A stretch of 64,000 nt of DNA from an uncultured Halobacteriales archaeon (lineage in GTDB: Archaea > Halobacteriota > Halobacteria > Halobacteriales > SKSH01). The stretch lies in NCBI GenBank assembly GCA_964579125.1, contig CAZOFG010000001.1:109928-173927 (forward strand). Reading direction: 5' to 3'. How positions within the stretch are numbered: the stretch's first letter is position 1; every line of letters begins with the position of its first letter. The notes under the pieces were generated by a model that worked only from the letters and a program-made list of their open reading frames with translations, had not been told where the DNA came from and made no database searches. Of this stretch, positions 1 through 64,000 are shown one piece after another. The position numbers were made by a program, and so were the translations under genes.

Positions 1-26
1 TCTCGAAATCTTGAAAGGCACGCCAA

Positions 27-317
27 GTGCAGGTGCAACTAATGGCCGAACTTGAGCTTGTAGCCTTTGTGCTGTTCGCGGCGGTCACCGTCGCCGCGAG
101 CGCGGGCGTGGTGTTGGTACGCGATCCGTGGCACGGGGCGTTGCTGTTGGGGGTGGCGCTGTTGAGCGTCGCCGTCCACTACGTGATGCTGTACGCCGAA
201 TTCCTCGCCGTCATGCAGGTCTTGGTCTACGTCGGCGGAATCTTGATCCTCATCACCTTCGCGGTCATGTTGACCCGCCGCGAGGGTCGCATCCAGGAAG
301 ACCTCTCCAAATCATGA
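27..317 (+). CDS. nuoJ1: NADH-quinone oxidoreductase subunit J, N-terminal part (NuoJ1)
   Basis: 96-aa strongly hydrophobic ORF (~3 TM helices, ...VMQVLVYVGGILILITFAVML...) immediately upstream of J2/K/L/M/N. GTG at 27, alternative ATG at 42. Confidence 0.8.
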   Translation: MQVQLMAELELVAFVLFAAVTVAASAGVVLVRDPWHGALLLGVALLSVAVHYVMLYAEFLAVMQVLVYVGGILILITFAVMLTRREGRIQEDLSKS

Positions 318-643
318 CGACGAAACCCGAGTTCCGCCTCGGTCGACAGCAACTGCCGGGGATCCTCGCGATCGCCTTGTTCGTCGTAATCGCCTCGGTC
401 GCGCTGGCCGCCAACTTCGGTGACGCGATCGGATTCTCCGCCGCGGAAAGCGTGACCGCGAACATCGGCTTCGCGCTGTTTAACATCCCCACGACGATCC
501 CGTCTGATGGCTTTTTGGTGGCGTTTATTCTGATCGCCCTCGTCCTCGATGCGGCGCTGGATGGGGCCGTGTTGCTGGCGCGGCGTGAAGAGGAAGGCGA
601 TATGGTGACTGCGATCGGGGAGGACGGAGGTGAGACCGAATGA
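314..643 (+). CDS. nuoJ2: NADH-quinone oxidoreductase subunit J, C-terminal part (NuoJ2)
   Basis: ATG at 314 overlaps the nuoJ1 stop (ATGA). 109 aa with two hydrophobic helices and an acidic tail. The 128..313 part of track ORF 128..643 overlaps nuoJ1 out of frame and is not used. Confidence 0.75.
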   Translation: MTTKPEFRLGRQQLPGILAIALFVVIASVALAANFGDAIGFSAAESVTANIGFALFNIPTTIPSDGFLVAFILIALVLDAALDGAVLLARREEEGDMVTAIGEDGGETE

Positions 644-948
644 GTCCGGTGCCGATCGAGTACTACGTCGTGCTCTCGGCCGCCGTCTTCTGTATCGGCC
701 TGTTCGGCATCCTCACCCGCAAAAACGCCCTGATGTTCCTCATGTCGGTCGAGTTGATGCTGAATGCCGCCAATATCAACCTCGTCGCCTTTGCCCTGTT
801 GCACGGTTCGCTCTCGGGGCAGGTCTTCGCCCTGTTCGTCATGGCCCTCGCGGCGGCGGAGGTCGCGATCGGAATCGGCGTCATCCTCGTCCTGTATCGC
901 AACTTCGGCGACATCGATGTCACCGAGGCACGCACCATGAGGTGGTAA
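640..948 (+). CDS. nuoK: NADH-quinone oxidoreductase subunit K
   Basis: 102 aa, 3 TM helices, NuoK-like ...LMFLMSVELMLNAANINLVAF...AAAEVAIGIGVIL.... ATGA overlap with nuoJ2, preceded by GGAGGTGA. Confidence 0.93.
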   Translation: MSPVPIEYYVVLSAAVFCIGLFGILTRKNALMFLMSVELMLNAANINLVAFALLHGSLSGQVFALFVMALAAAEVAIGIGVILVLYRNFGDIDVTEARTMRW

Positions 949-951
949 CAG

Positions 952-2973
952 ATGGAGCAACTCTTCGATATCGCTCCGGCGATCGCCCTCTTGCCGCTCG
1001 TATCGTTTATCATTGCCTTACTGGTCGGCCGACGACTGCCGAAACAGGGCGCCATACCCGGCATTGTCGCCACCTTCGGCGCGCTCGTGCTGTCCGTCGG
1101 GACGGTCTTCGCAGTGCAATCCGAGGGCGCCCACGAGGCCTCGTGGTACACATGGGTTGCCGGACCCGAGGTGCTCGAACTCGAATTCGGCCTCTTGCTC
1201 GATCCGCTCTCGACGCTGATGCTCGTCATCGTCTCGCTGGTGGCCTTCCTCGTGCACGTCTTCAGTCTCGGCTACATGAACCACGACCCCGGCCATCGAG
1301 ACCGCGGCGGGCTCCCCCGATATTACGCGGAACTGGGGCTGTTTTCGTTTTCGATGCTCGCGTTCGTCTTCGCAAACAACCTCTTGATGGCCTTCATCTT
1401 CTTCGAACTCGTCGGGTTGTGTTCGTACCTGCTGATCGGCTTTTGGTTCGACGACCGCGCCCCACCGAGTGCCGCGAAGAAAGCGTTTCTCGTGACGCGA
1501 TTTGGTGATTACTTCTTCCTCGTCGGAACCGTCGGCGTGGTTGCCACCTTCGGCACGGCCGCCTTCGCCGGAGATGGCAGCTTCCCGCAACTCGCCCAGG
1601 GCGTCCTCGACGGGACGATCGGGACCGACGCCGTCGACACCTTCGGCGTCGAAGCGGAGACCTGGTTTACCATCCTCGGACTACTGGTCCTCGGCGGTGT
1701 CATCGGCAAATCCGCCCAGTTCCCCCTGCACACCTGGTTGCCCGATGCGATGGAAGGTCCGACGCCGGTCTCCGCGTTGATCCACGCGGCGACGATGGTT
1801 GCCGCTGGCGTCTACCTGGTCGCCCGGATGTTCGGCTTTTACGCGGTGCTTCCGACCGCATTGGGTGTCATCGCCTTCGTCGGGGCATTCACCGCATTGT
1901 TCGCGGCGACGATGGGTGTCGTCAAGGACGACATCAAGCAGGTGTTGGCCTACTCGACGATCTCACAATACGGCTACATGATGCTCGGCCTCGGCGTCGG
2001 TGGGTACGTGGCGGGGACGTTCCATTTGATGAATCACGCGTTTTTCAAGGCGTTACTGTTCCTCGGTGCCGGCTCGGTCATCGTGATGACCCATCATCAC
2101 CAGGATATGTGGAAACTCGGTGGCCTCAAAGACCGCGCGCCGGTCACGTACTGGACGTTCCTGGCGGGCAGTCTCGCCCTGGCCGGTATCATTCCCTTTT
2201 CGGGCTTTTGGAGCAAAGACGAGGTGCTTCACGAGGCGCTGGCGGTCGGGCTCGAGACGCCCATATTACTCGTCGCGTACGCGATGGCGCTACTGGCGGT
2301 GTTCTTCACCGGATTTTACACGTTCAGGATGGTGTTGCTCACCTTCCACGGCGAGCCCCGCAGCGAGGCCGCCGCCGAGCCGGAGCCAGTCGGATGGGAG
2401 GTGAAGGGCCCACTCGTGGCACTCGGGGCCCTTGCGGTCACCTCGGGGCTCGTGAACATGACCCCAGTGGCCAAACTGGCCGACCTCGACGTCGAGTACC
2501 TCCATCACTGGCTCGATGAGGGCTTCACCGAACTCACCGCCGGGAGCTACACCGACCTCGTCCACGAGGCCTTCCCGACCGCCGAGCCAGGCGTGCTCAT
2601 CCCGGCGGCCGTGTCCCTCGGACTCGCCCTCGCCGGGGCGTTGCTGGCGGTCAGGTTGTACCGGGATCCGTCGCCGTCACGCCACGTGGATCGGCTGGGG
2701 CCGGCGGGGACGGTGCTCGAGTCGAACTATTACCAAGACGAAGTCCAGGTCTGGCTCGCCCAGGGTGTCACCGTACCCATCGCTCGCCTGGCTGATGTCT
2801 TCGATCGCGTCGTCATCGATGGCCTCGTCAACGCGGCGTCGTCGGTCAGCCTCGCATTCTCGCGCCAACTGCGTCGCCTGCAGACCGGTGTCGTGACGAA
2901 TCATGCCGCCCTCGCCGTCCTGGCCGTGCTCGTCGGCTTGGTTGGCTTCGGCCTCATCGGGAGGTGGTTCTGA
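952..2973 (+). CDS. nuoL: NADH-quinone oxidoreductase subunit L
   Basis: 673-aa polytopic antiporter-like subunit with WLPDAMEGPTPVSALIHAATMVAAGVYL and a long C-terminal extension ending in a TM anchor, typical of NuoL. Confidence 0.95.
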   Translation: MEQLFDIAPAIALLPLVSFIIALLVGRRLPKQGAIPGIVATFGALVLSVGTVFAVQSEGAHEASWYTWVAGPEVLELEFGLLLDPLSTLMLVIVSLVAFLVHVFSLGYMNHDPGHRDRGGLPRYYAELGLFSFSMLAFVFANNLLMAFIFFELVGLCSYLLIGFWFDDRAPPSAAKKAFLVTRFGDYFFLVGTVGVVATFGTAAFAGDGSFPQLAQGVLDGTIGTDAVDTFGVEAETWFTILGLLVLGGVIGKSAQFPLHTWLPDAMEGPTPVSALIHAATMVAAGVYLVARMFGFYAVLPTALGVIAFVGAFTALFAATMGVVKDDIKQVLAYSTISQYGYMMLGLGVGGYVAGTFHLMNHAFFKALLFLGAGSVIVMTHHHQDMWKLGGLKDRAPVTYWTFLAGSLALAGIIPFSGFWSKDEVLHEALAVGLETPILLVAYAMALLAVFFTGFYTFRMVLLTFHGEPRSEAAAEPEPVGWEVKGPLVALGALAVTSGLVNMTPVAKLADLDVEYLHHWLDEGFTELTAGSYTDLVHEAFPTAEPGVLIPAAVSLGLALAGALLAVRLYRDPSPSRHVDRLGPAGTVLESNYYQDEVQVWLAQGVTVPIARLADVFDRVVIDGLVNAASSVSLAFSRQLRRLQTGVVTNHAALAVLAVLVGLVGFGLIGRWF

Positions 2974-4509
2974 ATGTGGATCGAAGCCCTCCTGGCGGTG
3001 ACGCTCATCGGCGCCGGGGCGACCTTCCTCGCCCCGAATCGCATCGCCGGAAAGCTCGCGTTCGTCCTGAGTCTGGTGCCCCTTGTGGGCAGCCTCGCGA
3101 TGTTCGCCCTCTTCGATGGGAGTGGGAACGCCCTGCGTCGCGGTGCCGATATCGCGTTCGAAGAGCAACTTGAGTGGTTCTCCCTCGGCGAGTTGTACAC
3201 GCTGAACTGGCACGTCGGTCTCGACGGAATCAGCCTCCCCTTGGTGGTCCTCGCGACGGTTCTCACGTCGGTCGCAATCTTGCACGCGTGGTCCCGTATC
3301 GACGAGCGCGAATCGCAGTTTTACGGGCTGGTCTTGTTCCTCGAGACGGCCCTGATCGGCGTTTTCGCCGCGCTCGATTTCTTCGTCTGGTTCGTCTTCT
3401 GGGAGGCCGTCCTCGTGCCGATGTATCTGTTAATCGGTATTTGGGGCGGTGAGGACCGCCGCTATGCGGCGATCAAATTCTTCGTCTACACCAACATCGC
3501 CAGCCTCGTCATGTTCATCGGCTACATCGCCCTCGTCGCCGGCCTCGGCGATGTAGTGACGAGCTTCGATCTCACCGAGGTGGCAATCGCGCTCGAGACG
3601 ACCGAACCCGATGCGCTCGAGTGGATCGACGCGAGTACGCTCAAAGCCGGTGCCTTCATCGCGTTGTTCCTCGGCTTCGCGGTGAAGGTTCCCGTCGTGC
3701 CGTTCCACACGTGGCTGCCCGACGCGCACGTGCAAGCACCGGCCCCGGTCTCGGTGCTCTTGGCCGGCGTCCTGCTGAAAATGGGCACCTACGCCCTGTT
3801 GCGGTTTAACTTCACGATGCTGCCGGAGCAGGCGGTCGACTTCGCGCCCGTGATCGCGGCAGTGGCCGTCATCAGCGTCATCTACGGGGCGATGCTGGCC
3901 CTCGCCCAACACGACCTCAAACGTATCGTCGCGTATTCATCCGTCTCATCGATGGGGTATGTGATTCTCGGGCTCATGGCACTCACCGTCTACGGAGTCG
4001 GCGGTGCGACCTTCCAAATGGTCAGTCACGGCCTCATCTCCGGGTTGTTGTTCCTCGTCGTCGGCGTCATCTACCATCACACCCACACCCGCGAGGTGGC
4101 CGACATCTCCGGACTCGCAGCGAAAATGCCCCTCACCGTCACGGCCTTCGTTGCCGGCGCATTCGCCTACCTCGGGCTGCCGCTCATGTCCGGCTTCGCG
4201 GCGGAGTTCTTCATCTTCCTCGGGGCGTTCGAATCCACGCATCTCCCCGCGGCCCAGCTCGTGACGGCGGCCGCCATGTTCGGCATCGTCATCGTGGCCG
4301 GCTATCTGCTATGGGCGATGCAACGGACGCTGTTCGGGCCATACGACCTCACCACCGGCGAGGACGCCTCCGTCGCCGCCGTCCACGATCTCGCGCCGAT
4401 GGCGATCCTCATCGGGTTGATCATCCTGCTTGGGGTCGCCCCCGATCTCGTCTTCGATATGGTCAAGGACGCGACGACACCGATCATCCCCGGAGGTGAT
4501 GGCCTGTGA
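2974..4509 (+). CDS. nuoM: NADH-quinone oxidoreductase subunit M
   Basis: 511 aa with FHTWLPDAHVQAPAPVSVLLAGVLLKMGTYALLR. ATG directly follows the nuoL stop. Confidence 0.95.
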   Translation: MWIEALLAVTLIGAGATFLAPNRIAGKLAFVLSLVPLVGSLAMFALFDGSGNALRRGADIAFEEQLEWFSLGELYTLNWHVGLDGISLPLVVLATVLTSVAILHAWSRIDERESQFYGLVLFLETALIGVFAALDFFVWFVFWEAVLVPMYLLIGIWGGEDRRYAAIKFFVYTNIASLVMFIGYIALVAGLGDVVTSFDLTEVAIALETTEPDALEWIDASTLKAGAFIALFLGFAVKVPVVPFHTWLPDAHVQAPAPVSVLLAGVLLKMGTYALLRFNFTMLPEQAVDFAPVIAAVAVISVIYGAMLALAQHDLKRIVAYSSVSSMGYVILGLMALTVYGVGGATFQMVSHGLISGLLFLVVGVIYHHTHTREVADISGLAAKMPLTVTAFVAGAFAYLGLPLMSGFAAEFFIFLGAFESTHLPAAQLVTAAAMFGIVIVAGYLLWAMQRTLFGPYDLTTGEDASVAAVHDLAPMAILIGLIILLGVAPDLVFDMVKDATTPIIPGGDGL

Positions 4510-6005
4510 GCCTGGAGTTGCCCGCCTGGTCGGCGATCGGGCCAGCGATCATCCTCGCCATAACGGCACTTTCGGTCTTCGCACTCGATAGCCTGCGACG
4601 AAAGCCGATCGACCATCGCCTACTGGCCGGCGTCGCCCTGGTTGGATCGCTCGCTGCAGGGAGTGTTTCGGTGTGGTATCTCATCGAAGGCGTGGGCGAT
4701 CCGGCCCGCCGAGGCGTCTTCGAGTTGTTCCAATCGACCCTCGTAGTCGATCGCATGGGCTTGTTCTTCGCGACCATCGTCGCCGCCGTTACGGCGCTGG
4801 TCGTTCTCGCCAGTTACGACTATCTCGGCGATCATCGCCACCGCGGCGAGTACTACTCCCTCGTGTTGCTCGCCGCCACCGGCATGACGACGATGGCCTT
4901 CGCCAACAGCCTGGTGACGGTCTTCGTCGCGCTCGAACTCTCAAGTCTGCCGTCGTATGCGTTGGTGGCCTTCCTCAAACACAATCGCGGGAGCGTCGAG
5001 GCCGGCCTGAAGTACTTCCTCATCGGTGCCACCGCGAGTGCCGTACTCGTCTACGGGATCAGCCTGGTCTATGGCGCCACCGGTGGACTCGTCCTGTCCG
5101 ACATCGCAACCAGTCTGAGCCAGTCCCAAAGCAGCCTCCTCGGTCTCGGCCTGCTATTGGTGATCGCCGGTATTACCTTCAAAACCGCCAGCGTGCCGTT
5201 TCACATCTGGGCACCGGATGCGTACGAAGGGGCGCCAGCGCCGATCAGTGCGTTTCTGTCCTCTGCCTCGAAGGCAGCCGGCTTCGTCGTCGCATTTCGC
5301 GTCTTCGTCGAGGCGTTTCCGCTCGATGTCGTGGTTGATCTCGGCCTCGATTGGGTCCTCGTCTTTCAGGTGCTCGCAGTGCTCACGATGACACTCGGCA
5401 ACGTCGCTGCAGCCACCCAAAACACCGTCAAGCGGATGCTCGCGTACTCCTCGATCGGCCACGCCGGCTACGCGCTGATCGGCCTCGCGGCGTTGACCAC
5501 CGGCGGTGCGTATAACGACCTCGTCCTCGGGGCGGGGATGATGCACCTTCTCGTGTATGGCTTCATGAATACGGGCGCGTTCCTGTTCATCGCCCTCGCG
5601 GAGCGGTGGGAGCTCGGGCGGGGATTCGATGCCTTCAACGGCCTCGCCAAAACCGCGCCGATCGCTTGCGTCGCGATGACGGTGTTGTTACTCAACCTCG
5701 CGGGGCTGCCCCTCGGCGGTGGCTTCCTCACGAAGTACGTCCTCTTCGCCGGAGCGGTGAGTGCCGGCTTCTGGTGGCTGGCGGTGGTGGGCGCGCTCAA
5801 CAGTGCCCTCTCGCTGTTTTACTACTCCCGGGTCATCAAAGCAATGTGGCTCGAAACACCCGCCGACGACCACGACATCGAGGGCTACCCGCTCGGGCTC
5901 TATACCGCCATCCTCGTCGCCACCGTCGTGACCGTCCTCGCACTGCCGGCGTTCGGCCCGATCGCCGAGACGGCCACCGATGCCGCGGGGATCGTCCTCG
6001 GGTAA
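4506..6005 (+). CDS. nuoN: NADH-quinone oxidoreductase subunit N
   Basis: 499 aa with PFHIWAPDAYEGAPAPISAFLSSASKAAGF. GTG start overlaps the nuoM stop (GTGA). Confidence 0.95.
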   Translation: MSLELPAWSAIGPAIILAITALSVFALDSLRRKPIDHRLLAGVALVGSLAAGSVSVWYLIEGVGDPARRGVFELFQSTLVVDRMGLFFATIVAAVTALVVLASYDYLGDHRHRGEYYSLVLLAATGMTTMAFANSLVTVFVALELSSLPSYALVAFLKHNRGSVEAGLKYFLIGATASAVLVYGISLVYGATGGLVLSDIATSLSQSQSSLLGLGLLLVIAGITFKTASVPFHIWAPDAYEGAPAPISAFLSSASKAAGFVVAFRVFVEAFPLDVVVDLGLDWVLVFQVLAVLTMTLGNVAAATQNTVKRMLAYSSIGHAGYALIGLAALTTGGAYNDLVLGAGMMHLLVYGFMNTGAFLFIALAERWELGRGFDAFNGLAKTAPIACVAMTVLLLNLAGLPLGGGFLTKYVLFAGAVSAGFWWLAVVGALNSALSLFYYSRVIKAMWLETPADDHDIEGYPLGLYTAILVATVVTVLALPAFGPIAETATDAAGIVLG

Positions 6006-6049
6006 CCTGACGCCAGGCTTACGACGGCTTCGATCGGAACTCATAGGAC

Positions 6050-7480
6050 ATGACTGAACGCGTGCTCCTCGGCGCGGGCAATTTGGGACGGCGCCTCGCG
6101 CAAGCCCTCTTGAGTGAGGGCGCGGCCGTTCGGGTCGGAACCGAGCGCGAAGATGCCGCATCGGAGCTACGCGAACTCGGCATTTCGGCAAGTACACTTT
6201 CCTCCCTCAGCGAGCCATCGTCGATCGCGTCCCTCGGGGACGATCCCACGACCATCATCGTCTGTGTCGACGACCTTGCGGATCCGGCTACAACACTTCG
6301 CGCCGCCCGCGACGCCTTCCCCGGGGCCCGCCGCGTCGCCCTCGTCGATACCCAACCGGCCCCACCAACCGAACTGGCCGAACAGGTCATCGACGTAGGT
6401 GCGCTCGGTGCAGACAATCTTGTTCGACGGATCCTCGATCCAGACCTGCCACGAACGATTGGCCTCCTTCGTACGCTCGAGGATCTCGAGGAACCGGTCG
6501 CCGTCGTGATGCACGATAACCCCGATCCGGACGCCATTGGTGCCGCGATCGGGATGGTCGCGCTCGCCGAGAGCGTCGGCACCGACGCGGTCCCGTGTTA
6601 CTCGGGGACGATCGCTCACCAGGAAAACCGCGCGTTCGTGAACATCCTCGACCTCGAGTTGATCGATCTCGGCGATGCCCCGAATCCCGACGAGTACGGC
6701 GGGATCATCCTCGTCGATCACGCGTATCCCGGCATCAACGATCAGCTCCCCCTGGGCGCGACCATTGACGTGATCATCGACCATCACCCCTCCCGTGAGG
6801 AAGCCCGGGCGACGTTCGTCGACCGTCGGCATTCGGTGGGCGCTACGAGCACGCTCGTGGCGAATCACCTCATCCGGGCCGAAGAACCGCTCACCACGAC
6901 ACTGGCAACGGCACTTTGGTATGGCATCCAGGTCGACACGGACGGGTTTCACCGCGGCGTCTCCTCGCTCGATTTCGAGGTGGCCGCCCGGCTGCGACCG
7001 GCCGTCGACGGCGACGTCCTCGAACAGATCGAATCCTCGCAGGTCAGTGCCGATACCTTGGAGACCATCGGAGCCGCGATCAGGAATCGCGAAACCGATG
7101 GCGCCGTCACCTTCACCGCAGTTCGGGCCATTCAGGATCGCGACGCCCTCGCCCAGGCGGCGGAGATGTTGTTGCAACTCGAGGGAATCTCGACCGTCGG
7201 CGTGGCCGGCACCACCGAAGAAATGGTGTACCTCTCGGCCCGCACGAGCGACGAGACGATCGATATCGGTGACGCCGTTCGCCTTGCGTTCGACCGCATC
7301 GGGAGTGCCGGTGGACACGAGGACATGGCCGGCGCACAAATCCCTCGCGAGGGCCGAGGCGGGCTCCCCGTCGACGATGACGACTTCGTCCCGGTCCTCA
7401 AGGCTCGATTTCTCGAGGGAATCACGGTTGCATCCCGGCCCTTGCCGTCCGGGCATCACGTCGGCGAACTCGAGGGCTGA
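6050..7480 (+). CDS. DHH/DHHA1-family phosphoesterase with N-terminal TrkA-N/Rossmann-like domain
   Basis: N-terminal GxGxxG (LLGAGNLGRRLA). DHH motifs HDNPDPDAIG, ILVDH, IIDHHP, QVDTDGF. DHHA1-type GSAGGHEDMAGAQ near the C-terminus. Confidence 0.8.
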   Translation: MTERVLLGAGNLGRRLAQALLSEGAAVRVGTEREDAASELRELGISASTLSSLSEPSSIASLGDDPTTIIVCVDDLADPATTLRAARDAFPGARRVALVDTQPAPPTELAEQVIDVGALGADNLVRRILDPDLPRTIGLLRTLEDLEEPVAVVMHDNPDPDAIGAAIGMVALAESVGTDAVPCYSGTIAHQENRAFVNILDLELIDLGDAPNPDEYGGIILVDHAYPGINDQLPLGATIDVIIDHHPSREEARATFVDRRHSVGATSTLVANHLIRAEEPLTTTLATALWYGIQVDTDGFHRGVSSLDFEVAARLRPAVDGDVLEQIESSQVSADTLETIGAAIRNRETDGAVTFTAVRAIQDRDALAQAAEMLLQLEGISTVGVAGTTEEMVYLSARTSDETIDIGDAVRLAFDRIGSAGGHEDMAGAQIPREGRGGLPVDDDDFVPVLKARFLEGITVASRPLPSGHHVGELEG

Positions 7481-7524
7481 GGCCGGGGTGCTTTTGCCCC
7501 CTCGGGACCGACCGATGAGGTGTC

Positions 7525-8313
7525 ATGCCGGAATCCCGGCGGGCGCTCGTCAAGGACTACATGACGCGCGATGTCGAGACGGTCTCCCCAGAAGACCACG
7601 TCATCGACGTCGCACGGCGGATCGCTGAGAGCAATCACAACGGCTTTCCAGTGACCGAGCGCCGCCAGGTGCAAGGGTTCGTCTCCGCACGCGATTTGTT
7701 GTTGGCCGATGACACCGAGCCAGTCTTCAAGGTCATGGCGACCGATCTCGTCGTCGCACATCCCGAGATGCGAGTGACTGACGCCGCTCGGGTCATCCTC
7801 CGGTCGGGGATTCAAAAACTCCCGGTCGTCGACGACGCGAACAACCTCGTCGGGATCATTTCCAACGCCGACGTCATTCGCAGCCACATCGAGCGCGCCA
7901 CGCCGGAGAAAGTACTCAAACTCAAAGAGACGCTCGAACGCATTCACGACCTTTCGTTCGAGATCGACCGCCATGCCGTCTCGATCGAGGATCTCGTGCC
8001 CACCCAAAAACGCGTCTACGCAGACGAACTCGAGGGACGGCAATACGAGATGGAACGCGGCCTCGCCGAACCGCTGGTCGTCATCGACGTGAATGGCCGG
8101 TTGCTCCTGGCGGATGGACACCACCGCGTTCTCGCCGCCCATCAACTCGGCATCGACGAACTCGAGGCGTACGTCATCGTCATCGAGGAGGCCAATGTCG
8201 AACTCGGCATGGAAGAAACCGCCAGACGGGAAGGCCTGGAGTCGATCGACGATATCGAGGTCGTCGATTACGCCAAACATCCCCTCATCGAGCGGACGAA
8301 ACGCCTCCAGTAG
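7525..8313 (+). CDS. CBS-pair domain protein fused to a ParB/sulfiredoxin-like domain
   Basis: Two CBS-like repeats (YMTRDVETVSPED...; VMATDLVVAHPEM...KLPVVDDANNLVGIISNADV) followed by LVPTQ and LLLADGHHRVLAAHQLG, a ParB-like DGhHR box. Confidence 0.75.
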   Translation: MPESRRALVKDYMTRDVETVSPEDHVIDVARRIAESNHNGFPVTERRQVQGFVSARDLLLADDTEPVFKVMATDLVVAHPEMRVTDAARVILRSGIQKLPVVDDANNLVGIISNADVIRSHIERATPEKVLKLKETLERIHDLSFEIDRHAVSIEDLVPTQKRVYADELEGRQYEMERGLAEPLVVIDVNGRLLLADGHHRVLAAHQLGIDELEAYVIVIEEANVELGMEETARREGLESIDDIEVVDYAKHPLIERTKRLQ

Positions 8314-8364
8314 TCGGCTCGAGCGTTTATCAATGCAGTAACAGAACGAGGCTTCAGCAAACCG

Positions 8365-8369
8365 TTTTT
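8365..8369 (+). terminator. Oligo-T tract, candidate archaeal terminator after the CBS-ParB gene
   Basis: T5 run (ccgTTTTTacc) about 50 nt after the stop at 8313. Oligo-T tracts are the usual archaeal termination signal. Confidence 0.25.
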
Positions 8370-8394
8370 ACCGTCACCCTCGTGCGATATCGTG

Positions 8395-9354
8395 ATGTCG
8401 GTCCCCGCGATCGAAGTCGATAGCTTGACGAAGCGGTACGACTCGGTGACAGCCATCGAGGATATCTCATTCACGATCGATAGCGGCGAGCTCGTCGGGA
8501 TTCTCGGGCCCAACGGGGCCGGGAAGACGACGCTAATCAAGTCGATCCTCGGGCTCGTCGTTCCATCGTCCGGTAACGTGCGAATCGCCGGAATCGACGC
8601 CCGGGAACGACCGCGTCGTGTCTATCGCCACGTCGGGGCGATGCTCGAGGGAGCGCGCAACGTTTACTGGCGCCTCACCGTCCGGGAGAACCTCGCGTTC
8701 TTCGGCGCGCTCGGAGGGCAGGATCCTGACGCCGCGCGCGATCGGCACGATCGCCTCCTCGAGCAGTTCGGCCTTGCCGATAAGGCCGACGTTCCCGTCA
8801 ACGATCTCTCGCGTGGTCAAAAGCAGAAGGTCTCACTCGCGTCGACGCTTGCGAGAGGCACGGATGTCGTTTTCCTCGACGAACCCACCCTCGGTCTCGA
8901 TGTCGAGGCCTCCCTGGAACTCCGGCGGGAACTCAGCCGGCTCGCCGAGGAGGAGGCGATTACGGTAGTCCTTTCCAGCCACGATATGGACGTGGTGGAA
9001 GACGTCTGTGATCGGGTCGTCATCCTCTCCGACGGGGGTATCATCGCCGACGACGCGGTCGACGACCTCGTCTCCGTCTTCGACACCAAGGCATACCGCA
9101 TCACCGTGAACGGGTCGGTTCCCGAAGAGGTTCGCGCGTCGCTCACGTCTTCGTTCCACGCCGACGGTTTCGAGGCCGTCGGTGATCAGACTCGCTTCGA
9201 GGTACGGGTCGACGGCGACACCACGCTCTATCAGGTCACCGATGCCCTCCGTGAACCCGGCCTCGAACTCGTCGATATCGACCGACACGACCCGGACCTC
9301 GAGGAGGTCTTCCTCGACGTGACCAACAATCGCATCCGAGGTGATGCAGCGTGA
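8395..9354 (+). CDS. ABC transporter ATP-binding protein (ABC-2/DrrA-like exporter)
   Basis: Walker A GPNGAGKTT, signature LSRGQKQKVSLA, Walker B VVFLDEPTLGLD. ATG at 8395 (GTG at 8392 possible). Confidence 0.9.
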   Translation: MSVPAIEVDSLTKRYDSVTAIEDISFTIDSGELVGILGPNGAGKTTLIKSILGLVVPSSGNVRIAGIDARERPRRVYRHVGAMLEGARNVYWRLTVRENLAFFGALGGQDPDAARDRHDRLLEQFGLADKADVPVNDLSRGQKQKVSLASTLARGTDVVFLDEPTLGLDVEASLELRRELSRLAEEEAITVVLSSHDMDVVEDVCDRVVILSDGGIIADDAVDDLVSVFDTKAYRITVNGSVPEEVRASLTSSFHADGFEAVGDQTRFEVRVDGDTTLYQVTDALREPGLELVDIDRHDPDLEEVFLDVTNNRIRGDAA

Positions 9355-10178
9355 CGTCGCCAGCGCCATCAGCCGCCCCCGTCTATACCGACGTCGACAC
9401 AGGCGTCCGCGGATATCTCCGGTTCTTGCGCGCCGCCTTCAAGAAAAAATTGCTGTTGTTATGGCGCTACCCGGTGAACACGCTCTCACAGTTCGGGACG
9501 GTCGTGATCGTCTTTCTCATCGTGTTCTATGGCGGTCAGGCGGTCGCCCCGGCGGCGATCTCCGAAAGCATCGAAGGCATCATCGTCGGCTACTTCCTCT
9601 GGAGCATGGCCGTCACGGCGTACTCGGGGCTGTCCTGGGGGGTGACCCGAGAGGCCCAGTGGGGGACGCTCGAACAGCTGTTCATGTCGCCGTTCGGCTT
9701 CAACGCCGTCATGGTCGCGAAGACCGTGGTGAACGTCCTCGAATCGTTCTTCTGGGGTGCCGGAACGCTTCTCGTTATGATGGTCGTGACCGGCCATTGG
9801 CTCGCGATCGACCCAGTAACCATTCTCCCATTGCTCACCCTCGCCATCGCCCCAGCCGTCGGCATCGGCTTCGTCTTCGGTGGGCTGGCCATCCGGTTCA
9901 AACGCATCGAGAACGCCTTTCAGTTGATGCAGTTCTTCTTCATCGGACTTATCGCTGCGCCCGTCCACGAGTATGCCCTCCTGAAATGGCTCCCGCTCGC
10001 GCAGGGGAGCCAACTCCTCCAGACGGCGATGCAAGACGGTGTCGCCCTCTGGGCACTGCCTGTCGACGAGCTTGGTGTGCTACTCGCCACGGCCGTCGGG
10101 TACCTCGTCCTCGGATACGCCGCGTTTCATTACTGCCAGCGCTGGGCGCGACGCGAAGGCGTCATGGGGCATTACTGA
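9351..10178 (+). CDS. ABC-2 type transporter permease
   Basis: 275-aa six-TM-like hydrophobic protein. GTG start overlaps the ATPase stop (GTGA). Confidence 0.8.
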   Translation: MTSPAPSAAPVYTDVDTGVRGYLRFLRAAFKKKLLLLWRYPVNTLSQFGTVVIVFLIVFYGGQAVAPAAISESIEGIIVGYFLWSMAVTAYSGLSWGVTREAQWGTLEQLFMSPFGFNAVMVAKTVVNVLESFFWGAGTLLVMMVVTGHWLAIDPVTILPLLTLAIAPAVGIGFVFGGLAIRFKRIENAFQLMQFFFIGLIAAPVHEYALLKWLPLAQGSQLLQTAMQDGVALWALPVDELGVLLATAVGYLVLGYAAFHYCQRWARREGVMGHY

Positions 10179-10208
10179 GGGTGCAACATCAGTCGCACCG
10201 AATCCTTA

Positions 10209-11936
10209 ATGGAGGCTCTGACGAAGTGTTCCCCCATGTACGACGAGGACGAACTCGCGGATATCCGTGGGGCCCGCGAGGACTGGGCAGAGCAAACCCT
10301 CGATCCCGCACTCGAGCACGCCGGCGAGCGAAAGGATCGGTTTGCCACGGTCTCTAACCTCGAGGTCGATCGACTGTACACGCCAGAGGACGTGGGCGAT
10401 CTCGAGTACCTCGAAGACCTCGGATTCCCGGGCGAGCCCCCGTACACGCGGGGACCGTACCCTACGATGCACCGGGGTCGGTTGTGGACGATGCGCCAAT
10501 TCGCCGGCTTCGGCACGCCCGAAGAGACCAACGAGCGATTTCATTACCTCATCGAGGAAGGACAGACGGGGCTCTCGACGGCCTTCGATATGCCGTCGCT
10601 GATGGGTATCGACTCGGATGACCGCATGAGCGACGGCGAGGTGGGCCGTGAAGGCGTCGCGGTCGACACGCTGCGCGATATGGAGATCATTTTCGACGGA
10701 ATCGACCTCGGCGAGATCTCGACGAGTTTCACGATCAACCCGAGCGCACCGGTCATTTACGCGATGTACGTCGCCCTCGCCGATCAACAGGGCGTTCCCC
10801 GCGAGCGGATTCGGGGGACACTCCAGAACGACATGTTCAAGGAGTTCATCGCGCAGAAGGAGTGGGTGGTTCCCCCGGATCCCTCACTGAAACTCGTCAC
10901 TGACGTGGTCGAATTCGCCGCGGACGAGACGCCGAAGTTCCATCCCATCTCCATCTCCGGATATCACATCCGTGAGGCCGGGTCGACGGCCATCCAAGAG
11001 TTGGCGTTCACGTTAGCGGACGGCTTCGCCTACGTCGAGGACGCCCTCGACCGGGGGCTCGAATTGCCCGAATTCGCTCCCCGACTCTCGTTCTTCTTCA
11101 ACTGTCACAACTCCTTTTTCGAGGAGATCGCCAAATTCCGTGCGGCCCGGCGTATTTGGGCGGATCGCATGGCTGAGTGGTATGGGGCGACCGAGGACGA
11201 GGTACGCCGGCTCAAGTTCCACACTCAAACGGCCGGGCAGAGTCTCACCGCCCAACAGCCCCTGAACAACGTCACCCGCACAACGATCCAAGCGCTCGCG
11301 GCCGTACTCGGCGGGACCCAAAGCCTCCACACGAACAGCTACGACGAGGCCCACGCTCTCCCGAGCGAGGAGGCCGTCCGGGTGGCCCTCAGAACCCAAC
11401 AGATCATCGCCGAGGAATCTGGCGTCGCCGACACGGTCGACCCGCTCGGGGGGAGCTTTGCCGTCGAAGCGCTGACCAACGAGGTCGAAGAAGAGGCGAT
11501 GGCCTACATCGAAGAGATTCGTGACCTCGGTGACGGGTCGATGCGGGAAGGCGTCCTCGCCGGGATCGACGAGGGCTACTTCCAGCGTGAAATCCAGGAG
11601 GCCGCCTACGAGTACCAGGAACGCGTCGAACGCGAGGAGGAAGTCGTCGTCGGGGTCAACAAATACACCATCGAGGAGGACACCAGCCCCGAAATCCTCA
11701 AAATCGACGAGGCAACCCAACGCGAGCAGCGCGAGCGCCTTGCCCACGTCAAAGACGAGCGCGACGACGAGGCCGTCGAAACCGCCCTTGCTGAGATCCG
11801 AGCAGCTGAGAAAGCCGGGGAGAACGTCATTCCGCCGATGATCGAGGCGGTGAAAGCGTATGCCACGATGGGGGAGATTATGTCGGTCTTCGAAGACCTC
11901 CACGGCCCCTATCAGGAGACGATCGGCGTCGCTTGA
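10209..11936 (+). CDS. mcmA: Methylmalonyl-CoA mutase, large catalytic subunit
   Basis: LWTMRQFAGFGTPEETNERFHYLIEEGQTGLSTAFDMPSLMGIDSDD and downstream MCM core. Alternative ATG at 10236. Confidence 0.93.
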   Translation: MEALTKCSPMYDEDELADIRGAREDWAEQTLDPALEHAGERKDRFATVSNLEVDRLYTPEDVGDLEYLEDLGFPGEPPYTRGPYPTMHRGRLWTMRQFAGFGTPEETNERFHYLIEEGQTGLSTAFDMPSLMGIDSDDRMSDGEVGREGVAVDTLRDMEIIFDGIDLGEISTSFTINPSAPVIYAMYVALADQQGVPRERIRGTLQNDMFKEFIAQKEWVVPPDPSLKLVTDVVEFAADETPKFHPISISGYHIREAGSTAIQELAFTLADGFAYVEDALDRGLELPEFAPRLSFFFNCHNSFFEEIAKFRAARRIWADRMAEWYGATEDEVRRLKFHTQTAGQSLTAQQPLNNVTRTTIQALAAVLGGTQSLHTNSYDEAHALPSEEAVRVALRTQQIIAEESGVADTVDPLGGSFAVEALTNEVEEEAMAYIEEIRDLGDGSMREGVLAGIDEGYFQREIQEAAYEYQERVEREEEVVVGVNKYTIEEDTSPEILKIDEATQREQRERLAHVKDERDDEAVETALAEIRAAEKAGENVIPPMIEAVKAYATMGEIMSVFEDLHGPYQETIGVA

Positions 11937-11987
11937 GTCGATCTTGCCGCCCGAATCGGGCTGAGGTGTCGAGCGTTCGCGGCTCCC

Positions 11988-12974
11988 TTACGGTCGATCG
12001 TCGTCTTCGAGACACGCCCAAATCGGGTCGGTCACCGACTCGACTGCAGCGTAGGGGTCCGTTTCACGTGCGCGAATCGCGTCGACGAGCTCGGTCATGC
12101 CGCCCTGGGCGGCGAGTTCTTCGTCGATCATCGCACCTACATCCTCCCGCAACAGCGTTCTGAGTTCTTCGCGATAGCGTCGGCGCTGCTGGTCACGTCC
12201 CGAGTCAGTCGTGGTGAGATGCTCGCGGTGCGCATCGATCGCGTCGATGAGGTCAGCAATCCCCGTTTCCGCCGTCGCAACGGTCTCGATGATGGGGGGT
12301 TCCCACGCCTCACCGCCCTCGAGTTCGGGATCGATCCGACTCAACTCGCGCAGTTCCTCGACGACCCGGTCGGCCCCGTCGAGATCCGCCTTGTTCACGA
12401 CGAAGACATCCGCGATCTCGAGGATGCCCGCTTTGAGGACTTGGACCATATCGCCAGATTGGGGCGGCACGAGCACGAGAACGGTTCCGGCCGTCCGTAC
12501 GATGTCGATCTCGTTCTGACCGGCCCCGACCGTTTCGATGATGATCCGATCCATGCCGGCCGCGTCGAACACGCGGACCGCGTCCGCCGTCGCGCTTGAG
12601 AGTCCGCCGAGAGTGCCCCTGGCGCTCATCGAGCGCACGAAGACGTCATCGTCGGTGACCGCCTCGGCCATGCGGATCCGATCGCCTAGTACCGCCCCAC
12701 CGGAAAAGGGCGATGAGGGATCGATCGCGATGACACCGACGGACTCCCCTCGATCCCGATACGCACCGACGAGTTTGTCCACGAGGGTCGATTTGCCGGC
12801 GCCGGGACTACCAGTCACCCCGATCACCGACGCATCGGTGCTTTGGCGGTGTAACGCACCGACGAGGTCCCGATAGCCAGGCTCACGGTTTTCGATGCGC
12901 GTAATGGCGCGGGCGATCGCCCGCTGCTCACCGGTCACAACGCCCTCGGGGAGGTCGGGCTCCTCGGCCGTCAT
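11988..12974 (-). CDS. meaB: Methylmalonyl-CoA mutase-associated G-protein MeaB (ArgK family)
   Basis: P-loop GVTGSPGAGKSTLVDKL, IAIDPSSPFSGGAVLGDRIRM, NKADL. Start overlaps the mcmB stop. Confidence 0.92.
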   Translation of the reverse strand: MTAEEPDLPEGVVTGEQRAIARAITRIENREPGYRDLVGALHRQSTDASVIGVTGSPGAGKSTLVDKLVGAYRDRGESVGVIAIDPSSPFSGGAVLGDRIRMAEAVTDDDVFVRSMSARGTLGGLSSATADAVRVFDAAGMDRIIIETVGAGQNEIDIVRTAGTVLVLVPPQSGDMVQVLKAGILEIADVFVVNKADLDGADRVVEELRELSRIDPELEGGEAWEPPIIETVATAETGIADLIDAIDAHREHLTTTDSGRDQQRRRYREELRTLLREDVGAMIDEELAAQGGMTELVDAIRARETDPYAAVESVTDPIWACLEDDDRP

Positions 12975-13387
12975 CGCTCCGGCACGTGATCGCGAATAAA
13001 CGAAATAGTCTCCTCGATGCTCGTGCCGGGGCCGAAGACCTCCGCGACGCCAGCCTCTTTGAGCGCTTCGGCGTCCTCATCGGGGATAACCCCGCCGACG
13101 AGGACGAGGGTGTCCTCGAACGCCTCGGCTTCTTGAAGGCCCTCGATGACCTGTGGAACGAGCGTGTTGTGCGCACCGGAGAGGATCGAGATGCCGATCA
13201 CGTCGACATCTTCCTGGATGGCAGCTTGGACGATCTCCTCGGGGGCCCGATGCAGCCCCGAGTACACGACCTCGAAGCCGGCGTCACGAAACGCTCGCGC
13301 GATCACGTGTGCCCCACGGTCGTGTCCATCGAGGCCGACCTTCGCAACGAGACAGCGAATCGCCCGCTGTCGGCCATCGGTGCTCAT
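12971..13387 (-). CDS. mcmB: Methylmalonyl-CoA mutase, cobalamin-binding small subunit
   Basis: 138 aa with the B12-binding DxHxxG context VAKVGLDGHDRGAHVIARAF. Confidence 0.92.
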   Translation of the reverse strand: MSTDGRQRAIRCLVAKVGLDGHDRGAHVIARAFRDAGFEVVYSGLHRAPEEIVQAAIQEDVDVIGISILSGAHNTLVPQVIEGLQEAEAFEDTLVLVGGVIPDEDAEALKEAGVAEVFGPGTSIEETISFIRDHVPER

Positions 13388-13490
13388 TGGTGAATCCGTG
13401 CCCCGCTGACCGTATCACGTTTTCGAAGCACCATAAAGGGAAACCGTATTGAGCCCGCGGGATTGACCCTCACGAACGAGTCGAATATTT

Positions 13491-14078
13491 GTGCCCCGCC
13501 TCAATTCCGTCGATCCCCTCCGCGTCACAGCCGGGTTGACGGCCATCGCGTACGCGGTTGTGATCGCGACGTTCGTCGATGCCCTGCCGATCTATCCCTC
13601 GCTGACATCCACTGAGATCGACCTCTTTTCGCACGCCATCGCCGTGGTCAATACCCTCACGATCGTGACGATTCTTGCTGGAGTGTATTGCATCCGCCAT
13701 CGCCGCATCCGCGCGCACGCCGCCGCCATGGCCACGTCGGTTGGATTGATTTTGCTGTTTCTCGTGTTGTATCTCTGGAAGATCGGTGGCGGTGGCACGA
13801 AGGAAATCGCCGGTGATCCCCACATGCTCGTCTATTACGCGTATCTCGCGATGCTCGCCATCCACATCGTGTTATCCATCATCGCGGTGCCACTCGTCTT
13901 GTACGTCCTGCTGTTGGCGCTCACCACACCGATCGAACGCATTGGGCAAACACGCCATCCGACGATCGGACGGTGGGCTGCCGGTGTCTGGCTGGTCAGC
14001 CTCATCCTCGGCGTCATCACCTACGTAATTCTCAATCACGTGTACGAACCGACGCTAATGCTCAACGGCTGGTGGTAG
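13491..14078 (+). CDS. DUF420-like integral membrane protein
   Basis: 195 aa, ~4-5 TM helices with conserved His (HAIAVVNT..., IRHRRIRAHAAAM...) as I recall for DUF420. GTG start. Family assignment is from memory. Confidence 0.65.
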   Translation: MPRLNSVDPLRVTAGLTAIAYAVVIATFVDALPIYPSLTSTEIDLFSHAIAVVNTLTIVTILAGVYCIRHRRIRAHAAAMATSVGLILLFLVLYLWKIGGGGTKEIAGDPHMLVYYAYLAMLAIHIVLSIIAVPLVLYVLLLALTTPIERIGQTRHPTIGRWAAGVWLVSLILGVITYVILNHVYEPTLMLNGWW

Positions 14079-14805
14079 GCACACTCGCCGCCCCGATAGC
14101 AAACAGCGCTCCAGCCGCGAGCAGCACCAGGGCAACCGCAAGCGCATCCGGCGGCGAGCCAGCGAACGCCGCTCGCATCGCCCGTGCATAGTGTGTGACC
14201 GGGGAGAATTCGACGAGCCACCTGGTCGCGTCGGGAAAAACCGTCGGTGGTAGCAACGTCTCTGAGAAAAAGGCGATCGGAAACCCGATGGCATTGGCGA
14301 TGGCGATGGCCCCGTCTTCTGAATCGGCCAGTCGGCCGATGATGGCACCAACTCCGGCGAACGTCGCGAGAACGGCGATACTCAACGGAATGAACCAAAG
14401 CGTCAGATTCGCGCTCGCGGTGGTTAGTGTGACACCGGCACCGAACACGATTGCCACCGGGATAGCTGCCAGGGCCCCTGCAACAATGACGCGCGCTGCG
14501 AGGTACTCCCACCGGCGCAATGGCGTCGTCGCGAGCTTATCGAACCGAGCCGCAGCGCGGTCCCGAGGCACCGAGCCAGCCACCCGCGACAGCGGGGCGA
14601 ACACCAGGACGACTGCGGCGTAGCCCGGAAGAAAGTACGACGCGTCGGCCCCGAGGAACGTTCCATCACCAGCCCGAATCGCCGCCACGTAGACCAGAAC
14701 GAAAAGAATCGGAAAAATAAGGGTGAAAAACAACGCCGTCCGGCGCCGGGTGAAGGATTTGAACTCGGCGATGCACTCCGTACGTACGCGAGTGTAGCGA
14801 CTCAT
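14062..14805 (-). CDS. ABC-2 type transporter permease
   Basis: 247-aa six-TM-like protein. Start overlaps the stop of the upstream ATPase (ATGA). Confidence 0.8.
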   Translation of the reverse strand: MSRYTRVRTECIAEFKSFTRRRTALFFTLIFPILFVLVYVAAIRAGDGTFLGADASYFLPGYAAVVLVFAPLSRVAGSVPRDRAAARFDKLATTPLRRWEYLAARVIVAGALAAIPVAIVFGAGVTLTTASANLTLWFIPLSIAVLATFAGVGAIIGRLADSEDGAIAIANAIGFPIAFFSETLLPPTVFPDATRWLVEFSPVTHYARAMRAAFAGSPPDALAVALVLLAAGALFAIGAASVPTTSR

Positions 14806-15695
14806 CGGTCCTCATCCTCCTCGAGGACGGTCATGAAGAACTCTTCCAGTGGTGGGTGCTCCCATCGCATCGATCGGACCTCGAAGTCCGCGTCCGTCAA
14901 CTCAGTAAGCACCGCCGCCACGTCCGAGAGGGTTTGCGAATCGAACGTAACGGCTTCGTCCACAATATGTGCGTCCGGAAATCGTTCGGCGATGGGGCCC
15001 GGGTCCGGCGTCTCGATATGCAGGCGCTTGTGGCCGAGTTGATCAGCGATGAGGGAATCGACCTCGCCGAATGCGAGCAATTCGCCTTCGTTGAAAAACG
15101 CCACGCGATCCGCGAGCCGATCGGCTTCCTGCATGTCGTGCGTCGTTACGAGAATGGTCGTGTCCGCATCGAGTAGCGTCGGGAGATACGACCAGATCGC
15201 CTGCTTTCCGGCGGGATCGATGCCTGTCGTCGGTTCGTCGAGAATGAGCAGGTCGGGATCGTTGATCAACGCGGCGGCCAAACACGTACGGCGCTGTTGC
15301 CCGCCGGAGAGGTGGCGATACTGGCGCGTGGCGGCCTCTGCAAGGCCGAGTTCATCGATCAGCGCCGAGACGGGACGCCCCTGCTCGTAGAGGCCACGAT
15401 ATCGAGTGAGAAGTTCGCGAGGGCTGAGTCGTTCGAGCGGTCGATACGATTGTGGGAGGAGCCCAATGCGCTCACGCGCGACCGACCGGGGCGTCTCGCC
15501 CAGCACCGAGATCGAGCCCGCATCGGGGGTCAAAATGCCGGTTAACAACCGGACGAAGGTTGTTTTCCCCGCACCGTTCGGGCCGAGAATTGCGGTGATC
15601 GAGTTCGCCGGAATCGTGACACGCACATCCTCCAGTGCCGTCGTGTCGTCGTAGGAAAACGAGACCGACTCGAGGGCGATCGCCGGCGACGACAT
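14802..15695 (-). CDS. ABC transporter ATP-binding protein (ABC-2 exporter)
   Basis: Walker A GPNGAGKTT, signature LSGGQQRR, Walker B LLILDEPTTGID. I use the ATG at 15695 (MSSPAIALESV...); the track extension to 15809 is Arg-rich and unlikely. Confidence 0.9.
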   Translation of the reverse strand: MSSPAIALESVSFSYDDTTALEDVRVTIPANSITAILGPNGAGKTTFVRLLTGILTPDAGSISVLGETPRSVARERIGLLPQSYRPLERLSPRELLTRYRGLYEQGRPVSALIDELGLAEAATRQYRHLSGGQQRRTCLAAALINDPDLLILDEPTTGIDPAGKQAIWSYLPTLLDADTTILVTTHDMQEADRLADRVAFFNEGELLAFGEVDSLIADQLGHKRLHIETPDPGPIAERFPDAHIVDEAVTFDSQTLSDVAAVLTELTDADFEVRSMRWEHPPLEEFFMTVLEEDEDR

Positions 15696-15756
15696 ACCGG
15701 CGACTCGCCGGCGATGGCTCCTAAACGTTCGGATCGGTGGAAAACTGCCTCGCGCG

Positions 15757-16170
15757 TTACAGCGACAGGCCCGCACTATACGCCCATTCGTAGCCCGCCA
15801 GCCCAACAAGGGCCAATGCGGCTCCAGTCAGCGCGATGTTTTTCAGAAACTGTGTCATTTCGGTTTCGGCTGCTTCGCCCTCCTGCGCCCAGAAATCGTG
15901 CATCGTCAGGGCCGCCACGACGAGGAAGGCCGCGAGGGCGAGCGCACCCACGGCCGGATAGACACCAGCCACGACCGAGAGGCCGCCGGCCACCAACACG
16001 ATCCCCGAGCCGATGACGGCGAGGCTCGGTGCTGGCAGGCCTTTGTACTCGGCGTATCCGGTCATGTCCTCAAGCGAGAGGAAGTGATTCAATCCCATGA
16101 ACGCGAGGACGCCACCGAATAGGATGCGACCGACCAAGAGAAGCCCTTCTTCGAGTCCGCTCAGTGTCAT
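15757..16170 (-). CDS. DoxX-family membrane protein
   Basis: 137 aa, 4 TM helices with GRILFGGVLAFMGLNHF, typical of DoxX. Confidence 0.75.
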   Translation of the reverse strand: MTLSGLEEGLLLVGRILFGGVLAFMGLNHFLSLEDMTGYAEYKGLPAPSLAVIGSGIVLVAGGLSVVAGVYPAVGALALAAFLVVAALTMHDFWAQEGEAAETEMTQFLKNIALTGAALALVGLAGYEWAYSAGLSL

Positions 16171-16306
16171 GCGTCACCCACCTCCGCGCTGTCTGTGCGT
16201 TCCTGCGTCGATACGTTCGATACCAATTGTGGTAACATTACAGTAGTAGGTTCGGAAAGGAACCCATTTATATTCACGGTGATATATTTGTCAGTAGGTT
16301 ACACCG
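16171..16306. promoter_or_regulatory. Divergent DoxX / HxlR promoter region with repeated 8-mer
   Basis: AT-richer 136-bp spacer. AGTAGGTT occurs at 16245-16252 and 16293-16300. TATA-like TTTATA at 16267-16272 and ATATATTT at 16282-16289, upstream of the ATG at 16307. Confidence 0.4.
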
Positions 16307-16666
16307 ATGTCTTCACTCGAGGATCCCGATGAACCGGCCAGCGATCCGGACGACATTTGTCTGCTCGTCGAGGCAATCGAGCAGATCGGTTCGGAGTGGC
16401 GACTGATCGTGCTCGAGGATCTCACCGATGGCGAGAAGCGCTTCAACGAACTCAAACGCTCAACCGATGCCAGTTCGCGCACGCTCTCACGGGTCCTCGA
16501 CGATCTTCAAGAGGCGCAATTGGTCCGCCGACGCGTCGAAGACGATCCACTCGCGACGTACTATTGCCTCACCGAAAAGGGCGAGGCACTGGAGCCAGTC
16601 TTTGAGTGTCTCGAAGCATGGGCCGAGGACTGGGCACTCGTGAGGGACTCGGCGACGCCAGCATAA
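16307..16666 (+). CDS. HxlR-family winged-helix transcriptional regulator
   Basis: GSEWRLIVLEDLTDGEKRFNELKRSTDASSRTLSRVLDDLQEAQLVRRR..YYCLTEKG matches the HxlR wHTH pattern. Confidence 0.85.
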   Translation: MSSLEDPDEPASDPDDICLLVEAIEQIGSEWRLIVLEDLTDGEKRFNELKRSTDASSRTLSRVLDDLQEAQLVRRRVEDDPLATYYCLTEKGEALEPVFECLEAWAEDWALVRDSATPA

Positions 16667-16683
16667 TCCGAGTAGTGAACGGC

Positions 16684-16878
16684 TCACTCCCTGGTGAGTG
16701 CATACCAGACTGCAACCGCCGCGAGGCCGATCGCGGGGAGCACCGGAAACACGATAAAGGTCGCCCGGAACCCGAGTTGGGGCGGTCGAAGATAGACGAT
16801 CGCCGGAACGACACCGAAGGCTACCGCTATGGCCGCGATGAACAGCCAGTCTCGGATGTGCTCGGAACGCATCGCCAC
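16684..16878 (-). CDS. Small two-TM membrane protein (hypothetical)
   Basis: 64 aa with two hydrophobic helices. GTG at 16878 abuts the upstream ADH stop; ATG at 16872. No family recognised. Confidence 0.35.
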   Translation of the reverse strand: MAMRSEHIRDWLFIAAIAVAFGVVPAIVYLRPPQLGFRATFIVFPVLPAIGLAAVAVWYALTRE

Positions 16879-17918
16879 TAAACCTTCTCGTCAGGCACGA
16901 GGACCACCTTGCCGACACCGTCCCGCTCCTCGAGGAGGCGATGCCCTTCGGCCGCTTCGCTCATCGGAAGCCGTTCGCGAATGACGGGCTCGAAGGCTCC
17001 ATCCCATACAAGCGAGAGCACGTCATCGATTTCGCCCACGCTCGCCATCGTGGAACCGTGGATCGAGAGTCCATCCCAGAAGACGCGATTCACGTTCAAC
17101 TCCGGGCGACCCCCCGTCGTCGCCCCACAGGTGACGAGCGTCCCGCCCTTGACGAGGCACTTGAGCGAGTCCGACCAGGTCGCCTCGCCGACGTGATCGA
17201 CGACAACGTCGATGCCGCGGCCATCCGTTTCAGTCTTGATTATCTCTTTGAACGACTCCGACTCGTAGTTGATGACGCGATCCGCCCCGAGGTCACTGAC
17301 GGTTTCCAGCTTTTCGTCGGTCCCCCCGCTCGCGTAGACGGTTGCACCGGCATAGTCGGCGATTTGGACGGCTGCATGCCCGACGCCGCCAGTAGCGCCT
17401 TGCACGAGGACCGAATCTCCCGGACCGAGGTCGGTTCGCGTCATCAGCATCCGCCAGGCAGTCTGGAAGACGAGCGGTGCACTCGCTGCAACCGCCCACT
17501 CGACATCTCCGGGCACGCGCGCGAGATTTTCGGCCGGCACCGCCGCGTATTCGGCGTGAACGCCCGACGTATGCTCGCCGATAATGTGGTATTCAGGACA
17601 TAACGGTTCCTCGCCGTTGCGACAGTGCTCGCACGTGCCACACGAAGCGCCAGCCAAGAGTGCGACTCGATCGCCCCGCTCGAAGCGATCGACCTGTTCG
17701 CCCACCTCGCGAACGAGCCCCGCGCCGTCGCTGCCCGGGACGTGTGGGAGCGCCAGGTCGACACCGGGGAGGCCCCGGCGGGTCCAAATATCGAGGTGGT
17801 TCAACGCGCCTGCATATACCTCGACGAGGACCTCATCGGGATCGGGATCCGGATCGGGGTGAGAACCGTATTCGATCACCGACCGATCGCCGTGATCGCG
17901 ATACATGACGGCATCCAT
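16878..17918 (-). CDS. Zinc-binding alcohol dehydrogenase / quinone oxidoreductase family protein
   Basis: MDR-family motifs: GSDGAG, structural-zinc CGTCEHCRNGEEPLC, and nucleotide-binding loop VQGATGGVGHAAVQIA. ATG at 17918 chosen (MDAVMYRDHG...); the extension to 18164 is rejected. Confidence 0.85.
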   Translation of the reverse strand: MDAVMYRDHGDRSVIEYGSHPDPDPDPDEVLVEVYAGALNHLDIWTRRGLPGVDLALPHVPGSDGAGLVREVGEQVDRFERGDRVALLAGASCGTCEHCRNGEEPLCPEYHIIGEHTSGVHAEYAAVPAENLARVPGDVEWAVAASAPLVFQTAWRMLMTRTDLGPGDSVLVQGATGGVGHAAVQIADYAGATVYASGGTDEKLETVSDLGADRVINYESESFKEIIKTETDGRGIDVVVDHVGEATWSDSLKCLVKGGTLVTCGATTGGRPELNVNRVFWDGLSIHGSTMASVGEIDDVLSLVWDGAFEPVIRERLPMSEAAEGHRLLEERDGVGKVVLVPDEKV

Positions 17919-18006
17919 ACGATGCGCTGGCCGGGCGCGAGCAATAGGCTTTGGCGTGTTCGTATCGACCCCGACATACACGGTCCCGCCCCGCCAACAC
18001 GGACAC

Positions 18007-18537
18007 ATGCCGGCCGTCGAACCTGTGGCGATCGAAGGCGAGTTGGGGATCGGTGTCGTCTCGGTGACGACCACGAGAAGTCGTGACGAGGACGCCCCTG
18101 GCGATCGAGCCGTCGAACGGATCGAAGCTGCGGGATACACCGTGCCGATTCGTGAACTCATCAATGACGACTACGACGAGATTCAACGCCTGATCACGCG
18201 CTTCGTGAATCGGAAGGACATCCATGCCGTGGTACTCAACGGGGGGTTCGGGTTGCACGACCGCGACGTGACGGTCGAAGCGATGCGCCAACTCATCGCC
18301 AAGCGACTGCCGGGTGTCGAAGAGGCCATCCGCGCCCAGCTCCGCCAGACCGACGAAACGCTGGCACTCGTGGATCGATCGGTGTGTGGTGTCCGCGCCG
18401 GCGTCGTAGTTTGTGGTGTCCCTGCCGACGCGACCGTCGTCGAGGCTGCCTTGGATGATGTCCTCCTCCCGGAGCTTTCGTATCTCGTTGGGCTCGCTCG
18501 CGTCGGTCGCGAGGGTGAACACGCTGATAGCGGCTAA
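18007..18537 (+). CDS. moaB: MoaB/MogA-family molybdenum cofactor biosynthesis protein
   Basis: GIGVVSVTTTRS...D..G..., VVLNGGFGLHDRDVT, RSVCGVRAGVVVCGVP are typical MoaB. ATG at 18007. Confidence 0.8.
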   Translation: MPAVEPVAIEGELGIGVVSVTTTRSRDEDAPGDRAVERIEAAGYTVPIRELINDDYDEIQRLITRFVNRKDIHAVVLNGGFGLHDRDVTVEAMRQLIAKRLPGVEEAIRAQLRQTDETLALVDRSVCGVRAGVVVCGVPADATVVEAALDDVLLPELSYLVGLARVGREGEHADSG

Positions 18538-18893
18538 ATCCGGCGCGTGTCGCCCGTCGCCTCCGTCGCCCGATCGTGAATCGCCGCGGCGAGTTCTGCC
18601 GGCGAAATCAGACTCGGATCCACCGAGAGATCCGCCTGTGCGCTGGCGAACGGTGGCAGATTCGACGCCGTATACAGTATGACCTGAATGTCCGGGTTGA
18701 GCTCCTTGGCGACCGGGATGAGCGACGCATGGGCCACGTCCGTCAGGACGATCGCCGCCGCCGAGGCCACACCGGCACCCGCGAGGTCCTCCTTGATCGG
18801 CGCGCCAGGCAAGCGATCGGCCGTCAACTCGTGCTCGGCGAGGCCCTCGCGGAAGTCCGGTTCGTCGGGACCGACGATGATGACGTCACTCAT
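18534..18893 (-). CDS. Conserved hypothetical protein (small Rossmann-like), last gene of the pyrG-guaAb operon
   Basis: 119 aa. [12 protein letters not shown]... and [28 protein letters not shown] suggest an alpha/beta fold. Start overlaps the guaAb 3' end by 8 nt. Confidence 0.6.
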
Positions 18894-19803
18894 ATTCGAT
18901 CGTTGCTGGCGGTTTGTGGGTCACGTCGTACACGACGCGCGCGACGTCCTCGTTCTCACCCGTGATGCGGCTTTGGATGCGTTGTAGCGTCTCCCAGTCG
19001 AGTTCTTGGGCGCGGGCGGTCATCCCGTCACGGCTGTCGACCGACCGAACGGCGACGACCCAACCATGGACCCGATTGTCGCCCTTCACGCCCGTGGCTT
19101 TGCCGATGACGGCCGCGAGGGCTTGCCACGGATCGTACTCGGTGAGTTCCGTCTCGACGACGTGATTCGCTTCGCGAGCGACGGTGAGTTTCTCCTCGGT
19201 GACTTCCCCCAAGACGCGCACCGCGAGGCCGGGACCCGGAAACGGCATCCGTTCAGCGATCGCCGCTTCGAGGTCGAGTTCGCGGGCGACCTCGCGAACC
19301 TCGTCCTTGTATAGCTCTCGGACCGGCTCGACGATCGTCTCGAACTCGATGGCCTCCGGGAGCCCCCCAACGTTGTGGTGCGATTTGATGTTCCCTTCAC
19401 TCTCGATTCGATCAGGGTAGATCGTCCCCTGAACGAGGACGGACGCCTGGACGTCCTCGGCCACCGCCTCGAATTCTCGGATGAATTGCTCGCCGATGAC
19501 CTGGCGTTTCTCCTCCGGGTCGGTGACCCCAGAGAGCGCTTCGAGGAAGCGCTCGCGGGCGTCGATGATGCGCAACGAATCCATGTAGGCGAAGGTCTCG
19601 CGGATCTGGTCGGTCTCGCCCTTGCGCATCAGGCCGGTATCCACGTAGACCGGGGTGAGCTGGTCCCCCACCGCCTCGTATGCGAGGGCCGCAGACACCG
19701 ATGAATCCACGCCGCCGGAGAGCGCGATGACGGCGCGTCGATCGCCGATACGGTCGGCAATCTCATCGATCGCGTCGGCAGCGAAACGCGCGGGATCGTC
19801 CAT
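18886..19803 (-). CDS. guaAb: GMP synthase, ATP-pyrophosphatase subunit B
   Basis: PP-loop [11 protein letters not shown] and the C-terminal GMP synthase dimerisation region ...KPPATIEYE. Confidence 0.93.
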
Positions 19804-19805
19804 CC

Positions 19806-21455
19806 TTACGCCTCGAGTTCCTCTGGGGGTGTTCGTTCGTGTCGCTCCACCGCGGCGAGGAAGTGCTCGAACGGCGGGGAGGGGCTACCGGGGCGTGACG
19901 TGAATTCCGGGTGGAACTGCGTTCCGACGAAGAAGGGGTGGTCCGGATATTCGAGGATCTCCATCCGCGGGCCGCTCCAGCCCGAGAAGACCAACCCCGC
20001 GTCGGTGAGGTCATCGATGTACTCGGGATTGACCTCATACCGATGGCGATGCCGCTCGACGCACGTGGTGCCGTCGTAAATCCGAGACGCGAGGGTATCA
20101 GGTTCGATATTGGTCTCGTGGGCGCCGAGGCGCATCGTCCCCCCGAGGTCGTCGACATCCTCCTGTTCGGGGAGGAGATCGATCACCGGATGGTCGGTCT
20201 CCGCCTCGACCTCGGTAGAGTGGGCCCCCTCGAGACCGAGCACGTTGCGAGCGACTTCGACGACGGCCATCTGGAAGCCGAGACATAACCCGAGAAACGG
20301 CGTGTCCGTCCGTCGAGCGTATTCGACGGCGGCGATCTTGCCGTCCGTCCCACGACTACCGAACCCACCCGGGACGACGACTCCCTCCGCCGATTTGAGT
20401 CGGTCGCGGTGGGCTTCGGTCATTTCGTCGCTGGCGACCCACTGCACGTCGACCTCGAGGCCGTGTTCGAAGCCGGCGTGTTTGAGGGCCTCGTGAATCG
20501 ACATGTAGGCGTCCTCGAGCCCGTATTTGCCGACGAGTGCCACCTCGACGCTCCCCGATCGCTCCCGGGTGACGGTCTCACGCCAGCTCTGATCGCGCTC
20601 GGCGGGAGCCAGTGCCTCGTCGGTGAGATCGAGGTGGTCCATCGCGTACTGATCCAGTCCCTCGTCTTCGACGACCAGCGGAACCGTGTAGATATCCTCC
20701 ACGTCCGGATTGGAAAACACCGCCTCAGGCTCGACGTCGCAAAAGAGCGCGATCTTCTCCCGGGTTGATTGCTCGAGGCGGTCCTCACACCGGCCGACGA
20801 GCACGTCCGGTTGGAGACCGATCGAGCGTAACTCCTTCACACTGTGTTGGGTCGGCTTGGTTTTTTGCTCGCCGTTTTTCGAGTACGGGACCAGCGTCAC
20901 GTGCGTGAATAACACGTCCTCTTCGTCCTCCTCGTGGGCGAACTGACGCAACGCTTCGAGAAACGGCATGCCTTCGATGTCCCCGACAGTGCCCCCGACC
21001 TCGACGATACAGACGTCGGTGCCGACCGCCGCTTCGCGAATCCGGCGTTTGATGTCGTCGGTGACGTGGGGGATGATCTGGACGGTCCGCCCGAGGTAAT
21101 CACCCGAGCGTTCCCGGTCGATCACGTGTTGGTAGGTCTTGCCGGTCGTGATGTTGTGATCGGCCGTCATATCGACATCGAGGAAGCGCTCGTAGTTGCC
21201 CAAATCGAGGTCGACTTCGGCCCCGTCTTTGAGCACATACACCTCCCCGTGTTGGTACGGGTTCATCGTGCCGGCGTCGACATTCAGGTAGGGATCGATC
21301 TTCACCGCCGTCACATCGAAGCCCGCGTTCGTGAGCAAGCGACCGATGCTGGCGGCCGTGATTCCCTTGCCGAGCCCCGACATCACCCCGCCGGTGACAA
21401 AAATAAACTTCCGTCCGAGCGACGGGTCATACCCCGTCTCGCGGTCTGCGGGCAT
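19806..21455 (-). CDS. pyrG: CTP synthase
   Basis: [17 protein letters not shown] at the N-terminus and GATase nucleophile [11 protein letters not shown] at 21455 ([11 protein letters not shown]...); the track extension to 21788 is rejected. Confidence 0.95.
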
Positions 21456-21570
21456 ACTGTGTGTGGCGGGCCGTGGACCTAAACCATTTCGACCGGGCAC
21501 GGCGAAAGTGGCGCGGGGTCCGTTCACCCCGGTCGGCACCCTTTTTAGCAACCCCCGGTATCGCACTCCT

Positions 21571-23400
21571 ATGCGGTTGTTGTTTATCCATTCGGACCAC
21601 CTCGAGTTCGAAGCCACCGAGGAAGTCGGTGACATGGCCGAAACCGAGGGGGTCCCGCTTGAGGGTCGATTGGAGGACTGTGTCGCGACGTTCATTAGTG
21701 TCGAAAGCGGCGACGGCAACGATATTGGCGCCGTCGTCGAAAACGCGGCGACAGAAATACGCGATGTCGCCGGGCAGCTGGAGACCACACGCGTCGTCCT
21801 CTATCCTTATGCCCATCTCAGCGACGATCTCGCATCGCCGGATGTCGCCACCGAGGTGCTCCAGCGCCTCGAAACGACCCTCGCCGACGAGTACGAGCTG
21901 TTGCGAGCGCCGTTTGGGTGGTACAAGCGCTTCGAGTTGCACTGTAAGGGCCACCCGCTCTCCGAACTGTCCCGACACGTCAGCGCGGAAATCACCGAAC
22001 GGGACGAGCCGGAAGAGCTGCCGCCGAGTGACTGGACGGTCTGTTTCCCAGACGGTGATCGAGCCGATCCGGAGTCGGCCCGTGCTGCTGTCGGGGATCG
22101 GATGCAAGCACTCATCGACGAGGAGGTCCACGGCGAGGCGGGCACCGGTGGCGAACCGGCTCATCTCTCGCTGATGCAGGAGAAGGCGCTTGTCGGCTAT
22201 GACGAGCTCAGTGACGTGGGGAATCTGCGATGGTATCCCCGCGGCAAGTTGGTCCGCGATCAGTTGATGGACTACGTCACCGACCACGTCATCGAGTACG
22301 GCGGCATGCCGGTCGAGACGCCGATCATGTACGATCTCGATGCACGCGCGATCAGCGAGCACGCCGACAAATTCGGCGAGCGCCAGTACCGCTTCGAAGC
22401 CGGCGATCGCAAGCTCATGTTGCGATTTGCCGCCTGTTTCGGGCAGTTCTCCATCATGCGGGATATGCACATCTCCGCCAACGATCTGCCGCTGCGAATC
22501 TACGAGATGAGCCGGTATTCGTTTCGCCGCGAACAACGCGGCGAGGTGTCCGGGCTGCGGCGACTGCGGGCGTTCACGATGCCGGATATGCACACCGCGA
22601 CCGCGGATGTCGAAGACGCCCTCTCGGAATTCGAGCGCCAGGCCGAACTCGCACTGGCCATCGGTGACGATCTCGCGGTTGGGTATGCCCCCATCTTCCG
22701 GATGACCGAGGACTTTCATGACGAACACCGCGAGTGGGTCGAATCCCTCGTCGCGGACCTGGATACGCCGGTCCTCATCGAGTTGCTCCCCGAGCGCGGC
22801 TATCGCTACTGGGTCGCGAAGATCGACTTCGCCGCCGTCGACAGCACCGGCCGACCCTTCGAGTGCTCGACGGTCCAGATCGACGTCGAAAGTGCGAATC
22901 GCTTCGATATCACCTATACCGATGGCGAGACCGACGCGGCCCCAACGATTCTCCATTATTCGCCCTCCGGTGGCATCGAACGGGTGCTGGCGGCCATCCT
23001 CGAGGACGCGGCAAAGGAATCGACGCCCCAACTGCCCACCTGGCTTTCACCCACGCACGTGCGCTTCATCCCGGTCACGCCCGATGAACACACCGACGCC
23101 TGCCTGGAGTACGCCGAGGACTTACAGACCGCCGGTATCCGGGCGGATGTGGACGAACGGGACGAATCCGTCGGGCGCCGCATTGCCCGCGCCGAAACCG
23201 ACTGGGTGCCGTACTACGTCGTGATCGGCGATCGCGAACTCGAGGGGGACACCATCGGTGTCAACGACCGCACCGCTGACGAGGAACGCGATATGACGCT
23301 CGGGGCCCTCAAGGACGCACTCACCGACGAGTTGGCGCCATTTCCCGACCGGCCGCTGTATCTCCCGACCCGTGTGAGCCGCCACCCGCGTTTCGTCTAG
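21571..23400 (+). CDS. thrS: Threonyl-tRNA synthetase (archaeal type with N-terminal editing domain)
   Basis: [18 protein letters not shown] (archaeal DTD-like editing domain) followed by a class II catalytic core and anticodon-binding domain. ATG at 21571. Confidence 0.95.
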
Positions 23401-24434
23401 CGAGCCGCGCGAACGCCGGTGCCAGCCACCTCGGGATCGAGATCAATGGCACCACCTTCGCGTACGGGTCCATCAAAGGGATCCTCAGCCAGCAGTAACG
23501 ACCCATCGAGGTCGGCGTAATCGAGCATCGGTGCCAGTTGGGCACCCGCGGCGATCGATGCGTTACTCTCGGCCATGCACCCGAGCATCACCTCGAGACC
23601 GTGTGCCCGGGCCGTATGGACCATCCGCCGCGCCTCTAGCAAACCGCCGCATTTCATCAGCTTGAGATTCGCGATGTCGATCGCATCGGCGATGGCCGGG
23701 ATATCCTCGAGCGTGACGCAACTCTCGTCACCGGCGATCGGCAACGGCGAGTGATCACACACCGTCCGGAGGGCGTCCGGGTGTTCTGCCGGAACCGGCT
23801 GCTCGACGAATTCGACGTTATGCTCGGCGAGAAACGTGCACTTGGCGATCGCCTCCTTCGGCCGCCAGGCCTCGTTCGCGTCCACGCGGATGCGCACATC
23901 CGGCGCACTATCGCGAATCGCCGCGATCGCCCGCCGATCGTGGTCCGTACCGAGTTTGACTTTGAGAATGTCATAGCCTGCGTCGACGGCCGCGGCCGCC
24001 CGCTCTGCCATGACCGACGGATCGTCGATGCCGATCGTGTAGGAGGTCTCAACCGGTTCCGAAGGCAATCCCCAGAGGCGATGGAGGGCACAATCCGCCC
24101 GTTTGGCGACCAAGTCATGCAACGCGGTCGAGACTGCCGCTCGGGCAGCCGGGTTTCGTCGGACCGTAGCCTCGAGTTCGTCCTCGATGGCGACGAGGGG
24201 TTCCGGGGTCTCGTAGGTCTCCACGACCGACACCAACGACGGCATGACGGCCGCGACCGTCTCGGCGGTTTCCCCATAATGAGGAGAGGGGCCTGCCCCG
24301 CCGATGCCGGTGTGGCCGGCCTCGTCCGAGATTCGCACGATCACGTTCTCGGTCGCCGTGGTCGTCCCCCGCGCGATCGTAAATGGCCGATCCAACTCGA
24401 GGGTGACTCGCTCGAACGTCGCCGTCAGACTCAT
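23397..24434 (-). CDS. Enolase-superfamily epimerase/racemase (L-Ala-D/L-Glu epimerase-like; DgcA-like)
   Basis: ILKVKLG, RVDANEAW, FVEQP, IAGDES, ANLKLMKCGG are the metal and acid-base motifs of the MLE/AEE subgroup. ATG at 24434 overlaps the upstream gene stop. Confidence 0.85.
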   Translation of the reverse strand: MSLTATFERVTLELDRPFTIARGTTTATENVIVRISDEAGHTGIGGAGPSPHYGETAETVAAVMPSLVSVVETYETPEPLVAIEDELEATVRRNPAARAAVSTALHDLVAKRADCALHRLWGLPSEPVETSYTIGIDDPSVMAERAAAAVDAGYDILKVKLGTDHDRRAIAAIRDSAPDVRIRVDANEAWRPKEAIAKCTFLAEHNVEFVEQPVPAEHPDALRTVCDHSPLPIAGDESCVTLEDIPAIADAIDIANLKLMKCGGLLEARRMVHTARAHGLEVMLGCMAESNASIAAGAQLAPMLDYADLDGSLLLAEDPFDGPVREGGAIDLDPEVAGTGVRAAR

Positions 24435-25429
24435 GGGAGGACCTCCACGAGGGGCGATGGATCGAACCGTACGGGATCGGTACACGGGACCCCCAGTTCG
24501 GCTTCGACCTCCTCAATCGCCGCGCTGGCCGCATCCGACTCGAGTTCACGCGTGTTGAGCGAGACGCCGACGACTTCCGTCGGTGACACCTGTGAGCCCA
24601 GCTCCTCGTACAGGCGGGCTGCCTCGGGAAGATCGGGGAGTGCGAAGGACTCGTAGCCGTGGACCGCCTCACGACCGGCCTCGTGACACAGGACGATTCC
24701 ATCAGGCATCGACCCGTGTAGAATGCTCACGGTCACCCCCGAGTACGCCGGATGGGTGATACTGCCTTGCCCTTCGACGATCACGCGATCGTGCTCGTCG
24801 GCCTGCTGATCGATCATGCGCTCGACCGCTCCGGCGGCGAAATCGCTAATGACCCGATCGACCGCGATGCCCCACCCCTCAATCATGATGCCGGTCTGTC
24901 CGGTCGGGACGACGCCCGCCTCGGGGATCCCTGAAGCAAGCTCCATCGTCGTCGTCATCTTGCCCACCGAACAGTCGGTGCCGACGGTGAGTGTCACTGA
25001 GACGTCAAGGTCACGAACAGCGCCCGAGCTGACGGTGAGATCCGCCGGTGGGCGGCGCACATCGTGGAGCGTGACATCGTACTCGTCGGCGAGCGAGGCG
25101 AATTCGTCGTCCTCGATGAGGAAATAATGCAACCCTGAAATGATATCACACCCACGCTCGATGGCGGTGCGGACATCGGATCGCCAGGATTCCTCGAAGC
25201 CACCCCCAATCGGGGCAATCCCGATGATCAACGCGTCAACGTCCGAAACATCCGCCATGGACGCAACGATCGGTGCATCCTGAACGTCACTAACGTGATC
25301 GCTGACGCGCTCGCCAGTCCGATCGCGATCGAGGACGGCCACCACCTCGTGATCGCTGTAGCGAAGAATGCCGAGGGCGGTTTTCGCCCGCGAGGGGAAC
25401 TGTTCGTGCGCGAGAATGGCCACACGCAT
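24431..25429 (-). CDS. DUF1611-family protein (DgcN-like putative N-acetyltransferase)
   Basis: MRVAILAHEQFPSRAKTALGILRYSDHEVVAVLD.. and GIAPIGG.. resemble DUF1611. Translationally coupled to the epimerase. Confidence 0.8.
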   Translation of the reverse strand: MRVAILAHEQFPSRAKTALGILRYSDHEVVAVLDRDRTGERVSDHVSDVQDAPIVASMADVSDVDALIIGIAPIGGGFEESWRSDVRTAIERGCDIISGLHYFLIEDDEFASLADEYDVTLHDVRRPPADLTVSSGAVRDLDVSVTLTVGTDCSVGKMTTTMELASGIPEAGVVPTGQTGIMIEGWGIAVDRVISDFAAGAVERMIDQQADEHDRVIVEGQGSITHPAYSGVTVSILHGSMPDGIVLCHEAGREAVHGYESFALPDLPEAARLYEELGSQVSPTEVVGVSLNTRELESDAASAAIEEVEAELGVPCTDPVRFDPSPLVEVLP

Positions 25430-25476
25430 ATGGCCGGTCAATGGCCGGGTGTGTATTTAAAACATCAAACCGGCAC

Positions 25477-26382
25477 TTACAGCCGGTACAGCGTGGTCGT
25501 CCAAAACTGCTCGAACGCCTGTTCGAGGGCGTCCTCGGGCGATCCCGAAGCGTCGACCGTAGCGACCGTCGCATCCGACGGAGCCACCGCGTCGATCGCC
25601 TGCTCAGCCCCGGTGACGATCAGTTCCGATGGATCAGCGTCGGCGAGTTGGTCCCGAACGCGGTCGTAATGGGCCTCGATTTGTTCCTCTCGACGGCGTT
25701 CGAAGCGTGACTGTGAGAACCCACCCTTGGAATGGCGCCCCTGCACATCGCTGGTAAAGCCCTCGATATCAACGAGTTCGCCCGCCTCACACTGGCCCCG
25801 GGCGAAGAGATCGTCGCGCACGAGCACGAACGTCCCGGATCGGATCGGCACGAACCACGACCGACTCAACTCGACGTGATCGCTCCAGCCGGCAAAGGGC
25901 GCCGGAGGCCGTGGCGGATCGAGGGCCACCTCCATGAGACCGTACTGATCGAAAATACACAGACACGGAGTCGCATCGGCGACGAGGCCGGCCCGCCCTC
26001 CGAAGTGAGTTCGTACCGCCTCGGGCAGCTCATCAACGACCATGGCGGTGAACACCTCGGCGGCCCCATCACCGTTCCCTTCGATCGTCGCCAATACCTC
26101 CTCGCACTCGCGCCAGTCCAGTCGGGTTCGACCGCGCAGGCTGACCTCCTGATCGCTTCCCCGACGCTCGAGTTCCCCTTCGAGTTGTGCGATGCGATCC
26201 TCGAGGCGATTGACCTCCTCTTGGGCGTTCTGTCGGTCCCTGACTGCCTCCTGTCGGCGCTGATCCGCCGCCTCAAAGCGTCGCTCGAGCTCCGCGAGTT
26301 CGTCCTGACACGCCGCTAACTCGGATTCGAGGCGTTCGATCTCCTCCTTGAGGGCGGCGCGCCCGAGGAGGGAATCTAACAT
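25477..26382 (-). CDS. Coiled-coil protein with eRF1/Vms1-like (VLRF1/baeRF1-type) domain, putative peptidyl-tRNA hydrolase
   Basis: N-terminal ~75-aa heptad-rich segment. C-terminal region has the loop HSKGGFSQSRFERRREE (GGFSQ encoded at 25711-25725), resembling the eRF1 GGQ / Vms1 GxxQ loop followed by RF. Confidence 0.7.
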   Translation of the reverse strand: MLDSLLGRAALKEEIERLESELAACQDELAELERRFEAADQRRQEAVRDRQNAQEEVNRLEDRIAQLEGELERRGSDQEVSLRGRTRLDWRECEEVLATIEGNGDGAAEVFTAMVVDELPEAVRTHFGGRAGLVADATPCLCIFDQYGLMEVALDPPRPPAPFAGWSDHVELSRSWFVPIRSGTFVLVRDDLFARGQCEAGELVDIEGFTSDVQGRHSKGGFSQSRFERRREEQIEAHYDRVRDQLADADPSELIVTGAEQAIDAVAPSDATVATVDASGSPEDALEQAFEQFWTTTLYRL

Positions 26383-26413
26383 CGATGAGACAGACAGGGC
26401 GGGCGCGGTCCTT

Positions 26414-26770
26414 CTAGGTTCCGACGTTGGTCCCGTGCCCGTTGAGCCACATCAACTGCTCGGCGCGGTCTGGCTTCGCCACCAGCACGCCACACTCCGA
26501 TGGGGGATTCTCGATCGACGCGTCCGCCATCACGGACTCCGGCAGCGCGAGGGTGCCCGCGGGGACCGCCTCGTCCCCATGGACGACGAAGTGTCGCTGC
26601 CCCAACTTCATCACGATGGGTCGATCCAATCGGCTAAGTTCGGTCTCGTCGGCGAGCAACTCGTCGTTGACGCGTTCGAGTTGCGCCTGCTGCATAACGG
26701 GGCATTCGTCCGCCGAGGGCGTGACGAAGAGACGACCGATGTAATAGCTGTTCGAGAACTCCTCGAACAT
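26414..26770 (-). CDS. Small conserved hypothetical protein (118 aa)
   Basis: ATG at 26770 (MFEEFSNSYYIGRLFVTP...), acidic soluble protein 31 nt upstream of the Vms1-like gene. The rest of track ORF 26414..27598 is antisense to the regulator gene. Confidence 0.6.
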   Translation of the reverse strand: MFEEFSNSYYIGRLFVTPSADECPVMQQAQLERVNDELLADETELSRLDRPIVMKLGQRHFVVHGDEAVPAGTLALPESVMADASIENPPSECGVLVAKPDRAEQLMWLNGHGTNVGT

Positions 26771-26893
26771 GTGACGGTCTAACGTACCGCCAGTCCCCTT
26801 TATAGTTCTAACGCCGCTGCTCTCACCGGTGATATCCAGCGGGCCGGTCCGGGCAGATACCCTTTTCCCTCCTGATGCATTACCCCCATTCGT

Positions 26894-27547
26894 ATGGAAT
26901 CCGCCGAGCTCTTGGACCTTCTCGGGAACGAGACTCGTCGGAGGATTCTCGCATTGCTTGCGAGAAAGCCCTGTTATGTAACCGAAATCAGCGATGCGAC
27001 CGGCGTGAGTCCAAAGGCCGTCATCGATCACCTCGAGCAACTCGAAGACAACGGGCTCATCGAGTGTCGCCGAACGGACAATCGCCGCAAATACTTCTCG
27101 ATCTGTCAGGCGCAACACCTCGAAGTGACGATCGCACCCCACGAGTTCGGCACCATCAACGGCTATCTGCGCAATCACTCCCTCGATAACGGCCGATTTT
27201 CTCGCCTCGATATCGAGTTCTCGACAGAAACGGAGAGCGAACCGGCCGGTATCATCGAAACCCTCGAGGAGTTGCAGTCGCTCTCGGCCGAACTCTCCCG
27301 CGCACAACGGTTCGTTCACGGCGAGATGAATCGCCTCTATGAGGCCTTCCTCGAGGAGGCCTTCGCCGGCGACGGTGCCCGGCTCGATGTCGACGTCCTG
27401 CTCGCCCTCGAGGACGGCCCTCGGACGCGCCGGGAGTTGGCCAGACAGTTTGGCGTGCCGGCACGGGCCATCGATCGCTGCCTGCAGCGACTCTCGAGAG
27501 CGGACCTGGTGGAAGATACGCCTGACGGCTGGGCGCGCGCCATTTGA
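26894..27547 (+). CDS. ArsR-family transcriptional regulator with a second C-terminal wHTH
   Basis: N-terminal LLGNETRRRILALLARKPCYVTEISDATGVSPKAVIDHLEQLEDNGLI, a central helical segment, then C-terminal LLALEDGPRTRRELARQFGVPARAIDRCLQRLSRADLV. Confidence 0.8.
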   Translation: MESAELLDLLGNETRRRILALLARKPCYVTEISDATGVSPKAVIDHLEQLEDNGLIECRRTDNRRKYFSICQAQHLEVTIAPHEFGTINGYLRNHSLDNGRFSRLDIEFSTETESEPAGIIETLEELQSLSAELSRAQRFVHGEMNRLYEAFLEEAFAGDGARLDVDVLLALEDGPRTRRELARQFGVPARAIDRCLQRLSRADLVEDTPDGWARAI

Positions 27548-27596
27548 TCGGGTGAAACCGTATCGCTTGAATGGGAGGGTGACCAACCGAAGAGCC

Positions 27597-28841
27597 ATGC
27601 AACCGGGCGATCGCGTCGCCGTCGAGACGCCGACGGCAGCCTACGAGGGGATCGTGATGCCGTCGACGACGGCCGAGGAACTCGTGCTGAAAGAGCCCGA
27701 CGGCTACAATGTCGGGATCAATCGCGGCGAGGCGGCAGTCGACGTCCTCGAACGGGACGTCTACGCCATCGAGTCGGAGACGGACGACTCCGACGCGGGA
27801 GCCGTTACCTTTGACGACGATCTCCCTGAAATCGCTCTGATCAGCACCGGTGGGACGATCGCCTCCACGGTCGATTACCGAACCGGTGCGGTAACAGCTC
27901 AGTTCGATGCCGAAGACGTCCTCAAGGCCGTTCCCGAACTGTCCGGTCGAGCGAACTACCGCGGCCGGGTCGTTGCGAACATTCTCTCGGAGAACATGAC
28001 GCCGGCGGTATGGCAGGATCTCGCCGAGGCGATTTATGACGAACTCACCGCTGGGGTCGACGGCATCGTCGTCATGCATGGGACCGATACGATGCAGTAC
28101 ACGGCGAGTGCGATCTCGTTCATGATCGACACGCCCGTCCCGATCGTGTTTACCGGGAGTCAACGCTCGGCGGATCGTCCCTCGAGTGACAATGTGATGA
28201 ACGCCGTCTCCGCGGTTGAGGCGGCCAAGGCCGATGCCGCGGGAGTCTTCGTCTGTATGCACGCCACCGAGAGCGACGACCGCTGTGCCCTCCATCGAGG
28301 CACCCGAGTGCGCAAAAACCACACGAGCCGTCGGGATGCCTTCGAGACGGTCGGGGAGTTCCCGATCGGGTGGGTCGAGTTCGGTGACGATACCGTCAGC
28401 TTCGACCGACCCGTGCCCGCCCGGGACGAGGTGGCACCAGCTCTCACCCCTGACCTCGAACCGAATGTCGAATTGGTGAAGTTCACCCCTGGAATGAACC
28501 CGGACGTCTACGATCGCCTCGCGGATCGCGCGGGCGTGGTCATCGAAGGAACCGGCCTCGGCCACGTCCACACCGATCACATCGAACACGTGGCGGCACT
28601 GATCGAGGATGGGACGCCCGTCGTTATGACGAGTCAGTGCCTGGAAGGACGGGTGTGCGATCGCGTGTACGATACTGGGCGTGATTTGCTTGAGGCGGGC
28701 GTGATCGAGGGTGAGAACATGCTGCCGGAGACGGCCTACGTCAAACTCATGTGGGCGCTCGCCAACAGCGATGCGATCGCTGAGACGATGCGTACGCCGA
28801 TCGCCGGCGAACTCACCGAACGTAGCGTGCCGTGGCGATGA
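27597..28841 (+). CDS. gatD: Glutamyl-tRNA(Gln) amidotransferase subunit D
   Basis: N-terminal AYEGIVMP...DGYNVGI domain plus asparaginase-like LISTGGTIAS and VVMHGTDTM. ATG at 27597. Confidence 0.93.
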   Translation: MQPGDRVAVETPTAAYEGIVMPSTTAEELVLKEPDGYNVGINRGEAAVDVLERDVYAIESETDDSDAGAVTFDDDLPEIALISTGGTIASTVDYRTGAVTAQFDAEDVLKAVPELSGRANYRGRVVANILSENMTPAVWQDLAEAIYDELTAGVDGIVVMHGTDTMQYTASAISFMIDTPVPIVFTGSQRSADRPSSDNVMNAVSAVEAAKADAAGVFVCMHATESDDRCALHRGTRVRKNHTSRRDAFETVGEFPIGWVEFGDDTVSFDRPVPARDEVAPALTPDLEPNVELVKFTPGMNPDVYDRLADRAGVVIEGTGLGHVHTDHIEHVAALIEDGTPVVMTSQCLEGRVCDRVYDTGRDLLEAGVIEGENMLPETAYVKLMWALANSDAIAETMRTPIAGELTERSVPWR

Positions 28842-29794
28842 CCGGGGCGTACACCGTCCGGGAGGCGCGCCCGGATGACGAGTCGGCCATACAGGCGATG
28901 ACGGCGGACACCTGGCCGGATCGAGAGACTGATGATTACCTCAGTCGCGTCTATACCGAGTGGATCGAACCTGCCGACCGACCCAAGCGCACGCTCGTCG
29001 TCGATCACGACGGCGACGCGGTGGCGATCGCGCAGGCAGTCTGTCTCTCCGACCACGAAGCCTGGGGCCAGGGATTGCGGGTGCATCCCGACCATCGCGG
29101 CGAAGGACTGAGCACGCGCCTGACACAACAGCTGTTCGAGTGGGCTCGAGATGCCGGCGCGCGAATCGTGCGCGGGATGGTGTTTTCATGGAACGTGGCC
29201 GGGCTCGGCCAGGCCCGTGCGAGTGGCTATCGACCTGTCTGTGGCATTCGATGGATTCACCCCAGACCGACGACCGACCCCACGGCCCGGGACCGACTCG
29301 CCGGGGCCGATCAGCCATGGATCCCCGACCCCGGCACAGTAACCGTGACGCACGACCCCGACCTCGCCTGGCGCGGGTATCACGGCACCGACGCTGGGGC
29401 GGCAATGGCCGGCCTCGCCATCTCCCCGCACGAATCGTGGGCGCTGCAGGAATTGACTCGGGACCTGTTGCACACGGCGGCGCGTGATCGAACGGTAATT
29501 GCGGCGACCACGCCGGCGGGTGTCGCCGGCATGAGCCATCGAGTCAGAACCTTCGAGCGCGAACGGGATGATGGAGCGACCGACACTGTCGCCGAGTACG
29601 GGATCGCCGCCTGGACCGATCTCTCGACGGGCGCTGCGGTGCTCGATGCGATCTCGCGTGACGCCGCCGATCTCGGCGCCGATCGCATCCGCGTACTCGT
29701 CCCTGAACGGGGGCGGTATCTCGCCGACGCGGCGTATCTCGGGTGCGAGCTCGGAGACCACCCGGATTACGTCATGGCCGCCGATTTGGTCTGA
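28838..29794 (+). CDS. GNAT-family N-acetyltransferase with C-terminal extension
   Basis: VREARPDDESAIQAM..., LRVHPDHRGEGLSTRLTQQLFEWARDAGA (acetyl-CoA binding R/Q-x-x-G-x-G/A). ATG at 28838 overlaps the gatD stop (ATGA). Confidence 0.7.
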   Translation: MTGAYTVREARPDDESAIQAMTADTWPDRETDDYLSRVYTEWIEPADRPKRTLVVDHDGDAVAIAQAVCLSDHEAWGQGLRVHPDHRGEGLSTRLTQQLFEWARDAGARIVRGMVFSWNVAGLGQARASGYRPVCGIRWIHPRPTTDPTARDRLAGADQPWIPDPGTVTVTHDPDLAWRGYHGTDAGAAMAGLAISPHESWALQELTRDLLHTAARDRTVIAATTPAGVAGMSHRVRTFERERDDGATDTVAEYGIAAWTDLSTGAAVLDAISRDAADLGADRIRVLVPERGRYLADAAYLGCELGDHPDYVMAADLV

Positions 29795-29799
29795 TCGGG

Positions 29800-30075
29800 T
29801 TACCCGCCGCTGATGGGTGGGAACAACGCCAACTCGGCATCGTCACCGACCGCCTGGTCGAAGCCACCACCATCGGTTTGAACGGGTTCGCCGTTATGGA
29901 GAAGCGTCACGTGCGCTGGTAACTCTAAATCCGCTCCGAGCTCGTCAGCGAGACCCGGCTCGGCCTCGAGCAAGGCGGACAACGCATCAGCGACCGTTTC
30001 GACGTCATCGCTCGGAATCGAAACCCTGGTCGCATCGGCCGCCTCGGCGAATTCGCCGAAGAGTCTCCATTCCAT
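29800..30075 (-). CDS. samp1: Small archaeal modifier protein, MoaD/ThiS-type ubiquitin-like (SAMP1-like)
   Basis: 91 aa starting MEWRLFGEFAEAA... and ending ...ELALFPPISGG with a C-terminal di-glycine. Close to my recollection of Haloferax SAMP1 (MEWKLFADLAEVAG...ELALFPPVSGG). Confidence 0.85.
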   Translation of the reverse strand: MEWRLFGEFAEAADATRVSIPSDDVETVADALSALLEAEPGLADELGADLELPAHVTLLHNGEPVQTDGGGFDQAVGDDAELALFPPISGG

Positions 30076-30095
30076 ACCTGCCCCTCGCCGTCGAC

Positions 30096-31235
30096 TCAGG
30101 ATGAACCTTGTGCCGAATCTTTGAATCGACGAAGGACATCCGGGCGGCCCATAGCCAGGATCGTCTGGCCCGGGGCGAGGGTCACATCGTCGGCGGGGAG
30201 CGGCGTGATCGTCCCGTCTTCGTCGGTTACGGACAGAACGGTCGCCTCGAGGCTGCCGACAGCCGCCCCGGCAAGCGGACCCTCCTCCGTGATTGTGGTT
30301 CGCTTGATCGTTTCATGCACCCGTCTGAGCACCGCGGCAAAGGTGCGCGAGGGTTGGGGCCCCTGTGGGAGCGTTTCGATGCGATATCCAGTCTCCGGCG
30401 CGAAGGCCTCGCGGTCGGACGCATCGATGGCAAGTGTGACGTATTCACCAGCGACACCCCGCAATTCGGCCGTTCCGATGCGCGTCAACGAATCCTCATC
30501 CCGCCAAACGGTCACGCGATCGCCCGGGCTGGCGCTGAAGGCGGGATCCGCTCGCACGACCGTCGCCACTTGGCCGGCCGGTAACGTATGTCCGATGCCG
30601 ACCGGTCGGCGACCGACGGCCAAATGTGAGACATTACCGGCATCGTCGAATTCGAGGTCGGCCGTCCCGACGTTGAATCGCTCCTCGAGATAGTCAAGCA
30701 ACGCATGCCGGCGATCGCGCTCGGAGAGGCGGCCTGGAAGTGAGATCGTCGTTCCTTCTAACTCGCGCTTGAGGTCGTCTCTGATCGGTTCATAGCCCTC
30801 GAGATCGACCACCTCATCGGGTAACGTGATCGGATGAATTCGGCCACGGCCCGAGACGAACGTCTTCACCTCGTGTTCGAAGTCGGTCAGCGTTGCTTCA
30901 CCGAGCACGGTAGTCCCGAGGCTGTCCCCCCCACGGCGGCCGAGCTCCCCCAATACCGCGGCGGCGGCGAAGGAACCGACGGTGAAGCCCGCGGCTTGAA
31001 CGGTGACCGGGTTGGTCGTTCCACCGATGGCCTGCCCGAGGGTGACGGTTGTATTCAGCCAAACCGCAACGATGCCAGCCCCCGTCAAGAGGCCGATCCC
31101 ATAGGGAAGTTCCCGATGCAAGTACCATCGATAGCCCGCCGCCACCAGAAACACCGCAAGTCCGGCGACAAGGCCGAGGGCGATGACGGCAGCACCTTCG
31201 GTGAGGACGGTCTCAATTGTCGCCACGGTGATCAT
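30096..31235 (-). CDS. Membrane protein with cytoplasmic region ending in a TrkA-C (RCK_C)-like domain, paralogue B
   Basis: N-terminal ~110 aa with 3-4 hydrophobic helices. C-terminal ...VTLAPGQTILAMGRPDVLRRF resembles the RCK_C terminus. Start overlaps the stop of paralogue A (ATGA). Confidence 0.7.
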   Translation of the reverse strand: MITVATIETVLTEGAAVIALGLVAGLAVFLVAAGYRWYLHRELPYGIGLLTGAGIVAVWLNTTVTLGQAIGGTTNPVTVQAAGFTVGSFAAAAVLGELGRRGGDSLGTTVLGEATLTDFEHEVKTFVSGRGRIHPITLPDEVVDLEGYEPIRDDLKRELEGTTISLPGRLSERDRRHALLDYLEERFNVGTADLEFDDAGNVSHLAVGRRPVGIGHTLPAGQVATVVRADPAFSASPGDRVTVWRDEDSLTRIGTAELRGVAGEYVTLAIDASDREAFAPETGYRIETLPQGPQPSRTFAAVLRRVHETIKRTTITEEGPLAGAAVGSLEATVLSVTDEDGTITPLPADDVTLAPGQTILAMGRPDVLRRFKDSAQGSS

Positions 31236-32437
31236 CGGTGTGAGTCGATAACGGTTTCAACGGCGTCAGTCGGGCCCACGACAAGGAGTTCGTCGCCGGC
31301 GGCAAGGGATCGATCCAAGGGGGGACGGGCTTCCCACTCGGCGCCGTCGGTGCTCGATCCGCTCACATCAGGATCGATCGCCAACACGCGAACGCCCGTG
31401 TCACCGAGGACCGACGCGAGCGTTTCACCAGCATTTGCCGCCTGAAGTTCGATCGTCGCGAACGAGTGCCCGGCACCGGTCAGATGCTCGATCGCCTCGA
31501 ATTCAAGGCCCGTCCCCCGGGGCAGGGCGACGATCCGCCCCCGATCGGCCGCCATAAGGGGGCGCACCTTTCGCGGTCGGACGGCGATTGTGACTCGACC
31601 TTCGCCGCCAGTCGTTTGTGGGGTGGAGGTCTGTTCGACAGGTTCGGTGCCCCCATCGGTCGCGAGCGGACCGAGGTTCGGATCAGATCGGGCGCTGACG
31701 AGCCGTCCGGTGATGGTTTCATCCGGGAGGATGACCTCGACATGCTCCCCAACGGACAGTCCTGTCGGCACGAGGGCGGCAATCGATACCGCCCGCCGAT
31801 CCGATGGGACCCGACGCGATAACGACCCGAGGGGTGGCGCGGCAGTGACGCGGGCCCGGGCCCGATCGTCCATGTCCACAGCCACCTCAGCGAGGGCGTA
31901 TTCGCGGACCAAGCGATCTTCGAGCCGACGCTCGAGTTCATCAAGAGGAAGATCCGCTGGAAACTCCCAGGTTGCACTCGAGAGCTCCGTGCGTAACTCG
32001 GGTGAGAGGGCCGGATACCCGTCCATACTCGCCACCTCTCCCAAGACCTCCACCCTGACCCGTCCGATCCCGCCGGCATGGAAAATCGCCTCCGGGGCGA
32101 GCGTCCGCGCGCCGAGGGACCGCAGCGAGAACCGCCGGGGGAGTTCGGCCCCGAGTTTGTCGCCTTGCGCATGGGTGTACAGCGAAATCATCATCACCAC
32201 GATTAATGCAACGAGCAATCGGGGCGATTGCGAAATCGACGGGTCGACCAGCCCGAGCAATCCACCGCTGACCCCGGCGATCGCGACGGCGAGGATGACC
32301 ACCCCGAGGGCGGGCATAGTCACCCCCGTCATATACTTGAAAAGAAATCCGAGGGTTCCGGCCACAATCCCCGGAACGATCCCCGTCATCAGCCCGATAT
32401 AGATCCCGAGCAGGACTTCAAGCACCAATGAGGGCAT
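31232..32437 (-). CDS. Membrane protein with cytoplasmic region ending in a TrkA-C (RCK_C)-like domain, paralogue A
   Basis: ATG at 32437 (MPSLVLEVLLGIYIGLMTGIVPG...). 3-4 TM helices, then a soluble region ending ...LAAGDELLVVGPTDAVETV. The extension to 32635 is rejected. Confidence 0.7.
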   Translation of the reverse strand: MPSLVLEVLLGIYIGLMTGIVPGIVAGTLGFLFKYMTGVTMPALGVVILAVAIAGVSGGLLGLVDPSISQSPRLLVALIVVMMISLYTHAQGDKLGAELPRRFSLRSLGARTLAPEAIFHAGGIGRVRVEVLGEVASMDGYPALSPELRTELSSATWEFPADLPLDELERRLEDRLVREYALAEVAVDMDDRARARVTAAPPLGSLSRRVPSDRRAVSIAALVPTGLSVGEHVEVILPDETITGRLVSARSDPNLGPLATDGGTEPVEQTSTPQTTGGEGRVTIAVRPRKVRPLMAADRGRIVALPRGTGLEFEAIEHLTGAGHSFATIELQAANAGETLASVLGDTGVRVLAIDPDVSGSSTDGAEWEARPPLDRSLAAGDELLVVGPTDAVETVIDSHR

Positions 32438-32493
32438 GGAATACGACCGAGACTCGCCCTCATCGCTTAAACCACTACCGCAGCGGGATGGGA

Positions 32494-33228
32494 CTATCGC
32501 GAAAGATCCGCAGCAGCCTCGAGGGCGATCTCGATGGCCGCATCGATGGCCGCATCGGATGCACTCGGTAACTCCCCCTCCTCGTCCGAGGCCCCTTTTT
32601 GCGTGCCGCGAACGAGATTGCCATCGACGGTGCAAATCGCCCCGGCGCGAGCGTTATTTCGTCGCGCGATCGTGAAGATCGCCGCCGCTTCCATTTCGAC
32701 AGCCAACAGGCCAGCGGCCTCCCAGGCCTGGACATACTCCGGGGTTTCCGCGTAAAACGCGTCGTCGGTGACGATCGGGCCGACATGCAAGCGGGGCTCG
32801 GCGTGTGTTCCACGGCTGCGCAATGCCTGGACGACATCAGCGCTCGCCGCGGCCGGAACGGACACGTCTTCGTACCGCTTTGAGGTGCCCTCGGCCTTCG
32901 CGGCCGCCGTCGCGACCACGTAGTCCCCGATGTCGATCTCAGACTGGAGTGCCCCGGTCGTGCCGACTCGGATAAACGTCTCCGTACCAGTGGCCAATAA
33001 TTCCTCCACGGCAATGGCTGCGGATGGCGATCCGATCCCCGTCGAACAGATTGTGAGGGGGTGCCCGTCGTACCGGGCGTTGACGACCGTGTACTCTCGG
33101 TTGCTCGCGATCTCGGTGTGTGACTCACAGTGTCCGGCGATGCGCTCGACGCGGTCCGGATCGCCCGGGACCAACGCGACGGGATGGACGTCGCCGGGTG
33201 CGACTTGGAGATGGGGTTGGGTACTCAT
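32494..33228 (-). CDS. Nucleoside phosphorylase, PNP/UDP family 1 (uridine phosphorylase-like)
   Basis: ICSTGIGSPSAAIAVEEL, IRVGTTGAL, VEMEAAAIF. ATG at 33228. Confidence 0.85.
   Translation of the reverse strand: MSTQPHLQVAPGDVHPVALVPGDPDRVERIAGHCESHTEIASNREYTVVNARYDGHPLTICSTGIGSPSAAIAVEELLATGTETFIRVGTTGALQSEIDIGDYVVATAAAKAEGTSKRYEDVSVPAAASADVVQALRSRGTHAEPRLHVGPIVTDDAFYAETPEYVQAWEAAGLLAVEMEAAAIFTIARRNNARAGAICTVDGNLVRGTQKGASDEEGELPSASDAAIDAAIEIALEAAADLSR
32531..32554. repeat. Perfect 12-bp tandem duplication (TCGATGGCCGCA x2) inside the nucleoside phosphorylase gene
   Basis: Read directly: 32531-32542 equals 32543-32554. In frame, it encodes the DAAI-DAAI repeat near the C-terminus. Confidence 0.9.
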
Positions 33229-33267
33229 ATCTGTACAACCCCGCCAGTCCGTGAAAAACACCCCTCC

Positions 33268-34092
33268 TTAGACCGAGACGAGGTACAACAAGAGATTGTG
33301 CGTCCCCGGGGCGAGGCCGACCGCCGCGATGACCGCGAGGATGACGCGCGCTTGGGTTGGTGCTTCCTCGATATATGGTCGAAAAAGCACGAGGACGGCG
33401 ACGGCGAGCACCCCCTTCACCACCACAAAGAGCCATGCGTCGCCGATAACCTCGGACACCGGAAGCTCCCGACCGAGGTCGATGACAACCTCCGAAAGTG
33501 GCGATCGTTCGCCGGCATCGAGCCAGTCGACGCCGATCGCGGTCGTCACGGCATCGAACACCTGGCCAAAGACCACGAGCACGCCGGTCGCCCCCGAGAC
33601 AGCGAGCGTGCGAGCCAGCCACCGACGCATGCCGAGGTACACGGCCGCCGTGAGGGCGACGGTGACCACGAGCCCGATGACTGGCCAGCCGAGCGAGAGC
33701 TGGTGATCCCCGATGGCGCTCCACACGACGGCGACGAACGAAAGGAGGGCAACTCCCACGCCGACGCCACCCACCACCATCGGCACATCGAGTCGCGTCT
33801 CGACCTCGGCGACGCGAAGGCCGACGATCCACAGGAGTGCCAACACGGTCGCGACGGTCAAGTAGACCATCGGACTCCCAGCCAACGGTTCGAGCGCGGC
33901 GGGCACCGCATCAAGCACATATAAGACGTGAAGGGCCGCGCCGGCCACCATCCACGGCACCGCGGCGAGGACGTGCCGATCGGTCACCCGGACCTCTCGG
34001 CGGACCAGCACCGCCGCGGCGACGCCGGCGAGCACCCCGACAGGGACGAGATACTCGACCGGCGGCACGGTGGAGCCCTCCGGCAGAACCAT
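33268..34092 (-). CDS. DUF63-like polytopic membrane protein
   Basis: ~274 aa, 7-8 TM helices. ATG at 34092 (MVLPEGSTVPPVEYL...). Family assignment is from memory of haloarchaeal annotations. Confidence 0.65.
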   Translation of the reverse strand: MVLPEGSTVPPVEYLVPVGVLAGVAAAVLVRREVRVTDRHVLAAVPWMVAGAALHVLYVLDAVPAALEPLAGSPMVYLTVATVLALLWIVGLRVAEVETRLDVPMVVGGVGVGVALLSFVAVVWSAIGDHQLSLGWPVIGLVVTVALTAAVYLGMRRWLARTLAVSGATGVLVVFGQVFDAVTTAIGVDWLDAGERSPLSEVVIDLGRELPVSEVIGDAWLFVVVKGVLAVAVLVLFRPYIEEAPTQARVILAVIAAVGLAPGTHNLLLYLVSV

Positions 34093-34193
34093 GTGCCGCC
34101 CTCCGCGTACTGGCGGATAAAAGCCACCGATCGCATCGACGCCGCGCTCCCCGGCCATTTTTGGCCGTCGGGGACGTGGCCGAGAGCACGCGA

Positions 34194-35486
34194 ATGGCCC
34201 GCTATTACATCGAAACGTACGGGTGCACCGCCAATCGGGGTGAGAGCCGTCGCATCGAGCGGTTGCTTCGCGATGGGGGGCATCACCCGGTTGACGACCC
34301 CACGAGGGCCGATGTGGCCATCCTCAACACCTGTACGGTGATCGAGACGACCGAGCGGAACATGCTCAATCGGGCCAAAGAACTGGATACCCAAACGCCG
34401 GCGGGGCTCGTCGTGACCGGCTGTATGGCACTCGCCCAGGGTGAGACCTTCAGGGAGGCCGGGATCGACGCAGAAATCCTTCACTGGGATGACGTCCCCG
34501 ACTATGTCAGAAACGGCGAGTGTCCGACGAGCACGCCCGACACCGAACCGATTCTCGATGGCGTTATCGGCATCCTCCCGATCGCCAGGGGCTGCACCTC
34601 GAACTGTTCGTATTGTATCACCAAGCGGGCCACGGGTCGAATCGACTCGCCACCCGTCGAAGAAAACGTCGAACGCGCGAGAGCGCTCATCCATGCCGGA
34701 GCCCGAGAACTCCGCATTACCGGTCAAGATACGGGGGTATACGGCTGGGACATCAATCACGGAGAGAGTCTCCTACCCGAATTACTCGATCGGATCTGTA
34801 CGGAGATCGAGGGCGATTTTCGCGTTCGCGTCGGGATGGCCAACCCGCGGGGCATCCACGACGTTCGCGACGAACTAGCCGACGTGTTCGCCCGCCACGA
34901 CGAGCTGTATAACTTCCTGCACGCCCCCGTGCAATCCGGCTCGGACGAGGTCCTGGAAGCCATGCGCCGCCAACACCGCGTCGAGGAGTTTCGCGAGATC
35001 GTGGAGACGTTCGATGCCAGGCTGGAGGACTGGACACTTGCAACGGATTTCATCGTGGGATTCCCCACCGAAACCGAGGCGGACTTTACCGCCAGCCTCG
35101 AGTTGCTTGAGGCGGTCAAACCCGAACGGATCAATATTACGCGCTTTTCCAAGCGGCCGGGAACCGATGCGGCCGAGATGGACGGGCTCGGCGGCCAGAC
35201 CAAAAAAGACCGTTCGAAGGCGATGACCGAGCGCAAACACGAGGTGCTCCAGGCCGTCCACCAAGAGCTGGTCGATACGACCCGAGAAGTCTTAGCCGTC
35301 AAAGCGGGTCAAGACGCCTCGATGCGCTGTCGTGACGATGCGTATCACTTGCTCGTGATTCCCGAGGCCGACGGCATTGCCCCCGGAGACCGGCTGCGCG
35401 TTCGCGTGACGGAGGCGGCAACGACCTACGCACTCGCCCGACCGGAAACAACGGCGAGAGCCGATCCAGCCCTCGCCGACGACTGA
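34194..35486 (+). CDS. Radical-SAM methylthiotransferase, MiaB/MtaB (CDKAL1-like) family
   Basis: UPF0004 N-domain (YIETYGCTANRGES...ILNTCTV), radical-SAM CTSNCSYCITK, C-terminal TRAM-like domain. ATG at 34194. Confidence 0.9.
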   Translation: MARYYIETYGCTANRGESRRIERLLRDGGHHPVDDPTRADVAILNTCTVIETTERNMLNRAKELDTQTPAGLVVTGCMALAQGETFREAGIDAEILHWDDVPDYVRNGECPTSTPDTEPILDGVIGILPIARGCTSNCSYCITKRATGRIDSPPVEENVERARALIHAGARELRITGQDTGVYGWDINHGESLLPELLDRICTEIEGDFRVRVGMANPRGIHDVRDELADVFARHDELYNFLHAPVQSGSDEVLEAMRRQHRVEEFREIVETFDARLEDWTLATDFIVGFPTETEADFTASLELLEAVKPERINITRFSKRPGTDAAEMDGLGGQTKKDRSKAMTERKHEVLQAVHQELVDTTREVLAVKAGQDASMRCRDDAYHLLVIPEADGIAPGDRLRVRVTEAATTYALARPETTARADPALADD

Positions 35487-35511
35487 GCCCTCCGGCCCCC
35501 GTCCCAGTCTG

Positions 35512-36462
35512 TCAGGAGGATCGTTTCCACTCGCCCAAACCAGCCGGATCCAGGTGGATGTGGACGTCCTTGACTCCCTCGAGCTCGCGGACTGCCTCGA
35601 CGAGCTCGGTCTCGATGTCGTGTGCTTGTGCGAGGGTGAGCTCCCCACCGACTTCCACGTGAGCTTCGACCTCGAGGTGCGGTCCATCGTAAAAGACCAC
35701 GAGGTCGTGCACCCCGTGGACCGCCGGATGCCCCCGGAGGGTCCGTTTGACCTCCTCTTGTCGGTGCGGGGGTGCGGCTTCGCCGGCCAGATAGGCGAGA
35801 TTCTCTCGGGCGACCTCGATCCCCTGATAGATGACGAGAACGCTCACCAGCCCACCGGCGAGGGGATCGAATACGGGATAGCCCGCTCCCACCCCGACGA
35901 TGCCGACGAGAACGGCCGCCGAGGTGTAGATATCGTTGCGACAATCGATCGCCAGTGCACGCAACGCTGGCGCGCCCAATGCGTCGTTCACCCGCATCGT
36001 GTACCAATACACGGCGAGCATCAACCCACCGGCGACGAGGGTCGCGGCGATGAGCAATGGGTCGAACGTCACGGTGGGACCCTCCAGAAGGCCGGTACCC
36101 GATTCGTACAACAAATTGGCGCCCAAGAGGACGATGACGGCCCCCACAAAGAGCGCGGTCAATGGCTCGATCCGCCCATGGCCGTGCGGATGTTCGGCGT
36201 CTGGGGCCACGAATCGGCTATCGCCCCACTGGAGCACGACGGCGCTTGCAACCAGATCGGCGATCGAGTGGGCGGCATCAGCGAGGACCGCGACACTCCC
36301 AAACGTGAGACCGACGGCTCCCTCGACGAGGATCTTCGCGGCGTTGCCGGCCACGTTGACCCACGCGGCACGCACGAAGCGGTCACGATCATCGGGAGCT
36401 GTCACGGCCGCTGCGAATACAGACGAAGCAGACTTCAACGCAGCGATTAGGACCACCGACAC
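35512..36462 (-). CDS. Cation diffusion facilitator family transporter
   Basis: Six TM helices with LADAAHSIADL and a C-terminal cytoplasmic ferredoxin-like domain (VHDLVVFYDGPHLEVEAHVEV). GTG start. Confidence 0.88.
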   Translation of the reverse strand: MSVVLIAALKSASSVFAAAVTAPDDRDRFVRAAWVNVAGNAAKILVEGAVGLTFGSVAVLADAAHSIADLVASAVVLQWGDSRFVAPDAEHPHGHGRIEPLTALFVGAVIVLLGANLLYESGTGLLEGPTVTFDPLLIAATLVAGGLMLAVYWYTMRVNDALGAPALRALAIDCRNDIYTSAAVLVGIVGVGAGYPVFDPLAGGLVSVLVIYQGIEVARENLAYLAGEAAPPHRQEEVKRTLRGHPAVHGVHDLVVFYDGPHLEVEAHVEVGGELTLAQAHDIETELVEAVRELEGVKDVHIHLDPAGLGEWKRSS

Positions 36463-36471
36463 CTGAAGATA

Positions 36472-37032
36472 CTACGCAAGATTCGCCTGTGGATCGAGTG
36501 TGACCGCCCCCTCACCGCTCGTATCGACCGCCGACGGTAATGCGGCAAATCCCTCACGGAGGGTATCATAGGTCCGCTCAAGCGCCTCGACGATCACCTT
36601 CGTCTCGCCGATCGTCGCCATGAAGTTCGTATCGCCCGCCCATCGCGGTACGACGTGGCGATGCACGTGATCGCCGATCGAGCCTCCGGCCGCGGCACTA
36701 CCGAGATTGCAGCCGGTGTTGAACCCATCCGGCTCCATCGTCGCCTCGATCGCCGTAATCGCCTGGTGGGTCAATCCCACGAAGGACTCGAGGTCGGCTC
36801 CGGAAAGTGCCGGTAACTCGCCCGTGTGGGTATGGGGCACGATCATCACGTGGCCGGGATTGTACGGATAGTTATTCAACAAGACGTAGGCATCCGCGGT
36901 CTTGGCAACGATGCGATCCTCGCGCTCGTCATTCGAGGACGCCAGCGCGCAGAAGACACAGTCCTCCTGCTCGGCCGGTGGGGTCTCCCGCTCGACCCAG
37001 TCGATCCGCCAGGGTGCGAAGATACTGTCCAT
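36472..37032 (-). CDS. HIT-family nucleotide hydrolase/transferase
   Basis: Histidine triad GDHVHRHVVPRW, N-terminal FAPWRIDWVE and CVFC. ATG at 37032. Confidence 0.8.
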   Translation of the reverse strand: MDSIFAPWRIDWVERETPPAEQEDCVFCALASSNDEREDRIVAKTADAYVLLNNYPYNPGHVMIVPHTHTGELPALSGADLESFVGLTHQAITAIEATMEPDGFNTGCNLGSAAAGGSIGDHVHRHVVPRWAGDTNFMATIGETKVIVEALERTYDTLREGFAALPSAVDTSGEGAVTLDPQANLA

Positions 37033-37080
37033 GCCAGCCTGTGCAGTCGGTGCAGCCAAAAGTGCGACGGCCGGGGGCGG

Positions 37081-37980
37081 TCACGCCGTGGTGATCTCGC
37101 ACCCCTCCGGCGTGACGATGACCGTGTGTTCCTTTTGACTGACAAATCGCCCGTCGTCTTCTTTCAGCACGGGATAGCTCTCGACGACGTCGTGTTGTTG
37201 CAGGCGTCGCAGCGCCATCTCCGGGCGATCGGTTTCGAGCCAGCGCTTGGCGAAAGGCAGGGTCTTGAAGTCCGATTGGATCTGTTCGAGTGCCGACCGG
37301 GCGCGACGGTCGCGGACGGTGGCGTCCTCCCGCTCGAGCTTGTAGATCTCCGTGCGAGCACCCTCCGTAACTTTGCCCGTCCCGTCAGTAGCGAACGGTT
37401 CGATAGCGACGACATCACCCACCTCGAGGGTTTGGCCCTGCGTGACCTCGCGATTGGGAATGTTCGGTGCGGTGTGTTGCTCGTACTGTTCGAGGCCGTG
37501 GCCGGTGAGATTGACCACGGGATTGAACCCGTATCCATCGATGACGGATTCGATCTCGGCACCGATCGTCCCCGTATCGACACCCGGTTCGATGACATCC
37601 GTTGCCGCCTCGAGGGCTTCCTCGCTCGCCTCGACGAGGTCCGCCTGGCCGGAGAAATCCACCGTAATCGCGGTGTCGGCCAACCACCCATCGATGTGGG
37701 CACCGAGATCGAGGTTGATCATCTCCTCTCCGAAGGTGCGCTCGTCCTCCGCGTCGGCGGTGTCGTGGGCGGCCACCTCGTCGACGCTGATGTTGATTGG
37801 AAAGCCGATCTCGGCGCCGAGTTCTTCGAGGCGCGATTCCGCGAACTCCGCGAGGTCGAGGTGGGACATCCCGATCTCGATGCGATCGGCGGTCTCCGCA
37901 CGAACTTGCGCCAAGATCTCGCCCGCCTCTCGGTGCTTTTCGTAACGCTCGGCCTCGAGGTCGACCTCGGGGTCGCTCAT
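37081..37980 (-). CDS. map: Methionine aminopeptidase, type II
   Basis: 299 aa with a pita-bread fold, HGLEQYEQHTAPNIPN, and the type II helical insertion. Confidence 0.93.
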   Translation of the reverse strand: MSDPEVDLEAERYEKHREAGEILAQVRAETADRIEIGMSHLDLAEFAESRLEELGAEIGFPINISVDEVAAHDTADAEDERTFGEEMINLDLGAHIDGWLADTAITVDFSGQADLVEASEEALEAATDVIEPGVDTGTIGAEIESVIDGYGFNPVVNLTGHGLEQYEQHTAPNIPNREVTQGQTLEVGDVVAIEPFATDGTGKVTEGARTEIYKLEREDATVRDRRARSALEQIQSDFKTLPFAKRWLETDRPEMALRRLQQHDVVESYPVLKEDDGRFVSQKEHTVIVTPEGCEITTA

Positions 37981-38024
37981 GCCCAGGGCTTCGAGAATCC
38001 GCGCTTTAGGGGTTCCGCTTCGGG

Positions 38025-38894
38025 CTATTCTTCGGCAACTGCCGTCTGCATGCGCGTCGAATTGAAGGCGGTCCCGATGGCCCCACCCGCCGTGATCGTG
38101 ATGACACCTGCGCGACCATCGGTTTCGACCTCGAGGTCCGCGATCGCCTCGATCGCAGCCCCCTCGGGATCGGCCCCGGCGGCTATACGCCGTTCGACTT
38201 CGCGGGCGAGTGTCATCCGAGCGATATCTTCGCCGGCGCCAGTGGTACTGACTGCAGCTCTATCTGAACAGTAAAACCCACAGCCGACCTGCGGCACGTC
38301 GCCAATGCGACCGGCCAATGCAAGCCATCGGCCGCCGGTCGAGGTCGCCGCGGCGAGGTCCGCACCATCAGTCGCAACCGCCCCGACGGTGTCGAAGGCG
38401 TGTACGCCGTCACCCCCGGTGCCGAATCGCTCGCTCACGTAGGCGAGCTGGTCGCGGAAGGACTCGGGCACATCCGCCTCGGCAAACCGGGTGGCAGTGC
38501 GCTCAGTCGAGAGATCTGCCTCCGTGTCGACGCCGATCTCAGCGGCCAACTGACGGGCGCCCTCCGGCCCCAACAACCCGTGTGGCGTCTCCGTCATGAC
38601 CGCTCGAGCGAGGTCGATCGGATGCACGACGTTCGGGACGTTGCAGACGGCCCCGACCGATCGGTCACTCGTCATCAACCCGGCATCCGTACGATACCGG
38701 CCATCCGTTTGGATCGTGCCGCCGCGACCCGCGTTGAACGCCGGATCCGCCTCAAGGGTGTTCACCGCCGCCACGACGGCCGCCATCGGCGTCTCAGCAC
38801 TCGTTCCCGCTTGAGCGGCTGCGTCAACCGTATGCTGTCGCTCGCGTGGCTCGGTGGGAACGCCACCGGCCCCGCCGTGGACGAGGACCCGCAT
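38025..38894 (-). CDS. Isoaspartyl peptidase / plant-type L-asparaginase (Ntn hydrolase)
   Basis: MRVLVHGGAG, autoprocessing site HAFDTVGAVA, and GAGEDIARMTLA. ATG at 38894. Confidence 0.85.
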   Translation of the reverse strand: MRVLVHGGAGGVPTEPRERQHTVDAAAQAGTSAETPMAAVVAAVNTLEADPAFNAGRGGTIQTDGRYRTDAGLMTSDRSVGAVCNVPNVVHPIDLARAVMTETPHGLLGPEGARQLAAEIGVDTEADLSTERTATRFAEADVPESFRDQLAYVSERFGTGGDGVHAFDTVGAVATDGADLAAATSTGGRWLALAGRIGDVPQVGCGFYCSDRAAVSTTGAGEDIARMTLAREVERRIAAGADPEGAAIEAIADLEVETDGRAGVITITAGGAIGTAFNSTRMQTAVAEE

Positions 38895-39000
38895 GGCCGA
38901 CAACGCCACGCCGGGTTCCTATGAAAGCTCCGAAGGGTGGCTGTCCCACACCAGGGAATAACAGTCCTTTTAGGCCGCTTGACCGGAGTTTTTTGTGTCA

Positions 39001-40263
39001 ATGAACTATCGACACATCCAGGTCCCGTCGGACGGACAACCGGTTCGCCTCGTGGACGAGGCGAGCGGCGAGTTGGCCGTGCCCGAGAATCCGATCATCC
39101 CGGTCATTCACGGCGACGGTACCGGCGAGGACGTGACACCTGCTGCACGCCAAGTGCTCTCCGCCGCCGCGGAAGCAACCGGACGCGAAATCAACTGGAT
39201 GCGCTTGTATGCGGGCGAGAGCGCTCGTGAACGATACGACGAGAACCTTCCGGATGAGACCGTTGACGCCCTCCGAGAGTATCGCGTCGGGCTCAAGGGC
39301 CCGCTGACCACGCCCGTCGGTGCTGGCTATCGGAGCCTCAACGTCGCCTTGCGGAAGGAACTTGACCTGTACGCCAACGTCCGCCCGACGTATCACCTCG
39401 AGGGCGTGCCCTCGCCCGTCACCGATCCGCAAAACGTCGATCTCGTCTGTTTCCGCGAGGCAACCGAGGACGTGTACGCCGGCATCGAATGGGCACCCGA
39501 CACAGAGGATGTCGACCGTGTCAAACGTTTCATCGAAGACGAGATGGGCTTTGACGACACCATCCACGACGGCCCGGTCGGCATCGGCGCGAAGCCGATT
39601 ACGGAATTCGGCACGAAACGCCTCGTCAGGCAGGCGATCGAATACGCCCACGAGCACGATCGAACCTTCGTGACACTTGTCCACAAGGGCAACATCATGA
39701 AACACACCGAAGGCGCCTTCCGGGACTGGGGCTACGAAGTCGCCGAAGAGGAATACGGCGACGACGTCATCACGGAAAACACCCTCTGGGAGGAACGCGA
39801 CGGCGAACCGCCCGAGGATGCAGTGGTGGTGAATGACCGCATCGCGGACGCGATGTTGCAATGGCTCATCCTCCGCCCGGAGGATTTCGATGTCCTCGCA
39901 TTACCCAATCTCAATGGCGATTACGTCTCGGACGCACTCGGCGCACAGATCGGCGGCCTCGGCATCGCACCCGGCGCGAACATCGGCGATGGTCGAATAC
40001 TCGCCGAGCCGGTGCATGGCTCTTCGCCAAAACACGCCGGCAAGGACAAGGTCAATCCGACGGCCAGCATCCTCTCCGGGCGCATGCTCTTTGAGTACCT
40101 CGGATGGAAGGACGCCGGTGATCTGATCAGGGATGCCGTGGAGGCAACCATTCGGGATGGCCTCGTCACGTACGATCTCGAACGGAACCTCGAGGATGCG
40201 ACGAAGCTCGCCACGAGCGAGTTTGCTGCAGAAGTCGTTCAGCGAATCGAAGAACGGGCGTAA
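39001..40263 (+). CDS. icd: Isocitrate dehydrogenase (NADP)
   Basis: GPLTTPVGAGYRSLNVALRKELDLYANVRP and NLNGDYVSDALGAQIGGLGIAPGAN. ATG at 39001 (GTG at 38995 possible). T-rich TATA-like element at 38968-38972. Confidence 0.95.
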   Translation: MNYRHIQVPSDGQPVRLVDEASGELAVPENPIIPVIHGDGTGEDVTPAARQVLSAAAEATGREINWMRLYAGESARERYDENLPDETVDALREYRVGLKGPLTTPVGAGYRSLNVALRKELDLYANVRPTYHLEGVPSPVTDPQNVDLVCFREATEDVYAGIEWAPDTEDVDRVKRFIEDEMGFDDTIHDGPVGIGAKPITEFGTKRLVRQAIEYAHEHDRTFVTLVHKGNIMKHTEGAFRDWGYEVAEEEYGDDVITENTLWEERDGEPPEDAVVVNDRIADAMLQWLILRPEDFDVLALPNLNGDYVSDALGAQIGGLGIAPGANIGDGRILAEPVHGSSPKHAGKDKVNPTASILSGRMLFEYLGWKDAGDLIRDAVEATIRDGLVTYDLERNLEDATKLATSEFAAEVVQRIEERA

Positions 40264-40298
40264 CGTCGACTGCGTCACTCCCGTCAATATCGAATTCT

Positions 40299-40321
40299 CT
40301 CGGTCAAATTCAGCGACCGAG
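40299..40321. terminator. Hairpin between convergent icd and hmgA
   Basis: CTCGGTC (40299-40305), a 9-nt loop, then GACCGAG (40315-40321), lying in the 96-bp convergent spacer. Confidence 0.25.
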
Positions 40322-40359
40322 CAATCCTGCTAAAAGTGACCGAGACAGCTTGCACGCCC

Positions 40360-41571
40360 TCATCGACCCAGCTGTTCGTGAGCGTCGGCGAGGTGACGCG
40401 AGCCGAGGGCGCCCAAGAGTGAGAGTTCACCCGCCAACGTGCCGGCAGCGACGATCTCCGCGAGGGCTCGTGCGTTCGATCCAGGCGGATCACCACCACC
40501 GGCAATCCCGAGCACGTTCAATGCGTCCTGCTGGGTAGCGAGGTGAGTGCCGCCACCGACGGTCCCGACCTCGAGGCTTGCAAGCGTGACCGACGCGTAC
40601 ACGGTATCCTCGCGGACATCGATCGTCGTAATCGCATTGGCCCCTTCGACCACCTGCGCCCCGTCCTGCCCCGTCGCGAGAAACGCCGCCGCAACGACGT
40701 TCGCGACCTGCGCGTTGAAGCCATAACTGCCGGCCTTCGCGCTCCCAACGTGGTTTTTCCGGGTGTTGATCTCTCGGAGGTGTTCGCCGGTCACACCGAG
40801 GCGGTCAGTCAGAACCTCCGCGGGGATCACCGCATCCGCGGTCACCGTATAGCCACGACCCTCGACGGCGTTGATCGCAGCGGGTTTTTTATCGGTGCAC
40901 AAGTTGCCGCTGAGCGCGATGAGGGTGGCATCCGTTTCCGCCTCGATGTGGTCCGCGGCCGCCCGGGTCGCGACGGTCACCATGTTCATCCCCATCGCAT
41001 CCTTGGTGTCGTAGACGAAGCGCAAATACACGCTATCGCCGACGACGTACGGATCAATCGCGAGTACCTCCCCGTGATCGGTCGTCGCCTCGGCCGCCCC
41101 GATAACGTCCTCTCGATGGTCTTCGAGCCAGCGAAGCAGGGCGCTAGCCGCTGCAGCGTCTTCGACCCGAAACACCGGAGCGCGGGTCATGCCAGCGTCC
41201 GTGATCCGGACCGTCGCACCCCCAGCGGCACGGAGCACGGAACACCCCCGATTGACGCTCGCGACAAGGGCGCCCTCCGTCGTCGCCATGGGAAGATAGT
41301 ACGCGTCATCGGCGTATTCGCCCCCGACCGGAAGCGGTCCGGCGATACCGACCGGAATCTGGATTCCGCCGATCAGGTTCTCGATGTTTCGCTGGGCTCG
41401 TTCGGCCGAAAACACGTACTGACCGATCGATCCAAGATCGGTCCCGGTTTCTTCGGCAATATAGCGCCGACGCGCCGTTGCGGCTGGCCCGGGATCGGCC
41501 TCGTCCTCGAGTTCGTACAGCTTCACCTCACCCGCCGACAACCGCTCCTGGAGCGCTTCGGGGTCGGTCAT
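40360..41571 (-). CDS. hmgA: 3-hydroxy-3-methylglutaryl-CoA reductase (NADPH)
   Basis: MATTEGALVASVNRG, DAMGMNMV, GTVGGGT. Confidence 0.95.
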   Translation of the reverse strand: MTDPEALQERLSAGEVKLYELEDEADPGPAATARRRYIAEETGTDLGSIGQYVFSAERAQRNIENLIGGIQIPVGIAGPLPVGGEYADDAYYLPMATTEGALVASVNRGCSVLRAAGGATVRITDAGMTRAPVFRVEDAAAASALLRWLEDHREDVIGAAEATTDHGEVLAIDPYVVGDSVYLRFVYDTKDAMGMNMVTVATRAAADHIEAETDATLIALSGNLCTDKKPAAINAVEGRGYTVTADAVIPAEVLTDRLGVTGEHLREINTRKNHVGSAKAGSYGFNAQVANVVAAAFLATGQDGAQVVEGANAITTIDVREDTVYASVTLASLEVGTVGGGTHLATQQDALNVLGIAGGGDPPGSNARALAEIVAAGTLAGELSLLGALGSRHLADAHEQLGR

Positions 41572-41797
41572 ACCCTCTATTCAGGTGGGTCTGTGAGATA
41601 GATTACGGCTCACTGCTGGATCCACCGGGTGGCCGGTCGAATTGCCGGCAACAGCGAGGGCATTCATGGGCAGGGCGATCGCTCCGACAGCCAGCCCCGG
41701 TATCGGTGACTCAAAGACAATCGTCCGCGAGTCTGATACACCAATCATTCCGTCGAGGAGAAACCTTTGTGCCGGTGCTCCCCCTCCCCGAAGGCAT

Positions 41798-43330
41798 ATG
41801 AGCGCCTCCGCTGACCTGATTTTGACGAACGCCGCCGTACACTGTCTCGACGACGAACGGACCGAGGCGACGGCGGTGGCCATTGCCGATAATCGAATCA
41901 TCCGCGTCGGATCGACCCGCCATGTCGAGCGATTGGCCGGTGTCGAGACGGTCACGATCGATTGCGATGGATTGCCAGTCCTGCCCGGATTTGTTGATGC
42001 ACATACCCACCTCGAGACGACTGGTCGGTACCTCGTCCACGCTGATCTGTCTCACGCGACATCTCGAGATGCCGCCCTCGATCGACTCTCCAATGAAGCG
42101 GCCGACGGTGACGCGTGGGCCTTGGGATTTGGCTACGACGAGAGCAATTGGGAAGATAGCACTCTGTTGACGCGCGACGATCTCGATGCAGTCAGCACGC
42201 GAACGCCCATAGCAGCGTTTCGTGTCGATATGCACACGGCGTCCCTCAACACGCCCGCCTTCGAGCAGCTGACCGATCGGTTCGACGACGAACACATCGA
42301 GATGGCGGGGGGCGAGCCGACCGGCGTCGTGCTCGAAGATGCTGTCGATGTCGTTCGGGACGCAGGGACTGGCGGACTCGCATACACCGAACGATTACTT
42401 GAGGCCGCTGAGCGCCACGCGATCGAAGCGGGCGTTACCTGCGTGCACGAACTCGTTCGTCACTCCGACGCCCCACGCATCTATCGTGAACAGGCCCTGC
42501 GAGGCGAGCTCCCGTTACGGGTGCGAATTAACTATTGGCACGACCATCTGGCCTCGATCGAGGAACTCGGGCTCCGGACGAATTTCGGGACGGAACGGCT
42601 GCAAATCGGGGCGATCAAATCCTTCACTGATGGCGCCATCGGTGGCCGGACCGCCAAACTCACGGCGCCGTATACCGACGGTGATGGAACCGGGCAGTGG
42701 GTGGTCACCCCAGAAGAGCTGCAAGAGACCGTCTCTGCCGTCGACGAAGCCGAGTCCCAAATGGCGATCCACGCTATCGGCGACGCGGCCATCGAATCAG
42801 CACTGTCGGCACTCGAGACGACCGGGGATCCAGCGCAGGCCCGCCACCGCATCGAACACGTCGAGCTGGCCAGTGACGACCATATCGAACGAATGGCCGA
42901 GGCCGGGATCGTCGCATCGATGCAGCCGAATTTCTTGCAGTGGGCCGGCGAGGGGGGCCTGTACGAGCATCGGTTGGGGCCCGAGCGAACAGCTGAGAGC
43001 AATCGATTTCGGGACCTGCTCGACGCCGGAGTACCCCTGGCCTTCGGGAGTGACAGTATGCCGCTCGATCCGCTGTTCGGCATTCAGGCCGTGGTTAATG
43101 CGCCCGAAGCGGCCCAGCGGCTCACCGTCACCGAGGCCATCGAGGCGTATACGCGCGGCGGGGCGTATGCGGGCTTCGACGAGGATCGACTCGGGACGAT
43201 CGAACCGGGAACCCTGGCCGACCTCGTCATGCTCGATGGCTCCCCGTGGGAGTCCGACGATCGCATCGACGACCTCGATGTGGTGACGACCATCGTCGGA
43301 GGTGAGGTCGTCTACGAGGATCGAACGTAA
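41798..43330 (+). CDS. Amidohydrolase-family metal-dependent hydrolase (amidohydrolase 3 / YtcJ-like)
   Basis: PGFVDAHTHLE (HxH), HAIGDAA, RIEHVE, FGSDSMP. ATG at 41798. Confidence 0.85.
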   Translation: MSASADLILTNAAVHCLDDERTEATAVAIADNRIIRVGSTRHVERLAGVETVTIDCDGLPVLPGFVDAHTHLETTGRYLVHADLSHATSRDAALDRLSNEAADGDAWALGFGYDESNWEDSTLLTRDDLDAVSTRTPIAAFRVDMHTASLNTPAFEQLTDRFDDEHIEMAGGEPTGVVLEDAVDVVRDAGTGGLAYTERLLEAAERHAIEAGVTCVHELVRHSDAPRIYREQALRGELPLRVRINYWHDHLASIEELGLRTNFGTERLQIGAIKSFTDGAIGGRTAKLTAPYTDGDGTGQWVVTPEELQETVSAVDEAESQMAIHAIGDAAIESALSALETTGDPAQARHRIEHVELASDDHIERMAEAGIVASMQPNFLQWAGEGGLYEHRLGPERTAESNRFRDLLDAGVPLAFGSDSMPLDPLFGIQAVVNAPEAAQRLTVTEAIEAYTRGGAYAGFDEDRLGTIEPGTLADLVMLDGSPWESDDRIDDLDVVTTIVGGEVVYEDRT

Positions 43331-43344
43331 CGTCGACTGGAGGT

Positions 43345-44055
43345 CTACCCGGTCGGCCTGTCGAGCGCAACCGGAATACCCGCACTCGCCACGTCAGCCG
43401 CGAACGCGGTGTCGTCCGCGGCCAGTAACTCGATCGTGTCGTAATGGATCGGGACGACGAGGTCCGGCTCCAAGGTAGCCGCCAGCGATGCAGCCGCATC
43501 CGCATCCATGACGACGGAGCCGCCGATGTTCGCCAGCAAAACGTCGACATCGTACTCGTGGAACGTGGGGAGGGCATCGGTGTCTCCCGGCCAGAAGATC
43601 TCGGTGTCTTCGATCGTGAGCAGATAGCCACACCCGAACCCACGTGGATGCGATACCGACCCATCCGGATCGGCCGCGGGTCCATCCGGGCGGTTGTACG
43701 CCGGGGTCGCTCGGACAGTTACCGAAGAATGTCCCTCAAAGCTCTCGCCCTCACGGATGCGGACGATCTCGTAGGGAAGATCGTCGATTGGTTCGACGTC
43801 ACGCTCTATTCCAGCGGTATCGACCGCGTCGAACACGACGACGGTCGCATTGGAGGCCGCTACCCGGCGAATGGCGTCCGAATCGTAGTGGTGATCATGG
43901 GTGACTACCACGAGATCCCCATCCTCCGGTCTGTGGCCGTCTAAGACGCCATATCGACCGGGATCGGTATACACAACCGGTCCTGCTCCGCGTTGGAGGC
44001 GGGCCGTCGCGTACCCGAGCCACTCGACGGTCAAATCACGCATCCGTACGGTCAT
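43345..44055 (-). CDS. MBL-fold metallo-hydrolase
   Basis: VVVTHDHHYD (HxHxDH-type) preceded by LTVEWLGYATARLQ. Start uncertain: ATG at 44055 or 44043, or TTG at 44118 (track). Confidence 0.8.
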   Translation of the reverse strand: MTVRMRDLTVEWLGYATARLQRGAGPVVYTDPGRYGVLDGHRPEDGDLVVVTHDHHYDSDAIRRVAASNATVVVFDAVDTAGIERDVEPIDDLPYEIVRIREGESFEGHSSVTVRATPAYNRPDGPAADPDGSVSHPRGFGCGYLLTIEDTEIFWPGDTDALPTFHEYDVDVLLANIGGSVVMDADAAASLAATLEPDLVVPIHYDTIELLAADDTAFAADVASAGIPVALDRPTG

Positions 44056-44110
44056 ATCGCTGATTCTGGAGTCGGCGTCCTTGAGGGTCCGGGTCTCGTC
44101 GGTGTTATCG

Positions 44111-45658
44111 CTACTCAAGGAGTGATTGGCCGGTCATTGACTCGGGAATGGGTACATCGAGCAGCGAGAGCACCGTCGGCGCGACGTCGGCCAGGGTCCC
44201 ACCCGATCGAACGTTCAAATGATCGGCAGCGTGATCGCTCGGAAGGTAGATGCACGGGACGGGATTGACCGTGTGGGCCGTGTGCGGATCCGCCTCCGTC
44301 CCCATGTTCTCAGCGTTGCCGTGGTCAGCGATTACGAGGACCTCAACGTCGTCTAAGGCCTCGAGTAATCGACCAAGTTGGGCATCAACAGCCTCGATTG
44401 CGGCCACTGCCGCCGGATACTCGCCAGTGTGGCCCACCATATCCGGATTGGCATAGTTCAATACGAGCACATCCGGATCCGTCGTCTCGATTTCGGTCAG
44501 CGTGGTGTCGGTCACCTCGGGAGCCGACATCTCCGGTTGGAGATCGTACGTGGCCACCGGCGGGCTCGGGACGATCGTCCGGTGTTCGCCCTCATATTCG
44601 ACTTCCCGACCGCCGTTCAGGAAGTACGTGACGTGGGCGTATTTCTCTGTTTCAGCGATGCGAAACTGCGTGTAGCCGGCTTCGGACAGCTTTGATCCGA
44701 GGGTCGCCTCGGGTTCGATGGACTCGAACGCGACCGGAAACGAGAAGCGCTCGTCGTACTCGCTCATCGTGACGACCTCGAGTTCTGGAGGGTCACTCGA
44801 TTGAGGCCAAACCGGCTCATGATTTGTTACCATCCGTGTCAGTTGGCGGGCCCGATCCGCCCGAAAATTCGCCAACAGGACGCCGTCACCAGCCGTCATC
44901 GAGGGTGCCTCGCCGACGATTGTCGGTTGCACGAACTCGTCGGTTTCACCACGTGCGTACGCCGCCTCCAAGGCGGCACGGGCGCTAGGCACGACGTGTC
45001 GACCGCGTCCATGCACTATGGCCTCGAAGGCCCGATACGTACGATCCCAGTTTTCGTCGCGATCCATCGCGAAATACCGGCCTGTTAGCGTGGCTATTTC
45101 GCCGGTTCCAGCCCGTTCGATCGTCCGTTCGAGACGGGCCAACAATCGAAGCGCCGAACGAGGCGGCATATCCCGGCCGTCAGTGACGAGGTGGGTCTGC
45201 ACTGAACAGCCACGCTCGGCAGCGACCTGAATCAGTGCGCGCAGGTGTTCGACATCACCATGCACGCCACCATCACTGAGTAATCCCCACAGATGGAGCG
45301 TATTCTCTGCTGCGGCCATCGATGTGAATATCGTGTCGAGTGCCTCGATAGACCGGAGCCTGCGTTGCTCGATTGCAGTGTTGATCCGGGTGAACTCCTG
45401 CTCGATGACCGTTCCAGCCCCGATCGTAAGATGCCCGACGGCGCTGTTTCCCATCTGGCCTGCGGGCAGGCCGACGGTCTCGCCGTCGGCCCTGAGATGG
45501 CCCACGACTCCCGTCTCAAGTGCCTCGTCATATGTCGGCGTATCAGCAGCCGCGATCGCGTCGCGACCATCGGCCTCCGAAGGGTCGACCGGATCGCCGG
45601 CAACCGGCCAGTAGCGACCGATGCCCCACCCGTCCAGGATGACGAGGGCTACCTCCAT
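44111..45658 (-). CDS. gpmI: 2,3-bisphosphoglycerate-independent phosphoglycerate mutase
   Basis: VALVILDGWG, NSAVGHLTIGAG, LLSDGGVHG, VIADHGNAENM. Confidence 0.93.
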   Translation of the reverse strand: MEVALVILDGWGIGRYWPVAGDPVDPSEADGRDAIAAADTPTYDEALETGVVGHLRADGETVGLPAGQMGNSAVGHLTIGAGTVIEQEFTRINTAIEQRRLRSIEALDTIFTSMAAAENTLHLWGLLSDGGVHGDVEHLRALIQVAAERGCSVQTHLVTDGRDMPPRSALRLLARLERTIERAGTGEIATLTGRYFAMDRDENWDRTYRAFEAIVHGRGRHVVPSARAALEAAYARGETDEFVQPTIVGEAPSMTAGDGVLLANFRADRARQLTRMVTNHEPVWPQSSDPPELEVVTMSEYDERFSFPVAFESIEPEATLGSKLSEAGYTQFRIAETEKYAHVTYFLNGGREVEYEGEHRTIVPSPPVATYDLQPEMSAPEVTDTTLTEIETTDPDVLVLNYANPDMVGHTGEYPAAVAAIEAVDAQLGRLLEALDDVEVLVIADHGNAENMGTEADPHTAHTVNPVPCIYLPSDHAADHLNVRSGGTLADVAPTVLSLLDVPIPESMTGQSLLE

Positions 45659-45771
45659 GCTCAGATACTCTCGCGTGGTCAGTAATTAGGTGTCGAAGAC
45701 AGTCAAAGGTGTCATGACAAGGCACAACAGATATTGGGGACCCCTCTGAATGGCTTTCTAAGACCTCCCAC

Positions 45772-47202
45772 ATGGTAGACGCGGGTGTGTTTCACTGGGT
45801 GTTGAGCGGGATCGTAACGGGGAGTTACATCGCTCTCGGGGCCATCGGGCTCGGTCTCGTGTATAACATCTCGAAGGTGCCGAACTTTGCCCACGGTGAG
45901 TTGTTGACCCTCGGGGCGTACTTCGCCCTGTGGATCAACCTCCCGTGGACGATGCCGATTCTCGACCAACTGACCTCAGGGCCAGGTGATATCGGCATCG
46001 CCCTGATGGCCGTCCTGTTCGCGATCACGGTCATTTCTGCACTCGGGATCGTGTACCTGTTGGCTGGTCGAGCAGGGTTGCGAGGCGGGTATTTTCCGAT
46101 CGATGTACCTCCGCCGGTCGGATATGCCGTTCACGGACTCGGGGCGGGGTTGATCGGTGCCTTCGTCGCCCTCGCAACACCGAGCCTGTTCGCCGGCGCC
46201 GTCTTCTCGGCACTCGTGATGGGGGCAGCCACACCGCTGTTGGATCGGTACCTCTTTGATCGGTTCCGATCGGCCGGGGCATCGCTGGCGACGATGTTGA
46301 TCGTGACCCTCGGGCTGGCGTTCTTCCTTAGGTATGGTGCCCAGGCGTACTACACGAGCGACGTACGGCAATTCGAGTATTCCGGTGAACTCACGTTGTT
46401 CGGGACGGAAATTGACTACACGACGTTCAAAGCGTTCGATTTCTTCCTTGCTGACAACGGGCTCATCCTCCGGGTCGTTGATCGGGGACCAGATGTGACC
46501 CTCGCCGTCTTCGAGTACTCGTGGCCGATTCTCGCCGTGATCCTCGTCGCGACGATTGGATTGGGCTACGGGGCGTATCGATGGCGAGGCCGGGGGATCG
46601 GTGAATACGAAGCCGCACAGACCATCGGCCCACGTCTTGTCGGTGGGTTTACCGGCCTCGTAACGCTGCTCGTCCTCGCGATCGTCCTCGGTGGGGATGG
46701 CTCGGTCCCCACGGACCACTTCGCCTCAACCCAGGTCCGAACGAGCTACCTCCGAATTGGAATTATCGCCCTTGCGGCGGCCGCGATGCTCGGATTGCAC
46801 CTCTTGCTACGGAAAACGAAACTCGGAACGGCAATGCGAGCCTCCTCCGACAACCTTGATCTTGCCGAAATAACGGGTATTGACACGAGTCGAGTGATGA
46901 TGACAACGTGGGTCATTGCCGGGGCGTTCGCCGCGGTCGCTGGCGTCGTTATCGGTGCGCTGTTTTACGGTATCCGCCCGCTCATGGGATTCTTCCAGCT
47001 ATTACCCATGTTTGCAGCCGTGATTCTCGGGGGGCTAACTTCCATCTATGGCGCAATTGTCGGCAGTTATGTCGTCGGTATCGCGATGGAAGCCGGTATT
47101 CTGTCACTGAGCTTGGATGGGCGACATCGAGTGACCATCGCGTTCATCGTCCTCTTGATCGTGCTTTTAGCTAAACCGGAAGGAATCGTGGGGGGGAAAT
47201 AA
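45772..47202 (+). CDS. livH: Branched-chain amino acid ABC transporter permease (LivH-like, extended)
   Basis: HAAT-family signature near the C-terminus: KTKLGTAMRASSDNLDLAEITGID and LLPMFAAVILGGLTSIYGAIVG. At 476 aa it is much longer than typical LivH. Confidence 0.85.
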   Translation: MVDAGVFHWVLSGIVTGSYIALGAIGLGLVYNISKVPNFAHGELLTLGAYFALWINLPWTMPILDQLTSGPGDIGIALMAVLFAITVISALGIVYLLAGRAGLRGGYFPIDVPPPVGYAVHGLGAGLIGAFVALATPSLFAGAVFSALVMGAATPLLDRYLFDRFRSAGASLATMLIVTLGLAFFLRYGAQAYYTSDVRQFEYSGELTLFGTEIDYTTFKAFDFFLADNGLILRVVDRGPDVTLAVFEYSWPILAVILVATIGLGYGAYRWRGRGIGEYEAAQTIGPRLVGGFTGLVTLLVLAIVLGGDGSVPTDHFASTQVRTSYLRIGIIALAAAAMLGLHLLLRKTKLGTAMRASSDNLDLAEITGIDTSRVMMTTWVIAGAFAAVAGVVIGALFYGIRPLMGFFQLLPMFAAVILGGLTSIYGAIVGSYVVGIAMEAGILSLSLDGRHRVTIAFIVLLIVLLAKPEGIVGGK

Positions 47203-47203
47203 C

Positions 47204-48994
47204 ATGTCCGCGACAGGAACCCTCATTAGTGTCGCTACGTTCGTTGGGATTTACGGTCTTCTCGCGGTCGGGCTCAACGTCAAGTTCGGCACGACCGGGA
47301 TCCTAGATTTCGGCCATGTCGCGTACTACCTCGTCGGGGCCTATACGGTCGCACTGATTACGGCACCACCCGCTGCAACACAGCGATTCCAGGAGTACAT
47401 CCTCGGGTTGAATCTTCCAGGACACATCAACGATTTTGTCCAAAGTGTCGTTGGAACGGAGTTTCTCTTGGCCGGAGGACTCGGTTGGGTCGTAGCCATC
47501 GCGATCGCCATGGCGGTCGCCGGATTTATCGGACTCGTCGTTGCGTTGCCAGCGATCCGCTTGCGGGCGGATTACCTCGCAATCGCCCTACTTGGAGTCT
47601 CGGTCATTCTCATGCGGGTCGTTCAGACTCCACCGCGGGACGTCCCACTCGTGAACGGACCGGACACGATGCGTGGCTTCTCCAGACCGTTCAACGAGCT
47701 GTTTCCCCTCCCTGGAGATGAGCTCAGCGGTGCGATCCTATTCGGGATGGTAGTGATGCTCGGGTGGTTCCTCCTGTTTTGGCTCATTATCAGAGAGGAC
47801 TCAGTGTGGGTTGGACAGGATCTCGAAACGCGAGTGATCAAGGGACTGCTCGGAATTACAACCCTCGGCATCGGCTATTGGGGCATCACTCGATCTCAAA
47901 GCCGACGTGATGTCTCGATCACTACCACCGCCGGTCCCCAATTTTACCCACGAACCTATCTACCGGCCGTAGCCGCAGCGGCCACGTTGGGGCTCATCGC
48001 CGCAGTCGGCGCCATTGCGGGCCTTGGAACGACGGTCGTCTTGGTAATGCTCGGTGGAATCTCCGCGGCTGGTTGGGTTGGCGCGTGGATCAAACTCAGA
48101 AATCACTATCGCGAATACACGCGTCGGAGCGCTCTCGCCGCGCTCGCTGTAACCCTCGGATTCATCGTGGCGCTTGCGCCCGCCTATGCCCTCGGGTCGG
48201 AAGGTGGGACACTCGGGTACGGTGCCTCGGCGGTGACATTCGCCCTGCTCGCTATCTATGGCATCGGGCTCTACAAACTCAGGGCGTTTCTCGATCGATA
48301 CCACGTGACCGGTTCTCGTCTCGGTATCATCGGGCTCGCGACCGTCTGGCTCATCGCGATTCGATATTTCATCGTTTCCTTGGAAGGAGCCAATAGTCTC
48401 GCCGGAGTAGTTCAATCCACCCAAGAGAACCTGTTTTGGCTCGTCAACTTCGGTGGGCGAACCGGCACTGCGCTTAATTACGACCGGTTCCTGCTGCTCC
48501 TCGTCCTCGGAAGTCTTGCGTTTGTCTTTGTCCTCGTCCAACTCGTCCAGCATTCCCCCCATGGTCGGGCATTGAAGGCCGTCCGGGATGATGAAAACGT
48601 TGCCAAGGCGCTCGGGAAAAACTCGTTCCTGTTCAAGGTCCAAGCGATGGCCGTCGGTAGCGCCATTGCCGGTCTTGCCGGGGCCATGTGGGCCATCCAA
48701 GCCCGCGCGCTGAGCTACAACATGTTCCATCCCCGGATCACGTTCTTCGTTTTTCTCGCCGTCATTCTCGGCGGAAGAGGTAATCACAAGGGTGCGATTC
48801 TGGGGGCCGGCATGTACTGGTTGCTCGTGCAAGCCACCTCCGAGTTAGCAGCCATCTTCCCCGGCGCACTCGGAGATAGAATGACGATTCTCCGCAACGC
48901 AATCATCGGGTTGATGATCATCGCCCTCCTGTATTTCCGTCCAGGAGGGATTTGGAAAGAGAAACCGCCATACTTCGAGGTGAACGGCCAATGA
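47204..48994 (+). CDS. livM: Branched-chain amino acid ABC transporter permease (LivM-like, extended)
   Basis: GILDFGHVAYYLVGAYT, HGRALKAVRDDENVAKALGKN, ILGGRGNHKGAILGA. 596 aa with extra TM segments. Confidence 0.85.
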   Translation: MSATGTLISVATFVGIYGLLAVGLNVKFGTTGILDFGHVAYYLVGAYTVALITAPPAATQRFQEYILGLNLPGHINDFVQSVVGTEFLLAGGLGWVVAIAIAMAVAGFIGLVVALPAIRLRADYLAIALLGVSVILMRVVQTPPRDVPLVNGPDTMRGFSRPFNELFPLPGDELSGAILFGMVVMLGWFLLFWLIIREDSVWVGQDLETRVIKGLLGITTLGIGYWGITRSQSRRDVSITTTAGPQFYPRTYLPAVAAAATLGLIAAVGAIAGLGTTVVLVMLGGISAAGWVGAWIKLRNHYREYTRRSALAALAVTLGFIVALAPAYALGSEGGTLGYGASAVTFALLAIYGIGLYKLRAFLDRYHVTGSRLGIIGLATVWLIAIRYFIVSLEGANSLAGVVQSTQENLFWLVNFGGRTGTALNYDRFLLLLVLGSLAFVFVLVQLVQHSPHGRALKAVRDDENVAKALGKNSFLFKVQAMAVGSAIAGLAGAMWAIQARALSYNMFHPRITFFVFLAVILGGRGNHKGAILGAGMYWLLVQATSELAAIFPGALGDRMTILRNAIIGLMIIALLYFRPGGIWKEKPPYFEVNGQ

Positions 48995-49965
48995 GCGACG
49001 ACGCGGTTCTCCAAGTCCGTGATCTCCACAAATCCTTCGGCGGGATCATTGCCGTTGATGGCGCTACATTTGATCTCCAACGCGGCGAGATCACAGGACT
49101 GATCGGGCCGAACGGTGCCGGAAAAACGACCACCTTCAATCTGCTGAGTGGCTTTCTCAAACCTGACAGCGGTGAGATTCGATTCAAGGGCCGCCAGCTC
49201 CATGAATACATGTATCCTAGCTCGGCAGAGCGGCGCGTCTGGGCGCTCGCGGCGGGCGGCACCGCTGGTGTGATCGGCGGGGCGATTGGCGGTGCAATCG
49301 AACCCAGCGTCGCACTAACTGCCGGTGGCGGGATCGTTGGAGCAGTTGCCGGAGCGGGGCTCTACGCTGGGCAACAGTCGATCCGAGAACGGTACCTCGA
49401 AGAACGTCCCAGTCGACCCTTCGCCCTCACGAAGGCCGGGCTCTCACGGACGTTTCAAATTACGCGGGAACTGGGCGAAATGACTGTCCTTGAGAACCTC
49501 ATGCTCGGTCCACAAGGCCAGCAAGGTGAACGCCTGCTGACGGTTTGGGGGTCGCCAAGCTCCGTGAGGCGAGACGAGGAAGCGGTCCGAAAGCGGGCCA
49601 TTGAGGTACTGGAGCTATTGGACCTAAGCCATTTAGCAAACGACTACGCCGAAAACCTCAGTGGTGGTCAGCGAAAGCTTCTCGAACTCGGCCGGGTATT
49701 GATGACGGATCCAGAAGTGATTCTTCTGGACGAACCGGTCGCAGGCGTTAATCCATCCCTGCAGCAAAACCTCCTTGACAGGATAGAAGAACTCCGTGAT
49801 GAAGGCTATTCATTCTGCGTCGTCGAACACGATATGGACGTGATTATGTCGATCAGCGACACCGTGATCGTGATGGACCAAGGTGACGTCCTCGTTGAGG
49901 GGCCACCAGATACCGTGATGGATGATGAACGAGTTATCGATGCCTATCTGGGAGGTGAAGCATGA
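48991..49965 (+). CDS. livG: Branched-chain amino acid ABC transporter ATP-binding protein (LivG-like) with hydrophobic insertion
   Basis: Walker A GPNGAGKTT, RTFQ, LSGGQRKLLELGR, ILLDEPVAGVNP, C-terminal VIDAYLGGEA. ATG at 48991 overlaps the livM stop. Residues ~71-138 are an insertion. Confidence 0.9.
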   Translation: MSDDAVLQVRDLHKSFGGIIAVDGATFDLQRGEITGLIGPNGAGKTTTFNLLSGFLKPDSGEIRFKGRQLHEYMYPSSAERRVWALAAGGTAGVIGGAIGGAIEPSVALTAGGGIVGAVAGAGLYAGQQSIRERYLEERPSRPFALTKAGLSRTFQITRELGEMTVLENLMLGPQGQQGERLLTVWGSPSSVRRDEEAVRKRAIEVLELLDLSHLANDYAENLSGGQRKLLELGRVLMTDPEVILLDEPVAGVNPSLQQNLLDRIEELRDEGYSFCVVEHDMDVIMSISDTVIVMDQGDVLVEGPPDTVMDDERVIDAYLGGEA

Positions 49966-50666
49966 CGCTACTCGAAGCCGAAGATATCGTAAGCGGGTAC
50001 GGGGAGGCTCAAATTTTGTATGGTGTCTCCGTGGAAGTTGAGGAAGATGAAATCGTCACGATAATCGGACCGAACGGGGCCGGCAAATCCACGCTGATGA
50101 AAGCACTGTTCGGCCTGATCGAGTGTTGGGATGGCGAAGTCATCTTCGATAGCGAGGAGATTACTGATCTCGAGCCACATGAAGTAACGCGCAAGGGATT
50201 GTGTTACGTGCCCCAACTCGACAATATCTTCCCGAGTCTGACCGTCCGGGAAAACCTCGAGATGGGCGCGTATATTCTCGATGAAGTGCCGGAAGATGCG
50301 ATCGACGAAGTATTCGAACGCTTCCCGATCCTTCAAGAACGCCAAGATCAGATCGCCGGGAGTATGAGCGGCGGTCAGCGACAAATGCTTGCCATGGGAC
50401 GAGGCCTCATGGTCGATCCGTCGCTGATGCTTATCGACGAACCGAGTGCCGGATTGGCTCCCCACCTCGTCGATGATGTTTTCGAGAAAATCGTCGATAT
50501 TCGAGAGGGTGGCACATCGATACTCATGGTTGAGCAGAACGCCCGCCGAGCGCTTCGGGTTTCCGACAGGGGATACGTGCTTGATGGAGGAGAAAACCGA
50601 TTTGAAGATTCCGGCGACGCGCTATTGGATAATCCTGAGGTAGAAGAGCTATACCTCGGTGGTTGA
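49962..50666 (+). CDS. livF: Branched-chain amino acid ABC transporter ATP-binding protein (LivF-like)
   Basis: GPNGAGKST, MSGGQRQMLAMGR, MLIDEPSAGLAP, EELYLGG. ATGA overlap with livG. Confidence 0.92.
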   Translation: MTLLEAEDIVSGYGEAQILYGVSVEVEEDEIVTIIGPNGAGKSTLMKALFGLIECWDGEVIFDSEEITDLEPHEVTRKGLCYVPQLDNIFPSLTVRENLEMGAYILDEVPEDAIDEVFERFPILQERQDQIAGSMSGGQRQMLAMGRGLMVDPSLMLIDEPSAGLAPHLVDDVFEKIVDIREGGTSILMVEQNARRALRVSDRGYVLDGGENRFEDSGDALLDNPEVEELYLGG

Positions 50667-50789
50667 AGGCCCTAGCGGCGCGAGCCTGACCGAACGATTC
50701 CTATCCGCAGCTACACGACTACCCCTGGATGTTCTGAGGAAAGAAGGTTCGGGATGACCGACAATGCGCTCGGATCGAACCGATAGTGC

Positions 50790-52034
50790 TCAGCTCTGGA
50801 ACTCCGAGCGCGGGATTTCTTCGACGATTTCCAATGAACCGCCAGTGACCTGACCGATCCCGAAGCGGTTCAGCGTTTCGTAATTCTCGTTCATCGTCAG
50901 CGGGCTCGACGCACCCTGATACTGAATGTCTTCGTCGTCATTGATGAGTTCTTTAGCCTCTTCGAATTCTCCGACGGTCACGACCTCGCCCGGTCCATTA
51001 CAGACATCCCGGAAGTTTTCAGAGATGGCCGTGCCGCTAGCTTCGCCAGCCATCTCGATCGCCAAGCCGGCGATAAATGCTGCGTCGTACGAGTGTGGGT
51101 CAAATGGTCCGGGGTTATCCGGATTGTGTTGCTCTTGGAACGTCTGTGCACCCTCAGTGGACTCCGGCTGTGGGGTAGTCACGTAGAAGCCTTCGAGTGC
51201 GTCTGCCCAATCCGAGAAGAAGTCCCCGGAATTGAGCCCTTCACTAAGCACTAACTCGCCGCCATAGCCGCCCTCTTGCCACTGCGCCATGATCGACTGA
51301 CCCTCACCCGGATACCCCGTCCAACCCACGGCGTCCGGATCGTTCTCGAACACCTGATCAAGCGTGGACGTGAAATCCTGGGCTTGATCGTCGTAGCCCA
51401 CTTGGCCGACGACCTCGCCATCAAAGTTGTCGACCGCAACTTCCGTCAGTCCATTGCCGTATGGGTTGTCCACGTACATGAACGCCGCCGAGTCCGCCCC
51501 GACGTACTCATCGCTGTTGAGCACCTGCGCCATCACGACCCCTTGCTGGGCGTCGTTCGGCGCCGTCCGCCCGAAGTACTTGAGATCGCCGTCAAAACCG
51601 ATGTTGGCCAGTGCCGGACTCGTGCTTGCCGGGCTGATCTGCATGACCTGATCGTCGGCGACGTTTTCGGCGATCGGTGTCGAGACACCGCTGGAAGCCG
51701 CCCCGACGATGGCCACAACCTCGTCATCAGAAACGAGACCATTGTATCGGTCGAGGCCAGCCTCCTCGGTTGTCTCGCTGTCGGTGTTGATCATGTCGAT
51801 CTCACGATCGAGCGGCCCCCCGGCATCGTTCATATGCTCGACAGCAAGGTTCACCGCCGATTCCATCGCCGGTCCGAGATCATCGAGTGTCCCGGTGATC
51901 GGAAGGATCGATCCCATCGGAATCGGTCCGCTATCACCGCCGTCGCCGAGGCAGCCGGCCAAGCCAGTTGCTCCAACGACACTTACCGCCCCAACCGTTT
52001 TGACGAAGTCACGTCGTCTGAAGTTCCGCGCCAT
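50790..52034 (-). CDS. ABC transporter substrate-binding lipoprotein (Leu/Ile/Val-binding type 1 PBP), Tat-secreted
   Basis: Twin-arginine signal MARNFRRRDFVKTVG followed by lipobox LAGC. Acidic mature domain with a type 1 periplasmic-binding fold pattern. Confidence 0.88.
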   Translation of the reverse strand: MARNFRRRDFVKTVGAVSVVGATGLAGCLGDGGDSGPIPMGSILPITGTLDDLGPAMESAVNLAVEHMNDAGGPLDREIDMINTDSETTEEAGLDRYNGLVSDDEVVAIVGAASSGVSTPIAENVADDQVMQISPASTSPALANIGFDGDLKYFGRTAPNDAQQGVVMAQVLNSDEYVGADSAAFMYVDNPYGNGLTEVAVDNFDGEVVGQVGYDDQAQDFTSTLDQVFENDPDAVGWTGYPGEGQSIMAQWQEGGYGGELVLSEGLNSGDFFSDWADALEGFYVTTPQPESTEGAQTFQEQHNPDNPGPFDPHSYDAAFIAGLAIEMAGEASGTAISENFRDVCNGPGEVVTVGEFEEAKELINDDEDIQYQGASSPLTMNENYETLNRFGIGQVTGGSLEIVEEIPRSEFQS

Positions 52035-52246
52035 ATGGTGACATATATTCCACCTGTATAATAAAGGCTACCTTCTGGTAAAAACCAGCCCGAGCGGCTG
52101 TGATACCCAACGTCAGTAATCACTCAATACAGCGATATATCGAATTCGAGAAAATCGACATCAAGCGTCATTATTACTGTTGCATGCGTCGATGTGCTAC
52201 TCTATCGTGAGTCACCCTTTTCTACAGGGTTGCCGACCTCCGAGGT

Positions 52247-52729
52247 ATGCATCCCCGGGCCGAGGAATTCGAACGCCGAATCGCCGAAGCTTTCGATCGG
52301 TCCCCGACAATCAACGAATTACCGGAGGAAACGAAAACGGCGCAGCAAGCGGCCGACGCGATCGGCTGCGACGTGGCCCAAATCGTCAAAAGCCTCGTAG
52401 TCGCCGTTGAAGATGAACACGCACTCGTATTGACGAGTGGCGCCAATGAGGTGGATTTAACGTCCCTCGCGAACTCGCTGGATGTCGATACCGATGTTGT
52501 TTCGATCACTGATCCGGAGACCGTCAAGGCCGTCACGGGCTGGAGTATCGGTGGGGTACCACCGGTCTGTCACGATACATCACTGCCAACGTACATCGAT
52601 CCAACTCTGCTCGACCACGACCGGGTGTGGGCCGGGGCGGGAACACCGCACGCGGTCGTGGCCTTTGAAGCCGGAGATTTACTCGAGTTGACCGATGCGA
52701 CGCCCATCGATGCCTTCCGACCAGTCTAA
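52247..52729 (+). CDS. YbaK/EbsC-family aminoacyl-tRNA deacylase domain protein
   Basis: 160 aa with TAQQAADAIGCDVAQIVKSLVV...ALVLTSGANEVD...GWSIGGVPP, typical of YbaK/ProX trans-editing domains. Confidence 0.8.
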   Translation: MHPRAEEFERRIAEAFDRSPTINELPEETKTAQQAADAIGCDVAQIVKSLVVAVEDEHALVLTSGANEVDLTSLANSLDVDTDVVSITDPETVKAVTGWSIGGVPPVCHDTSLPTYIDPTLLDHDRVWAGAGTPHAVVAFEAGDLLELTDATPIDAFRPV

Positions 52730-52731
52730 CA

Positions 52732-53991
52732 ATGCCCCTTGATGCCGTCCACCTCGAGGCGATCGACGCGATCGGCCAGGCACTCGATCGACCGGGGCGT
52801 CGCCGCGACCACGCTGAGCTCCTCGAAACGATCTGGGACGTATTTACCCAAAATACGCCTGACTCGCCCCTGACAGCACTCGGTTCACCTCGCCGACATC
52901 ACGAGACTATCGAAACGCTCGGATTGTCGGACCGACCGTTCGAACGCGTATCCGCAGTCGACGCCGGATCGCTCAACCCGACGACCTTCCAAAACGGCCT
53001 GACGGTCGATCTCGCGCATGCGGCGATGGCGACGACGCCAACTGACCTCGAAGTGCATCGACGACGTACCATCGCCACGGTCGCCCACGGTGCCACTGGC
53101 GAAGTTCGAAGCGATCGCGACTGGGAGCCATTCGATGACGGGTACGGCCGCTCTCGGTTATTCGCCGCCCCAGCCCTCGATCAGGAGGAAGACACGGCCG
53201 TGCACACTCTCGCCCTCGAACGCGCCGAGACGACACACGCGCTTGCCAATCATACCGAAGCCGATCCCTCGTTATTCATTCTTGATGGCGCCGTCTACCC
53301 GGCGAGTTTGCTCCACTGGGAGGATCGTTCAGGTGAACTCGGCGAGAGCCTCTACGTCGATCGCGTGCCCCGGGAGGCGCTCACGGAGGCGATCGAGCTA
53401 ATCGATCGCTGTCTGGCCGACGAGTTGCCGGTCGTTGGGTTCGTGAAAAATTACTCCGCAAGAGCACTCGTCCGGGCGTTGGAGGGCCATCCAGCCCTTG
53501 AAGGGACCTCAATCCCGTGGCGGAGCGATTACGGGCTGTTCGTGAACCTCCTCACTAGCCTCGAGCATCCCGAAAGCGACTCACTCGTGTGGACGAACTG
53601 GTTCGAAACCGACCTCGGCACCGGTGAAAAAATCGAGCGGGCACTCACCGAACTCACGATCGACACGGAAGTCAAACGCGGCGCATTCACGCTGTGTTTC
53701 ATGGTCGTCTACGACCCCCGCGAGCACGTCTGCTATCGGATCGAGGCGCCCAAGGGTGTCGTGGGGGAACCGGAAACGCGCCAGCGGGTAACAACGCATT
53801 TCCTTGGTGAAATCGCGGCGAATGCCGGGCCCCCACGGACGCTCGAAAAGGCGGATGCATTGGCGCGGATCAGTCGGACGGAACGGCGAAACCTCATCAA
53901 ACAGCTCGCTGCAAACCTCGAGACGACGCCGATCAGACAGTACGATGACGTCCGTTGGCCCGACCGCGAACCAGCGGTGGGCGAGCGATGA
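52732..53991 (+). CDS. nurA: NurA-domain nuclease (putative)
   Basis: 419 aa. Acidic motifs VSAVDAGSLNP and LFILDGAVYP fit NurA RNase-H-like catalytic positions. Sits immediately upstream of a HerA-type ATPase. The call leans partly on context. Confidence 0.65.
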   Translation: MPLDAVHLEAIDAIGQALDRPGRRRDHAELLETIWDVFTQNTPDSPLTALGSPRRHHETIETLGLSDRPFERVSAVDAGSLNPTTFQNGLTVDLAHAAMATTPTDLEVHRRRTIATVAHGATGEVRSDRDWEPFDDGYGRSRLFAAPALDQEEDTAVHTLALERAETTHALANHTEADPSLFILDGAVYPASLLHWEDRSGELGESLYVDRVPREALTEAIELIDRCLADELPVVGFVKNYSARALVRALEGHPALEGTSIPWRSDYGLFVNLLTSLEHPESDSLVWTNWFETDLGTGEKIERALTELTIDTEVKRGAFTLCFMVVYDPREHVCYRIEAPKGVVGEPETRQRVTTHFLGEIAANAGPPRTLEKADALARISRTERRNLIKQLAANLETTPIRQYDDVRWPDREPAVGER

Positions 53992-54046
53992 ACGGAGCAC
54001 CGACCTCCCCTGTCAGTTTTGACGGCGGGCTCGTAAGGGACCGACA

Positions 54047-55804
54047 ATGACCGATCTCGATGAATTCTCTGCAGGCGATCGACCACCCGCAGAGGACGTA
54101 GACAGTCACTCCGCGATCGGCACGATGAGTGTCCAGGAAGGCCTGCAACTCGATGAGGACGGCCAGCGTACCCGATTGTCCGCATACATTACGCCGCCAA
54201 ATCGAGAATCAATCCGCCTGCGCAGTTACGTGGTGGTCCCCCTCGCAACCGGAGCGGACGAACGCCCCGCGCAGTTGTTTTGTCGCGTGAGCGGCCTTCG
54301 GTACGCCCACGAGTTCGACACGGACGATGCCACGGCAATCCACGCCCAACGCGCCTTGCAACGGGACGAAATCGACGAGTCCGATTACAAGTACATCGCC
54401 ACGCTCACCCCCGTAGCGACGCTGATCGGCGACCCCACCGAACCAGACGCCGCGCTCACCAGGCGTCAGCCGAATCGCCTCCCAAAACCGGATGCATCCG
54501 TCCGCGAAGCGGTCTTCGATGCGGAGATCAAGACCGGGCTCAAACTCCCCCAAGAAGGCCTATTCGTCGGACACGTCGCCGTCGGCGGCGAGAAGCTCCG
54601 GACGGCCGCATCCCCGCCGACCGTGGATTATCGGCTTCGCGATGCGAACGTTGCGGATCCACTGCTCTTTCGTCACGTCCTCGTCGCCGGCGGCACCGGA
54701 TCGGGGAAAACCCATGCCGCGAAGAACCTGTTGCGTCAGGTGGTCGCCGAGAATCGTCGATACGAAATGCCGGATGGACGCACCCCCCGGCCGGCATTAG
54801 TGATCGTCGACCCGCAGGACGAGTACGCTCAGTTACATGATGACAACCCCGCATTGGATGGTGACGACACGCGGCGATTCCGTCGGGAGCGCATCGCCCA
54901 CGGTGGTGTCGACGATACCGTCGTGTTCGTTCCGGACGTCGCCGGCACCAAGTATGAGGCCACGAATCACCGGGCGGAACAGGTCCGGTTTTCGATCCCG
55001 TTCGAACTCGTTCGATCGAATACGTGGTTGATCGCTGGTGGGGGACTCAACGATCGGCAGGTAAACGGACTGAACACGCTCTTGTCCACGTACTTCCGCG
55101 AAGAATCCGACACCCCGACGTACGATCGATTTCAGACCTTTATCGCCGAGGATCCGACCGTCCACGAATTGGTGGAACGCGAGCACATTCACGAAAAGAC
55201 GTACAACGCCCTCAAACGCCGAATCGACCGGGCGTATTTTTCCCAGGTATTCGATCAGCCAGCGAGCGACATCACGGATCTCACCGATCGACTCGTCCGC
55301 GAGGGCGGGATTTCGACCATACCGACGTACCACCTCGAAAACGCCGCACAACGTAACCTCGTCGTCCTCGCGGTCGCGACGATGCTCATCGAGAACAAAC
55401 TCACGAGCGATCCTCGATTCGAACAGATCGCGGAAACGCCCCTCGTATTGGCGATGGACGAGGCGCACAACTATCTCGCCGACGCCGACACCGTCCAAGC
55501 AGAGAAAACGATCGACATCTTTACTGAAGCGGCCAAACAGGGGCGCAAAGAACGGTTGGGGCTGTTCCTCGTGACCCAAGATCCCGGCGATATCGCCGAT
55601 CCGATCTTCAAACAGGTGAACACACGTCTCGCGCTCAATCTCGCCGACGAAGATGCGATCGCCAGCCTCAATCTGCCGGCGCAACTGAGCAAACAGATAT
55701 CTGATCTCGAAACCGGCCAACTCATCGCGCACTCGCCGGACAACGCCGAATCGGTGCAAGTGATCGGCCTCGAGCACTGCGTCGTCAAACACGACCCACG
55801 GTAA
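54047..55804 (+). CDS. herA: HerA/FtsK-like ATPase (DUF87 family)
   Basis: Walker A LVAGGTGSGKTHAAKNL, Walker B LVLAMDEAHNY, LFLVTQDPGDI, and an N-terminal beta-rich region consistent with a HAS barrel. Confidence 0.8.
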   Translation: MTDLDEFSAGDRPPAEDVDSHSAIGTMSVQEGLQLDEDGQRTRLSAYITPPNRESIRLRSYVVVPLATGADERPAQLFCRVSGLRYAHEFDTDDATAIHAQRALQRDEIDESDYKYIATLTPVATLIGDPTEPDAALTRRQPNRLPKPDASVREAVFDAEIKTGLKLPQEGLFVGHVAVGGEKLRTAASPPTVDYRLRDANVADPLLFRHVLVAGGTGSGKTHAAKNLLRQVVAENRRYEMPDGRTPRPALVIVDPQDEYAQLHDDNPALDGDDTRRFRRERIAHGGVDDTVVFVPDVAGTKYEATNHRAEQVRFSIPFELVRSNTWLIAGGGLNDRQVNGLNTLLSTYFREESDTPTYDRFQTFIAEDPTVHELVEREHIHEKTYNALKRRIDRAYFSQVFDQPASDITDLTDRLVREGGISTIPTYHLENAAQRNLVVLAVATMLIENKLTSDPRFEQIAETPLVLAMDEAHNYLADADTVQAEKTIDIFTEAAKQGRKERLGLFLVTQDPGDIADPIFKQVNTRLALNLADEDAIASLNLPAQLSKQISDLETGQLIAHSPDNAESVQVIGLEHCVVKHDPR

Positions 55805-55844
55805 TTTCCGCGGGTTTATTCGACCGGATGGCGTGGCGTCGCAC

Positions 55845-56276
55845 ATGACACATGCGGTGTTGATCCCCTTTGATGGCTCGGAGGAATCAAACCGTGCGCT
55901 TTCCCACGCGCTCGCACATTTCTCCGATGCCGAGTTAACGGCCCTCCATGTGATCAACCCAGCCGAGGCCGTGCAAATCACGGAGGAAGACGGCGTGCCA
56001 CCGATGCCAGAAGACTGGTATGAGTCCTCCCGCGAACAGGCGAATCAGACGCTCAAGCGAGCCGTCGAGGAAGCCGAAACCGTCGATGTCGATCTCACTA
56101 CCGCCATCGAGGTGGGCCAGCCTGCTCGAACGATCATCGAGTATGCCGACGACCACAATATCGATCATATCGTCATGGGCAGTCACGGTCGGTCTGGCGT
56201 GTCACGCATCTTACTCGGCAGCGTCGCAGAAACCGTCATGCGTCGTTCAGACGTGCCCGTCACGATCGTTCGATAA
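55845..56276 (+). CDS. Universal stress protein (UspA family)
   Basis: [11 protein letters not shown]..., [37 protein letters not shown] at 55845 with TATA-like TTTATT at 55815-55820 (GTG at 55833 in the track). Confidence 0.88.
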
Positions 56277-56337
56277 GGAACGTCAGGGGAAGGGTGGTCA
56301 GTCGAAAGTCCTAATCGACGACCAACCGAATGGGCGG

Positions 56338-57279
56338 ATGATGGAAGACGAGTTGCCAGATGTGCAGGCTGCGCCGCCATCGGTGTCGGTCGGGCTCAGT
56401 CAAGTGGGCCTCTCCGATGTGAAAAAGCTCGTCAAGGTGGCGCGGCCTGAGAAGGATCGACCGATCGTCCTCAACGCCACCTTCGACGTCTTCGTCGATC
56501 TCCCAAGCTGGCGCAAAGGTGCCGACATGAGTCGGAACATGCAGGTCATCGACGAAATCCTCGAGGAGGCCGTTCGCGAGGAAGCTTATCGCGTCGAAGA
56601 TGTCTGCGGAGCCGCCGCCGAACGGCTGCTCGCCAAACACGAGTACACCTCGAAGGCCACCGTCAAGATGACGGCGGAATACATCATCCGTGAGCGCACG
56701 CCGGAGACCGATTTGGATACACAGGGAACCGCTGACATCATCGCGCAAGCGACCGCGACCGACGATGGCACGACCGAAGAGATCGGCGTCCGGGTGACCG
56801 GGATGACGGTCTGTCCGTGCTCGCAAGGCATGATGGCCGATCGCGCCCGCGAGACGCTTAGCGCGCAAGGCGTGGACGAAGATACGATCGAAGCGTTCCT
56901 CGATCGCGTCCCGCAAGCGGGACACGCCCAACGCGGCCATGCGACGCTCGCCGTCGAAAGCGACGGGGCACCAGAAGTCGATTTGCATGATTTGATCGAT
57001 GTTGCCCGGGATGCGATGAGTGCTCGTATCTATAACCTCGCGAAGCGACCGGACGAGGATCACATGACGATTCAAGCCCACGAACACGCGAAGTTCGTTG
57101 AGGACTGCGTGCGCTCGATGGCCGACGGTGTCGTCGAGACGTTTCCGGATCTCAGCGACGACGCGATCGTCACGATGAAACAAACCAACGAGGAATCGAT
57201 CCACCAACACAACGCCCACGCCGAACGGTGTGTCGAGATGGGGACCCTTCGGCGCGAGGTCGCCCAGTCGACCGACTGA
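56338..57279 (+). CDS. mptA: GTP cyclohydrolase MptA (GTP cyclohydrolase IV, FolE2 family)
   Basis: LPDVQ..., [25 protein letters not shown] at 56338; the track extension from 56020 overlaps usp. Confidence 0.85.
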
Positions 57280-57300
57280 TTCGCGACCGAGAATCACGCC

Positions 57301-57813
57301 ATGATCCGTACTGCACTGGCGCTATTGTTGCTCATTCCCCTCTTCGATGTCGTGTTATTGGTGATCGTTGCCGGGGAAATCGGTGCCCCAGCGACCGTTG
57401 CACTCGTCGTCCTGACGGGACTTGTTGGGCTGATGCTCGCGCGCTTCCAGGGCCGACGCACGCTCGTCCGGCTCCAACGGACCGTCCGGGCCGGAGAGGT
57501 TCCCACTGACGAATTGCTCGATGGGGCGTTCATTCTAGTCGCCGCGGCGGTGTTGTTAACACCCGGCCTCGTCACCGACGCGATCGGCCTCTTGTTGCTC
57601 TTCGGACCCTCGCGACGGCCGATCAGATATGCCGTAAAGAAGTGGTTCGTCATCCCGTATTTCGACCGGCGCAGCGGCGGATTTGTCACCGGCGAGGTCT
57701 ATACTGCGGGGTTTCCCGGGGGTGAGGGAACATCGAACGGTGAGGAGCCGATCGATGTGTCCGTCGACATCGAGGACGTCGAGGACGATCCGTCTGACGA
57801 AGGTAACGCTTAA
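57301..57813 (+). CDS. fxsA: FxsA-family membrane protein
   Basis: LLLIPLFDVVLLVIVAGEIG...LVVLTGLVGLMLAR..G and LTPGLVTDAIGLLLLFGPSRRPI match the FxsA pattern. Acidic C-terminal tail. Confidence 0.8.
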   Translation: MIRTALALLLLIPLFDVVLLVIVAGEIGAPATVALVVLTGLVGLMLARFQGRRTLVRLQRTVRAGEVPTDELLDGAFILVAAAVLLTPGLVTDAIGLLLLFGPSRRPIRYAVKKWFVIPYFDRRSGGFVTGEVYTAGFPGGEGTSNGEEPIDVSVDIEDVEDDPSDEGNA

Positions 57814-57850
57814 ACGGGTCAGTTGGCAACCCACCAACTGCGCTTACCCT

Positions 57851-57924
57851 GGGCCAATAGCTCAGCCAGGTTGAGCGCTCGGCTGATAACCGGGAGGTCC
57901 TCGGTTCAAATCCGAGTTGGCCCA
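57851..57924 (+). tRNA. tRNA-Ile (anticodon GAU)
   Basis: Hand-folded cloverleaf: acceptor GGGCCAA/TTGGCCC, D-stem GCTC/GAGC, anticodon stem CTCGG/CCGGG with loop CTGATAA (GAT), T-arm CTCGG-TTCAAAT-CCGAG, discriminator A, no encoded CCA. Confidence 0.95.
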
Positions 57925-58245
57925 CTTGCGGTTTCGTTGTATCATTCCTGACAGCCATTTGAGTGTCCAGTTCTGGGCCAAATCTCGATAGCTATACACA
58001 GAACACTCGCTACTCGGGTGAGTATCGATACAACCATCAACAAATTTCCTGGTAGGTGCTCCGATATCAGTAGGCGAATAACAACCCACTAGAGGACAAT
58101 CCGGAGAAAAGCACCGACTAGATGGCGTTGGCCTGTAATATTATGGCATCGGCCGACAGTTGTTAAGATGTAACACAACTATCCCAGCCAAGAGCCTCCT
58201 GTTCTCGGGCAAGAGCCGGAGGACAGACCCCTGAAGTCACGTTCA

Positions 58246-59652
58246 ATGGCAAAATCCATCGCACTTCTCCACGTCGAGGACGACCTCGATTTCGCCGATC
58301 TGGCGAAGACGCATTTCGAGCGTCAGTCAACACCATTCAACGTTGAGATCGCCGCCACCGCCGAGGAAGCGTTAGAGATCCTGGAAACGACCGAGATCGA
58401 CTGTGTGGTCAGTGATTACGACTTGCCTGAGACGAATGGCCTCGAATTGTTGGAAACCATTCGTTCCGATGCGCCAGCCTTACCGGTGATCTTCTTTACC
58501 GGGAAAGGATCCGAACGGATCGCGAGCGAGGCCATCAATGCAGGCGTGACCGATTACGTCCAGAAGGAATCCGTCCCGGAGCAATTCGAGCTGCTCGCGA
58601 ATCGAATCGAACAGGCGGTGGAGAGACGCTGGGCCCAAGAGAACTATCGGGAAATCTTTGAAAAGATTCCAGATGGCGTCACGATCCACGATGCATCCGA
58701 TGGCACGATCGTCGACACGAATGACCGCTTCTGTGAGATGCTCGGATATACCCGCGAGGAATTACTCGAATTGGATTTTGCTGCCCTGCATCCAGGGGAA
58801 AAGCCATACACCGCCGAACGAGCGGAGAACTACATTCAACGGGCCGCGAGGGAGGGTCCTCAAACGTTCGAATGGGTCGACGAGACCAAAAGCGGCGAGC
58901 GACTCCCGGTCGAGATAACCCTGCGCAACACGACAATCAATGGGAACCCGCGCATCCTCGCCGTCGTTCGGGATATTTCTGAACGCCGAGCACGCGAGCG
59001 CGAGCAAGAACGCCGACAACACGAACTCGAACGTAAAACCGAACGATTGGATCGCTTCGCTAGCTACGTGAGTCACGACCTCCGGACGCCGGTAAGTGTC
59101 GCGCAAGGCCGACTGGAGCTTGCGAGGGAGGAAACCGACAGCCAACATCTTGGTGCCGTCGCTGAAGCTCTCGAACGGATCGACGCGATGATCGAAGATC
59201 TCCTCGAACTATCCCGAGAGGGCGAAAGCGTTGGGTCGGTCGAACCGGTGGCGTTGGACGAACTGGCAGCGACGTGCTGTCAGAACGTGGCTAGTGATGA
59301 ATTGACGTACGATATCAACATGAATCGAACCGTCCGCGCGGATTCGGGCCGGTTGAAACAACTCCTCGAAAATCTCCTCAGAAACGCCGTCGAACATGGG
59401 GGACCAAACGTCAAGGTGGAGATTGGACCATTAGCAAACGGATTTTACGTTGAAGACGATGGACCAGGAATTCCTCAACGCGAACGTGAGGACATTTTCG
59501 AACCGGGCTATTCGACTGCAGCGGAAGGCACCGGATTCGGACTGGCGATCGGGCAGGAAATCGTCAATGCCCATGGATGGGATATCGCTATCACCGAAAG
59601 CGACGACGGTGGAGCTCGCTTTGAGATTACGGGGGTCGAAAGTCTCGATTGA
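58246..59652 (+). CDS. Hybrid sensor: receiver (REC) - PAS - histidine kinase
   Basis: REC with VVSDYDLPETNGLELL and FFTGKG, PAS (FEKIPDGVTIHD...), H-box SYVSHDLRTPVS, N-box LLRNAVEHG, G-boxes VEDDGPGIP / GTGFGLAI. Confidence 0.9.
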   Translation: MAKSIALLHVEDDLDFADLAKTHFERQSTPFNVEIAATAEEALEILETTEIDCVVSDYDLPETNGLELLETIRSDAPALPVIFFTGKGSERIASEAINAGVTDYVQKESVPEQFELLANRIEQAVERRWAQENYREIFEKIPDGVTIHDASDGTIVDTNDRFCEMLGYTREELLELDFAALHPGEKPYTAERAENYIQRAAREGPQTFEWVDETKSGERLPVEITLRNTTINGNPRILAVVRDISERRAREREQERRQHELERKTERLDRFASYVSHDLRTPVSVAQGRLELAREETDSQHLGAVAEALERIDAMIEDLLELSREGESVGSVEPVALDELAATCCQNVASDELTYDINMNRTVRADSGRLKQLLENLLRNAVEHGGPNVKVEIGPLANGFYVEDDGPGIPQREREDIFEPGYSTAAEGTGFGLAIGQEIVNAHGWDIAITESDDGGARFEITGVESLD

Positions 59653-59883
59653 GGGAGATCAGTCGGTAGAAGCGGACGAGATCAGCAATATGGGGAGCGT
59701 TGAGATTGACTCCACCCTACCAATGGTTTGAACGATTACATCCGCCCCATGCCGCTGGTGAGTGATCGTGGATTTTTCGTCGATTTGGGACCTGGCGTTG
59801 CTCCGGGCATTCAACAGGGGGGACCGGCCCGCAAATCGAATAAACGAAACACTAATAATCAAACTCAGGTTTGTTGAGGTGAC

Positions 59884-60951
59884 ATGGCTCCGGCTACTGA
59901 TATCCCTGCGTCGATGCAAGCAGTCGCCTTCGAAGAACACGGCCCCCTCGAGAATTTGCGGTTGATGGATGTCCCAACGCCCGATGTCGCCGACGACGAG
60001 GTGTTGGTCGATATTCGGGCCACCGCATTAAACCACCTCGACATCTTCGCCCTTCGAGAACTCGATCACTACGTTTCGGAGTACCCGTTTTGGAGTGGCT
60101 CCGATATGGCGGGCTACGTGCACGCGGTTGGGTCCGAGGTCGACGATTCGGAGATCGGAGACCGCGTCCTCGTCCTACCCTTCGTCACGTGCGGCGAGTG
60201 TATATATTGTGAAAATGGAGACGAACATCTCTGTAGGAACCACGTTACCCTCGGCGAACAGGCGCGAGGGGGGTTGGCCGAGTACATCTCGGTTCCGGTC
60301 GACAACGTTGTTGCCATCCCCGATTCAGTCAGCTTCGAAACGGCCGCAAGCGTGCCGATTGCCGGTTCGACCGCCTGGGGAGCATTCTCTCGACGAAGCT
60401 CGTTGAAACCCTATGAGGACGTCCTTATCGTAGGTGCCACGGGCGGCGTCGGTTCATTCGCCGTCCAGATCGCGAAGGATGTCTTCAACGTGGACACGTT
60501 GTACGGGACGACCAGTACCGAAGAAAAGGCCGAGTTCCTCAGAGATCTCGGGGTCGATACCGTTATCGACTATACCGAGGAGAACTTCGCCGAACGAATT
60601 TGGGAACTGACCGACGGAACAGGCGTCGATGTCGTCTACAACAACGTCGGAGGTGAAACCTGGGTTCCCTCGATGCGGAGTTTGAAAAACGGGGGGAAAC
60701 TCCTTACCTCCGGTGCGACTGCCGGTCCGAATCCGGAGACGGAAATTCGCCTGATCTTCGTGCGACAGATCGATATTCTCGGTAGCTCCGGGGACTGGCG
60801 GAAAGGGATCAATCGCCTCCTCGAGTATGTCTGGGACGGAACCATCGACCCCGTCATTGACGAAACCTATCCAATGGACGAGTACGAAGCCGCCTACGAA
60901 CGAATGGTCAATCGAAATCTGTTCGGAAAGGTCCTCATCACCCAGGACTGA
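59884..60951 (+). CDS. Zinc-binding alcohol dehydrogenase family protein (MDR)
   Basis: GSDMAGYV, structural-zinc CGECIYCENGDEHLC, and nucleotide-binding loop VGATGGVGSFAVQIAK. Confidence 0.88.
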   Translation: MAPATDIPASMQAVAFEEHGPLENLRLMDVPTPDVADDEVLVDIRATALNHLDIFALRELDHYVSEYPFWSGSDMAGYVHAVGSEVDDSEIGDRVLVLPFVTCGECIYCENGDEHLCRNHVTLGEQARGGLAEYISVPVDNVVAIPDSVSFETAASVPIAGSTAWGAFSRRSSLKPYEDVLIVGATGGVGSFAVQIAKDVFNVDTLYGTTSTEEKAEFLRDLGVDTVIDYTEENFAERIWELTDGTGVDVVYNNVGGETWVPSMRSLKNGGKLLTSGATAGPNPETEIRLIFVRQIDILGSSGDWRKGINRLLEYVWDGTIDPVIDETYPMDEYEAAYERMVNRNLFGKVLITQD

Positions 60952-60967
60952 CCAGAGAAGACGACAA

Positions 60968-61870
60968 ATGACGACGTCGTTCGATTCACCGACGATCACC
61001 CAGGTGCGCGAGGATATCTATTGCATCCAACTCGGCCGTCACGGCTTGCTGAGTTGCTTCCTCGTTGACGGGCCAAAACCGACCTTGGTCGATGCCGCAA
61101 GTGCCGCATCGCTTGAGGATATCGTAAGCGCGATGGAACAAATCGGCGTGCCTCCCGATGATCTGTCGAACGTAATCGTATCTCACATCCATCTAGACCA
61201 TTCCGGAGCCGCAGCTGGACTCGCCGAACTCGCCGACGACGCGTCGGTCTATATTCACGAATCGACCGCCCACCATCTCGTCGAACCAGCCCGCCTCATC
61301 GAGAGTACGAAGCGCACGCTCGGGGACGCCTTCGATGAACTCGGAGCGCCGGATCCGCTGTCGCAGGCAGCGCTTGAACCCATCGATGACACCGACACGA
61401 CGCTCGATACCGGCCGTGTTCAGCTTGAGATACTCCACACGCCCGGGCATGCACCGGATCACCTGGCTGTCGATATTCTCGATTCCGATGTTCTCATCGC
61501 GAATGAAGCCATCGGCCGATACTATCCGAACGCCGACAGCTGGATTCCACCCATAACGCTGCCCAATTTCGACATCGATGCGGTTCGGGGATCAATTGAG
61601 GCGATCCAGGCGAGAGAGCCAGAGGTTATTGGCCTCTCTCACACAGGCACCGTGCAGGCCGAATCGGCTCTCGATCGGGCAGCAGATCGATTAGAGACGT
61701 TCACCACAACGATTCCGCGGGTTTTCGACGAAACCGAAGATGTCGAAGCGACCATCGCGCGTGTCCGATCCGACCTGCTTTCCTTCGCGGGTGCATATCC
61801 GAGCGACGTCGAGGCGTCTCAAGCCGATATCTGCACTCGTGGAATCTTGGATGCGCTTGACATCCAGTAA
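60968..61870 (+). CDS. MBL-fold metallo-hydrolase
   Basis: VSHIHLDHSGAA (HxHxDH), HTPGHAPDH. ATG at 60968; the track extension from 60827 overlaps the ADH gene. Confidence 0.8.
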   Translation: MTTSFDSPTITQVREDIYCIQLGRHGLLSCFLVDGPKPTLVDAASAASLEDIVSAMEQIGVPPDDLSNVIVSHIHLDHSGAAAGLAELADDASVYIHESTAHHLVEPARLIESTKRTLGDAFDELGAPDPLSQAALEPIDDTDTTLDTGRVQLEILHTPGHAPDHLAVDILDSDVLIANEAIGRYYPNADSWIPPITLPNFDIDAVRGSIEAIQAREPEVIGLSHTGTVQAESALDRAADRLETFTTTIPRVFDETEDVEATIARVRSDLLSFAGAYPSDVEASQADICTRGILDALDIQ

Positions 61871-61937
61871 CGATTCGCACCACAGTCGTGAACACTCGGA
61901 TTGGCCAATCTTCTACGACGGTCTGAGGAGAAACACT

Positions 61938-63044
61938 CTATAGCGGCTCCCAAGTCCGTGGCGTCTCATTGAGCCGTTCACAGCCGGCCTCGGTGACGAC
62001 AACGAGGTCTTCGATCCTCACCCCGAACTCACCCTCGAAGTACACACCGGGCTCGACGCTGAAGACCATCCCCGGTTCCAGAATTCGTTCGTTGCCATCG
62101 AGGATTTCCGGGCCCTCATGCGGTGTTAGGCCAACGCCGTGGCCCGTTCGGTGTTGCGTGTACTCCTGGTAGCCATACTCCGCGAGAACGTCGTGAACAG
62201 CGTGTTCGACTGACTCGGCGGAAATGCCCGGTTCGACAGCCTGCACGCCGACCTCTTGCGCTTCACGAACGGCCTCGTGTACTCGTGTGAATTTCTCTGA
62301 AGGGGCCCCTCCAAAGACGACCATTCTGGTCTGATCGCTGCAGTAATGGGCAACCCGACACCCGAAATCCAATAAGACGGGTTCCCCGGCGCGAATTTCG
62401 CGATCGCCGTGGTGGTAGAAGACCCGGGCAGAATTCGGGCCGGTGCTCGACGACACGTCAAAGGCCAAACCCTCGGCGCCGTGGTCGTGCAATCGACGTT
62501 CGATGTCGTTCGCGAGTTCGCGCTCGGTCATGCCGATCGCTGCGTCGCCGAGGGAACGAACCTCCTCGCTAACTGTGTCAGCGATATCGGAGGCCCGTCG
62601 GATGGCGTCGAGTTCCTGTTCGTCCTTGATATCACGAAGGTCATCGAGGATCCGACTCGCCAACTGCATCTCGGTTGGCTGAAACACGTCCTCGATATCG
62701 AGAACGTACCGGGCCCACATCTCGTCATCTAGCAAGACAGAATCGATTTCGCCGAGGTCGTCACGGGCGGCGTGGAGCGCCGCATCCGGGCCGGCTGCAT
62801 CGGTCCATGGATAAATCTGATCCACCCAACTGGCCTCCGAAACCTGCTCCTCGAACAGTTCCGGGATGACGAAACACGGTTCACCCTCAGCCGGAACGAG
62901 ATAGAAGAAATGTCGATCCCACGGTTCGGTGAAGAAGCCGGAAAGGTAGTACAGATTCGGCCCAGGAAACAATACCAAGGCGTCCGCGTCGGCTGCTCGC
63001 ATTTCGGCTTGGCACTCCCGTGTCCGGGCTTCGAATACTGACAT
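61938..63044 (-). CDS. M24-family Xaa-Pro aminopeptidase/dipeptidase
   Basis: [45 protein letters not shown] at 63044 (track start 63110 possible). Confidence 0.88.
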
Positions 63045-63161
63045 CGCTACGGTCCAGATTCGAGCCACTGGGTTAAGCTTGATGGAGCGAAAGGCGCGGA
63101 GTTCGCCCAATCGAAAGCATCATAGTAGTAAACTCGCTTCTGAGCAAGTGTACTTAGCGCA

Positions 63162-64000
63162 ATGATGGACGTGTCCCTGACTGTGAATGAGTTGCTCGAA
63201 CGAGCCAAACGGCTGTATTCACACAAGGAGTTAGTGACCTATTGGCCCGATGGCTCCACCTCGCGCCACGATTATGGCGATATCTACACCCGCGTCGAAC
63301 GGTTGGCCCACGCGTTGGACGACTTAGGGGTTGATCCGGGGCATCGTGTTGCCTCCTTGGCCCGGAATCACCATCGCCACTTCGAACTCTATTTCGGATT
63401 GCCATGCAGTGGCCGGACGCTGAATATGGTGAACATCCGACTGCCGGATGAGCACTTCCAATATATCTTGAATGACGCAGAAGACGAGGTGTTGTTCTTC
63501 GATCCGGAGTTCCTCGACCAGGTCGAAGCCCATCACGAAGCGCTGGAGTCCGTCGAACAATATGTCGTGCTCGATGACGAAGTCCCCGAGACAGATCTCG
63601 CACCAATCGTCGCGTATGAGGACCTACTCGCCGATCAACCGGCCTCCTACGAGTGGCCCGAAATCGACGAGGAGCAGACGGCAACGATGTGTTACACCTC
63701 GGGCACGACCGGGAAGCCAAAGGGCGTCGAATACTCCCATCGGGCGTTGTACCTCCACAGCATGGTCACGGGGCACGTAGATGCGAACGCGATCGGTGAA
63801 CGCGATAACATCTTGTTGCTGGTGCCGATGTTTCACACCAACGGCTGGGGGATTCCCTTCGCCGCGGCGTTCACCGGATCGAAACTCGTCTTTCCAGGGC
63901 CCAATCATGAAGCAGACCAGGTCCTCGAGTTGATTCACGAAGAAAACGTCAACTTCGCGGCCGGGGCCGTCACCATCTGGAACGACATTTCGAACCATCT
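63162..64000 (+). CDS. AMP-dependent synthetase/ligase (long-chain fatty-acid-CoA ligase-like), 3'-truncated by the window edge
   Basis: My own translation from ATG 63162: MMDVSLTVNELLERAKRLYSHKELV...MCYTSGTTGKPKGVEYSHRAL...VPMFHTNGWG. It runs open to the window end, so it is absent from the ORF track. Confidence 0.88.
   Translation, partial: MMDVSLTVNELLERAKRLYSHKELVTYWPDGSTSRHDYGDIYTRVERLAHALDDLGVDPGHRVASLARNHHRHFELYFGLPCSGRTLNMVNIRLPDEHFQYILNDAEDEVLFFDPEFLDQVEAHHEALESVEQYVVLDDEVPETDLAPIVAYEDLLADQPASYEWPEIDEEQTATMCYTSGTTGKPKGVEYSHRALYLHSMVTGHVDANAIGERDNILLLVPMFHTNGWGIPFAAAFTGSKLVFPGPNHEADQVLELIHEENVNFAAGAVTIWNDISNH

Follow-up and report, generated by a model that had tools for sequence, protein, structure and literature searches.

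Two genes on the forward strand of the window (the whole 64,000-nucleotide stretch of DNA analysed here, from an uncultured Halobacteriales archaeon) lie directly after a cluster of nuo genes: gene A (6050-7480, 476 amino acids) and gene B (7525-8313, 262 amino acids), separated by a 44-nt spacer (7481-7524). Upstream of the pair are nuoL (952-2973), nuoM (2974-4509) and nuoN (4506-6005), identified by Proton_antipo_M matches (E 2.6e-64 for nuoN); nuoN, the final gene of the cluster, flanks the pair from outside and ends 44 nt before gene A starts. On the downstream side, also outside the pair, an ABC transporter ATPase (8392-9354; ABC_tran, E 9.7e-32) and a putative permease with no Pfam match (9351-10178) occupy 8392-10178 on the forward strand; this flank is variable, the transporter directly following gene B in only 7/67 loci. 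The hexamer TTTTTA occurs at 8364-8369, ~27 nt ahead of the ATG at 8395. Two long antisense ORFs on the minus strand (6167-7459 and 7456-8280) were rejected as a by-product of the high G+C content, because homology supports the plus-strand genes. The original prediction had described two same-strand genes 44 nt apart directly after the nuo operon; this layout holds, with both ORFs where they had been placed and all the quoted motifs present in the two proteins.

Gene A encodes a TrkA_N-DHH-DHHA1 phosphoesterase, predicted from Pfam, alignments, AlphaFold and Foldseek to be a c-di-AMP/pApA phosphodiesterase. It begins with an RCK_N/TrkA_N-like Rossmann domain (residues 1-128; 6050-6433, +) and continues into a DHH catalytic domain with motifs I-IV (residues 148-300; 6491-6949, +) and a DHHA1 substrate-binding domain (residues 348-435; 7091-7354, +). 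Pfam DHH (E 2.5e-14, 54.1 bits, residues 150-293) and DHHA1 (E 2.2e-12, 47.8 bits, residues 356-434) both pass, while TrkA_N (residues 5-102) scores 22.0 bits against a cut-off of 23.8; we accepted this sub-threshold call because most homologues of gene A have a precomputed PF02254 (TrkA_N) match and because the AlphaFold model (pLDDT 89.3) gives residues 4-128 a six-strand Rossmann fold built of six beta-alpha units. The DHH motifs are HDNPDPD (155-161), VDH (222-224), DHH (244-246) and DTDGF (296-300), and in a 37-sequence alignment of homologues (A2) residues H155-D161, V222-H224, D244-H246 and D296 are invariant, with T297 and F300 nearly so. In the same alignment the DHHA1 core (DRDAL 363-367, SAR 396-398 and GGH 421-423) is invariant at R364, D365, L367, S396, R398 and G421-H423; the GGGH-type motif reads SAGGH, alanine replacing the first glycine in all haloarchaeal homologues. 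Judging by these motifs, the DHH/DHHA1 enzyme encoded by gene A is catalytically intact, and Pfam, motifs and AlphaFold agree with its initial description as a GxGxxG Rossmann/TrkA-N-like N-terminus fused to complete DHH and DHHA1 modules. One exception among the quoted motifs is GxGxxG itself (G8, G10 and G13), which is not invariant in the family alignments and, as a new observation, has decayed in the clade nearest to the window's gene A. The Rossmann domain is 25-34% identical to homologues other than P0001 (92% identical); gene A is 42-53% identical to its homologues and ~42-46% to the proteins of cultured haloarchaea.

By both sequence and fold, the closest solved relatives of gene A are c-di-AMP/pApA phosphodiesterases (GdpP, DhhP, TM1595, Rv2837c and Pde2). 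Foldseek placed GdpP first (E 5e-21) and put the D. radiodurans RecJ-like protein 8ioo, DhhP, TM1595, Rv2837c, Pde2 and NrnA likewise over pyrophosphatases and far over RecJ-Cdc45; the GdpP catalytic domain is also the best match by sequence (E 3e-11), and its motifs align one to one with those of gene A. The likeness to GdpP from S. aureus and B. subtilis (PDB 5xsi, 5xsp and 9n0l) is confined to the DHH/DHHA1 catalytic domain: the N-terminus of GdpP consists of transmembrane helices, a PAS domain and a degenerate GGDEF domain, whereas gene A has a soluble Rossmann domain and no PAS or GGDEF match in Pfam, and we rejected its identification as a full GdpP. Neither did other DHH families fit, whether RecJ/RecJ-Cdc45 (NCBIfam RecJ_archaeal 17.7 vs 360 bits; Foldseek RecJ-Cdc45 E 5e-9, as against the value for GdpP), family II inorganic pyrophosphatase (NCBIfam PRK05427 41 vs 283 bits; DHHA1 is present, not DHHA2) or a stand-alone NrnA/DhhP/Pde2 enzyme, which would have ~310-340 amino acids and no extra domain, in contrast to the 476 residues and N-terminal domain of gene A.

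In Pyrococcus yayanosii and Thermococcus kodakarensis the enzyme with the same three-domain architecture is the c-di-AMP phosphodiesterase, as reported by Jin et al. 2023 (Protein Sci 32:e4829, cited in a 2025 paper, PMC12699388). According to that citation, PyaPDE and its T. kodakarensis orthologue run, like gene A, from a TrkA_N/RCK_N Rossmann domain through DHH to DHHA1 with catalytic motifs intact, which suggests that gene A shares their class, with orthology read from architecture alone; unlike PyaPDE, gene A comes from an acidic, high-salt haloarchaeal lineage, and its N-terminal domain is highly divergent, with a GxGxxG that is unstable in the window's clade. The proposal that the DHH protein is a c-di-AMP phosphodiesterase thus retains the shared architecture and the GdpP-like relatives in its favour and loses its claim to novelty: with the class already validated in Thermococcales, as the citing paper has it, this interpretation is mostly not new. 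A further suggestion, that the N-terminal domain acts as a nucleotide gate, is weakened. In RCK proteins c-di-AMP is expected at RCK_C, whereas RCK_N (TrkA_N) takes ATP, ADP or NAD(H) (PMC12699388), and ligand gating of gene A through this domain is doubtful in the window's lineage because GxGxxG has been lost in its nearest relatives. In Haloferax volcanii, HVO_0990 and its paralogue HVO_1690 are published candidate c-di-AMP phosphodiesterases (PMC8305020, PMC12699388). HVO_0990 has the same architecture as gene A, a catalytic domain that in both proteins starts at about residue 140, and a nuo-adjacent position: the supplement table of PMC8305020 lists HVO_0986 as a paralogue of dabB (HVO_2411), which we read as a nuoL-like gene that places HVO_0990 just after the nuo genes. 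Given its position after nuoN, gene A probably corresponds to HVO_0990.

Gene B combines a CBS pair with a ParB/Srx fold, as identified by Pfam, profiles and alignments, and carries the NCBI name 'CBS pair associated ParBc domain-containing protein', which is also borne by proteins 70-85% identical to it. The CBS pair (residues 8-124; 7546-7896, +; Pfam CBS in two stretches, E 1.2e-24) has G-h-h-S-x-x-D ribose-binding signatures at G51-D57 and G110-D116, and the family alignment shows no variation at G51, F52, A55, D57, G110, I112-N114 and D116. The top Foldseek matches of gene B are nucleotide-bound CBS proteins such as AcuB, CBSX2 and MJ0922; CBS matches filled the list, which confines the fold comparison to the CBS part, and the pTM of the predicted model is only 0.50. 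The ParB/Srx (ParB-CTPase) fold (residues 146-235; 7960-8229, +) was recognised from its Box I and its Box II GxxR, using the GxxR and C-motif definitions of PMC12704722. Its Pfam ParBc_2 match (residues 151-222) scores 19.9 bits, below the 23.6 cut-off; we accepted it because a profile of nine sequences of the gene B C-terminal domain (A3), searched against the PDB, matches H. pylori ParB 4umk (E 4.7e-5), followed by Spo0J (0.015), the serine kinase SerK (0.021) and SbnI (0.08), and because ParBc_2 is matched by 9/9 members of that profile. The motifs are LVPTQ (157-161, with Box I PTQ at 159-161), the GLAEP loop (179-183) and DGHHR (197-201, with Box II GHHR at 198-201); L157-V158 are not invariant, whereas PTQ, GLAEP and GHHR are, across Halobacteria, Methanobacteria and Archaeoglobus. 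On the strength of the CBS score and the ParB profile matches, the first reading of gene B as a CBS pair followed by a ParB/Srx-like domain (LVPTQ, DGHHR) is upheld.

The identity of gene B to its homologues is 70-85% across Halobacteria and ~50% to Methanobacteria and Archaeoglobus, and in P0241 two CBS-ParB units are naturally fused in tandem, which suggests a dimer. A 2025 PNAS survey found the CBS/ParB-CTPase fusion to be the commonest archaeal ParB-CTPase fusion, of unknown function, and a chromosomal, vertically inherited and single-copy gene of Haloarchaea and Methanobacteriota (Kaljevic et al. 2025, PMC12704722). Gene B has the identical architecture and the same distribution, with no structural difference, and is a member of this already named, uncharacterised family; its architecture is not new. 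With canonical ParB/Spo0J CTPases (PDB 4umk, 1vz0 and 6sdk) it shares the ParB fold, Box I (PxQ and the GLxxP loop) and Box II (GxxR), but it has an N-terminal CBS pair and neither a helix-turn-helix (HTH) nor a C-terminal dimerisation domain by Pfam, no Box III (ENxxR) in the alignment and no parA partner.

These assignments leave several functions to be weighed. Gene A could be a general NrnA-type nanoRNase/pAp phosphatase that clears short RNAs and pAp, an HVO_1690- or HVO_0756-type paralogue being the real c-di-AMP phosphodiesterase. Its homologues are annotated 'nanoRNase/pAp phosphatase (c-di-AMP/oligoRNAs hydrolase)', Foldseek also matched NrnA, a Bacteroides nanoRNase and the D. radiodurans RecJ-like protein (E 1e-14 to 1e-18), and H. 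volcanii has three candidate genes (HVO_0990, HVO_1690 and HVO_0756), so that the orthologue of gene A may act mainly on pApA, nanoRNA or pAp. We nevertheless regard this reading as unlikely: the top matches by sequence and fold are GdpP catalytic domains, the NCBIfam NrnA model reaches 16 bits against a cut-off of 350, and the three-domain architecture is that of the Thermococcales c-di-AMP phosphodiesterase, validated according to PMC12699388. For gene B, the chances seem small that it is a kinase or phosphotransferase for small molecules, under CBS control and of the SerK/SbnI/sulfiredoxin type, with no nucleotide-driven switch, its adjacency to the phosphodiesterase being inherited synteny only. 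SerK (T. kodakarensis, PDB 5x0j), a free serine kinase with the ParB/Srx fold, has the VDGHHR of Box II in common with gene B, and SbnI, of the same fold, is matched as well; among Pfam families ParBc_2 fits best, DUF1015 is matched by 4/9 profile members, PEP-utilising phosphohistidine domains occur fused to remote relatives of the ParB domain (P0289 and P0336), and the homologues in methanogens and Archaeoglobus adjoin amino-acid metabolism genes. However, the SerK matches are weak (E 0.02-0.07) and fall behind those to ParB proteins, gene B has a CBS pair in front and only ~40 residues after the ParB core in place of the SerK C-terminal substrate domain, and the PEP-utiliser fusions belong to distant relatives (E 1e-11 to 3e-5). 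Outright membership of the SerK/SbnI group (a ParB/Srx N-domain plus a C-terminal serine-binding domain) was rejected, as the alignment is confined to the Box II region (E 0.02-0.08). It is highly improbable that gene B acts on DNA as a ParB-like partition protein or nuclease, even though the Pfam family is named 'putative ParB-like nuclease' and one source labels the homologue P0213 a 'ParB/RepB/Spo0J family partition protein': the missing HTH, dimerisation domain and Box III speak against it, as do its single-copy, vertically inherited chromosomal type (PMC12704722) and its neighbours, which are nuoN, the DHH gene and the ABC transporter, with no parA nearby. Nor was gene B accepted as a c-di-AMP-binding CbpB/DarB, the CBS_CbpB equivalog giving 26.6 bits against a cut-off of 125, a level of generic CBS similarity only.

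Conservation of the pair was assessed in 80 loci, a sample without Haloferax, Halobacterium, Haloarcula and Halorubrum. In 66/70 haloarchaeal loci (94%) gene A is the immediate upstream neighbour of gene B, which answers the question of whether the adjacency is conserved across Halobacteria, and the best cultured-genome database matches of gene A are exactly the ORFs that adjoin CBS-ParB genes. The spacer is never below about 32-45 nt in the haloarchaeal loci; nuoN precedes the DHH gene in 55/64 of them, and the pair is kept where nuoMN are missing upstream. No counterpart was found in the methanogen (Methanobacteria), Archaeoglobus and related loci (a DHH gene within 6 kb of the gene B homologue in 0/6), where the neighbours are gatB, hisE, a lysA-like decarboxylase gene and a HydF-like GTPase. 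This haloarchaeal adjacency is new and goes unmentioned in the PMC12704722 survey; new as well is that no DHH/CBS-ParB fusion protein occurs among 139 cluster representatives.

The A+T profiles of the upstream regions point to a promoter-like element for each gene. In 67 unique haloarchaeal regions upstream of gene A, A+T reaches 0.79-0.91 at -30 to -27, against a background of ~0.3, and the motif there is GGTAGCTTTTACC or TTTA; the window's own element, a weak TATA-like CTTACG at 6018-6023 (+), 27-32 nt before the start codon, is degenerate, as in the relative L003 (GGGTTACCC). Across 75 unique haloarchaeal regions upstream of gene B, A+T climbs to 0.84, 0.87 and 0.91 over positions -29 to -27 and peaks again, with 0.75, at -11. 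The corresponding T-tract of the window (GCTTTTGC; 7492-7495, +), 30-33 nt before the start codon, is probably the TATA element of a promoter that belongs to gene B itself, and it might double as a U-tract terminator of gene A. Both start codons are preceded by peaks at -27 to -30 and at -11, and the gene B motif keeps its distance from the ATG in three loci (L017, L021 and L022) that lack the DHH gene or carry it at another position. Each ATG thus has its own conserved TATA-like element ~27-30 nt upstream, and the pair is therefore not an obligate operon; these separate putative promoters are a new feature of the locus.

We consider it probable that the locus holds two neighbouring, separately promoted housekeeping genes, one for a TrkA_N-DHH-DHHA1 phosphodiesterase and the other for a CBS/ParB-CTPase-fold protein. 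The original prediction went further and proposed a ligand-gated phosphodiesterase paired with a nucleotide-sensing effector, of which the domains and the adjacency stand. We keep such a functional pair as a hypothesis because each gene has its own promoter-like element, the neighbourhood is absent outside Halobacteria, nuoN and gene A adjoin nearly as consistently as the pair itself, and no fusion exists among the proteins sampled. Taken as one module, gene A would degrade c-di-AMP and the CBS pair of gene B would sense c-di-AMP, pApA or AMP, with an NTP-dependent switch as output or direct regulation of the phosphodiesterase. No other link in the region is as well conserved as the adjacency of the two genes, which persists where the nuoMN flank has been lost; bacterial CBS pairs are known to act as c-di-AMP receptors (PMC12699388), the ribose-binding signatures are intact in both CBS sites, and PMC12704722 asks whether ParB-CTPase folds might bind cyclic dinucleotides. 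Against the module stand the 0/6 count outside Halobacteria, the separate elements and the spacer that is never closed, a nuoN-gene A adjacency conserved for no evident functional reason, the lack of fusions, the low CbpB score and the very unequal evolutionary rates of the two proteins (42-53% identity for gene A vs 70-85% for gene B), and we judge it rather unlikely. The more specific claim that the halobacterial CBS-ParB protein serves the c-di-AMP pathway as receptor or effector, in that the CBS pair senses c-di-AMP, pApA or AMP and sets an NTP-dependent ParB-CTPase-fold switch that controls the neighbouring phosphodiesterase or acts downstream of it, seems to us improbable. The lasting adjacency in the sampled Halobacteria is compatible with a functional connection and is no proof of one.

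If the two genes are indeed separate housekeeping genes, gene A would be the haloarchaeal orthologue of the archaeal TrkA_N-DHH-DHHA1 phosphodiesterase. Its DHH domain is predicted to form a two-metal centre from H155/D156, D159, D161, D223, H245/H246 and D296, and its DHHA1 domain would hold the nucleotide through R364, R398 and GGH 421-423. The substrate steps that we infer are hydrolysis at 3'-5' phosphodiester bonds, first of c-di-AMP to 5'-pApA and next of pApA to AMP; the Rossmann domain most likely serves oligomerisation, adenine-nucleotide sensing being optional at best. Gene B would be a probably dimeric member of a conserved euryarchaeal CBS-pair/ParB-CTPase-fold family that lacks a DNA-binding domain, and a putative adenosine-type ligand at its CBS module would govern what happens at the GxxR pocket of the ParB/Srx domain, whether NTP binding, dimerisation or phosphotransfer.

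The level of c-di-AMP is critical for osmotic homeostasis in Haloferax volcanii. The enzyme that degrades it in haloarchaea is explicitly listed as an annotation problem (PMC8305020). No new enzyme type emerges from the locus; rather, the candidate list is sharpened to a nuo-adjacent TrkA_N-DHH-DHHA1 gene that is probably the HVO_0990 orthologue, is catalytically intact by its motifs and stands beside a CBS-ParB gene in nearly all sampled haloarchaeal loci. For the CBS/ParB-CTPase fusion family, the phosphodiesterase neighbour found in 94% of those loci provides a testable lead. Should c-di-AMP, pApA or AMP exert no control over gene B, the adjacency would be a conserved but meaningless haloarchaeal gene order. 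If, on the other hand, gene B is a c-di-AMP effector, this would be the first function for the commonest archaeal ParB-fold fusion and the first archaeal c-di-AMP effector beyond the RCK proteins, and control of its ParB-fold domain by one of these nucleotides would join two active fields.

The first of the two genes, hereafter the DHH gene (6050–7480, forward strand, 476 residues), begins 44 nt after the end of nuoN (4506–6005), and a second spacer of 44 nt separates it from the CBS–ParB gene (7525–8313, forward strand, 262 residues). Pfam assignments identified nuoL, nuoM and nuoN upstream of the pair, and an ABC ATPase and a putative permease downstream of it, followed by methylmalonyl-CoA mutase (large subunit, 10209–11936, forward strand), convergent with MeaB (11988–12974, reverse strand), and the B12-binding small subunit (12971–13387, reverse strand). 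The original prediction had presented the two genes as a candidate pair for turnover and sensing of a nucleotide signal; the ORF listing and Pfam confirmed its gene layout, every motif that it quoted and its reading of the domains. The long antisense ORFs that run across the pair are what a G+C content of ~64% commonly produces, and no paralogue of either gene was found elsewhere in the 64-kb window. An Rfam scan of the window detected no riboswitch or other structured RNA near the pair (a tRNA gene at 57851–57924 on the forward strand was the sole match). The closest relatives of the organism are uncultured Halobacteriales MAGs.

The DHH protein contains a DHH domain (residues 150–293, Pfam E = 2.5e-14), a DHHA1 domain (residues 356–434, E = 2.2e-12) and a TrkA_N domain (residues 5–102) whose score of 22.0 bits falls below the cut-off of 23.8. 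More than 1,500 homologues were retrieved, every source-named match being from Halobacteria; DHH, TrkA_N and DHHA1 are precomputed in most of them, with annotations reading "DHH family phosphoesterase" or "nanoRNase/pAp phosphatase (c-di-AMP/oligoRNAs hydrolase)". One orthologue (locus L035 of Natronomonas sp. CBA1123, 4472–5766) is split into two overlapping tblastn pieces (query 3–304 and 291–432), a pattern suggestive of frameshifting, pseudogenisation or misassembly. In an alignment of 37 sequences the catalytic residues H155–D161, D223–H224, D244–H246, D296, R364–D365, S396, R398 and G421–H423 do not vary, and the catalytic motifs align one to one with those of GdpP. The AlphaFold model (pLDDT 89.3) consists of a six-strand Rossmann domain (residues 4–128), a linker helix, the DHH and DHHA1 domains and a C-terminal helix. 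When this model was ranked against the PDB with Foldseek, the GdpP catalytic domain came first (E = 5e-21), followed by the D. radiodurans RecJ-like protein, Borrelia DhhP, TM1595, Rv2837c, Pde2 and NrnA (E = 1e-18 to 1e-14), with pyrophosphatases ranked below the DhhP/Pde2/NrnA group and RecJ–Cdc45 at E = 5e-9. Membership of the RecJ, pyrophosphatase, GdpP or NrnA families was rejected with the NCBIfam models (GdpP-L9 for GdpP) and Foldseek. Since the equivalog scores lie far under their cut-offs, and in view of the fold ranking, the protein is assigned to a DHH subfamily of its own, nearest in its catalytic core to the cyclic-dinucleotide/pApA phosphodiesterases.

The domains and motifs of the DHH protein are directly visible, while its substrate we infer from the family: it would act as a Mn2+-dependent two-metal phosphodiesterase hydrolysing c-di-AMP into pApA and this in turn into AMP, with the DHHA1 domain holding the nucleotide. 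In T. kodakarensis, inactivation of the single phosphodiesterase triples c-di-AMP (Jin et al. 2023, as stated in PMC12699388), and the three H. volcanii candidate genes HVO_0990, HVO_1690 and HVO_0756 are given as predictions in PMC8305020 (2021). The proposal that the DHH gene encodes a c-di-AMP phosphodiesterase was therefore already in print; the TrkA_N–DHH–DHHA1 class to which it appeals is validated outside Halobacteria, in Thermococcales, but not yet inside, and the window protein is a divergent new member of this known class. A supplementary table of PMC8305020 lists HVO_0986 as a paralogue of dabB (HVO_2411), and HVO_0986 can accordingly be read as a nuoL-like gene. Because both genes would thus be placed after nuo genes, the window gene, which follows nuoN, most likely corresponds to HVO_0990 (a correspondence drawn from position, the sampled loci coming from genera other than Haloferax).

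The N-terminal domain (6050–6433, residues 1–128) is the fast-evolving part of the protein: apart from P0001, a homologue that is 92% identical, it shares only 25–34% identity with the homologues P0001–P0018, versus 50–69% for the DHH and 45–59% for the DHHA1 domain. The motif GCGxVG is kept in most cultured haloarchaea, and most members of the uncultured Halobacteriales clade of the window, P0001 (GADELG) among them, have lost the glycine signature (GxGxxG); the window protein itself reads GAGNLG. According to PMC12699388, RCK_C is where c-di-AMP should bind, RCK_N being a site for ATP, ADP or NAD(H). Given this assignment and the decay of the signature, the idea of a phosphodiesterase gated by c-di-AMP or another dinucleotide is not well supported in this lineage. 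The Rossmann domain would instead serve assembly, possibly with an adenine-nucleotide input, oligomerisation being the safer reading of its role. Neighbouring genes differ strongly in rate, with the DHH gene as the outlier: when the window is compared with the most closely related MAGs (loci L001–L003 and L078), identity is 81–83% for the CBS–ParB protein, 83–85% for methylmalonyl-CoA mutase and 76–78% for NuoM, and only 47–52% for the DHH protein.

The CBS–ParB protein carries a CBS pair in two stretches (the first at residues 9–61, Pfam E = 1.2e-24) and a ParBc_2 match at residues 151–222 that, at 19.9 bits, lies below the cut-off of 23.6. It shares 70–85% identity with its homologues across Halobacteria and ~50% with those of Methanothermobacter, Methanobacterium and Archaeoglobus, and many members bear the NCBI name "CBS pair associated ParBc domain-containing protein". 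A canonical ribose-binding signature is present in each CBS motif (G51-F-V-S-A-R-D57 in one, G110-I-I-S-N-A-D116 in the other), and its glycine, its aspartate and the residues beside them do not vary in the family alignment. The AlphaFold model (pLDDT 79.5, pTM 0.50) comprises the CBS pair, a linker helix (127–141) and a beta/alpha domain (146–235). Among the best 50 Foldseek matches listed for the whole model there are only CBS proteins, so the assignment of a ParB fold relies on sequence profiles. A profile of the C-terminal region built from nine members, including methanogen and Archaeoglobus sequences, matched in the PDB H. pylori ParB (E = 4.7e-5), Spo0J (E = 0.015), SerK (E = 0.021, with VDGHHR in common) and SbnI (E = 0.08), and ParBc_2 was matched by all nine members. 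In PMC12704722 the ParB-CTPase fold is defined by the Box I C-motif and the Box II GxxR, Box III often being absent from orphan proteins; the window protein has PTQ at 159–161, a GLAEP loop at 179–183 and GHHR at 198–201, in agreement with this definition. No helix-turn-helix was found in the protein. The predicted combination of a CBS pair with a ParB/Srx-like domain thus stands, the former above its cut-off and the latter through the profile and the ParBc_2 matches of all its nine members. It is a known, uncharacterised architecture: PMC12704722 describes the CBS fusion as the commonest archaeal ParB-CTPase fusion, and none of the eleven positive nucleotide binders given there is a CBS fusion.

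When HMMER was run exhaustively with only the ParB-like domain as query, it returned 139 cluster representatives at E ≤ 1e-3, and most of the stronger full-length matches (240–283 residues) have this domain at the C-terminus, as in the window protein. One metagenomic representative, P0241 (512 residues), is a head-to-tail fusion of two complete CBS–ParB units with four CBS motifs and two ParB-like domains, which suggests that the family works as a dimer. More remote relatives carry the domain in fusions with PEP-utilising phosphohistidine domains, TIR or DUF1015; the nearest ones that lack CBS motifs, P0289, P0336 and P0326, are of this kind (PEP-utilising phosphohistidine domains, in one case with TIR as well, or DUF1015), a hint that phosphotransfer, and not CTP switching, may be the activity of the DGHHR-type ParB/Srx subfamily. 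The CBS pair also bears a generic similarity to 9znf and 9zni, CBS proteins on the Methanosarcina 70S ribosome (SriA/SriB complexes), which show that archaeal CBS proteins can be ribosome-associated and give no indication of such a role here.

A scan of GTDB species representatives yielded 80 loci, which were then searched by tblastn with the window proteins. Among the haloarchaeal loci with sufficient flank (a sample drawn from genera other than Haloferax, Halobacterium, Haloarcula and Halorubrum), the DHH gene lies directly upstream of the CBS–ParB gene, on the same strand and within 1 kb, in 66 of 70, and the best database matches of the DHH protein in cultured genomes are exactly the syntenic ORFs beside the CBS–ParB gene. 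The pair is also retained without upstream nuoMN in Halorientalis, Haloarculaceae and others (L024, L026, L027, L031, L036, L037, L039 and L050). In the four exceptions, the DHH gene is absent within 6 kb (Natrinema gari, L017), lies ~4 kb downstream on the opposite strand past the mutase gene (Halorussus marinus, L043), or is separated by an insertion of 3.7 kb (a Haloplanus MAG, L062) or 1.6 kb (Natrinema altunense, L022). Outside the class, no DHH gene occurs within 6 kb of the CBS–ParB homologue in six non-haloarchaeal loci; the neighbours are radical SAM, gatB, hisE and GNAT genes in Methanothermobacter, and aminotransferase, lysA-like decarboxylase, DUF498 and HydF-like GTPase genes in Archaeoglobus. 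Nor did any of the 139 cluster representatives fuse a DHH domain to CBS–ParB. The expected conservation of the adjacency therefore holds strongly within one class but is absent beyond it.

Haloarchaeal promoters of leaderless mRNAs combine a TATA box with a WW element at −10/−11. We surveyed the 70 nt preceding both start codons in ~70 unique haloarchaeal loci (L001–L073 and L078). Upstream of the CBS–ParB gene, A+T content reaches 0.84–0.91 at −29 to −27 (CTTTTG or GTTTTC; TTTT at 7492–7495 in the window) and 0.75 at −11 (background ~0.3); upstream of the DHH gene, it reaches 0.79–0.91 at −30 to −27 (GCTTTTACC or TTTA; a degenerate CTTACG at 6018–6023 in the window) and 0.55–0.57 at −12 and −11. 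The position-fixed T-rich elements of both genes (within 6010–6049 and 7485–7524 of the window), whose geometry is as expected, fit TATA/WW promoters of leaderless mRNAs; the spacer between the two genes never falls below about 32–45 nt in haloarchaeal loci, and the minimal spacers, of 41–45 nt, have just enough room for such a promoter. The distance from the element to the ATG of the CBS–ParB gene is unchanged in L017, L021 and L022, loci with an absent or displaced DHH gene, so the element is probably a promoter feature of the CBS–ParB gene and not solely a terminator of the DHH gene; in L017 and L022, the two of the four exceptions inspected upstream, the gene and its promoter-like element are intact. 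The DHH and CBS–ParB genes never overlap in the haloarchaeal loci sampled, unlike nuoM and nuoN, which share 4 nt. A scan for sigma-70 promoters and intrinsic terminators, with models unsuited to archaea, gave nothing above background. Judged from sequence, the two genes have kept their adjacency, each with a promoter-like element of its own, and are not an obligate operon; read-through is possible. The 78-nt spacer after the CBS–ParB gene also holds two A+T-rich elements, TTTATC at 8324–8330 and TTTTTA at 8364–8369. The latter lies ~27 nt ahead of an ATG at 8395, which makes a separate promoter for the ABC transporter genes probable and suggests that the ATPase may be translated from this ATG and not from the GTG at 8392.

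The CBS–ParB protein, whose motifs can be read directly, would be a dimeric sensor of adenosine ligands in which the CBS pair controls an NTP-binding ParB/Srx pocket, its ligands and output being a conjecture from those motifs. Functional coupling to the DHH protein, which has class-restricted synteny as its sole basis, is possible but unlikely, and the narrower proposal within it, that the CBS–ParB protein is an effector responding to c-di-AMP, pApA or AMP, is more doubtful still. A functionally unrelated neighbour, nuoN, is almost as faithful to the DHH gene (directly upstream in 55 of 64 loci) as is the CBS–ParB gene. Methylmalonyl-CoA mutase follows the CBS–ParB gene directly in 30 of 67 loci (the ABC transporter in 7 of 67), so that nuoMN, the pair and the mutase gene form a wider block of old haloarchaeal gene order.

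The analysis quantifies the adjacency across Halobacteria, provides evidence for separate promoters, and shows that the N-terminal nucleotide motif has decayed in the clade of the window and that the two genes are not linked in the six loci from outside Halobacteria. For the CBS/ParB-CTPase family, the adjacency with a phosphodiesterase gene offers a cheap, testable lead to function.

Follow-up and report, generated by a model that had tools for sequence, protein, structure and literature searches.

An archaeal Vms1-like release-factor gene, aVLRF-1, and its frequent neighbor DUF5802 at a locus of an uncultured Halobacteriales archaeon

The DNA analyzed here, referred to as the window, is a stretch of 64,000 nucleotides from an uncultured Halobacteriales archaeon. 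The locus under study comprises two genes on its minus strand: the aVLRF-1 gene (25477..26382), an ORF of 301 aa plus stop coding for a putative peptidyl-tRNA hydrolase, and the DUF5802 gene (26414..26770), which produces a small acidic protein of 118 aa plus stop. The two are separated by an intergenic gap of 31 nt (26383-26413). The initial annotation had located both ORFs, the gap, a heptad-rich N-terminus in the longer protein and the sequence HSKGGFSQSRFERRR, and all of them were found at the positions given there; the smaller protein had been called acidic, and indeed both gene products are (pI 4.45). The mechanical ORF of the 118-aa frame extends to 27598; however, the ATG at 26770 is the true start, because the N-terminus beginning with MFE is present in 40/40 aligned family members and a divergent HTH gene fills positions 26894-27547. 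Judged by their Pfam matches (E = 3.8e-28 and 2.1e-41), both genes are far beyond chance. Antisense ORFs that run across the two genes (e.g., 25732-26319 on the plus strand) were taken to be artefacts of high GC content, given the strong family matches in the minus-strand frames. No Rfam families or tRNAs were found in the 20-32 kb part of the window, and a sigma-70 promoter scan of the region, which is irrelevant to archaea, gave no match.

The 301-aa gene product matches the Pfam family PF18859 (acVLRF1) at residues 185-298, with a score of 98.7 bits against a cut-off of 27.1, and has further Pfam matches to baeRF_family10 (3.9e-9) and eRF1_2 (5e-4). A profile built from 20 orthologues and compared with PDB sequences matched the M domains of aRF1/eRF1 (3e-6 to 7e-4), which align with residues 177-242. 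The AlphaFold (AF2) model of the protein has a pLDDT of 89, and Foldseek searches with it returned eRF1 (3e-7), aRF1, Balon, Pelota and Vms1 (6r84_R, 2e-3), with 2hst and 8hku_ARF1 matching over about 129 columns at an rmsd of 4-5 Å. Thus, Pfam, the orthologue profile and the fold search agree with the earlier proposal of an eRF1/Vms1-like homologue. Orthologues carry the name “Vms1/Ankzf1 family peptidyl-tRNA hydrolase” at NCBI, and a relative is encoded by at least 505 species genomes; among the matches listed, all the named ones are haloarchaea. aVLRF-1 is a core gene of the haloarchaeal class, and no homologue of it was found in the phage collection. By sequence and model, the window protein is identified as an ordinary haloarchaeal representative of aVLRF-1, the family of archaeal Vms1-like release factors.

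This exact family had already been described in 2019, of which the initial annotation was unaware. Burroughs & Aravind 2019 (PMC6514570), in its main text, characterizes aVLRF-1 by a coiled coil, the absence of the Pelota C-domain and a GGxSQ motif; all three are found in the window protein, in which nothing differs from the description. The published order also appears to be retained, namely a coiled coil, a putative domain at the position of eRF1-N, a domain with the RNase H fold and no C domain. The initial annotation had stated that archaeal members lack experimental characterization, and literature searches concur, having returned no experimental paper on any archaeal VLRF-1 member.

The N-terminal arm (residues 1-77, 26152..26382, minus strand) was recognized by helix prediction, periodicity and a heptad indel. 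Residues 2-77 were modeled by AF2 as one helix, and the conserved hydrophobic positions of the arm give a Fourier power of 8.6 at a period of 3.5 residues, compared with at most 5.2 at other periods; both results bear out the heptad-rich segment of about 75 aa proposed earlier. Orthologues differ by an indel of seven residues, i.e., one heptad, which is consistent with a coiled coil. The middle domain (residues ~80-180, 25843..26145, minus strand) lacks a Pfam eRF1_1 match and is modeled with confidence as an alpha/beta domain at the position of the eRF1 N-domain; the Foldseek alignments with eRF1, at about 260 columns, extend beyond the catalytic domain. That it would correspond to the N (“stop-codon-binding”) domain of eRF1 comes from the family description in the main text of PMC6514570. 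The catalytic domain, eRF1 M-like and predicted by Pfam, profile and Foldseek to have the RNase H fold, occupies residues ~183-301 (25480..25836, minus strand). The protein stops at residue 301, just past this domain, and Pfam and the AF2 model indicate no eRF1_3 counterpart.

The orthologue alignment (n = 20, 46-56% identity to the window protein) identifies the GGFSQ loop, with Gln224 as the putative catalytic residue, at residues 220-224; it was confirmed at 25711..25725 (minus strand), as first annotated. H217, S218, K219, G220, G221, S223 and Q224 are invariant, giving the loop consensus HSKGG(F/Y)SQ. The loop is followed by the start of an Arg-rich helix, RFERRR (residues 226-231, 25690..25707, minus strand), in which all residues but R230 (R226, F227, E228, R229, R231) are invariant, R230 itself being kept by at least 90% of the orthologues; the expected conservation of the GxxQ glutamine and of the RFERxR that follows it is therefore borne out. 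The loop region is a flexible, low-confidence part of the model (pLDDT 63, residues 211-220). Conserved arginines after the loop are a feature of the aeRF-1 superfamily and are said, in the main text of PMC6514570, to bind large-subunit rRNA.

The best fold match is provided by aRF1/eRF1, with a homologous M domain in which HskGGfSQaRFER of the archaeal protein corresponds to H..GGQSQrR.ER of aRF1. In the profile alignment, both glycines pair with those of GGQ, whereas F/Y stands where GGQ has its glutamine, and the invariant aVLRF-1 glutamine sits two residues farther on; besides this shift, aVLRF-1 differs from aRF1/eRF1 in having the extra coiled-coil arm. Because of the offset, catalytic equivalence rests on the Vms1-type GxxQ and not on identity with GGQ. 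eRF1 and Pelota couple to their GTPases through the C-terminal domain. Since this domain is absent from aVLRF-1, no coupling to aEF1-alpha/eRF3 is predicted, and the factor would need no GTPase and would read no stop codons, whose recognition is not expected.

By analogy, the target of aVLRF-1 would be stalled ribosomal complexes still bearing peptidyl-tRNA, most plausibly the 50S-peptidyl-tRNA particles that remain after splitting by Pelota/ABCE1. The GGxSQ loop would enter the peptidyl-transferase center, where Gln224 would promote release of the nascent chain; the Arg-rich helix would be the element that binds 23S rRNA, and the coiled coil may serve as a dimerization or ribosome-docking arm. 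Archaeal Vms1/eRF1-like factors thus probably detach incomplete proteins from ribosomes that have stalled; the proposed substrate and chemistry are drawn only from the precedents of eRF1 and Vms1/ANKZF1.

The same features can be read differently, in that aVLRF-1 might cut the tRNA, removing its 3′ CCA end, instead of hydrolyzing the ester; the tRNA products would then need CCA repair. Mammalian ANKZF1 and yeast Vms1 were reportedly described, in 2018 and 2019, as nucleases that remove the 3′ CCA, and aVLRF-1 belongs to the same VLRF-1 clade, has the RNase H fold in its catalytic domain and has its glutamine offset from the GG pair in the Vms1-type GxxQ manner, unlike GGQ. However, aVLRF-1 retains both glycines (GGxSQ), and Burroughs & Aravind 2019 (PMC6514570), which mentions the hydrolase-versus-nuclease controversy, sees a continuum with the hydrolase motifs in its main text; nuclease activity is considered unlikely here.

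The Foldseek results raise a further alternative, as structures of Balon appear at ranks 10, 16-18, 20 and 21 (E 6e-6 to 8e-5): like this bacterial protein, aVLRF-1 could be a non-catalytic ribosome-occupancy or hibernation factor that sits in the A site of idle ribosomes under stress. The C-terminal domain of Balon contacts EF-Tu, whereas aVLRF-1 has no C-terminal domain. Related baeRF-1 genes are linked to genes of hibernation factors, according to the main text of PMC6514570; the same source describes inactive baeRF-1 families as typically lacking the glutamine, while in aVLRF-1 this residue and the surrounding loop are invariant, and a hibernation role is regarded as very improbable.

With Vms1/ANKZF1, the window protein has in common the clade, the catalytic domain, the GxxQ-type loop and the Arg-rich helix, and the large subunits with peptidyl-tRNA would likely be a common substrate. 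Unlike Vms1/ANKZF1, the 301-aa protein has in Pfam searches no Rei1-type zinc finger, ankyrin repeats or treble-clef domain, its N-terminus is a coiled coil, and inspection of the sequence revealed no VIM motif for Cdc48 (R-x5-AA-x2-R). By sequence, it is placed in the Vms1/ANKZF1 clade but outside the eukaryotic eVLRF-1 family; the eukaryotic VLRF-1 is said, in the main text of PMC6514570, to derive from the bacterial bVLRF-1 and not from the archaeal family. Among the Pfam models, the highest score was obtained with the acVLRF1 family (PF18859; Actinobacteria, Chloroflexi), which has the GGxSQ motif in common with the archaeal protein. However, acVLRF-1 is described in the main text of the same paper as having lost the N domain and bearing a short distinctive N-terminal extension, whereas the window protein has the coiled coil and the extra domain. 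Moreover, although the Pfam cut-off is passed, the protein scores 44.6 bits with the NCBIfam model acVLRF1 (NF041024), whose cut-off is 125, so that it is probably not acVLRF1 proper.

The 118-aa gene product belongs to DUF5802 (Pfam PF19118, 2.1e-41, 141 bits against a gathering score of 28.9; the match covers residues 1-110 of 113 profile positions), and its frame was present at 26770-26414 on the minus strand as first described. An alignment of 40 members contains 22 invariant columns. The AF2 model (pLDDT 82.7) displays a b-b-a-b / b-b-a-b topology, and Foldseek matched it to the p97/Cdc48 N-domain, NSF-N, Ufd1 and designed double-psi beta-barrel (DPBB) proteins with E values of 3e-4 to 2e-3 and TM of about 0.5; all the top ~50 PDB matches fall among these. 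A search of BFVD returned halovirus proteins first, followed by viral Ufd1, AAA N-domains and RNA polymerase DPBBs. DUF5802 is thus predicted to be a double-psi beta-barrel most similar to the Cdc48/p97 N-domain and Ufd1, an assignment that is new here. The N-terminal DPBB of Cdc48/p97/VAT, NSF and Ufd1 is the closest known fold, with a likeness at the fold level only (15-19% identity); unlike the Cdc48-type proteins, DUF5802 has neither the second (Nc) subdomain nor an ATPase. At the sequence level, no match to Pfam CDC48_N or to any family other than DUF5802 was obtained for the 118-aa protein at E <= 0.1, the DUF5802 profile found only chance helical-repeat matches among all PDB sequences at E <= 10, and no internal repeat was detected when the two halves were compared (hhalign, probability 0.2%).

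Relatives of DUF5802 also occur outside this gene neighborhood. Divergent homologues are located between the genes of the small and the large terminase in Halogranum tailed virus 1 (HGTV-1 gp004) and in metagenomic virus contigs, and another divergent relative adjoins Sec61-beta in a contig of 25% GC. These relatives, in the viruses and in the 25%-GC contig, have no VLRF1 nearby, and the 339-aa and 244-aa proteins encoded downstream of divergent DUF5802 genes show no VLRF1 likeness. A scan of IMG/VR with DUF5802 patterns found no relative, and in the phage collection neither HGTV-1 gp004 nor a viral homologue from a metagenome retrieved anything beyond HGTV-1 itself.

The two genes had been presented as an operon, a view that the sequence between them does not favor. 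In Haloferax, 72% of the protein-coding transcripts are leaderless (PMC4983044, which also covers haloarchaeal promoter motifs). A BRE/TATA-like box, CGGAACCTAGAAG (26411..26423, minus strand), precedes the ATG of aVLRF-1 by 29-41 nt, and the stop codon TAG of DUF5802 (26414-26416, minus strand) lies inside it. In the window, the box reads CTAGAAG, a weak TATA; across loci, the A/T content peaks at -31..-27 from the aVLRF-1 ATG, and an A/T-rich hexamer falls within -36..-23 in 81% of the 98 loci where DUF5802 is adjacent and in 57% of the 28 where it is not, as compared with 1-11% in control windows. The box is also visible where the gene upstream of aVLRF-1 is serA or a permease. Because the DUF5802 stop codon is contained in this conserved box, aVLRF-1 probably has its own promoter and, most likely, a leaderless mRNA. 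By sequence statistics, therefore, a promoter-like element stands between the genes, where a two-gene operon would have none, and it precedes aVLRF-1 also at loci without DUF5802; read-through from DUF5802 could additionally yield a bicistronic mRNA. Since the box coincides in part with the final codons and the stop of DUF5802, the constant spacing of 24-31 nt would reflect the distance from TATA to start and not operon packing.

DUF5802 appears to be provided with a promoter as well: a TATAAA (26799..26804, minus strand), located 29-34 nt upstream of its ATG, is the likely element, and an A/T peak (up to 94% A/T) is found at -36..-32 of DUF5802 starts in 132 distinct loci. At the other end, a hairpin over the aVLRF-1 stop codon with a T-rich run (25459..25487, minus strand) is a possible transcript end; the evidence is weak, being a terminator-like site at 25487-25469 (minus strand), with the tail TTGATGTTTT, that was obtained by a consensus scan. 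The T/A-rich run after aVLRF-1 may double as the TATA box of the downstream DUF1611 gene.

The small protein had further been proposed as a partner or adaptor of the release factor, and co-occurrence of the two genes across archaea as a check. As regards co-conservation, frequent adjacency is confirmed: no other gene intervenes between them in 53/78 genome loci centered on aVLRF-1 and in 50/74 metagenome loci centered on DUF5802, i.e., 68% sampled from either gene. The Salinarchaeum assemblies have aVLRF-1 and DUF5802 at separate loci, and the divergent DUF5802 relatives occur without VLRF1 nearby. Sixteen further genome loci, including those of Haladaptatus and Halodesulfurarchaeum, contain aVLRF-1 without DUF5802 within 6 kb. 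The adjacency must also be read against the block in which it occurs: DUF1611, the gene of a functionally unrelated enzyme, is directly downstream of aVLRF-1 in about 37/80 loci (~46%), and HTH_Cmi2 and gatD are conserved near aVLRF-1 too. An in-frame DUF5802-aVLRF-1 fusion of 444 aa, called in a metagenome, was rejected as evidence of a link because it is found on a lone contig of 2x coverage, has lost the C-terminal helix of DUF5802 and has no counterpart in 160 other loci.

A functional two-protein unit would nevertheless have some attractions. Both genes are on one strand, their arrangement is old enough for the DUF5802 stop codon to be built into the aVLRF-1 promoter box, and the predicted DUF5802 fold resembles the protein-binding N-domains of Cdc48/p97 and Ufd1, eukaryotic Vms1 being a partner of Cdc48; the small barrel, as an adaptor, might attach to the nascent chain, to a ubiquitin-like tag or to the coiled-coil arm and so direct or regulate release, and the fusion, if real, would point the same way. 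However, the two genes are not clearly adjacent more often than the general synteny of the block would give, aVLRF-1 has an apparent promoter of its own, the genes are at separate loci in Salinarchaeum assemblies, and prokaryotic VLRF-1 proteins are regarded as stand-alone by Burroughs & Aravind 2019 (PMC6514570), the main text of which reports no DUF5802 neighbor. A functional link between DUF5802 and aVLRF-1 is possible, and the reading as an operon with an adaptor is weakly supported; a two-protein unit of this kind is rated as doubtful.

At the other extreme, and to be held with equal reserve, DUF5802 may have nothing to do with translation and be a generic small barrel, shared with viruses and found beside aVLRF-1 only by inherited gene order, whose own role might be, for instance, to bind nucleic acids or proteins like other barrels of the cradle-loop type. 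The homologues between the terminase genes of HGTV-1 and in metagenomic virus contigs, the relative beside Sec61-beta and the conserved promoter-like box of DUF5802 fit with this, as does Salinarchaeum chitinilyticum, where DUF5802 keeps its upstream neighbors (a 345-aa gene and HTH_Cmi2) and is followed by CheF-domain genes and not by aVLRF-1. Against it, no link in the block is as conserved as that with aVLRF-1, at 68%, and no positive evidence was obtained for another function of DUF5802.

A more specific proposal, which is considered decidedly improbable, is that DUF5802 is a stand-alone Cdc48-N/Ufd1-like barrel working with aVLRF-1, either holding the released chain or a ubiquitin-like SAMP tag or docking on the coiled coil. 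If true, release and handover would be joined in haloarchaea in a minimal module that parallels the link of eukaryotic Vms1 with Cdc48/Ufd1, and haloarchaeal tailed viruses would carry diverged copies of the barrel. The reading preferred here, which is held to be reasonably likely as a whole, is that aVLRF-1 is a Vms1-like release factor acting on stalled complexes and transcribed from its own promoter, with DUF5802 as a separate, usually adjacent gene.

Archaea possess Pelota/ABCE1 and a Rqc2/NEMF homologue; to our knowledge, they have no Ltn1 and no characterized release step for peptidyl-tRNA on split large subunits. By analogy, aVLRF-1 would be the obvious candidate for this step. As this candidacy was published in 2019 and is contained in the NCBI product names, the window adds an orthologue and no new idea. 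What is added are the predicted fold of DUF5802, the virus-borne DUF5802 relatives and the evidence that the 24-31-nt spacing may represent a promoter overlapping a stop codon, which should temper guilt-by-association arguments. Haloferax and Halobacterium are genetically tractable and aVLRF-1 is a core haloarchaeal gene; thus, whether it provides the archaeal release step is directly testable in these organisms.

The 301-codon ORF at 25477-26382 and the frame of the small acidic DUF5802 protein (118 aa), which ends at 26414, lie on the minus strand and are separated by a gap of 31 nt (26383-26413). The DUF5802 frame stays open up to 27598; its real start is the ATG at 26770, since an N-terminus beginning with MFE is present in 40 of 40 aligned members and a divergent regulator gene fills 26894-27547. 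Both proteins have a pI of 4.45. The window is haloarchaeal: it has 61.7% G+C and encodes acidic proteins, and the homologues bearing an organism name are without exception from Halobacteria. Residues 2-77 of the larger protein form a single predicted helix with a sharp 3.5-residue periodicity of conserved hydrophobic positions, and a one-heptad indel distinguishes its orthologues; the motif GGFSQ (residues 220-224) is encoded at 25711-25725, minus strand. Both ORFs, the gap, the heptad-rich N-terminus and the motif are all found where the initial annotation had placed them.

The larger protein belongs to the archaeal Vms1-like release factors (aVLRF-1). Pfam acVLRF1 (PF18859) covers residues 185-298 (E 3.8e-28, 98.7 bits against a cut-off of 27.1), with weaker Pfam matches to baeRF_family10 and eRF1 domain 2; the NCBIfam acVLRF1 model scores 44.6 bits, under its cut-off of 125. 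Two motifs, H217-S-K-G-G-x-S-Q224 and R226-F-E-R-x-R231, are kept without exception in 20 orthologues sharing 46-56% identity with the window protein, and a profile built on these orthologues matches the M domains of aRF1/eRF1 in the PDB (best 3.1e-6), with HskGGfSQaRFER opposite H..GGQSQrR.ER. The GG pair of aRF1/eRF1 coincides with the aVLRF-1 glycines, whereas the glutamine of GGQ falls opposite F/Y222, two residues before the invariant Q224; judged from sequence, this spacing is the Vms1-type GxxQ arrangement, as first described. AlphaFold models the protein with confidence (pLDDT 89.1), the flexible part being the loop, and in Foldseek searches of the PDB the model matches eRF1 (3e-7), Balon, aRF1 and Pelota, as well as yeast Vms1 in its complex with the 60S subunit (6r84_R, 2e-3). 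Thus, the eRF1/Vms1-like identity originally proposed is borne out by Pfam, by the orthologue profile and by predicted structure.

The work of Burroughs & Aravind 2019 (PMC6514570) defines an archaeal VLRF-1 family by a long coiled-coil extension, a domain in the place of the eRF1 N domain and the lack of a Pelota-type C domain, and assigns the GGxSQ motif to both aVLRF-1 and acVLRF-1; the window protein agrees with these points, its middle alpha/beta domain being the putative counterpart of the eRF1 N domain. Orthologues in several sources already bear the name "Vms1/Ankzf1 family peptidyl-tRNA hydrolase"; family, architecture and motif had been published before, with matching database names on the genes. 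Relatives are encoded in at least 505 species genomes, the lineage-named ones among 80 listed being all haloarchaeal, and aVLRF-1 is a core gene of Halobacteria. A full-text literature search, most subscription journals lying outside it, returned no other paper on VLRF-1 families, nothing on an archaeal Vms1-like factor and no mention of DUF5802; the initial caution about experimental evidence for the archaeal members was therefore fair.

The small protein is a full-length DUF5802 (PF19118, 2.1e-41), and the Pfam scan matched no second family. In Halobacteria, close relatives of this family number more than 1,300. When 1.84 billion representatives were searched exhaustively with a profile, 184 clusters emerged, and the best 150 listed consist entirely of small proteins that stand alone (43-240 aa). 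The model obtained from a 40-sequence alignment (pLDDT 82.7) has a b-b-a-b / b-b-a-b topology followed by a C-terminal helix, and comparison of the first half with the second revealed no recognisable repeat. Its top ~50 PDB fold matches are all double-psi beta-barrels, from p97/Cdc48 N-domains, NSF-N, Ufd1, a mycobacterial AAA protein or designed DPBBs (E 3e-4 to 2e-3, TM ~0.5, identity 15-19%); the sequence profile matched no PDB chain, and the predicted likeness to the Cdc48-N/Ufd1 barrel is at fold level only. A parallel with the Vms1-Cdc48 system is attractive, if weakly supported.

In a viral structure library the DUF5802 model is best matched by uncharacterised proteins from Halogranum tailed virus 1 (HGTV-1; TM 0.77, E 1.4e-10), Haloarcula californiae tailed virus 1 and Halorubrum tailed phage 8. 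Ranked after them are Ufd1 of giant viruses, AAA N-domains and the barrels of RNA polymerase. HGTV-1 gp004, annotated as hypothetical, was also recovered by tblastn (8e-4) and by the DUF5802 profile (29.7 bits); this divergent relative (NC_021328.1, 1572-1940) is flanked by the small and large terminase genes. Two metagenomic contigs likewise carry a relative between the terminase genes (L087 4001-4333; L088 1353-1685), there with a portal gene behind them, and DUF5802 relatives hold a conserved packaging-module position in haloarchaeal tailed viruses. Further divergent relatives adjoin Sec61-beta and HerA/KaiC-like ATPase genes on a 25%-GC soda-lake brine contig (L085/L086 4001-4300), and RadA-like, AAA_24 and RelA/SpoT-domain genes with phage-family matches on a 60%-GC contig (L084 4001-4324). 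No VLRF1 gene was found at the terminase, Sec61-beta and RelA/SpoT loci, and no aVLRF-1 relative in the phage collection searched. The barrel, as predicted by modelling, and the viral relatives are new observations.

The initial annotation had described the two genes as an operon, with DUF5802 as partner or adaptor. Around aVLRF-1 (80 genome loci, 78 with enough upstream sequence), DUF5802 lies on the same strand at a gap of 24-144 nt in 53 of 78 and 0.3-3.5 kb away in 7 more; around DUF5802 (80 metagenome loci, 74 informative), aVLRF-1 is the very next gene in 50 of 74; another 6 loci have it 0.4-1.5 kb downstream, and 15 have none within ~3 kb. Since adjacency reaches 68% from either gene, the link is real and predominant. 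The syntenic block runs gatD, HTH_Cmi2, DUF5802, aVLRF-1, DUF1611 and an enolase-superfamily epimerase; DUF1611 comes directly after aVLRF-1 in ~37 of 80 loci, and in 52 it lies within 3.1 kb. In Salinarchaeum chitinilyticum the genes upstream of DUF5802 are retained but those after it are CheF genes, and in four other Salinarchaeum assemblies aVLRF-1 is preceded by a serA-like dehydrogenase ORF; the preceding gene is a permease in Halodesulfurarchaeum and other genes in Haladaptatus. The sole fusion call, a 444-aa in-frame product (L081 1138-2472), comes from a 2.9-kb metagenome contig at 2x coverage and has a short linker in place of the DUF5802 C-terminal helix, which is not recoverable in another frame; it may be either a genuine deletion-fusion or an error of assembly, and was discarded as unreliable support for a unit.

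The aVLRF-1 gene also has a putative promoter of its own. An A/T-rich hexamer lies 36-23 nt 5' of its ATG in 81% of 98 distinct DUF5802-adjacent loci and 57% of 28 non-adjacent ones, against 1-11% of control windows; a CGGAAC-like BRE often stands before it. Haloarchaeal promoters contain BRE and TATA elements of such kind, and leaderless transcripts make up 72% of the protein-coding ones in Haloferax (PMC4983044). Roughly half of the adjacent loci have the DUF5802 stop codon within the box, as does the window (CGGAACC-TAG-AAG, 26423-26411, minus strand), and the frequent Gly-Thr C-terminus (GGA ACC in the window) overlies the BRE-like CGGAAC; the modal gap of 24-31 nt is therefore the TATA-to-start distance. 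Here and at the equivalent position among the comparison loci (L001-L169), the last DUF5802 codons and stop are embedded in the box of the next gene, the same bases doubling as coding and promoter sequence. DUF5802 has a conserved A/T peak of its own at -36..-32 (TATAAA, 26799-26804, minus strand), and a hairpin with a T-run follows the aVLRF-1 stop codon. Block-wide synteny, the unlinked Salinarchaeum loci, the putative separate promoter and the lack of a reliable fusion make the operon label probably wrong; the partner idea keeps the reciprocal adjacency in its favour and is weakened on the same four grounds.

Directly 3' of aVLRF-1, a two-domain DUF1611 protein and the epimerase (23397-25441, minus strand; mechanical ORFs overlapping by 55 nt) form a pair conserved in about half of haloarchaeal loci; their best NCBIfam matches, DgcN (267 against a cut-off of 480 bits) and DgcA (251 against 400), are far below threshold, and the pair probably serves dipeptide or D-amino-acid metabolism, not tied to translation. 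The divergent ArsR/Cmi2-type regulator (26894-27547, plus strand; HTH_5 and HTH_Cmi2_C winged helices) has the heat-shock regulator Phr as its best NCBIfam match, below cut-off. It abuts DUF5802 directly in the window, which lacks the divergent 345-406-aa gene seen between them at the two loci inspected, in Halopiger xanaduensis (L082 3433-4653, minus) and Salinarchaeum chitinilyticum (L083 3549-4586, minus); no Pfam family matches this gene significantly, Collagen at L082 falling below threshold. The true start of gatD (mechanical ORF 27339-28841, plus strand) is probably farther downstream, because the ORF begins 209 nt within the regulator gene and GatD_N matches only from residue 87. A 91-aa ThiS/MoaD-family ORF (29800-30075, minus strand; PF02597, 6.8e-9) ends in ...PPISGG, the C-terminal di-glycine of a ubiquitin-like beta-grasp protein of SAMP type; located on the same strand as DUF5802 and ~3 kb upstream of it, this ORF is kept there in 12 of 80 related loci. 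The ORF at 21331-23400 (plus strand) is, from its sequence, presumably a threonyl-tRNA synthetase; its mechanical start, GTG 21331, adds a low-complexity Pro/Arg-rich stretch, and a later Met is probably the true one. With this putative synthetase and gatD, the neighbourhood is loosely translation-related.

Family membership, domain make-up, the invariant loop and helix and the absence of a C domain are established for aVLRF-1. By analogy with eRF1 and Vms1/ANKZF1, it would act independently of a GTPase and of a stop codon, binding stalled peptidyl-tRNA complexes, most plausibly the 50S subunit after splitting by Pelota/ABCE1; the GGxSQ loop would enter the peptidyl-transferase centre and free the chain, and the coiled coil may serve in dimerisation or docking. 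It may work by ester hydrolysis or by cleavage of the CCA end, two alternatives debated for Vms1/ANKZF1 as well (PMC6514570), and DUF5802 may or may not take part. The interest of aVLRF-1 is modest and no new kind of system is involved; it gives the study of ribosome rescue in archaea a candidate that can be put to the test.
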